A DNA stretch of 20,599 nucleotides from assembly GCA_964513765.1 (NCBI GenBank), contig CAZEPC010000034.1, forward strand, positions 1 to 20,599, read 5' to 3'. This document shows, one piece after another, positions 1-20,599 of this stretch. This DNA is from an uncultured archaeon (lineage in GTDB: Archaea > Asgardarchaeota > Lokiarchaeia > Sigyniarchaeales > Promethearchaeaceae). The position numbers and the translations under genes were made by a program. Numbering within the stretch: position 1 is the stretch's first letter; every line of letters starts with the position of its first letter. The notes under the pieces are model-generated. The model had not been told where the DNA came from. It did not search any database and saw nothing but the letters and a program-made list of their open reading frames with translations.

Positions 1-620
1 TTCTCTTGGATTTTTCGTGCATAATGGATGAGAATGTCGGGAACCGTAAATACCGGATCGCCTTGGTTTTTTCCTATATCTATATCTATAACAGTCCCGT
101 CTTTTTTTGCAACAACCCCCGATAAATGGAGGGGAATAGTAATCCACGCGTATTTTTTGAGCCCACCGTAGTAATGTGTTTTAAACATAGCCGTGCCCGT
201 GGCACTTTCATCATAAAGTGGTCTGATCTTCAAGTCTAACCGAGGAGTATCTAAATGTGCACCAATTAACCGAATTCCTTCATCCAATGGTTTTTTACCC
301 ATCTTTATGAGTGCAATATTCTTATTTCTATTGACGTAATACACCTTATCTCCAGCTTTAAGAGTTTTTTTTGTCTTCAGGGTCCGTTTTTTAAAACCTT
401 TCTTTTCGGCCAATTTGATAATAAAATTAACCCTTTCTCGTTCTGTTCGTGCATTTGTGAGAAATTCAAGGTATTTTTCTCCAAATTCCCGCGAATTCTT
501 CTTTTTCTTTTCATCCCATTTTCTCCACGCAAAATCGTTTTTTATGAAAAGTTTTTTTCTTAAATTTTTCAAAACATTTTTTTCTTGTGGCTGTTCATCT
601 TTTTCTTGGTTTTTATCCAT
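1..620 (-). CDS. M18-family aminopeptidase (aminopeptidase 1 / aspartyl-aminopeptidase-like), N-terminal ~206 codons; the 3' part runs off the left edge
   Basis: Absent from the ORF track because the window edge truncates it. My translation of the minus strand from ATG 620-618 reads MDKNQEKDEQ...LFIKNDFAWRKWDEKKKKNSREFGEKYLEFLTNARTERERVNFIIKLAEKKGF...IRLIGAHLDTPRLDLKIRPLYDESATGTAMFKTHYYGGLKKYAWITIPLHLSGVVAKKDGTVIDIDIGKNQGDPVFTVPDILIHYARKIQE. The H-x-D-[ST]-P-R-L-D-L-K and HYYGG-x-KKY-x-W blocks are the characteristic N-terminal blocks of M18 'aminopeptidase 1'. There is an in-frame alternative ATG at 632-630 (MCGKMDKN...). Confidence 0.8.
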   Translation of the reverse strand, partial: MDKNQEKDEQPQEKNVLKNLRKKLFIKNDFAWRKWDEKKKKNSREFGEKYLEFLTNARTERERVNFIIKLAEKKGFKKRTLKTKKTLKAGDKVYYVNRNKNIALIKMGKKPLDEGIRLIGAHLDTPRLDLKIRPLYDESATGTAMFKTHYYGGLKKYAWITIPLHLSGVVAKKDGTVIDIDIGKNQGDPVFTVPDILIHYARKIQE

Positions 621-723
621 TTTTCCACACATCCTATAAATTATGCAAAGCAAATTTTTTCAAGTTCAAGATATTGTTTATAGTATTCAAAAAATTTAAA
701 CGAAAAAAAATGTGTGGAAAATG
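618..723. promoter_or_regulatory. Divergent promoter region bounded by an inverted repeat that covers both start codons
   Basis: The plus strand at 618-632 reads CATTTTTCCACACAT, whose reverse complement is ATGTGTGGAAAAATG. The plus strand at 710-723 reads ATGTGTGGAAAATG. Twelve nt (ATGTGTGGAAAA) are identical, with one A of indel. The ~77-nt spacer contains TATA-like tracts (cctataaatta, gtttatagta, aaaatttaaacg). The regulatory function is inferred. Confidence 0.35.
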
Positions 724-2187
724 AGACCAAAACAAATTTCGGAATTTATATACGAAATAAAGCCAGAGATGAAGGTCGTCAAGGTTCATGGACAAATTAC
801 CCATTTTAAAATGAAAGCTCCGACCCATATTTATGCGAATAGAGAATTGATGGCTAAGATTTCACGAGATAGAAGTATTGATCAGATGACAAATGTTGCC
901 TGTTTACCAGGGATTCAAAAACACACCGTTGCTATGAGTGATGCCCACCAAGGGTATGGTTTTTGCATTGGTGGGGTTGCAGCTACAAATATTGATGGTG
1001 GTGCCATTTCTCCGGGAGGTGTCGGCTATGATATCAATTGCGGGGTTCGATTGCTCAAATCTGAATTGCGTTATAAGGATATTGCTCCCAATATACCAGA
1101 TCTCATTGAGGCGATCTTCCATAATATCCCCTCTGGTTTAGGTTCTAAGGGAAAACTGCGAATTTCTCATACGGATCTTGATAGAATTTTGGACGAAGGA
1201 GTGAATTGGGCGATTGATAAGGGCTATGGCTTTGAGAAGGATCGAAAATTTGTAGAAGATAATGGGATCATGGAAGGTGCTGATTCATCTGTGGTATCAA
1301 AAAGGGCAAAATCTCGAGGAATTAAGCAAGTTGGTTCGCTCGGTTCAGGAAATCATTTTTGTGAAATCCAAAAGGTGGAAGAAATATTTGATGAAGAGGC
1401 CGCCAAGGTGTTGGGTATTGAAAAGGGAAACATTACTGTTATGATTCATACTGGTTCAAGGGCCATGGGCCATCAAGTATGTACTGATGCACTCCAAGAA
1501 ATTAATAGGGTGATGAGAAAGAAGGATATGATGGCCCCAGACAGAGAGCTTGCATATGTTGTTAGCGGGACTAAGGAAGCTGACCGATATCTCAAACAAA
1601 TGCGCGCAGCAGCAAATTTTGCTTATACAAATAGGCATATTATTATGCATTGGATCCGTGAAAGCTTCAAAAAGGTCTTGGGTGTCCCAAATGACTCCCT
1701 TGAACTCGTGTATGGTTTGTGCCATAACATCCTTAAGCAAGAAGAACATGATGTGGGCGGGGGTAAGAAAATGATGGTCAATGTACATAGGAAGGGTGCC
1801 ACTCGTGCATTTCCGCCGGGTCATAAAGAGGTTCCCGATAAGTACAAATCTATTGGCCAACCTGCGTTAATCCCGGGAAGTATGGGTACGGCATCTTATT
1901 TGTGTGTAGGTCAACCTAAAGCAATGGACCTCAGTTTTGGAAGCACGGCACATGGTGGTGGTCGGGTCATGAGTCGTTCTAAGGCAAAACGCAAGTTTTG
2001 GGGCGAAGACATCAAAAAACAACTTAATAAAAAGGGTATTGCGGTTCGTGCAGATAATATGAGGGTAGTTGCGGAAGAAGCTCCCTTGGCATACAAGAAT
2101 ATCGATGATGTAATTAATGTAAGTCATTATTTGGGGATTATTAAAAAGGTTGCTAAATTGATTCCGGTAGCAGTTACTAAAGGATAA
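721..2187 (+). CDS. rtcB: RNA-splicing ligase RtcB (3'-phosphate/5'-hydroxyl tRNA/RNA ligase)
   Basis: Full-length collinear match, from memory, to archaeal RtcB. Matching blocks: MSDAHQGYGFCIGGVAA, ISPGGVGYDINCGVRLL, GSLGSGNHFCEIQ, HTGSRAMGHQV, CHNI, HRKGATRAFPPGH, IPGSMGTASY, FGSTAHGGGRVMSRS (guanylylated His motif), VAEEAPLAYKNIDDV. The track ORF begins at a GTG (712); the ATG at 721 (MRPKQISEF...) is the more likely start. No intein insertion. Confidence 0.95.
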   Translation: MRPKQISEFIYEIKPEMKVVKVHGQITHFKMKAPTHIYANRELMAKISRDRSIDQMTNVACLPGIQKHTVAMSDAHQGYGFCIGGVAATNIDGGAISPGGVGYDINCGVRLLKSELRYKDIAPNIPDLIEAIFHNIPSGLGSKGKLRISHTDLDRILDEGVNWAIDKGYGFEKDRKFVEDNGIMEGADSSVVSKRAKSRGIKQVGSLGSGNHFCEIQKVEEIFDEEAAKVLGIEKGNITVMIHTGSRAMGHQVCTDALQEINRVMRKKDMMAPDRELAYVVSGTKEADRYLKQMRAAANFAYTNRHIIMHWIRESFKKVLGVPNDSLELVYGLCHNILKQEEHDVGGGKKMMVNVHRKGATRAFPPGHKEVPDKYKSIGQPALIPGSMGTASYLCVGQPKAMDLSFGSTAHGGGRVMSRSKAKRKFWGEDIKKQLNKKGIAVRADNMRVVAEEAPLAYKNIDDVINVSHYLGIIKKVAKLIPVAVTKG

Positions 2188-2230
2188 GATCAAGTGTTGA
2201 TCTATATTTTAAAAATAGATATTATTTTTT
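2187..2230 (+). terminator. Putative rtcB terminator: 7-bp stem / 3-nt loop hairpin followed by T-rich tracts
   Basis: AGATCAA-GTG-TTGATCT at 2187-2203 overlaps the stop codon. It is followed by ATATTTT and a T6 run at 2225-2230. Archaeal termination typically uses oligo-T. Confidence 0.35.
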
Positions 2231-2249
2231 AGAAAATTTCTAAATTAAC

Positions 2250-2294
2250 TTGGAATTTTTCCAATATTTTATAATTTCATTGGAATTTTTCCAA
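2250..2294. repeat. Two exact copies of a 15-nt palindromic motif TTGGAATTTTTCCAA, spaced 30 bp start-to-start
   Basis: Copy 1 lies at 2250-2264 and copy 2 at 2280-2294, and they are identical. Each is an inverted repeat TTGGAA-N3-TTCCAA. Both sit in the 324-bp rtcB-tfb spacer. This looks like a dimeric DNA-binding-protein operator pair, but the function is not demonstrated. Confidence 0.5.
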
Positions 2295-2437
2295 AACCAA
2301 TTCTACTTTTTTTTTAAGTTTTGAAAATTAGATCTAAAAAAAAGGAAATATTGTACTTTAGATATATTTGTCGGTCTTTTCTTCTGCCCATTTTGTTGGG
2401 AATCCAAAAAGAAAAACATATAAGTATCAAGACCAAA

Positions 2438-2453
2438 TATTATAATATATAAA
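2438..2453 (+). promoter_or_regulatory. Candidate TATA box for tfb
   Basis: ATTATAATATATAAAC lies ~60 nt upstream of ATG 2512. A Shine-Dalgarno-like AGGTAGGT sits at 2491-2498. This is one of several AT-rich candidates. Confidence 0.3.
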
Positions 2454-2511
2454 CTTTTTTATGTAGGACAAAAACCGAAAAAATCCCTCTAGGTAGGTTG
2501 TTTTAATCACA

Positions 2512-3414
2512 ATGAATGTTAGAAAAAGAATGTTAGGTGATGACCAAGATGAGATGTGTTGTGAAAACCCTGTACCCGCCTTTAATTCAGACGGGTTAAG
2601 AGTTTGCAAGAACTGCGGAATGGTCATTGGTAACTCGTATATTTCTACGGAAAAAAGAGCTTACACGCACGAAGAGGTTCAGAGAAGAAGACGAACAGAA
2701 CCTAGGTGGCGAAATTATGGTCCACGAACTATCATTGATAGGAATAGTGCGGATGGCAACGGAAATAGTCTAACAGGTCGAAGAAAAGCGTTTTTCAATC
2801 GTCTGTCCAAAATTCAAGGGTCTTTAGTTAATTCTTTAGAGCGAAACTTTTGGGAAGCCCGACCTAAAATCAATCAGCTTGCCCAAAAATTAAATGTACC
2901 TGATCACATAGTTGAAACTTCATGGAAAATATATACGGAAGTAGCCAAACAAAAGCTTACTATGGGGAGAAGCATTGATGGCTTTGTAACCGCTTCCATT
3001 TATGCAGGTATCAGAATTCATAATTTTCCACGATTACTTGAGGAAATTGCTGATGTGGCAATGATGCCCTTAAGAAGTGTGCATAGATCTCTGGGCTTAA
3101 TTGTTAGAAAGGTATTTCCGAAATTGAACCTGAAATACAGTCCAGTTTCTCCTGGCCCTCTTGTATTTCGATTTGGAAATGATCTGAGTTTATCAGTTCA
3201 AGTGCAAAAATCTGCTTCAAGATTATTGGGTCAAGCGATTCGACATGGTCTAAGAAAGATGGGTAAAGATCCAAAAGGTCTGGCTGCGGCGGCACTGTAT
3301 ATGGCGGCAAAACCAACTGATGAAAGGTTAACCCAGAGAGCAATTGCGAAAGTTGCCAGGATAACCGAAGTTACCCTCAGGACGAGAGCCAAACAGATTC
3401 AAGGTAGAATATAA
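2512..3414 (+). CDS. tfb: Transcription initiation factor TFB (TFIIB family), with a divergent N-terminal zinc ribbon
   Basis: Ribbon remnant CC-x14-CKNCGMVI, followed by a TEKRAY block in the position of the TFB EWRAF motif. Then a B-reader/linker region and two cyclin folds. Fold 1: ERNFWEARPKINQLAQKLNVPDHIVETSWKIYTEV...GRSIDGFVTASIYAGIRIHNFPRLLEEIA. Fold 2: GKDPKGLAAAALYMAAKPTDERLTQRAIAKVARITEVTLRTRAKQI. Confidence 0.9.
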   Translation: MNVRKRMLGDDQDEMCCENPVPAFNSDGLRVCKNCGMVIGNSYISTEKRAYTHEEVQRRRRTEPRWRNYGPRTIIDRNSADGNGNSLTGRRKAFFNRLSKIQGSLVNSLERNFWEARPKINQLAQKLNVPDHIVETSWKIYTEVAKQKLTMGRSIDGFVTASIYAGIRIHNFPRLLEEIADVAMMPLRSVHRSLGLIVRKVFPKLNLKYSPVSPGPLVFRFGNDLSLSVQVQKSASRLLGQAIRHGLRKMGKDPKGLAAAALYMAAKPTDERLTQRAIAKVARITEVTLRTRAKQIQGRI

Positions 3415-3470
3415 GGATAAAAAGATTGAAATCGATAATCAAACAATTTCTGTATTGATTTGTTCCGTTC

Positions 3471-3478
3471 TTTTTTTT
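3471..3478 (+). terminator. Oligo-T (T8) tract downstream of tfb
   Basis: gttccgttcTTTTTTTTaaa lies ~57 nt after the tfb stop. It is preceded by the small inverted repeat AATCAA...TTGATT. Confidence 0.4.
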
Positions 3479-3576
3479 AAACACCTTTTTTACTTCTTTT
3501 CCTTTTAAAAAAAATCGTGTTTTTTCTAAATGCACAAAGGTTTTTTTTCGTACTGTTCTTTCTTAAAATATAAAAA

Positions 3577-4443
3577 ATGGCGTTCATTGTATTTGTGTAT
3601 AGTTTTGATGACGGGAAATGGCTTGAGGCAGAGCAACTATTCCTTCATGATATTGCCCTTTTATTAGATCGAGATAAAAAAGAAGCCTATTTTTGGACGG
3701 GTTCGAGGGCTAAGGAATCAGAAATCGAGGTTGCGTTCCAGAAAGCGAATACCATGATGAATAAATTCAAACTTTATGAATTTGTTGCTCTTGGTGAATC
3801 CACTATTCCTTTAAAGGTTCAGAAGGAGATTGATGTTTTACTTGGAGATAATGCCGATCCTTCAAAGATTAAGGTAGAGAGAACTACCTCTATGCAATTA
3901 TTTTATGTGTTTGGCATTTTGGGAATCTTAAGTTCTTTAGCACTGCTAATAAATAACCTAAGGATGCTATCATGGAGCACCCCCGAATATTATGAAACAT
4001 CCCCAAAATCATTTAATTCACTATTTGAGATATCTTCAATAATTGGCCTGGTTGTATTGGGACTCTTTCTAATTCAATTTATATCATCTATCTTTTCAGG
4101 GAAGATTTTCCTAATGGTTTGTTCCTTAACCAGTTGGGCGATCATGGTTGGTACTTTCTTTTACTTGGCAGAGGGAGAGTTAATTTTTAATTTTGTTCCC
4201 AGCTTTGATGAAAATTTATATTTAATAGAGAGAAGTGCTATGACAAAACATATTTTATGGGTTGTGTTTGCATTCTTAGTAAGCAGTATGGTTAATATTA
4301 TTTCCATAATTATTGTCTTTAAACAATCTGAAATTGTTGAGGATGAAGGAATGGATATCTCTGAGATGGAACGAAAATCTAAACCGTCAATATTGCGGGA
4401 TAGAGAGTCTAAATTACAGAAAATAAGTCCCCCGCCTCAATAA
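3577..4443 (+). CDS. Membrane protein: N-terminal gelsolin/villin-like domain fused to a 4-TM C-terminal domain
   Basis: Residues 1-90 read FIVFVYSFDDGKWLEAEQLFLHDIALLLDRDKKEAYFWTGSRAKESEIEVAFQKANTMMNKFKLYEFVALGESTIPLKVQKEI. This follows the gelsolin-repeat pattern (hydrophobic strand, x-D-x-hydrophobic-LLD, short turn, aromatic-W-x-G-x-x-A/S-x-x-E, helix, then a conserved acidic residue, here GE where gelsolin has EG-x-E). Four hydrophobic helices follow: LFYVFGILGILSSLALLI, IIGLVVLGLFLIQFISSIF, IFLMVCSLTSWAIMVGTFFYL, ILWVVFAFLVSSMVNIISIIIVF. The tail is charged. The CDS itself is solid; the domain call is by-eye inference. Confidence 0.5.
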   Translation: MAFIVFVYSFDDGKWLEAEQLFLHDIALLLDRDKKEAYFWTGSRAKESEIEVAFQKANTMMNKFKLYEFVALGESTIPLKVQKEIDVLLGDNADPSKIKVERTTSMQLFYVFGILGILSSLALLINNLRMLSWSTPEYYETSPKSFNSLFEISSIIGLVVLGLFLIQFISSIFSGKIFLMVCSLTSWAIMVGTFFYLAEGELIFNFVPSFDENLYLIERSAMTKHILWVVFAFLVSSMVNIISIIIVFKQSEIVEDEGMDISEMERKSKPSILRDRESKLQKISPPPQ

Positions 4444-4503
4444 ACTTTCCTATTTTTATCATTTTTTAAAAAACAAATTCTAAATTCACGGGCTAAGATT
4501 TTT

Positions 4504-5544
4504 ATGATAAACTATCAACGATTCTGGTCAAAACATCTGAAAAATAAGGTAAAAATGGCCAATGAAGCAATTAAAACTAAGAACTTCACCCGTATCGAAG
4601 AAATCTTGGAAGATTTAATTACCCTGTTAAAGGACACCAAAAATATTAATTGGAAAGATAGGGTGGCTATTTGTTTTATATTGGAACAAATGGCTGCAGT
4701 GGATCCTTTGATGGATAATATCGTTGATGGTCTCATGGAGGTTCTGGAAAATGAAAAAGACCCCCATGTAAAGGAGTTTGCGGTTTGGGCTTTGGGTGAG
4801 ATTGTCGAGAAAGCTCAATCTTTGGAATTAATTAAACTCACAATGCCAGTCATTATGAAATTCTTAAACGACGATTCGGAACAGGTGAGGTCTTTTGCGA
4901 ATGATTTACATTCAAGGTTTAAAGAAGTTTTAAAAGAAAAACAAGAGATAAACGAAAAAATAAGCAATCAAAGAGATAAATTAATGTCTCTTATTGAAGG
5001 AAGCTTAGATGATGTTGAAGAAAGGAGTAAAAATATTTCTAAAGATGCGCTAAGCTTGGATTATAAAACTGCTCATGAACGACAAGATGAATTCCGGAGA
5101 AGGATCGCTGAATTTAAACAGAAAAATCAAGAGTTAGAAGATGAAATTTTAGAACTTGATGAACAATTGATTGAAGAGGTGGGCCCCTTTAAGGGGGAAA
5201 GTCTTGAGATTATCCGCTATTGGCGTAAAGAAAGGGCAAAGAAAGAGGATTTAATTAGAAGGGTTGAATGTATTTTACGTATTCAATCAAAAATTTGGAA
5301 AATTATTCAATTTATCACCTCTCTATCACCTGATGAAAATTTGAAAATTGATCAAATTAAAGAAATTACCAAAAAAACTGGGAGACCGTACTCTGAAAAA
5401 GAAGTTATTGAGATTCTTCAAAAATTGGTGGATGAAGAAATAGTTCCAACTTTTATGCTTGATCAAATTAAGGATTATCAAATTAAAGCCAAGGAATATG
5501 CCCAAAGCAACGGAGAGGGAAATCGGGAAGAACGAGATCTATGA
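4504..5544 (+). CDS. HEAT-repeat / coiled-coil / C-terminal winged-helix-like protein (function unknown)
   Basis: HEAT-like units: DPHVKEFAVWALGEIVEKA and DDSEQVRSFANDL. A long heptad-rich K/E/Q segment spans aa ~140-220. The C-terminus IDQIKEITKKTGRPYSEKEVIEILQKLVDEEIV looks wHTH-like. An alternative start at 4555 (MANEAIK) is preceded by AAGGT. Confidence 0.6.
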   Translation: MINYQRFWSKHLKNKVKMANEAIKTKNFTRIEEILEDLITLLKDTKNINWKDRVAICFILEQMAAVDPLMDNIVDGLMEVLENEKDPHVKEFAVWALGEIVEKAQSLELIKLTMPVIMKFLNDDSEQVRSFANDLHSRFKEVLKEKQEINEKISNQRDKLMSLIEGSLDDVEERSKNISKDALSLDYKTAHERQDEFRRRIAEFKQKNQELEDEILELDEQLIEEVGPFKGESLEIIRYWRKERAKKEDLIRRVECILRIQSKIWKIIQFITSLSPDENLKIDQIKEITKKTGRPYSEKEVIEILQKLVDEEIVPTFMLDQIKDYQIKAKEYAQSNGEGNREERDL

Positions 5545-6593
5545 TAATCCGAAAAAAACACAAGATATTATTTATTCTCCTATTTATTTTAACCATTTTT
5601 ATTTTTTATATTAATTTTTCATGGGGAAATCCCGTATGGAATTCTTTTTCCCTGGCAATAATGAGTTCCATCCTCATTTTTCTCACTTTTGCATTTTTTT
5701 GGGAGCTAAATGATTTTTGGCAATTTCGATGGCATAGAATGGAAACATCCCAAGTCAATATTAAGAAAATGAAAATTCCGTTGGCAGAAAACTCTTCTCT
5801 ATACGGAGAATATATCACAGAAAAATCTTATAACGAACATCAAAATTCAAATCAAATTGAAAAGGAAAATAGACCGTTGGTTATTTTTATTCATGGATTT
5901 TCAGATAATTCAGTATTGGATCGGTATATTACAATCCCTTTATCCCTCAATGGATTTGAGGTCTTATCTTACGACAATCGGGGCACCAAGCGATCTTCTA
6001 ATGCGGGAAGCAAATCTGATTTCATGAAAATAGTAAAGGATTTGGGAGTTGTGCTTGATTTTGTGCAATCGGATAAAAAAATGAGGGAAAAAGATCTTTA
6101 TCTGGTTGGTCTTAGCCTAGGGGCGATTTCGGCTATATTCCAAGGGTTGAAACATCCGTTCATTAAAAAGATTATTGCCGTTTCTGCAATGGCTCAATAC
6201 AATACCATCTTACCAAAATCTCCTGTTCCTTTTAAAGGAAAATGGTGGTTGTGGTTGCGATATAGGTTATTAGGTGTGCCAACCAATCCCAAAGATAGGA
6301 TTAACCAAATTCTTTCACCATTTTATCAGGTAAAAGAAAAAAGAAAAGAATTTCTTTCAAAAAGACAGAACACAGAAAAGGCTAAAAAAGAATGGAAAGA
6401 ATATATTAACCAGAAACTCTTTTTAATACATTCCAAAAATGATAAAGTTGTTCCTTATCAGCACTTTAAAAGAAATGTTAAGATTACTCAAATTAATAAT
6501 AATAATACTTTCGTGGTTGATGCTGGGGGCCATAATTTTGTAAAGTGTGAACCTAGTTTAATTGCCAAAATTATAAATTTCCTAAATCGATAG
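5541..6593 (+). CDS. Membrane-anchored alpha/beta-fold hydrolase (serine esterase/lipase/peptidase superfamily)
   Basis: Two N-terminal TM helices: ILFILLFILTIFIFYI and LAIMSSILIFLTFAFFW. Oxyanion-region block VIFIHGFSDN, nucleophile elbow G-L-S-L-G (LVGLSLGAISA), acid-residue block IHSKNDKVVP and His block DAGGHNF. The start ATG overlaps the upstream stop (ATGA at 5541-5544). Confidence 0.8.
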   Translation: MIIRKKHKILFILLFILTIFIFYINFSWGNPVWNSFSLAIMSSILIFLTFAFFWELNDFWQFRWHRMETSQVNIKKMKIPLAENSSLYGEYITEKSYNEHQNSNQIEKENRPLVIFIHGFSDNSVLDRYITIPLSLNGFEVLSYDNRGTKRSSNAGSKSDFMKIVKDLGVVLDFVQSDKKMREKDLYLVGLSLGAISAIFQGLKHPFIKKIIAVSAMAQYNTILPKSPVPFKGKWWLWLRYRLLGVPTNPKDRINQILSPFYQVKEKRKEFLSKRQNTEKAKKEWKEYINQKLFLIHSKNDKVVPYQHFKRNVKITQINNNNTFVVDAGGHNFVKCEPSLIAKIINFLNR

Positions 6594-6695
6594 GTCTATC
6601 AATAAATTTGACACCCAGGAACTAAAGGGAATGTAAATTAATTCTGTAATATATAAAATGAAAAACACAAAAAAAAAGAAAATTTAATTTATAAC

Positions 6696-6702
6696 AAAAA
6701 AA
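6696..6702 (-). terminator. Oligo-T (T7 on the minus strand) downstream of the cold-shock gene; a second T9 tract lies at 6669-6677
   Basis: The minus strand reads ...taaaagggtactacgaagttttgtttaaTTTTTTTgttataaattaaattttcTTTTTTTTTgtg, starting at the stop codon. Confidence 0.4.
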
Positions 6703-6727
6703 TTAAACAAAACTTCGTAGTACCCTT

Positions 6728-7015
6728 TTATTCTTCTTCCTCTTGTGCTTCCTCGTTGTCGTTATTGACAAATTCGGGGGGAATTACCTCAACTTCCTTG
6801 GCTTCAATTGTTCCTTCCTTTTTACCGGGCGCAATTTTGAATTGAACTCGAAGCTGGGGCAAAAGGGTTTTAAATCCATCCATAATAATGGAACTATAGT
6901 GGACGAAAATTTCCCGATTAGGGTCATCTTCCGGAATATCATCCCGGATAATAAACCCATATCCTTTTTTTGGAGAAAACCATTTGACCGTTCCCGTTTC
7001 TATTTCTTGACTCAT
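6728..7015 (-). CDS. Cold-shock domain protein (CspA family) with a loop insertion and an acidic C-terminal tail
   Basis: GTVKWFSPKKGYGFIIRDD carries RNP1 (KGYGFI) and EIFVHYSSI carries RNP2, then DGFKTLLPQLRVQFKIAPGKKEGTIEAKEVEVI. The tail is PPEFVNNDNEEAQEEEE. The track ORF starts at a TTG (7024); the ATG at 7015 (MSQEIETGTVKWF) is the likelier start. Confidence 0.88.
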   Translation of the reverse strand: MSQEIETGTVKWFSPKKGYGFIIRDDIPEDDPNREIFVHYSSIIMDGFKTLLPQLRVQFKIAPGKKEGTIEAKEVEVIPPEFVNNDNEEAQEEEE

Positions 7016-7169
7016 ATCATCCAAACCTTCATATTAGTAAGAGTATTAATATTAACTTTTCCTTTGGATTTAAAAAATTTTTCTCCATATTTTCTAAATG
7101 AAACGATCAAATTCATAAAAATTCAAAAAACCTTTAATTTTCCCTTCTCTATTAAGATAGGAGAAGATT

Positions 7170-7565
7170 ATGAAACTTAAAGCGGAAATATCGGATTTAA
7201 AAAAAGTATTGGAAGTTGTTGGGACTTTAGAAGCAAACCCCGAACATGGAACGACCGCGGTAGCTATTCGAGAAAGCGAAATCGGGTCAAGTTATTCTGC
7301 CCGAGTGGGTGTAGGAAAAGTAAGTGCTATAAGTCAGAGATATTTTGAAATTAGGGGGAAAGTCTTTGATGATACATATCATAAATTCACAGATTCAATC
7401 CTGAAGATTGAACCCAAGGAATTAGCATCTAGTAGAGGAGAAAAATACACTTGCGCACTAGTTGACGAGAAAATCATCCGAAAAATGACCGAGGCTTCTT
7501 GGGATGACTCATTTAATGGTATTGATGATTTAAAAGAAATTCTTCAGGGATTAAAAAAAGAATAA
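7170..7565 (+). CDS. Hypothetical protein, 131 aa, no recognisable motif
   Basis: Clean ORF with non-repetitive composition. GGAG lies 8 nt upstream of the ATG (ataGGAGaagattATG). Antisense frames are closed. I could identify no family. Confidence 0.6.
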   Translation: MKLKAEISDLKKVLEVVGTLEANPEHGTTAVAIRESEIGSSYSARVGVGKVSAISQRYFEIRGKVFDDTYHKFTDSILKIEPKELASSRGEKYTCALVDEKIIRKMTEASWDDSFNGIDDLKEILQGLKKE

Positions 7566-7587
7566 AATTTTCATTTTTCCTCTAATT

Positions 7588-7594
7588 AAAAAAA
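7588..7594 (-). terminator. Oligo-T (T7) immediately after a G/C clamp, downstream of sepF
   Basis: The minus strand reads gtgtaGGGGGCTTTTTTTaattag, beginning ~5 nt after the sepF stop. The same spacer serves the convergent 131-aa gene. Confidence 0.4.
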
Positions 7595-7604
7595 GCCCCC
7601 TACA

Positions 7605-7967
7605 CTAAAAACCGAATTTATCGTTAGGGGCAACAATTATTTTTCCTCTATTGAGCTTGGATATGGATCCTCCGTGCTGAAGACAATATTTTTTGATAAG
7701 ATTCAATTGTTTTTGAAGAGGTCTCCTATCTTTCGTGGGACCATTTGCTAAATTTACCAAATTGTTTAAATTTACGATCATTATATTTCCATTTAGCAAT
7801 TCATGTCTCAGCAGCATGAAATCTCTATTTGATTTTATTTTAATTTGTTTAATAAAGATTCTTTTCTCAAGATCAGGTACATTAAGATTTCCATCGTCCA
7901 AGGCAGCATCTCTGTCTTCCTTGTTCCTTTTTTTATCCTTTGATTTAGTCCATGAAAATAGTCCCAT
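7605..7967 (-). CDS. sepF: SepF-like cell-division protein (FtsZ membrane anchor, DUF552 fold)
   Basis: The N-terminal amphipathic MGLFSWTKSK resembles a membrane-targeting helix, and a charged linker follows. The core is IFIKQIKIKSNRDFMLLRHELLNGNIMIVNLNNL...LIKKYCLQHGGSISKLNRGKIIVAPNDKF. This is collinear with the SepF pattern (strand, helix, x-G-x-hydrophobic-VNL, ..., GG-x-I-x-K/R-hydrophobic, ..., hydrophobic-x-P-x-N/D). Confidence 0.6.
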   Translation of the reverse strand: MGLFSWTKSKDKKRNKEDRDAALDDGNLNVPDLEKRIFIKQIKIKSNRDFMLLRHELLNGNIMIVNLNNLVNLANGPTKDRRPLQKQLNLIKKYCLQHGGSISKLNRGKIIVAPNDKFGF

Positions 7968-8064
7968 TGTTATCTCAATTTAGAGTAAAACAAGCATGTA
8001 TTAAAATAAGTTATAATATGTAGATAAGATCATATTAATTTGAGGTAATCACGAAATATTTTCA

Positions 8065-8637
8065 TTAACTTTCTTTATCCTTATTCTTATCGATATTCCT
8101 CTCAAAATCGGTAATTTTTGCCCTTTTCTCCAATAATTCAATGAATTGATCGATATTTAGAAAATAACCTATATTGGGATGGATAAGGATTTGATTCTCA
8201 CTTAAAATTATAAATTTCATCTTCTCCAGAGCCTTTAAGTCATTCATAAGGTTTTTCTTTTTTCTAACCTCTTTAACTTGATCCACAGAAACACTTGATG
8301 CTTGAGTTAAACTGACTGCAAGAACCGCACATAAGGTTGCCGCCAATTTTGGTTTATCATGGAACGGATTTGCTTGAAAGAATTCTTGAATTTCTGAATC
8401 TTGAGTGATAAACCAATGATTGTTAAATGGATTTTTCTGTATATGAAGTCCAAAAGCACGGAGATTTTTGGAAACTTCTTCCAATAGAGAATAAAATCTG
8501 ATGGATGCTGATTTACCTGTAAATTTTAACTTTTTACAGATTTCTTTTTGAGTTGCCCCCAAAATTTCTGTATTTTTAAGTGAAGAATTCTCTCTCTTTT
8601 GGGTGAGTAAATGAATAAGTATGCTATATTCGTTCAT
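8065..8637 (-). CDS. ScpB-like KITE subunit (tandem winged-helix) of the SMC complex
   Basis: 190 aa, a typical ScpB size. WH1-like: ILGATQKEICKKLKFTGKSASIRFYSLLEEVSKNLRAFGLHIQKNPFNNHWFITQ. WH2-like: LAATLCAVLAVSLTQASSVSVDQVKEVRKKKNLMNDLKALEKMKFIILSENQILIHPN. It starts 23 nt after the kleisin-like gene, preceded by a GTGAT SD-like motif. Sequence similarity is weak; the call leans on architecture and synteny. Confidence 0.5.
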   Translation of the reverse strand: MNEYSILIHLLTQKRENSSLKNTEILGATQKEICKKLKFTGKSASIRFYSLLEEVSKNLRAFGLHIQKNPFNNHWFITQDSEIQEFFQANPFHDKPKLAATLCAVLAVSLTQASSVSVDQVKEVRKKKNLMNDLKALEKMKFIILSENQILIHPNIGYFLNIDQFIELLEKRAKITDFERNIDKNKDKES

Positions 8638-8660
8638 CTTGGAATCACTTTGTTATTTTT

Positions 8661-9314
8661 TTATTTCCTGGCATGGATTTTTCTTTCTTCTTTATCATAA
8701 TATAAATAACCTTTTTGAATAAGGTGCAAGAGGTATGTGAAATGTTCGTAATATTGATCAACATTTTCAAATCTCCTAAGTATTTCCTCTAATGTGCTAG
8801 GTAGATCTTTTTTTATTTTTTTAAAGAAGATATTCAAGTTCTGTTTGAAGGTTGAATCATCTACATTCAAAATATCTCCGGTTTTCTGCTTAAAATCATC
8901 AGGTACCGAAAGTGAAGTTGTCTTATTTCCTTTTTTCTTTCTCTTGACTAATTTTTGAAAGCTCTCCATTAAAAATGACATGGAAAAATGGGGAATGGAA
9001 AATGGGTTTTGGTAGGATTGTGTGATATAATGGGAGAGTTTCCCGTCCTCTTCAGTATTTTGAAGAAGGGTATATATTTCCTCCTTTTTATTTAGGATGA
9101 GTATGAATTTTTCAAATTCTGAGATCTTTTTTTGAAGTAATCCAGTTCCTCCCTCCATTAGATTTATAGATTCTCTAAGCTTTTCAGGGGTGGTAATATT
9201 TTTTAGATCCAAAAAAATCTTCTTTAAATCCTCATCTAAAATCGAAATCTTTCCCTCGGAAAATTCATTTTGAATTTTTTGTATTTTTTTGAGGAGTTTT
9301 TCATAGGAACTCAT
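8661..9314 (-). CDS. ScpA-like kleisin subunit of the SMC complex
   Basis: 217 aa. The N-terminus EKLLKKIQ...EGKISILDEDLKKIFLDL resembles the ScpA N-terminal helical motif. The middle is charged and low-complexity (KRKKKGNKTT). The C-terminus LEEILRRFENVDQYYEHFTYLLHLIQKGYLYYDKEERKI fits the kleisin C-terminal winged helix (hydrophobic-x-x-FLALLEL-x-K-x-G-x-hydrophobic pattern). The ATG lies 13 nt after the smc stop. Confidence 0.45.
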   Translation of the reverse strand: MSSYEKLLKKIQKIQNEFSEGKISILDEDLKKIFLDLKNITTPEKLRESINLMEGGTGLLQKKISEFEKFILILNKKEEIYTLLQNTEEDGKLSHYITQSYQNPFSIPHFSMSFLMESFQKLVKRKKKGNKTTSLSVPDDFKQKTGDILNVDDSTFKQNLNIFFKKIKKDLPSTLEEILRRFENVDQYYEHFTYLLHLIQKGYLYYDKEERKIHARK

Positions 9315-9327
9315 ATATTATCACGGA

Positions 9328-12300
9328 TTATTCTGATTTTTCTGTTGTGAATTTGGTATTTAACACCATACTGCACCCATATTTTCCATTCTTGCAGACC
9401 CCAATTACTTTATCTGCCAATTGTATGAGAGTTTTAGACTTGTCGGGCATAAGAATCATAAATTGATATCCATTTTTAGTAAGGTTATGGATAAGTTTGG
9501 CCACAGTTTGTGCATTATCGGGATCCAAAAACATTTCTATTTCATCATAAATATTAAACGGGGATGGATTCAATTGATTTAAGGAAAGCATTAAACAAAT
9601 CCCAACCATTGACCTTTGACCGCCGGATAAACCCGAAAGCTTTCGAGTGACAGGCTCCCCGGAAGGGGTATGGAATGTTGTATTGATGGCCACACCAAGC
9701 TCTTTAATCCCACCTTGCAATTCAATATTAGCAGAGAATCCCAATTCCGCTTCCGTAAATTTGTCATTAATCTGTTTTTCAAGATTTACTAATGATTTCG
9801 AATATTTTGTATAATATTTATCCTCAAAATTTTGTTCCGTGTTTTTTGCGGCCTCTATCTCCTCTAAAATCTCGCTCTTTTTATCAGAAATAATCTTTAT
9901 GGTTTCCTTTAATTCATGTCTTTTCTTAAAGAGGCTTCGGTCTACATCTCTATACTCTTGAAGTTCTTTATTTTTCTTGTCAATTTCTTCTTGAATTTCC
10001 TCTAAGCTCCTTTCCGATTTCAATTTCTTTTTATTATCCGCCTCTTGGATTTTCTTTCGAATCCTTTCCAGCTTTCCTTCTTTTTCTTGAATATAATCAC
10101 GAAAATTTTGGGTATCTGTTTGAATTTTATATAATTCTAAGGAGAGCTGTTCTTTTTCTTTGACTTTCTCTTTTTTTTCATCCTCTATCTCTTTGATCTC
10201 ATCCTTAATGGCCCCCAACTCATTTTCTAAATCCTCTATCTCATCGGTGAGCTTCATATTTTTATTGATAAGTTTCATAAAATTACTGTCCATATTTTCA
10301 AGCTTCCTCATGAGATCGGTTTTTTTCTCTTCTAAAAATTTCAATGTTGTTTTTGCTGTTATGAGTTTATTATTTACATCTTGTAGTTGTTCATTGTTAT
10401 TTTCTTTCGTGGTGATAAATTCTTCCAAATCATTCTTAATTGCTTTAATTTCTTCGGGGATTTCATTTAATCTTTTTTGATCTTGATAGATATCTTTGGG
10501 TAAATCAGCTTTAATATTTTCGAGATCTTTTTCAATTTTCTCTAACTCTTCTTCAATGGCATTTATCTCATCATAAAGACTCTCTCTTTTATCTATATAG
10601 CTGTCCTTCGTGTTACTATGAATTTCCATCTTTTTAAACTTATTTAGAAGCATTCCTAAAGATCTTAATCTTTTATCAATTTTCTTACCTTTTTCCTCTA
10701 AATTTTTCTTTTTTTCCATTCTTTGGTTGTATAACTTGCGGTTTTTAGAGGCTTCCTCCTCTAATTTTTTCAGATATTGCTTGGTTTCTGCTACACTAGA
10801 AAAGCTGAATGAACCTTTCTTTTTTATAAAGGGCCGTGATTCAATTACAAGGTTCTTGGGTCTGATCTGTTCCCCATCTAACGTCACAATCCAACCTTTG
10901 TAATTGTATTTTTGGATATAATTGGTGCCCACCACATTATCTTTTACCACCAGGGTATTTTTTGCCCTAGAATGGACAACTTTTTCAATTGCTGGATCTT
11001 TGTGGAGTATTCGAATTTTATTTACTAAATAACCTAAGATACCTTGCTGGCCAGCATTTTTTGGTTCGGAGAGTTTTCTTACCTTCCGGTTTCTCTCCAT
11101 ATAAATATTGATTCTCGCACCACAATCTTGTGCGATTCTCTTGAGCCGATAGAATGCCTCATTATTTCTAGCAATAAAGCTATACAATACATGATAGCCA
11201 AAAATTGACTTAATTGCCTGTTGGAATATATCGTTGAAAGAAATGTAATCTATAAGGGGTCCAACACATTTATGATGCATATTTCTTTCTCTAATTGTTT
11301 GCATCATTTTTTGAATAGATTTTGGTTTTGGCATATCTTTACTGTACACAGATTTTTTAACTTCATCCATTTTTTTGGTTATTTGTGTATATTTGTCTTG
11401 GAGGTGATCCAAATCATCCTCGAGAATATTGATGGTATTCCGGTATTTCTTAGATGCTTTTTCATATTTTTCCTTCAAATCCTCGCTGGGATTTTTCATA
11501 AACCATTTATAATCCTCTAATTCATGCCGAATTTTCTTGATATCCGCCAATTTATTGTTAATCTTTTCTTCATATCCCTTGTGTTTTTTCTCATTTTCTT
11601 TTTTCTTTGTTTGGAGACTTTCTTTTAGTTGCTTCTTTTTCTCTAAATCTAAGATGAGATCTTGATACTTTTGTGATTTTTTAATTATTTCCTGTTGTTC
11701 ATTTTCTAATGTTTCGATGGAATTTTCCGAGGAATCTATGGATTTTTGGATTTTTTTTATTTTTTCCTCCAATTTATCATATTCAATCTGGAAAGCTTGG
11801 ACTTCTTCTCTTTTTTCATGGATTTTTTCCTTGGATTCATTTATCTTTTTTCCGATATCATTTTTTTCCTGGTTGTATTTTTTAACCTTATTTTCAATGA
11901 CTCCCTTTTCTGCTTTCTTTTCGGAAATTTCCTCAAAGAGATCCTCATTATTTGATTTTTTTTCTCCTAAGTCTAATTCAAAATCTTTGATCTCTTTTTC
12001 AATTTTAAGGATTTTTTGTTGTGTTTCATTAATTTTATTTTGGTTATCCTTAATTTTCTTTTCATATTTATGAATTTTCTTTAAGATATTTTTCCTCTGG
12101 ACCCACAAGAGTTCATTTTTCAGTCCCTCAACCTCTTTTTCCAGTTTGAGTTTTTCTTTTAATTTTCGGATTTTGGGTTTTAGGGATAAAATTTGGAACT
12201 GAAGATTTTTCTTTCGCGCTTCAAGTGCCTCATGATCCCTTTTCAATTCTTCGACCTTATTTTTCTGATCCAAGATCCTTTTTCTAAGGGTTGATAATCC

Positions 12301-12843
12301 AATACCCCCTTCAATAAAATCACATAAGGTTTTCTCATCAAAATCCTTAATCTTATCTATGTTTCCTTGTGACATAAAACAGAAAATATTCTCGGGTGAA
12401 ATTCCAATTTCATCCACAAATTTTACTATTTTGCTGCTGGTGGATCTTTTAAATTCTTCCTCTCCCGGTTGCTTAAAATAAAATGAAGGGCTACTTTTTC
12501 GGTGAACCCTTCGCTTAATTCCATATTTTTTTCCATCAACATCAATAAAAAGCTCCACATAGGCAGCGTTTTCCCCGTCCCGAATAAATTCGGACCATTT
12601 GGTATATCTTCCATCATAATTATTGCTTCCAAGTGCAAACTTGATGGATTGATAGATTGAACTTTTTCCTGCACCATTTGGCCCATAAGCAATCGTGAAT
12701 TTGGGATGGAGTATGATTTCTTCATAATCGAAGGATAGAAAATTATTTGCCACAATCTTCGTAATTTTGATTTTTTGTGGTTTTAGACCATCTCCGGTTG
12801 AATTAAAAAGACTTTCCGATATTGAATCTTGAATTTTTTCCAT
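9328..12843 (-). CDS. smc: SMC-family chromosome-organisation ATPase (1171 aa)
   Basis: Walker A is YGPNGAGKSS (nt 12661-12684) and the Q-loop is FMSQGNI. Two long K/E-rich coiled-coil arms flank a globular hinge at aa ~505-685, with no CxxC zinc hook: CVGPLIDYISFNDIFQQAIKSIFGYHVLYSFIARNNEAFYRLKRIAQDCGARINIY...WIVTLDGEQIRP. The signature motif is LSGLSGGQRS (9616-9630) and Walker B/D-loop is PFNIYDEIEMFLD (9523-9558). GAGGAG lies 13 nt upstream of the ATG. Confidence 0.9.
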   Translation of the reverse strand: MEKIQDSISESLFNSTGDGLKPQKIKITKIVANNFLSFDYEEIILHPKFTIAYGPNGAGKSSIYQSIKFALGSNNYDGRYTKWSEFIRDGENAAYVELFIDVDGKKYGIKRRVHRKSSPSFYFKQPGEEEFKRSTSSKIVKFVDEIGISPENIFCFMSQGNIDKIKDFDEKTLCDFIEGGIGLSTLRKRILDQKNKVEELKRDHEALEARKKNLQFQILSLKPKIRKLKEKLKLEKEVEGLKNELLWVQRKNILKKIHKYEKKIKDNQNKINETQQKILKIEKEIKDFELDLGEKKSNNEDLFEEISEKKAEKGVIENKVKKYNQEKNDIGKKINESKEKIHEKREEVQAFQIEYDKLEEKIKKIQKSIDSSENSIETLENEQQEIIKKSQKYQDLILDLEKKKQLKESLQTKKKENEKKHKGYEEKINNKLADIKKIRHELEDYKWFMKNPSEDLKEKYEKASKKYRNTINILEDDLDHLQDKYTQITKKMDEVKKSVYSKDMPKPKSIQKMMQTIRERNMHHKCVGPLIDYISFNDIFQQAIKSIFGYHVLYSFIARNNEAFYRLKRIAQDCGARINIYMERNRKVRKLSEPKNAGQQGILGYLVNKIRILHKDPAIEKVVHSRAKNTLVVKDNVVGTNYIQKYNYKGWIVTLDGEQIRPKNLVIESRPFIKKKGSFSFSSVAETKQYLKKLEEEASKNRKLYNQRMEKKKNLEEKGKKIDKRLRSLGMLLNKFKKMEIHSNTKDSYIDKRESLYDEINAIEEELEKIEKDLENIKADLPKDIYQDQKRLNEIPEEIKAIKNDLEEFITTKENNNEQLQDVNNKLITAKTTLKFLEEKKTDLMRKLENMDSNFMKLINKNMKLTDEIEDLENELGAIKDEIKEIEDEKKEKVKEKEQLSLELYKIQTDTQNFRDYIQEKEGKLERIRKKIQEADNKKKLKSERSLEEIQEEIDKKNKELQEYRDVDRSLFKKRHELKETIKIISDKKSEILEEIEAAKNTEQNFEDKYYTKYSKSLVNLEKQINDKFTEAELGFSANIELQGGIKELGVAINTTFHTPSGEPVTRKLSGLSGGQRSMVGICLMLSLNQLNPSPFNIYDEIEMFLDPDNAQTVAKLIHNLTKNGYQFMILMPDKSKTLIQLADKVIGVCKNGKYGCSMVLNTKFTTEKSE

Positions 12844-12863
12844 TTTTTTCCAGTACTCCTCTT

Positions 12864-14636
12864 TTATTTTATATCTGTAACGATATTAATATGTAAGATT
12901 TTTTCAATTCTTACCTTCGCATCATTTAATTTCTTTAAAGCTAACTCGGGATCAACCTTCAGCAAAAAAGGGTAATCTGCCAACGTTTTTCTATCTATTT
13001 CATGTAATATATGTCCTTTTTTCAATTTATCAAGGGCAATGCTGATATTTTGGTAGTCTTTAGAGGCTGCATCCAGATACATTTGGTTTTCAAATTCTTT
13101 CACCGTAGAGGGGAAGATATTGCCCCCATCAAGGGAATCAATGGTTTTCTCGTCCTTAATAATACCAAATGATCGTTCCGTTTTAGATCTGCTCTCTTTT
13201 TTAGAATTCCTTGAAGCTTTTCTCCATTGAAAATCTTGTTTCTCAATTAAATTTTGTAAGAATGAAGTATCTAAGTTCAGTTCTTCTGTCGGATTTTTAA
13301 ATTGCTCTAAATTCTTGTTCAAGATAACCTTTTTTACAAAACCTCTTATATCAGCTAAACCACAATCTTCGATGTTAAGTGAAATTTGTTCAAAATCGAC
13401 TTGTTGATATAAGTTCTTCTTACTATACTGTTCAAAACAAAACTCTAAAAATTCGCTGCGGATTTTTTGGTTAGGATCTTGTATATCTAATTTTACATAC
13501 TCACTTTCTACCATTTCATAGTCTTGTTTATTTTGTTTCAGATCCTGTAGAATGATTATGAGATTTAATTTTTGGATATCAATTTTACTAATTTTCTCCA
13601 ATAAGGAGGAGATAAAAAAATGTTTGGAGAAAAACTGTCCGTTTTCTAAAACCTGATTGGGAATTTGGTCGATAATGTTTGAGTATTCTATGAGAGGAAT
13701 ATAGAGTAGAAATAGATCCTTTTGATATTCTTTGTCATATTGAGTATTTTCCTTTTGGACTTTGTTTTTAATTTTGTTGTTTTTTTGAAGAAAGATTTTA
13801 GAAATTTTCCTTTCTAGATACTCTAAATTTTGGAAGATTCTTGAAAAGAAATTTGTGAAGTTTAAAGTATAGCTCTCTATTCCATTTATCGCAGAATAAG
13901 AACGTAAAAATCTTTGAATTTCATGCCCCCGGGAGCTAAAAAGTATTATTTTCGGTTTGTACCATTGAGATAGATCATCAAAATTTTCATCCCATTTTCT
14001 CTTTTTTTCAATCTGAGATCTTTCTCTGCCCTTTGTTTTTTCCTCATTTAAACGAGGGGTGTTTTTTTCCGTATTATCTTCTTCTTCATTCTCCGGAATT
14101 TCTTTCTGTCTTTTTTCTTTTTTCTTTTTATTCTTTTGATTTTTACCCTCTGAATCTTTGATTTGATCTTTTCCATCTAGGTTATCTTTATAATTTTCCT
14201 CTTGTTCACTTTTCTTTTCATCTTCTTTAGGCTCCTCCCTTTTAAAATCTTCTCTATTAGGTCCTTGCTTTTTAAGACTTAATTTATTTGTATTCGAGTT
14301 AATCTGCTCCTTTTTGAGAAATCTCTGGGATATTTCAAGAATATTGTATAAATCTTCATAAAGGGGAAAATACCCTTTTATTGAATAATCCACGTTCATA
14401 GAGTTATTATAAAGGAGATTGAGAATCTCTCTTTCTCTATTTTGTTGATTTTTACTAAGATTTGTTCGTGATTGACCACTATGATGTTTGTATATTAAGG
14501 TTTTTGCATTTTTTTCTTTCTCCATAGAAAAATCCATGGTATTTTCTTGTAATTCAACCTTTCCCTTTTTTTCTTTTTCAGATTTCTTATTTGATCCATC
14601 TTGGGATTCTGTCGGACCCTTCTCCTTTTTGTTCAT
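12864..14636 (-). CDS. Degenerate (pseudo-)AAA ATPase-fold protein with an N-terminal helical region and a ~110-aa K/E/N-rich disordered linker; first gene of the SMC operon
   Basis: Residues ~226-440 are collinear with a classical AAA module, but the catalytic motifs are lost. KPKIILFSSRGHEIQRFLRSYSAINGIESYTLNFTNFFSRIF stands in for the consensus PKGVLL-x-GPPGTGKT-x-LAKAVA...F. DLFLLYIPLIEYS replaces hhhhDEID. LNLIIILQDL...VKLDIQDPNQKIRSEFLEF...VDFEQISLNIEDCGLADIRGFVKKV stands in for the consensus sensor/lid region i-x-x-P-D-x-x-x-R-x-x-I-L...G-x-S-G-A-D-I. The linker (aa ~105-215) is EEPKEDEKKSEQEENYKDNLDGKDQIKDSEGKNQKNKKKKEKRQKEIPENEEEDN. Confidence 0.55.
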   Translation of the reverse strand: MNKKEKGPTESQDGSNKKSEKEKKGKVELQENTMDFSMEKEKNAKTLIYKHHSGQSRTNLSKNQQNREREILNLLYNNSMNVDYSIKGYFPLYEDLYNILEISQRFLKKEQINSNTNKLSLKKQGPNREDFKREEPKEDEKKSEQEENYKDNLDGKDQIKDSEGKNQKNKKKKEKRQKEIPENEEEDNTEKNTPRLNEEKTKGRERSQIEKKRKWDENFDDLSQWYKPKIILFSSRGHEIQRFLRSYSAINGIESYTLNFTNFFSRIFQNLEYLERKISKIFLQKNNKIKNKVQKENTQYDKEYQKDLFLLYIPLIEYSNIIDQIPNQVLENGQFFSKHFFISSLLEKISKIDIQKLNLIIILQDLKQNKQDYEMVESEYVKLDIQDPNQKIRSEFLEFCFEQYSKKNLYQQVDFEQISLNIEDCGLADIRGFVKKVILNKNLEQFKNPTEELNLDTSFLQNLIEKQDFQWRKASRNSKKESRSKTERSFGIIKDEKTIDSLDGGNIFPSTVKEFENQMYLDAASKDYQNISIALDKLKKGHILHEIDRKTLADYPFLLKVDPELALKKLNDAKVRIEKILHINIVTDIK

Positions 14637-14670
14637 TCAATCTTTCCCTAATTCTTATTCAAATCTCTCT

Positions 14671-14682
14671 GTATTAAAATAT
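14671..14682 (-). promoter_or_regulatory. Candidate TATA box for the AAA-like/smc/scpA/scpB operon
   Basis: The minus strand reads gATATTTTAATACagagagatttgaataagaattagggaaagattgaATG. The TATA-like element is centred ~41 nt upstream of ATG 14636. Confidence 0.3.
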
Positions 14683-14783
14683 CATTATTCCCAAAAAAAT
14701 TTTCCACGATTGGGATTTATCTGATTTTAAATTAATAAAGAGAGAAAAAGGAATAAAAAGATTTCTTATATAGTAAATAGATT

Positions 14784-16328
14784 TTATTTATTGTTTTTGG
14801 TGTTTACATATCTTCCATATAGGACTGTCATCTGATCCAGCCATTCTTTCTTAATTTGAGGTACTTTTTCTATATCAATTATATATTGCCAATTTCCTTG
14901 AGATTCACTAGGGGTATTCATTCTAAATTGTTCGTTTTGACCCAAAATGTCTTGAAACTGCACAATTACACAATTTGCGACACTTTTATACAACTCTTGA
15001 ATCATTCCTTCTCCAATATTATTCTTTTTTAAATTTAAGTATAAGAGTAATCTTCTTTTTTCATCTTTGGTTGCATCATTATTCCAAAAGCCCTTGATTG
15101 TGTTATTATCATGGGTTCCAGGATATACAATCGTTTTTCTTTCATAATTATGTGGTAAGTGTGGATTATTATAATCGCTACTAAAAGCAAATTGTAAAAC
15201 AGCCATACCTGGAAATCCAAATTTCTTCCGAAGTTGCTCAACCTTTGGAGTAATCACACCTAAATTCTCTGCAATTATAGGAAGCTCACCAAGAACATTT
15301 TTAATCTCGATGAAAAGCTGTTTTCCGGGAGCTTCAACCCATTTCCCTTTAATTGCATTTTCAGCATCTCCCTTTACTCTCCAATATGCTTCAAATCCCC
15401 GGAAATGATCAATTCGGATATAATCAACTAATTCTAGCAATCTCTTAATTCTATGGATAAACCAAATATAATTATCTTCTTTTAGTTTATCCCAATTATA
15501 AAGGGGATTGCCCCACAACTGCCCTGTTTTTGAAAAATAATCTGGGGGAACACCTGCTTGGTATTTTAAACTGCCATCTTCTTTAAGAGTAAATAATTCT
15601 TTGTTGCACCAAACATCTGATGAATCATGTGCCACAAAAATGGGCATATCTCCAATAATTTTCACTCCATTCTTATGGGCAAACTTTCTGAGTTCTTTCC
15701 ATTGTTCATCAAAAAGCCACTGGATAAATTTATAATATTTAAGTTTCTTCTTATGCATTGCCGCATATACCTTAATTGCATTTTCTCCTCTCTTAAAATA
15801 ATTTTCCTTCCATTCTGTCCAAGGTTTGAGGTCATGGTCTATTTTTAATGTGTAAAATAAGACATAATCATCTAACCAATATGCTTGCTTGTCACAAAAT
15901 GCTTTGAATTTTTCATGGAATTCAGCATATTTGCTCTCGGATTGATTGAAATTTTTAAAGCACTCTTGAAATACCTTGTATTTGCATTTTCTCACCCTCT
16001 CATAATCAATTTTCATCTTTTTGGTCCATTTTTTATACAGCTGATTGCCTTCTTCAAATATTTTTAAGGCTATGTTTTCCTCGATTAAATCCATCTTAAT
16101 AAGTTTATCAATGCTAATTAATAATGGATTCCCGGCAAATGCAGATAATCCTTGATATGGTGAATCTGCATATCCTGTAGGACCTAAAGGGAGCATTTGC
16201 CAAAAAGATTGTTTGGTGTTTTTTAAAAATTCTATAAATTCAAAAGCAATTGGCCCAATATCCCCTATTCCATATTTCGTGAAAAGAGATGTTGGGTGTA
16301 GCAAAATACCAGAAGATCTGGGAAGCAT
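14784..16328 (-). CDS. malQ: 4-alpha-glucanotransferase (amylomaltase / disproportionating enzyme, GH77)
   Basis: SSGILLHPTSL...YGIGDIGP...FIEFLKNTKQSFWQMLPLGPTGYADSPYQGLSAFAGNPLLISID; GDMPIFVAHDSSDVW; GVPPDYFSKTGQLWGNPLYNW; IDHFRGFEAYW; VVYPGTHDNNT. These are the canonical GH77 blocks, in the expected order and at the expected length (514 aa). Confidence 0.93.
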   Translation of the reverse strand: MLPRSSGILLHPTSLFTKYGIGDIGPIAFEFIEFLKNTKQSFWQMLPLGPTGYADSPYQGLSAFAGNPLLISIDKLIKMDLIEENIALKIFEEGNQLYKKWTKKMKIDYERVRKCKYKVFQECFKNFNQSESKYAEFHEKFKAFCDKQAYWLDDYVLFYTLKIDHDLKPWTEWKENYFKRGENAIKVYAAMHKKKLKYYKFIQWLFDEQWKELRKFAHKNGVKIIGDMPIFVAHDSSDVWCNKELFTLKEDGSLKYQAGVPPDYFSKTGQLWGNPLYNWDKLKEDNYIWFIHRIKRLLELVDYIRIDHFRGFEAYWRVKGDAENAIKGKWVEAPGKQLFIEIKNVLGELPIIAENLGVITPKVEQLRKKFGFPGMAVLQFAFSSDYNNPHLPHNYERKTIVYPGTHDNNTIKGFWNNDATKDEKRRLLLYLNLKKNNIGEGMIQELYKSVANCVIVQFQDILGQNEQFRMNTPSESQGNWQYIIDIEKVPQIKKEWLDQMTVLYGRYVNTKNNK

Positions 16329-16406
16329 AATAATAAAATGTAAATGCTGGTTTAAGTATCTTTAGAAAAAAATAAAAAATTTTTTTCCTTTGTTTCATCC
16401 CTATTT

Positions 16407-19400
16407 TTAGGCTTTCTTCAGCTCTTCAAGCTTTTTAAACTGTTTTTGGGCTTCCTTCATTTTATTTATATTATCTAAGGAGGCGAAAGCCTCAAGAGCC
16501 TCGTTGAGCATTTGTTTAGCATTTTCGAAATCTCTTCTAAATGTGTGGATTTTTCCCAATTGTAAATAGCAATCGGGGGTGAAGAATTCATTGGGTGCTA
16601 AATCTATAGCGGTTTCGAAAGATTTAATGGCGTAATCAATAAATTTTGGCTCTTCCTTTTGGTGCATGAAGATCATCCCTTGATCATAAAATTGCTTTCC
16701 ATCGGGAGAGTAGGACTTTGCGAAGAAAGTCGAATAATATTGGAGAAGTGGATTTTGTTCTTCGAAATATCCTTTGAAGCTTATTAAGGAATCGATCCTA
16801 TCAATAGTTTCCAATATCTCTGTGTCATAATTACTATAATATGCTTGTTCCAAGAGATCTTTTATAGTTAAAAGCAATTTATTGTTTTTCTCTTGTTCAA
16901 CAAACAAGAATGCCGGAAGGAGATCTTGGAGGGAATCGGAGATCTCATTCATAACCACCGTAGGAACACCCTTTAGTTGGATGGCTTCGATTAAAATTAT
17001 GATAATATTCCCAATTGTAAATTGCTCCTTTTCTGAGAATCGTAACCAAGAAATTTGGTTATAAAATTGCTCATTCTCGATGACTCTTTTAGCATTTCCT
17101 CTTTTTATCATCCCCTCTCCAATTTTATAGAGTGCTTTTGCAATAACATCCTTGGCATATACATTTGTATCTCCTATTAATGCTTGTTGAAGGGTGATTA
17201 CAATTTCATTGGAAGGGTGGGAGGATCCTATGTTTCCCAAGCTTTCCGCGTAGAGTTCCACTTCCGAGATATTCTCTTTTTTGGTTCTGTCCAGATGGAA
17301 AAATCCATTAATTAGTGCTTCTATAATGAGATCTGCCACTTCAATTTTCTTCCCAATGAGCCCTAACGCATATATTGTTTGGAGTCTGATTTGGATTCTT
17401 TCATCTTTCAACATTTTAATAATCTTATTGAGATTTATTTCATTATAACGCCTTTGGCCGATCATTCCTAAGGCAAAAACAGCATTTTCTCTTACTTTAG
17501 GATCCTGATGGGAAAGTAAATCATATAGCATCGTAAGATCTACTTCTTTATGGATTTCGTCATTCATCAATCCCAAGGCCTCTGTCAAATCTCTAGTGAC
17601 CTCCAGATTCTTTCCCTTTATATGTGTTTCGAGGATATCATATATATTTTCCTTTGAGGTAGGTCCGATTGCTTTGATCGCTTCACTGGCCCTATTTTTT
17701 ACTTCGGTATTTTCATCCCCCAATTTATCGAGATAGAATTGGAGAACACTCATAGATTGCCCATCAATTTTTATTTTTTCAAATCCTTTTTCTTCATTCA
17801 TAACCAAGAATTCAGAGATGCTCTCAATGGCCATTTCCCTTACATCCTCATCTGCATCATCTATCGAAATTTTTATTAAAATTTCTAAAATTCGTTCTTT
17901 CTCTGAATGGAGGACTTCCTCGCTTTTATTTTTTGGACTCAATAGAATGTAATTTCCAATGGCATCACAGGCCACATATCGAATATAAGGCTCAGCATCA
18001 TCCAAATAATTTATGACTTTTTGTAACGGGAATGATTCCAAGTTATAATAGACACAATACGCGATAATGTTTAGGGAATATTGAATGACAAATTGAATTG
18101 CAGAATGGTTTAAATTTTCAAATTCCCCAGTTTCTTTCTTATATTCTAAAAATGGGTATATTTTTTCCAAGGAAATCTGTTTTGGAACCTTTGCAGTTAA
18201 ATTTAAAATAGTTTCCAAGGCATTTTCCACGATTTCTTCATTCATAGAATTTTCTTCTAAGATTCTATACAGAAATTCTAAGGCAATGGAAACGAATTCA
18301 TTGTCGTTGTAGTCTCCCTCGATTATCATTTCTGTTATTGCGTCACTAGCCCGTTTCCTTAAATCGAAATCCTTAGAAGTCATAAAAATGCCCAATTTTT
18401 TGAGGATTTTCGATATGTTTTTCTTTCCTTCCCCAATATCTCCTATTGCGTCAAAAATGGCTTTTTGCATTTGAGGTTCGGATTTTGAGATTGCACTTAT
18501 AAGCCTTTGCATTATTAATTTTGGATGTTCTTGCCCTATTTGCCCTAATAACTGGACTCCCTCCTTGCTAAAGAAAACCCTCTGAATATCTAGCTTTACG
18601 CGCATTTTGATGAGAGTTCTGTCCAATTTTTCAAAAATCCTAGCCAATAAAGAGAGGTTTTTAATATTTTCTGGGCTGTATTCAATTGTGTTTTGGGCAA
18701 CTACCTCCACAATTTTTTTAGCTCTATCCTCATCCTCATAGGCAGCCAGATAAAGATATTGCTGTGATTTTTTTCGAACACTTTTATGAAGATCCACTCC
18801 ATTTTTATCAAAGAGTGGATATAATAACACGGACTTCACCAATATGTCCAAATCCTTAATATTTACCGTTTCAATTTTTTTCTCTTTTCTTTTTGCTTTT
18901 TGTAACTCATCGATTGAACGTAATCCAAAAGACCTATTTACTGAATTAAGCTTAAGATCCGCGTGGAAATCAGTATTTCTATTAATCAATAAATATCCTC
19001 CAAAAAACACCATTATGAATCCTTGAGTAGAAATTAAGGGTAATGTAATCAGAGGATCCGAAAAGAGGGTGTTTAAGGGTTGAAGTATGCTATACCGACT
19101 TAGAATTGCATTTAATAAGTTTGGCGCGATTACCGAAAAATTGATGAGTATATTAATGCTAATTGCAATAAAAATCCAAACCGAAAACATAAAATCTATT
19201 GTTTTTGTTTTACTTTTTTTACGCCAATATTTGGAAAAGAACCCATATACAGCAAAAATAACTTGTATGCAGAGGGTTATGAATGAAATAATTGAAAAAC
19301 CCGTATCAAGTGTCTCCCCTTGTCTTAAACTCATTCCTTTTGAAATCGAAGAATATATTGTGTAGAATCCCGAAATAAATGGGATCCATGCAATTAGAAT

Positions 19401-20084
19401 CGTAAAAATATGGATTATTTTCTTAAAAAAATCCTTTAGGCTGTTGGAATTCTTCTGTTTTGTAATGTATCTCTCTTCTCGGGGATCGATATGGAGTTGA
19501 TGGCTATACGTGGTTGAGATAATTCCTGCAATTTGACCTGAGGCCGAAAATGTACTAAGGAATATCAAGGGAATAAAAGCAAACCATAGATAAAGCATTT
19601 CCACGAAAGTTTTATCCAAAAAATAATAGAGAATGAATACTGGTACAAAGTAGATGATAAGGAATACTCCAAATGAAGCAATATATGATTTTTTTCCCTT
19701 GAATCTGTCTAAAAATTTCTCTTCCAGCTTTTTATCAAAATTTGTGGTTGCATCAGATGTCGGTCTGGCTAAGACTGTTGCATTATACACAGGAAAAGCC
19801 ATCAACATCAAAATTAAAAAGATTATCATAAATTGTATAAAATTTGTGCCAGATAGATCATTTGGCCGAAAGACGCCATAGAAAAGATTAATGAGCACGA
19901 CCCAAACCGCGGAAAAAATCCCAGCAAATATTATACAAGTTCCGATATCTTCGACATTGAATTTCTCCCGTTCAATTAAATTAACCTTTTTGAGATTTCC
20001 GTATACCAATAAAAATCCCACAATAAATGATATAACAGCGGCGGTAATAGAGAGTATCAGTACAAAATCTGAAATATCTACCAT
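16407..20084 (-). CDS. Large polytopic membrane protein: ~9-10 N-terminal TM helices, a long array of PBS-lyase-type HEAT repeats and a C-terminal TPR-like module
   Basis: The first ~375 aa are dominated by hydrophobic helices, for example FVLILSITAAVISFIVGFLLVY, CIIFAGIFSAVWVVLINLFY and FIQFMIIFLILMLMAFPVY. HEAT units: DFDLRKRASDAITEM, EPYIRYVACDAIGNY, DEDVREMAIESI, NTEVKNRASEAIKAIG, DPKVRENAVFALGMIG, DERIQIRLQTIYALGLIG. The C-terminus is YAIKSFETAIDLAPNEFFTPDCYLQLGKIHTFRRDFENAKQMLNEALEAF. The ATG overlaps the upstream stop (TAATG at 20082-20086). Confidence 0.75.
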   Translation of the reverse strand: MVDISDFVLILSITAAVISFIVGFLLVYGNLKKVNLIEREKFNVEDIGTCIIFAGIFSAVWVVLINLFYGVFRPNDLSGTNFIQFMIIFLILMLMAFPVYNATVLARPTSDATTNFDKKLEEKFLDRFKGKKSYIASFGVFLIIYFVPVFILYYFLDKTFVEMLYLWFAFIPLIFLSTFSASGQIAGIISTTYSHQLHIDPREERYITKQKNSNSLKDFFKKIIHIFTILIAWIPFISGFYTIYSSISKGMSLRQGETLDTGFSIISFITLCIQVIFAVYGFFSKYWRKKSKTKTIDFMFSVWIFIAISINILINFSVIAPNLLNAILSRYSILQPLNTLFSDPLITLPLISTQGFIMVFFGGYLLINRNTDFHADLKLNSVNRSFGLRSIDELQKAKRKEKKIETVNIKDLDILVKSVLLYPLFDKNGVDLHKSVRKKSQQYLYLAAYEDEDRAKKIVEVVAQNTIEYSPENIKNLSLLARIFEKLDRTLIKMRVKLDIQRVFFSKEGVQLLGQIGQEHPKLIMQRLISAISKSEPQMQKAIFDAIGDIGEGKKNISKILKKLGIFMTSKDFDLRKRASDAITEMIIEGDYNDNEFVSIALEFLYRILEENSMNEEIVENALETILNLTAKVPKQISLEKIYPFLEYKKETGEFENLNHSAIQFVIQYSLNIIAYCVYYNLESFPLQKVINYLDDAEPYIRYVACDAIGNYILLSPKNKSEEVLHSEKERILEILIKISIDDADEDVREMAIESISEFLVMNEEKGFEKIKIDGQSMSVLQFYLDKLGDENTEVKNRASEAIKAIGPTSKENIYDILETHIKGKNLEVTRDLTEALGLMNDEIHKEVDLTMLYDLLSHQDPKVRENAVFALGMIGQRRYNEINLNKIIKMLKDERIQIRLQTIYALGLIGKKIEVADLIIEALINGFFHLDRTKKENISEVELYAESLGNIGSSHPSNEIVITLQQALIGDTNVYAKDVIAKALYKIGEGMIKRGNAKRVIENEQFYNQISWLRFSEKEQFTIGNIIIILIEAIQLKGVPTVVMNEISDSLQDLLPAFLFVEQEKNNKLLLTIKDLLEQAYYSNYDTEILETIDRIDSLISFKGYFEEQNPLLQYYSTFFAKSYSPDGKQFYDQGMIFMHQKEEPKFIDYAIKSFETAIDLAPNEFFTPDCYLQLGKIHTFRRDFENAKQMLNEALEAFASLDNINKMKEAQKQFKKLEELKKA

Positions 20085-20503
20085 TATTCGATTTCCTCCA
20101 TATTTTTCACTTTATTCTGAATAGTTTTTACGGTTTCTAAGGATATAGTTTGGTTTTCTTCCTCTTTTTCTTCGTGAATTTTCTTTATTGCGTAAAAAAT
20201 TTCATTTTGATCCGTTTCTCGTAGCATTTTATAATTAGTATAGCCTGCCTCCCATAATAAATTGGCAATATAAATATTTATCCCGTCAATTCTAAGGAGA
20301 TTTATATATTTAAGAAATTCTCTGTAATCGCTTCTGCTCATATTCAGTATTTTTCTCCTTAATCCCTTGATCATATCTTTCCGATACACAAAATCTTCTA
20401 TTGTGTAAATCCCGAATTTTCCGAGATCGGATGCTTGGTCAACCGAAAATCCAGGTATCAGAACGAGAGGGATTGCACTTCCATATTTAGATTTTTTAAC
20501 CAT
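20084..20503 (-). CDS. Small protein with two helix-hairpin-helix-like units (DUF4332-like)
   Basis: LIPGFSVDQASDLGKFGIYTIEDF and LLRIDGINIYIANLLWEAGYTNYKMLRETD both fit the DUF4332/HhH pattern (L-x-x-I-x-G-I-x...L-x-x-x-G-I-x-T-x-x-D-L). The tail is acidic. The track ORF starts at a TTG (20506); the adjacent ATG at 20503 is preferred. Confidence 0.5.
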   Translation of the reverse strand: MVKKSKYGSAIPLVLIPGFSVDQASDLGKFGIYTIEDFVYRKDMIKGLRRKILNMSRSDYREFLKYINLLRIDGINIYIANLLWEAGYTNYKMLRETDQNEIFYAIKKIHEEKEEENQTISLETVKTIQNKVKNMEEIE

Positions 20504-20599
20504 CAATTTTGCGTAATATATCCACTCGCCGATCTGTGAGAATGTGGGATATTGGAGTAATATTAAATAAGTTTCTGTATCTAATTTTTTTAATTTATA

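Follow-up and report, generated by a model that had tools for sequence, protein, structure and literature searches.

GelTM is a predicted integral membrane protein of Asgard archaea, encoded in the window (the whole 20,599-nucleotide stretch of DNA analysed here); its residues 1 to ~95 form a true gelsolin-repeat domain that most resembles Thorarchaeota ProGel, and are followed by 190 residues comprising four predicted transmembrane (TM) helices and a tail. The family to which it belongs was previously unannotated, and represents a conserved, Asgard-specific architecture. By analogy with its soluble relatives, GelTM is considered a candidate actin-membrane anchor; we lean towards the view that this Asgard-specific protein holds a ProGel-type actin-binding module at the inner face of the membrane. 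Asgard archaea build actin-filled protrusions and crawl, and their described actin regulators (profilins, ProGel, GelX and 2DGel) are all soluble; the GelTM family, ~90 clusters at 50% identity, bears on how Lokiactin filaments connect to the membrane.

The gene, its family and its surroundings

The ORF at 3577..4443 on the forward strand encodes 288 aa beginning MAFIVFVY, and is confirmed as a real gene built as the original prediction described, with a gelsolin repeat, four TM helices and a charged tail. Its features are as follows:

3577..4443, + strand: complete GelTM gene, 288 codons plus stop, encoding the membrane-integrated gelsolin-domain protein (ORF listing; full-length homologues at 1e-139 to 1e-10; model pLDDT 93.7)
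3577..3861, + strand: gelsolin/ProGel-like domain, aa 1-95 (PDB profile matches, Foldseek, PF00626, column counts)
3862..3885, + strand: basic juxtamembrane linker, aa 96-103, SKIKVERT (alignments; charge count before TM1)
3886..3975, + strand: TM helix 1, aa 104-133 (AlphaFold2 helix, pLDDT >93; hydrophobic segment 105-129)
3976..4002, + strand: predicted extracellular loop 1, aa 134-142, an acidic stretch containing a short strand, 139-141 (family charges; AlphaFold2 secondary structure)
4003..4170, + strand: hairpin of TM helix 2, aa 143-174, and TM helix 3, aa 177-198 (AlphaFold2; hydrophobic segment 145-197)
4171..4230, + strand: predicted extracellular loop 3, aa 199-218, with an aromatic motif and short strands (column counts; net acidic charge)
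4231..4326, + strand: TM helix 4, aa 219-250 (AlphaFold2; hydrophobic segment 221-251)
4327..4440, + strand: predicted cytoplasmic charged tail, aa 251-288 (AlphaFold2 pLDDT 73-85; tail charge counts)
4372..4425, + strand: subfamily-specific tail motif, aa 266-283, RKSKPSILRDRESKLQKI (alignments of close members)
4453..4467, + strand: T5 and T6 tracts, 10-24 nt past the stop codon (read from the sequence)

An exhaustive HMM search recovered 90 representatives of the fusion family at 50% identity, 60 of them below 1e-10; word-indexed homologue searches gave only 4, 3 and 8 relatives, chiefly fragments at contig ends or the frameshifted P0007. Family members are almost all 250-320 aa and match end to end, and every taxonomically labelled member is Asgard. 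Conservation, charge and Pfam counts given below refer to 69 members, and orthologous loci were found from an alignment of the 14 closest. Orthologues were checked in two cultured species, L. ossiferum B35 (NEF87_002464, UYP46179.1) and P. syntrophicum MK-D1 (DSAG12_00505), where they are annotated as "hypothetical"; these are specific, clonable candidates for biochemistry and imaging. A full-text literature search returned no transmembrane gelsolin in archaea and no mention of the orthologues' accession numbers; the fusion is absent from the Asgard gelsolin papers as far as these are searchable, and the literature examined agrees with the original prediction that Asgard gelsolins have been described only in soluble forms.

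The stop codon (4441-4443) is followed by T5 at 4453-4457 and T6 at 4462-4467, the tracts noted originally as a possible end of transcription. Oligo-T tracts act as archaeal terminators; it is plausible that these constitute a candidate terminator, the gene then being monocistronic. Two genes lie downstream, one (4504..5544) for a HEAT-repeat protein and the other (5541..6593) for an alpha/beta hydrolase whose N-terminus is hydrophobic; a functional link of these to GelTM had been tentatively proposed. This link is not supported and an operon with both genes was rejected, since L. ossiferum, P. syntrophicum MK-D1 and Ca. Harpocratesius have no HEAT gene at their orthologous loci; linkage of the HEAT gene is confined to a subclade, and distant family members have unrelated neighbourhoods. 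At the family loci examined, neither an actin nor a profilin gene is a conserved neighbour.

The gelsolin domain

The string quoted for the gelsolin assignment, LHDIALLLDRDKKEAYFWTGSRAKESEIEVAFQKA, spans residues 23-57. A profile of 67 N-domain sequences matches villin in the PDB at 8.5e-18, gelsolin at 3e-13 and adseverin A3 at 1.1e-4; Thorarchaeota ProGel (7c2f_B, 1.1e-7) is its best single-domain sequence match. With profile E-values of 8.5e-18 to 1e-7, and 36 of the 38 PDB matches belonging to the gelsolin superfamily, the resemblance is well above chance; a profile of 4 sequences likewise finds the gelsolin family in 33 of 34 matches. The commonest Pfam match among family members is PF00626 (21/69, best 3.7e-4), and a canonical villin (P0090) is also among the matches of the full-length family profile. 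Alignment of the N-domain profile to one villin sequence by hhalign (51% probability, E 1.5e-4) is supportive, if weak alone. A single full-length GelTM sequence retrieves no Pfam family, its N-terminal fragment having a sub-threshold match to DUF7904, a model that is itself gelsolin-type (it matches a villin repeat at 7e-20); phmmer with the single sequence against the PDB finds no gelsolin, only PsbZ noise on a TM helix.

The signature residues of the domain are W15, E17, L21, D25, D31, Y38, W40 and G42, of which D25 and G42 are invariant. The DWG (WxG) signature that separates gelsolins from cofilins (Akil et al. 2020, PMC7444086) is present as D31/W40/G42 and, with the "EV" strand motif at E17, is conserved across the family: position 31 is Asp in 52/69 members (Asn in 11, Glu in 4), position 40 is Trp in 53/69 (Tyr in 10, Phe in 4), and position 42 is Gly in all 69 by column counts. 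Over the whole protein, conservation is highest in the gelsolin β-sheet core, with an entropy of 2.08 bits vs 2.7-3.1 elsewhere; within the domain it is lowest on the exposed side of the long helix (2.93 bits).

Template-free AlphaFold2 modeling from an alignment of family members alone, holding no gelsolin sequences, gives a pLDDT of 93.7 and a pTM of 0.80. The N-domain is modelled with strands at 5-11, 14-17, 26-31, 36-41 and 68-71, a long helix at 47-63 and a short helix at 79-93; the β-sheet is thus placed between a long and a shorter helix, the arrangement that characterizes the gelsolin fold. In the Foldseek comparison proposed with the original prediction the top 41 matches are all of the gelsolin family at probability 1.00, the best being actin-bound ProGel (7c2f_B; TM 0.76, 2.6 Å rmsd, 87/88 columns), which is again the top match for a shallow model built from 5 sequences. 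As modelled, the N-domain adopts the gelsolin fold, and profile, AlphaFold2 and Foldseek analyses find only one such domain in GelTM.

The type-2 Ca2+ site is incomplete at the sequence level. Its Asp, D25, is invariant (69/69), and the Glu position, residue 49, varies among the 69 members (Lys in 18, Glu in 8, Leu in 8, Arg in 7, Asp in 6); these positions are matched to D66 and E97 of gelsolin G1, with the Asp presumably in the strand ahead of the LD motif and the Glu where the long helix begins (W+9). Because the glutamate ligand is not conserved, the GelTM interaction is probably not calcium-switched.

Membrane domain, topology and tail

Kyte-Doolittle analysis finds hydrophobic segments at 105-129, 145-197 (a two-helix hairpin) and 221-251, coinciding with AlphaFold2 helices at 104-133, 143-174, 177-198 and 219-250, predicted to be four TM helices. 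Pfam searches across the 69 members give no consistent family for this bundle, NCBIfam gives no match above noise, and Foldseek returns TARP/CNIH, pannexin and LRRC8 chains at probability <=0.2, none of them convincing; assignment to a known four-TM family (claudin/TARP, tetraspanin, MARVEL, pannexin/LRRC8 or similar) was rejected on all three, and residues 104-250 are modelled as a four-helix TM bundle belonging to no known family. G192 and Y196 are conserved within the TM helices.

Loop charges across the 69 homologues place the gelsolin domain and C-terminal tail, by the positive-inside rule, in the predicted cytoplasm, the side on which the original prediction sought the domain. K+R density is ~0.24 per residue in the flank before TM1, loop 2 and the tail vs ~0.04 in loops 1 and 3. 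The flank averages 3.67 K/R per 16.6 residues, with linker residues K99 and R102 conserved within the close subfamily; the TM2-TM3 turn is 2-5 residues, basic (SGK) and likewise assigned to the cytoplasm, loop 2 averaging 1.26 K/R per 5 residues. Loop 1 averages 0.65 K/R vs 2.14 D/E across the family and loop 3 is net acidic (0.87 K/R vs 2.96 D/E), both predicted outer loops being rich in aromatics; an extracellular gelsolin domain was rejected on the loop charges. GelTM has no signal peptide, since its N-terminus is strand 1 of the modelled gelsolin domain. Loop 3 carries the motif G200-x-[FY]-L-F204-x-F206 ... Y215-x-I217, in which F204 is conserved in 53/69 members, F206 in 43/69, Y215 in 41/69 and I217 in 52/69.

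The proposal that the gelsolin resemblance is spurious, that the ORF is not a real gene, or that the domain faces outward could draw on the single-sequence searches, in which no full-protein Pfam family and, by phmmer against the PDB, no gelsolin was found; against it stand ninety conserved full-length homologues, profile E-values against gelsolins reaching 1e-18, a high-confidence gelsolin fold modelled with neither templates nor aligned gelsolin sequences, and the strong positive-inside bias, which puts the domain in the cytoplasm. This proposal is effectively refuted.

The tail of 40 residues from residue 249 is charged as predicted (8 K/R, 9 D/E) and is modelled as two short helices, 261-268 and 271-278 (pLDDT 73-85). 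Its motif has the consensus [KR]-x-S-[KR]-P-[ST]-I-L-R-D-[KR]...[LM]-x-[EK]-I, and all 14 of the closest members have P270. The family has five tail subfamilies. Most subfamilies do not have the motif, and ~25 representatives, for example, stop 10 residues past TM4; a similar P-x-I-V-D-L-R-K occurs in a distant subfamily (P0037, P0038, P0069). WH2 or LKKT-type motifs read L-[KR]-[KR]-[VT], usually after an amphipathic helix (PMC9433394), and in gelsolin and the Asgard 2DGels one such WH2-like motif comes immediately after domain 1 (PMC7444086, PMC9433394); the GelTM linker KIKV (aa 97-100) and the tail SILRD...KLQKI or ELKEI resemble it only loosely.

A speculative role for the tail motif as a WH2-like site or latch underlies an improbable alternative, that GelTM has two cytoplasmic actin-contacting elements: the gelsolin domain, and either the RPSILRD...LxEI tail or the K-x-K-[VI]-x-R-T linker as a WH2-like site, or a tail latch that would lie on the gelsolin helix and be autoinhibitory, as is the C-terminal latch of gelsolin. 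GelTM would then nucleate or gate filament growth at the membrane instead of simply tethering filaments. The strict conservation of the tail motif in the Lokiarchaeia subfamily, its distant counterpart, the ordered tail helices and the placement of the LKKT-type motif in gelsolin and 2DGels are consistent with this; however, the tail motif does not fit L-[KR]-[KR]-[VT] (PMC9433394), it is missing from most subfamilies, among them the short-tailed representatives, and the basic linker is equally explained as a positive-inside topology determinant.

Proposed function and comparison with known gelsolins

Actin binding by GelTM is suggested by analogy with the biochemistry of ProGel, 1DGelX and 2DGel, which bind and regulate actin in vitro; ProGel was crystallised within the SD1/SD3 cleft of actin. 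On the other side, even ProGel binds rabbit actin very weakly, with a Kd of about 337 µM (PMC7444086). In the favoured arrangement, corresponding to the actin-membrane tether of the original prediction, the ProGel-like head would be held against the inner membrane face and would bind Lokiactin monomers or the sides or ends of filaments; this binding may serve to anchor filaments at the membrane, to cap them or to seed them, for instance in actin-filled protrusions. Two-dimensional confinement, and possibly oligomerisation of the TM bundle, could offset the low intrinsic affinity that single-domain Asgard gelsolins typically show.

The gelsolin-like fold is also seen in some proteins with no actin-binding activity, Sec23/24 being an example. 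In parallel with these, the head of GelTM could be a generic cytoplasmic interaction or regulatory module, with function residing in a four-helix membrane part that acts as a channel, transporter, scaffold, envelope-adhesion or sensing protein; this reading is considered rather unlikely. Gelsolin G1 and ProGel contact actin mainly through the exposed face of the long helix, and the variability of this face in the GelTM family counts against actin binding; conservation of F204, F206, Y215, I217, G192 and Y196 suggests a separate function for the membrane part, and gene neighbourhoods carry no cytoskeletal hint. Nor is UYP46179.1 among the gelsolin-homology proteins listed from Lokiactin co-immunoprecipitation, a further point for this reading; GNAMCCOK_02484, the identifier inferred for UYP46179.1 from neighbouring gene sizes, is not among the L. 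ossiferum proteome entries listed, which is uninformative, and membrane proteins are under-represented in that proteome according to its authors. Against a non-actin role, the relatives nearest to the domain, in sequence as well as in structure, are bona fide actin-binding gelsolins, ProGel first, and no Sec23/24 chain is among the PDB matches at E<=1; no other part of the protein is as conserved as the gelsolin core, and the TM bundle resembles no Pfam or NCBIfam transporter or channel and has no convincing Foldseek match.

A bolder proposal, tentatively held, is that GelTM may be the first integral-membrane actin-binding protein known outside eukaryotes, its cytoplasmic head gripping Lokiactin beneath the membrane, where it would anchor or seed the filaments of Asgard protrusions, and its conserved aromatic extracellular loops contacting the envelope, a surface or a partner cell. 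If true, a single polypeptide would bridge the membrane, making GelTM a primitive counterpart, older than eukaryogenesis, to the adhesion-to-cytoskeleton linkages of eukaryotes.

Among known systems, ProGel is most alike, being a single gelsolin/cofilin-type domain of ~90 residues with the DWG motif; GelTM also parallels calcium-free ProGel in having no complete Ca2+ site (PMC7444086), and its predicted calcium independence is shared with ProGel and 1DGelX, unlike 2DGel. Identity between ProGel and the GelTM domain is only about 17%, and ProGel is a free soluble domain alone, whereas that of GelTM is covalently joined to a four-helix bundle and tail. 1DGelX (B35_GelX) resembles GelTM in having one N-terminal gelsolin domain and a non-gelsolin C-terminal region, which in both is expected to alter the activity or location of the gelsolin domain; however, domain X is described as soluble and as coiled-coil or disordered, in a protein purified soluble, while the GelTM extension is a predicted four-TM bundle, and in L. 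ossiferum the GelTM orthologue (UYP46179.1) and B35_GelX (UYP44381.1) are different proteins. 2DGel, gelsolin, villin, CapG and adseverin have the homologous repeat with the same strand-helix signature; 2DGel and the eukaryotic gelsolins differ in possessing 2-6 repeats, conserved type-1 and type-2 Ca2+ sites and a WH2-like LKKT motif after domain 1, in soluble proteins, whereas GelTM has one repeat, a non-conserved Ca2+ glutamate and a predicted membrane-embedded part.

Supervillin and ponticulin are putative functional analogues by role only, neither being homologous to the TM part of GelTM: supervillin belongs to the villin/gelsolin superfamily and is tightly associated with the plasma membrane, but as a peripheral rather than a transmembrane protein, and ponticulin is a membrane-associated actin binder without a gelsolin domain. 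GelTM fits none of the ProGel (domain alone), 1DGelX (soluble X) or 2DGel (two domains) classes, and stands as a fourth architecture beside the three Asgard gelsolin architectures on which models of gelsolin/cofilin evolution draw.

A gelsolin domain on a four-helix membrane bundle

GelTM combines a gelsolin domain (residues 1-95) with four TM helices and a C-terminal tail. The open reading frame, gelsolin-like N-terminus, four TM helices, charged tail, T5/T6 tracts and downstream genes of the original prediction are all present in the window, confirming that observation; the gelsolin-like string it quoted is residues 23-57.

The GelTM gene and features 3' of it
3577..4443, + strand, GelTM open reading frame, 288 residues in the ORF listing
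4453-4457, + strand, T5 tract 3' of the GelTM stop codon
4462-4467, + strand, T6 tract 3' of the GelTM stop codon
4504..5544, + strand, HEAT-repeat/coiled-coil gene downstream of GelTM
5541..6593, + strand, alpha/beta hydrolase with a hydrophobic N-terminus (membrane-anchored), downstream of the HEAT gene

On its own, the GelTM sequence has diverged too far to be detected directly: no Pfam family matched the whole protein, the N-terminal fragment gave only a sub-threshold DUF7904 match (residues 31-60), and phmmer against PDB sequences returned noise only. DUF7904 is a gelsolin-type model, as shown by its match to one of the repeats in a canonical villin (7e-20); the same villin is recovered by the full-length family profile (E 5.5e-4, 1.84 billion proteins searched), and hhalign of the N-domain profile with it gives E 1.5e-4. 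A four-sequence N-domain profile retrieved 34 PDB sequences, 33 of them villin, gelsolin, adseverin, CapG or Asgard gelsolins. With 67 sequences, the gelsolin superfamily accounts for 36 of 38 PDB matches, including villin (E 8.5e-18), gelsolin (3e-13), the 94-residue single-domain Thorarchaeota ProGel (7c2f_B, 1.1e-7), the two-domain Loki 2DGel (1.2e-5) and single-domain adseverin A3 (1.1e-4). When full-length members are scanned singly, PF00626 (Gelsolin) is matched far more often than any other Pfam family (21/69, best 3.7e-4).

A model from five sequences resolved the N-domain poorly (pLDDT 50-78); its best structural match was already ProGel. The deep model, a template-free AlphaFold2 prediction from a 69-member alignment excluding canonical gelsolins, has a mean pLDDT of 93.7 and a pTM of 0.80, with the N-domain at 83-98 per 10-residue block. 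In a Foldseek search of the PDB the first 41 matches, all at probability 1.00, are gelsolin-family chains, led by actin-complexed ProGel (TM-score 0.76, ProGel-normalised; 2.6 Å; 87/88 columns); the gelsolin fold originally proposed therefore stands, and sequence and structure, as independent lines of evidence, both support the interpretation of GelTM as a gelsolin domain plus TM bundle.

Among the 69 family members D25 and G42 are invariant, and W15 (60/69), E17 (61/69), L21 (59/69) and Y38 (60/69) are conserved; in the PDB profile alignments D25 coincides with the Asp that all villin and gelsolin repeats conserve. D31 (D in 52/69, N or E in a further 15), W40 (W in 53/69, Y or F in a further 14) and G42 constitute the 'DWG' motif, which separates gelsolins from cofilins (Akil et al. 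2020, PMC7444086). Conservation in the protein peaks in the beta-sheet core of the gelsolin domain, with a mean entropy of 2.08 bits vs 2.7-3.1 elsewhere. Residue 49 (Trp + 9), which by alignment to gelsolin G1 we take to be the glutamate type-2 Ca2+ ligand position, is not conserved in the 69 members (K in 18, E in 8, L in 8, R in 7, and others), so the domain is nearer to calcium-free ProGel than to the calcium-switched 2DGels.

Topology and the GelTM family

Hydropathy analysis gives hydrophobic blocks at 105-129, 145-197 (a two-helix hairpin) and 221-251; the AlphaFold2 model has four long helices (104-133, 143-174, 177-198 and 219-250) in a bundle with a pLDDT of 93-98, and the 40-residue tail holds 8 K/R and 9 D/E. 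The bundle has no consistent family match in Pfam or NCBIfam and no convincing relative by Foldseek, which returned designed bundles, TARP/CNIH, pannexin and LRRC8 chains at low probability. Across the 69-member alignment K/R residues are frequent in the pre-TM1 flank (3.67 per 16.6 residues), the TM2-TM3 turn (1.26 per 5) and the first 15 tail residues (3.74), whereas loop 1 (TM1-TM2; 0.65 per 18.7) and loop 3 (TM3-TM4; 0.87 per 23.3) are K/R-poor and net acidic, a roughly six-fold difference in density. By the positive-inside rule, this K/R-rich N-domain side supports a predicted cytoplasmic location for the gelsolin domain and tail, the placement on which the original prediction depended. 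GelTM lacks a signal peptide, the domain's first strand already occupying residues 5-11. In the model, loops 1 and 3 together form short strands on what is predicted to be the outer face; loop 3 carries a conserved aromatic motif (F204 53/69, F206 43/69, Y215 41/69, I217 52/69).

Only four relatives came from a word-indexed homologue search. An exhaustive HMM search, at E<=1e-3, yielded 90 cluster representatives (60 with E<=1e-10), nearly all of 250-320 residues and aligned from residue 1 past TM4. Among the shorter relatives, those inspected proved to be fragments at contig ends or products of frameshifts. The 117-aa representative P0007 was rejected as a soluble form and is a truncated call of full-length GelTM, because frameshifts split the gene in its locus (L004, ENA ERZ25039471 contig_46354); there the peptidase M18, RtcB, HEAT and GelTM genes each lie in at least two ORFs. 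Five other representatives of 90-118 aa (P0066, P0071, P0076, P0083 and P0092) align with the family profile (1e-8 to 1e-4) over its gelsolin part alone, contain no hydrophobic segment and fail to match the Pfam Gelsolin model at E<=0.01. Possibly they are single-domain cousins of the family, soluble and ProGel-like.

All taxonomically labelled members are Asgard (Lokiarchaeota, Promethearchaeota or Promethearchaeia). Orthologues occur in the species-representative genomes of Lokiarchaeum ossiferum B35 and Promethearchaeum syntrophicum MK-D1, in three other Promethearchaeum MAGs and in Ca. Harpocratesius repetitus; those of cultured strains (UYP46179.1 / NEF87_002464 and QEE14692.1 / DSAG12_00505) are both annotated 'hypothetical protein'. 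Subfamilies are set apart by their tails.

C-terminal tails of GelTM subfamilies
Window's group: [KR]xS[KR]P[ST]ILRD[KR]...[LM]x[EK]I
Second group: PISxKEWxxK...KFSV
About 25 representatives: end 10 residues past TM4 (YKxFIF)
Another group: RYGTPxIVDLRK
Others: long, K/P/T-rich

Long lysine-rich or K/P/T-repeat tails, which recall basic tails that bind filaments or lipids, are found in P0012, P0040, P0073, P0078 and P0085; that of P0085 has nine KPSTTKKPAT-like units, and that of P0040 is 130 residues long, K/E-rich and helix-like.

Genomic neighbourhood

Gene order is broadly syntenic in the Lokiarchaeia subfamily (RtcB, TFIIB, GelTM, then hydrolase, CSD protein, ScpB and SMC), with the TFIIB gene always directly upstream of GelTM (the window and loci L001, L002, L004, L005, L006 and L007). 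The window's TFIIB homologue (2512..3414, +) has strong cyclin repeats (1.9e-29) and a weak Zn-ribbon match (E 0.038). The functional link originally suggested between GelTM and the two downstream genes is not supported: a HEAT gene 3' of GelTM is confined to loci nearer to that of the window (L002/L003, L004, L005), L. ossiferum, MK-D1 and Harpocratesius have an Eco57I-type methyltransferase there instead, and distant members differ in neighbourhood, adjoining 2-oxoacid:ferredoxin oxidoreductase genes. Due to these varying neighbours and the oligo-T tracts after its stop codon, GelTM looks monocistronic and without a conserved functional partner. The HEAT and hydrolase genes overlap by 4 nt (ATGA) and are therefore probably co-transcribed. 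P0023 and P0040 (L014:150-1103 and L015:8001-9155, different assemblies) each adjoin a four-gene 2-oxoacid:ferredoxin oxidoreductase (POR) cluster, which may reflect synteny within a lineage or something beyond it.

Elsewhere in the window, a 120-aa ORF (7605..7967, -) has a sub-threshold, end-to-end SepF match (PF04472, E 2.1e-4, profile 1-68 of 72) and adjoins two small ORFs syntenic with ScpB/ScpA-like genes and the SMC gene (9328..12843, -); together they look like a chromosome-segregation and division cluster. A DUF4332 / helix-hairpin-helix protein (20084..20506, -) has immediately downstream a 1225-aa HEAT/ARM-repeat protein (16407..20084, -; HEAT_2 8.7e-20, Arm 5.9e-8); the 590-aa ORF at 12864..14636 (-) has no match in Pfam.

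Candidate function and known Asgard gelsolins

GelTM is considered, at somewhat better than even chances, a candidate actin anchor at the membrane: without depending on calcium, it would anchor, cap or seed filaments on the cytoplasmic side of the membrane, and membrane confinement would make up for weak intrinsic affinity. Counting against an actin anchor, conservation within the gelsolin domain is lowest at the exposed positions of the long helix, and gelsolin folds also serve in non-actin contexts, e.g. Sec23/24; a head with a non-actin role, serving the membrane domain, is possible at clearly less than even chances. Also against the actin anchor, the L. ossiferum orthologue UYP46179.1 is not among the five gelsolin-homology proteins listed from Lokiactin co-IP in a 2025 preprint on L. 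ossiferum motility, whose authors acknowledge that membrane proteins are disfavoured. A more complex mechanism in which the tail takes part, whether two-site or latch, is improbable.

A full-text literature search (Asgard gelsolin with transmembrane/membrane, and the orthologue accessions) found no description of the GelTM architecture, and the word 'transmembrane' is absent from a 2022 study of Loki and Heimdall 2DGels (PMC9433394); in the literature covered, the fusion is undescribed. Three Asgard gelsolin architectures have been published, ProGel, 1DGelX (one domain plus an extension) and 2DGel, all soluble; 1DGelX and 2DGel regulate actin, and ProGel, a weak actin binder (Kd about 337 µM), bundles filaments (Akil et al. 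2020, PMC7444086). In contrast to these soluble proteins GelTM is membrane-integrated, a fourth Asgard gelsolin architecture whose candidate function is open to direct test in two cultured organisms.

Follow-up and report, generated by a model that had tools for sequence, protein, structure and literature searches.

SMC complexes are core chromosome organizers, and the control of their ATPase and DNA loading is poorly known in archaea; the origin of eukaryotic SMC accessory factors is also an open question. The described systems closest to the locus analyzed here are the Smc-ScpAB operon and the SMC-kleisin-kite operons published for Asgard archaea. Among the latter, van Hooff et al. described an SMC5/6-related archaeal operon, which encodes an SMC of the clade sister to Smc5/6 together with a kleisin related to Nse4 and a kite related to Nse1/3, and they did not detect hawk proteins in prokaryotes. 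An AAA-like gene is not mentioned in either of two papers on such Asgard operons, that of van Hooff et al. being one of them. In the eukaryotic Smc5/6 complex, Nse5 and Nse6 are presented in PMC8327961 as non-catalytic accessory factors, which regulate the SMC ATPase and loading. Another four-gene SMC-family set with one extra subunit is Wadjet/MksBEFG (JetABCD), where the extra subunit is a Toprim nuclease (JetD/MksG).

The window, i.e., the whole stretch of 20,599 nucleotides of DNA from an uncultured archaeon which was analyzed here, carries a four-gene cassette (Table 1) which resembles the Smc-ScpAB operon in its order of SMC gene, kleisin-sized gene, and kite-sized gene, in its tiny gaps, and in having an SMC with full ABC motifs and a hinge. 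It differs from that operon in that the SMC scores low on TIGR02169 and in that an extra first gene, referred to here as pAAA, precedes the SMC gene; no pAAA gene was present at the one canonical archaeal SMC-ScpA locus used as a control. Between the pAAA stop codon (12864-12866) and the SMC ATG (12841-12843) lies a gap of 20 nt, and the gaps from SMC to the kleisin-like gene and from there to the kite-like gene are 13 nt (9315-9327) and 23 nt (8638-8660), in agreement with the earlier note, which had described a 590-aa ORF followed by a GAGGAG-containing gap of 20 nt and a chain of four genes linked in this way. A terminator between pAAA and SMC, which that note had named as evidence against a shared unit, is not indicated at the junction, which has no T-tract.

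Table 1. Features of the pAAA-SMC cassette and of the pAAA protein in the window
Feature	Residues of pAAA	Position	Strand	Basis
AT-rich intergenic region upstream of pAAA, 147 nt		14637..14783	-	sequence
pAAA gene, 590 aa, ATG start, first gene of cassette		12864..14636	-	ORF, homologues, and model
Disordered K/E-rich N-terminus	1-57	14466..14636	-	pLDDT <50; composition
Two helices with conserved motif Y-F-P-x-Y-E-x-L	58-122	14271..14465	-	model and family alignment
Charged low-complexity linker	123-225	13962..14270	-	composition and pLDDT
AAA large alpha/beta subdomain with degenerate motifs	226-385	13482..13961	-	aligned to Cdc48 D1/D2 and Vps4
Pseudo-Walker A FSSRGHEIQ	233-241	13914..13940	-	HMMER alignment to Cdc48 GPPGSGKT
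Pseudo-Walker B LLYIPLIE	310-317	13686..13709	-	strand 309-314; P314-L315 at D-E positions
Alpha-helical lid	386-470	13227..13481	-	profile alignment, model, and family alignment
C-terminal helical domain, ~80 aa	510-590	12867..13109	-	model and conservation
pAAA-SMC junction, 20 nt, Shine-Dalgarno-like GAGGAG at 12856-12861		12844..12863	-	sequence
Divergent SMC gene, 1171 aa		9328..12843	-	ABC motifs and hinge
Kleisin-like gene, 217 aa		8661..9314	-	position, size, weak ScpA similarity
Kite-like gene, 190 aa		8065..8637	-	position kept after kleisin-like gene; weak ScpB matches

The four genes (pAAA, SMC, kleisin-like, and kite-like) are presumably co-transcribed. The intergenic region upstream of pAAA, where T-tracts after the GH77 gene are followed by TATA-like stretches, is a candidate start of the transcription unit, and in relatives 128-341 nt lie upstream of pAAA in comparison to ~20 nt downstream. 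A scan for sigma-70 promoters and hairpin terminators, which is not applicable to archaea, returned sites no commoner than in shuffles. Just downstream of the cassette lies a weak SepF-like gene, in the window and in one other locus (L001).

To find relatives of pAAA, an exhaustive phmmer search with aa 215-590 was used, which identified 59 homologue clusters among 1.84 billion representatives; a word-indexed search with full pAAA or the family alignment returned the query alone, as low-complexity words crowded the candidates. Loci were then located in Asgard genomes, one genome per species, by a degenerate DNA pattern (~54 bits) which was built by hand from the C-terminal domain and which fits 52 of the 59 family members. 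Most of the genomes are labeled simply as uncultured archaeon or Promethearchaeota, and a few are assigned to other Asgard phyla. The results showed that, of the 119 loci, 118 have pAAA immediately upstream of, and co-directional with, a gene of the same clade as the SMC of the window, and the remaining locus has no room for it at a contig end. When SMC orthologues were looked up independently, pAAA was directly upstream at 9 of 9. The gap between pAAA and SMC has a median of 20 nt and a maximum of 66 nt in 94 loci, and essentially every genome matched carries one copy of the cassette, including both cultured species checked, L. ossiferum and P. syntrophicum MK-D1, whose SMC-kleisin-kite operons are among those published and which carries the cassette at L016 (NZ_CP042905.2:4,296,001-4,304,000). 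In the window's relatives the cassette shares its synteny with housekeeping genes, TFIIB and RtcB among them, and because whole neighborhoods are syntenic in the closest relatives, functional coupling would be overestimated there from linkage alone. The linkage also holds with other flanking genes, as in L005, L006, and L129. The question raised in the earlier note of whether homologues recur directly upstream of smc in relatives was thus answered in the affirmative, and the four-gene cassette is kept, with gaps of ~20 nt, in no fewer than 118 Asgard genomes at species level. Because pAAA always stands directly before the SMC gene set, its product is probably a fourth, so far undescribed partner of this Asgard SMC complex.

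The SMC of the window carries a Walker A motif GPNGAGKS, the signature LSGGQRS, a Walker B/D-loop IYDEIEMFLD, and a hinge, and GPNGAGKS, the Q-loop MSQG, LSGGQRS, and YDExxMFLD are invariant in its clade. Pfam SMC_N was matched, the hinge was matched in orthologues, and SMC1-6 were matched in the PDB. On TIGR02169, the clade scores 182 to 221 bits in comparison to 854.6 bits for a canonical archaeal SMC (control P0015), and the window's own protein scores 186 and 202 bits on TIGR02169 and TIGR02168 in comparison to cut-offs of 729 and 567, which does not reach equivalog level. By these scores it is a member of a divergent Asgard clade and not the SMC of canonical Smc-ScpAB. With regard to a placement in the SMC5/6-related or the condensin-related clade, the PDB matches of its profile are mixed, with 170 bits for SMC4, 144 for SMC3, 133 for SMC6, 127 for SMC2, and 111 for SMC5, and the MFLD D-loop, which was considered as a possible Smc6-like feature, is also present in canonical archaeal SMCs.

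A gene of 202 to 268 aa (mostly ~216) follows SMC in 55 of 55 complete loci. Its product had no Pfam match and no PDB sequence match; one of 25 members matches NCBIfam ScpA (E 0.007), and in an hhalign comparison with genuine archaeal ScpA (E 0.064) the C-termini were in register, which weakly supports its identification as a kleisin. For the kite-like protein, which had no PDB sequence match, 2 of 24 members match Pfam SMC_ScpB at E 1.2e-6 and some others have weak winged-helix/HTH matches, and a precomputed weak ScpB match was available for the L001 orthologue. As to which Asgard operon the cassette represents, its plus-strand orientation in MK-D1 and its presence in essentially all of the genomes matched lean towards the SMC5/6-related operon, and the weak ScpB matches of the kite lean towards the other Asgard SMC operon or a third one. 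A nearby 1225-aa HEAT protein was considered as a HAWK and set aside, as its N-terminal third is hydrophobic, its HEAT/Cnd1 matches are generic, and it is linked only in the closest relatives.

The pAAA query had no Pfam match anywhere, remaining below the gathering thresholds of PF00004 and AAA_lid_3, and PF00004 was touched by only 3 of 38 relatives, all at E 0.039 or worse. Clear AAA-fold matches were obtained with a profile of the 38 homologues against the PDB and with Foldseek on an AlphaFold2 model. The highest total profile score was that of Cdc48/p97/VAT (E about 8e-21), with Cdc48A at E 7.8e-21 in two domains of ~38 bits each, D1 and D2 both aligning; CdvC/Vps4 was matched at E 2.7e-16 with 62.8 bits in one domain, the best single-domain score. 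The model has a mean pLDDT of 73.5 and exceeds 90 over most of aa 230-470, and its Foldseek matches to Vps4 and p97 had E values of 1e-7 to 1e-6 over 240-270 columns, Vps4 4lcb being the top match (9.4e-8) and p97 D1 following at ~3e-7. Because of these profile and structural matches, aa ~226-470 can be regarded as a classical AAA module, somewhat longer than the residues ~226-440 proposed in the earlier note. The large alpha/beta subdomain is modeled with strands at 229-234, 254-257, 309-314, 359-366, and 381-384, and the lid (2.25 bits per column) keeps the classical-clade motifs P-x(6)-R, with R393 in 95% of members, and W-N-x-x-D. On a per-domain basis, pAAA is closest to Vps4/CdvC, followed by Cdc48/VAT. 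It shares with Vps4/CdvC, which belong to the meiotic clade of classical AAA proteins, the large subdomain and helical lid as well as the motifs F-D, P-x(6)-R, and lid W/F-x-x-x-D-L. In comparison to Cdc48/p97/VAT, it has a single AAA module, no N-domain, and is predicted to be catalytically dead.

In contrast to Vps4/CdvC, pAAA has an additional, unrelated, and conserved C-terminal helical domain. Its pLDDT reaches 97 as part of the full-length model and 89.6 if the domain is modeled in isolation, and it is the conservation peak of the family, with 2.81 bits per column in comparison to 1.75 in the AAA core. Its conserved residues include Q518, A524, F557, L570, and A573. A fold search of aa 510-590 against the PDB gave no match with E <1, and the possibility that it is an MIT domain was rejected, as neither an MIT nor any other PDB fold matched at that level. 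These observations bear on the reading that pAAA is co-located, and perhaps co-transcribed, with the SMC genes while being separate from them in function, for example as a degenerate Vps4 paralogue which takes part in cell division or ESCRT and whose timing is matched to chromosome segregation. The best per-domain similarity to Vps4/CdvC and the SepF-like neighbor in the window and in L001 are in keeping with it. However, pAAA lacks an MIT domain at either end, the N-terminus having no Pfam match; it is encoded with SMC genes and not with ESCRT-III genes, no ESCRT genes being nearby; and the linkage to SMC holds even where all other neighbors differ and the SepF-like gene is absent, so that we consider a separate function unlikely, though it is the strongest of the alternatives.

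The frequencies of the catalytic motifs were determined in a family-wide alignment of about 150 pAAA members. In FSSRGHEIQ, I240 is at the position of the Walker A Lys and E239 at that of the preceding Gly; in the family, the Lys position is I in 65%, L in 25%, and K in 0%, and the Gly position is D in 70% and E in 19%. At the Walker B positions, 314 is N in 49%, D in 18%, E in 12%, and P in 6%, and 315 is Q in 58%, L in 9%, I in 7%, N in 7%, and E in 5%, so that D-E is replaced by N-Q in most members. Where Cdc48 has the arginine fingers (RFGRFD), the two positions before F-D carry E/D/N and I/V and no Arg, and the region aligned to the Cdc48 pore loop KLAGESE is gapped and poorly conserved, with neither the pore-loop aromatic residue nor the GESE motif, which serves in threading substrate and is otherwise found in Vps4/CdvC. 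The F-D pair itself, at 379-380, is kept (D in 96%), and the sensor-1 Asn is kept in 65%. The alignment demonstrates that the residues required for ATP binding and hydrolysis (the Lys of Walker A, D-E of Walker B, and the arginine fingers), all of them present in Vps4/CdvC, are gone in every subfamily sampled, and no subfamily has an intact Walker A or B; the degeneracy of FSSRGHEIQ and LLYIPLIE, already pointed out in the earlier note, therefore extends to the family.

Inactive AAA modules occur within mixed rings, e.g., Pex1/Pex6 D1 and NSF D2. Together with a module nearest to Vps4/Cdc48 and with lid and inter-protomer surface motifs which are kept (F-D and R393), this could suggest an adaptor role, in which pAAA would connect the SMC complex to an active AAA unfoldase, co-assembling with Cdc48/VAT or Vps4 rings or docking onto them by its AAA-fold surfaces, and would present SMC-kleisin for extraction from DNA, i.e., for unloading or turnover. 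However, pAAA lacks the arginine fingers and nucleotide-binding residues by which classical AAA rings are normally held together, and none of the loci examined has an active AAA gene linked to the cassette, making such an adaptor improbable. The degenerate P-loop may in principle permit non-canonical nucleotide binding. That pAAA is still an ATPase or a nucleotide sensor using non-canonical residues, for which the sensor-1 Asn and the isosteric N-Q of Walker B in the majority of members could be cited, is nonetheless very improbable given that the P-loop Lys is missing from all members, that the arginine-finger positions are without Arg, and that the glycine of the P-loop, which would be expected to face the phosphates, is usually replaced by an acidic residue. 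Equally improbable is a Wadjet/MksBEFG-like or Lamassu-like defense system with pAAA as effector or sensor subunit, since beyond a four-gene layout resembling JetABCD and generic LmuB and JetC matches of the SMC head in PADLOC, the pAAA, kleisin-like, and kite-like proteins match 0 PADLOC families, neither a nuclease nor any other effector domain is present in pAAA, and the cassette is lineage-wide, in single copy and in housekeeping synteny, unlike patchy defense islands.

We therefore favor, with moderate confidence, the view that pAAA is an Asgard-restricted pseudo-ATPase family derived from the classical AAA clade, which serves as a non-catalytic accessory or regulatory subunit of the SMC-kleisin-kite complex. 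In such a complex the dead AAA module could act as a rigid scaffold, and the C-terminal helical domain, together with the N-terminal helices bearing the Y-F-P-x-Y-E motif, could dock onto SMC, kleisin, or kite. The docking role of the C-terminal domain is a guess because this domain has no recognizable fold relative. Once docked, pAAA might tune DNA loading or the SMC ATPase cycle, as Nse5/6 or Scc2/4 do in eukaryotic complexes; the likeness would be functional only, as Nse5/Nse6 and Scc2/Scc4 are alpha-solenoid proteins which are not homologous to pAAA. More tentatively, one of the SMC complexes of Asgard archaea, which are the archaea most closely related to eukaryotes among those known, may be a four-subunit machine with an obligatory pseudo-ATPase derived from Vps4/Cdc48, which would represent a new accessory class, neither kite nor hawk nor Nse5/6-like, possibly acting in loading or gating through its C-terminal helical domain. 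On this more tentative view, if the cassette is the SMC5/6-related operon, pAAA would be an archaeal counterpart of the Smc5/6 loader function with a different fold.

Pfam, NCBIfam, and PADLOC contain no family which corresponds to pAAA, and no description of it was found in the literature. The suggestion that no described SMC-ScpAB operon encodes a pseudo-AAA partner is in keeping with this, with the qualification that the SMC concerned is itself not that of canonical Smc-ScpAB. As the fourth gene of an Asgard SMC operon, with strict linkage and strong conservation and as yet without annotation, pAAA is a concrete candidate regulator, and it is a clean natural case in which the AAA fold has been put to a new, non-catalytic use. 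The gene is under purifying selection, with a median dN/dS of 0.18 and a maximum of 0.31 in 42 independent orthologue pairs, and because of this median and the 59 homologue clusters it is not a chance ORF.

In the region of aa 58-122 conservation is 2.43 bits per column, and helices were modeled at 62-80 and 94-122. The linker which follows is 82% K/E/D/N/Q/S/R/T, with pLDDT <50 over 131-195. The long charged linker upstream of the module which had been reported from the window is therefore present, but it is limited to the window's closest relatives and is not a feature of the family: in the family alignment, a long insert at this position is found only in the query, P0048, and P0049, and the linker of the window's pAAA may be a lineage-specific flexible spacer.

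The 590-aa protein at the head of the SMC cassette (pAAA) has an AAA fold, has lost its catalytic residues, and is under selective constraint with a strict and tight linkage to the SMC, kleisin-like and kite-like genes, which confirms the observation in an earlier note of a dead AAA-fold protein heading an SMC operon and supports its interpretation. What is new is the conserved pseudo-AAA fourth gene in an SMC-kleisin-kite operon, the operon type being already known. Fairly probably, pAAA serves this SMC complex as an accessory or regulatory subunit without catalytic activity. It would dock through the conserved helical elements at its C- and N-termini and would modulate SMC loading or the ATPase cycle, a role that could be tested directly in cultured Asgard archaea or through reconstitution.

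The window DNA is archaeal, with TFIIB and RtcB encoded on it and a G+C content of ~32%. The ORF and sequence check found all coordinates and motif strings of the earlier note correct; 20 nt separate the pAAA stop codon from the SMC ATG, with GAGGAG within the gap. The region upstream of pAAA comprises 147 AT-rich nt in which T-tracts follow the end of the GH77 gene, and the equivalent gap is 128-341 nt in relatives' loci with gene calls. The spacing and linkage pattern in the sequence fits a putative four-gene unit beginning at pAAA; the bacterial-type promoter/terminator scan is uninformative at this archaeal locus.

Genes of the window and segments of the pAAA model
Feature	Position	Strand	Basis or spacing
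pAAA gene, 590 aa	12864-14636	-	ORF
SMC-family gene, 1171 aa	9328-12843	-	ORF
Kleisin-like gene, 217 aa		-	13-nt gap after SMC gene
Kite-like gene, 190 aa		-	23-nt gap after kleisin-like gene
120-aa gene	7605-7967	-	97 nt downstream of kite-like gene
GH77 4-alpha-glucanotransferase gene	14784-16328	-	between HEAT gene and cassette
HEAT gene, 1225 aa	16407-20084	-	
DUF4332 protein gene	20084-20506	-	1-base overlap with HEAT gene start
Second HEAT-repeat gene, 346 aa	4504-5544	+	
pAAA, disordered N-terminus	aa 1-57		AlphaFold2 model
pAAA, two helices	aa 62-122		AlphaFold2 model
pAAA, disordered segment	aa 131-195		AlphaFold2 model
pAAA, five-stranded alpha/beta domain and helical lid	aa ~226-470		AlphaFold2 model, pLDDT mostly >90
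pAAA, disordered linker	aa 481-507		AlphaFold2 model
pAAA, helical C-terminal domain	aa 510-589		AlphaFold2 model, pLDDT ~97

Orthologues of the cassette SMC share 32-42% identity and are all labelled Promethearchaeota or Lokiarchaeota, and a pAAA family member was found directly upstream in 9 of 9 of their loci; the adjacency holds in L005, L006 and L129 despite different surrounding genes. In GTDB r232, with each species represented by a single genome, a scan using a degenerate DNA pattern of the pAAA C-terminal domain gave at least 119 pAAA loci. Among the matches listed, the same SMC clade begins right after pAAA on the same strand in 118 of 119 loci, the contig edge being reached after pAAA in the remaining one, and homologues are syntenic with smc in relatives. 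The pAAA-to-SMC gap has a median of 20 nt and a maximum of 66 nt (94 loci among the matches listed), and a gene of 202-268 aa (mostly ~216) comes after SMC in all 55 complete loci among them, followed in most by a second gene of mostly 169-187 aa. Among the loci listed are those of P. syntrophicum MK-D1 and L. ossiferum B35, along with some MAGs whose submitters labelled them Hermod-, Hod- or Odinarchaeota, and every label but one is Asgard or uncultured archaeon. The one that differs, L094 (DATKTW010000069.1), is labelled 'Candidatus Nanopelagicaceae bacterium', holds a complete Asgard pAAA-SMC-kleisin-kite cassette and is probably a mis-binned contig. Alternatively, pAAA might function separately and be co-regulated with the SMC genes, which we consider unlikely.

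As a single sequence, pAAA had no match in Pfam, NCBIfam or PDB sequences, and an exhaustive phmmer search of 1.84 billion representatives, queried with aa 215-590, gave 59 homologue clusters with E up to 1e-3. The profile of 38 full-length relatives matched classical AAA ATPases in PDB, namely Cdc48A (7.8e-21, two domains of ~38 bits each), p97 (~1e-18), CdvC/Vps4 (2.7e-16, with the best per-domain score of 62.8 bits in one domain) and VAT (2e-14). The AlphaFold2 model, built on 59 sequences, had a mean pLDDT of 73.5, and Foldseek against PDB returned Vps4 (4lcb, 9.4e-8) and many p97 D1 chains. Because the profile and Foldseek both match Vps4/p97-type AAA proteins, the proposed AAA fold is confirmed by sequence profile and predicted structure. 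We regard it as improbable that pAAA acts as an adaptor for a catalytically active Cdc48/Vps4 ring.

The loss of catalytic motifs was borne out family-wide when ~150 non-redundant members were aligned to the profile. The Walker A segment reads G-x-L-L-I-N-x-N-P-G-T-D-I-x-D-[FY]-L-K-L, in which the lysine position is I in 65%, L in 25% and never K, and the glycine position before it carries D or E in 89%. At the Walker B D-E, the first position is N (49%), D (18%), E (12%) or P (6%), and the second is Q (58%) or hydrophobic, the query having P314-L315. The family alignment has no Arg at the two arginine-finger positions preceding the conserved F-D, and the pore-loop GESE region is without conservation in the profile alignment. 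The structural motifs of the classical clade are retained: F-D (D 96%), P-x(6)-R (R393 95%) and the lid W-N-x-x-D. Judged by these motifs, the family is predicted to be catalytically dead throughout, and residual nucleotide binding by pAAA is very improbable. Since dN/dS has a median of 0.18 and a maximum of 0.31 in 42 independent orthologue pairs, indicating purifying selection, pAAA is a pseudo-ATPase of old standing that has been maintained, as opposed to a gene in decay.

Conservation in bits per column was highest in the C-terminal domain (2.81), followed by the N-terminal motif (2.43), the lid (2.25) and the AAA core (1.75). Modelled alone (pLDDT 89.6), the C-terminal domain consists of two long helices with two short ones between them; an MIT-domain identity was rejected because no fold match with E <1 was found in PDB. 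The charged linker described earlier is real, with 82% polar or charged residues in the K/E/D/N-rich aa 123-225, but it is lineage-specific and not a family feature, the long insert being confined, in the family alignment, to the query and the two sequences most closely related to it, P0048 and P0049. The Loki-type subfamily, seen in closer relatives of the query (e.g., P0050, P0053, P0056, P0063, P0064, P0071, and the upstream genes of loci L001 and L007), has in common a short N-terminal motif, M-x-[ED]-[QK]-x-P-x(2,3)-[ST]-K, which precedes a disordered stretch and which the query retains only loosely, as MNKKEKGPTESQ.

The SMC assignment holds in that the protein carries the full set of ABC motifs and a hinge and matches Smc1-6 in PDB, but it is not canonical and belongs to a divergent Asgard clade: the TIGR02169 score is 186 bits, and 182-221 bits for the orthologues of MK-D1, L. 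ossiferum and P0011, versus 854.6 bits for the canonical archaeal control P0015, at whose locus ScpA adjoins SMC and no pAAA lies upstream. The signature is LSGGQ(R)S versus LSGGEK in canonical SMCs, and the H-loop position reads L-[ML]-P-[SD]-K, where His is absent and two residues are inserted compared with canonical SMCs; Smc5/6 presumably has proline there as well. The kite-like protein is weakly ScpB-like (2 of 24 members match at 1.2e-6), and the 217-aa gene is marginally assigned as a kleisin by position, size and marginal ScpA similarity. PADLOC models matched no cassette protein other than the SMC head, and a defence system is a highly doubtful reading of the cassette.

Two archaeal SMC-kleisin-kite operons have been described, one condensin/cohesin-related and one SMC5/6-related, both present in MK-D1 (Yoshinaga & Inagaki, PMC8665677; van Hooff et al., 10.1101/2024.01.07.573240). 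Neither paper mentions an AAA-like gene, and the full-text literature search found no description of one in an SMC operon. The cassette SMC gave mixed scores against PDB profiles as to operon type. Its location on the plus strand of MK-D1 and its occurrence in essentially all genomes listed lean towards the SMC5/6-related operon, while the weak ScpB matches of the kite point away from it or to a third operon, as do the MK-D1 counts of two each for 'unknown' kleisins and ScpB-like kites.

Several neighbouring genes were also observed. The 120-aa gene, on the same strand as the cassette, has a sub-threshold SepF match (E 2e-4) and a 49%-identical orthologue at the same position in L001; in this lineage the unit may extend to it as a fifth gene. 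The GH77 gene is conserved in the closest relatives and is unrelated metabolism within an otherwise conserved neighbourhood; L007 additionally carries a GH57 gene at this position. The 1225-aa protein has a membrane-like hydrophobic N-terminal third, C-terminal HEAT/TPR repeats and a weak Pfam Cnd1 (condensin subunit) match; its HEAT similarity is probably generic, and a hawk identity is improbable. Similar HEAT genes occupy the equivalent place in L001, L007 and L128, and the cassettes of L005, L006 and L129 have none nearby. L004 has a 41%-identical orthologue in the same order of HEAT, GH77, pAAA and SMC and keeps the DUF4332 gene beside it. The second HEAT-repeat protein has a weak adaptin-like match.
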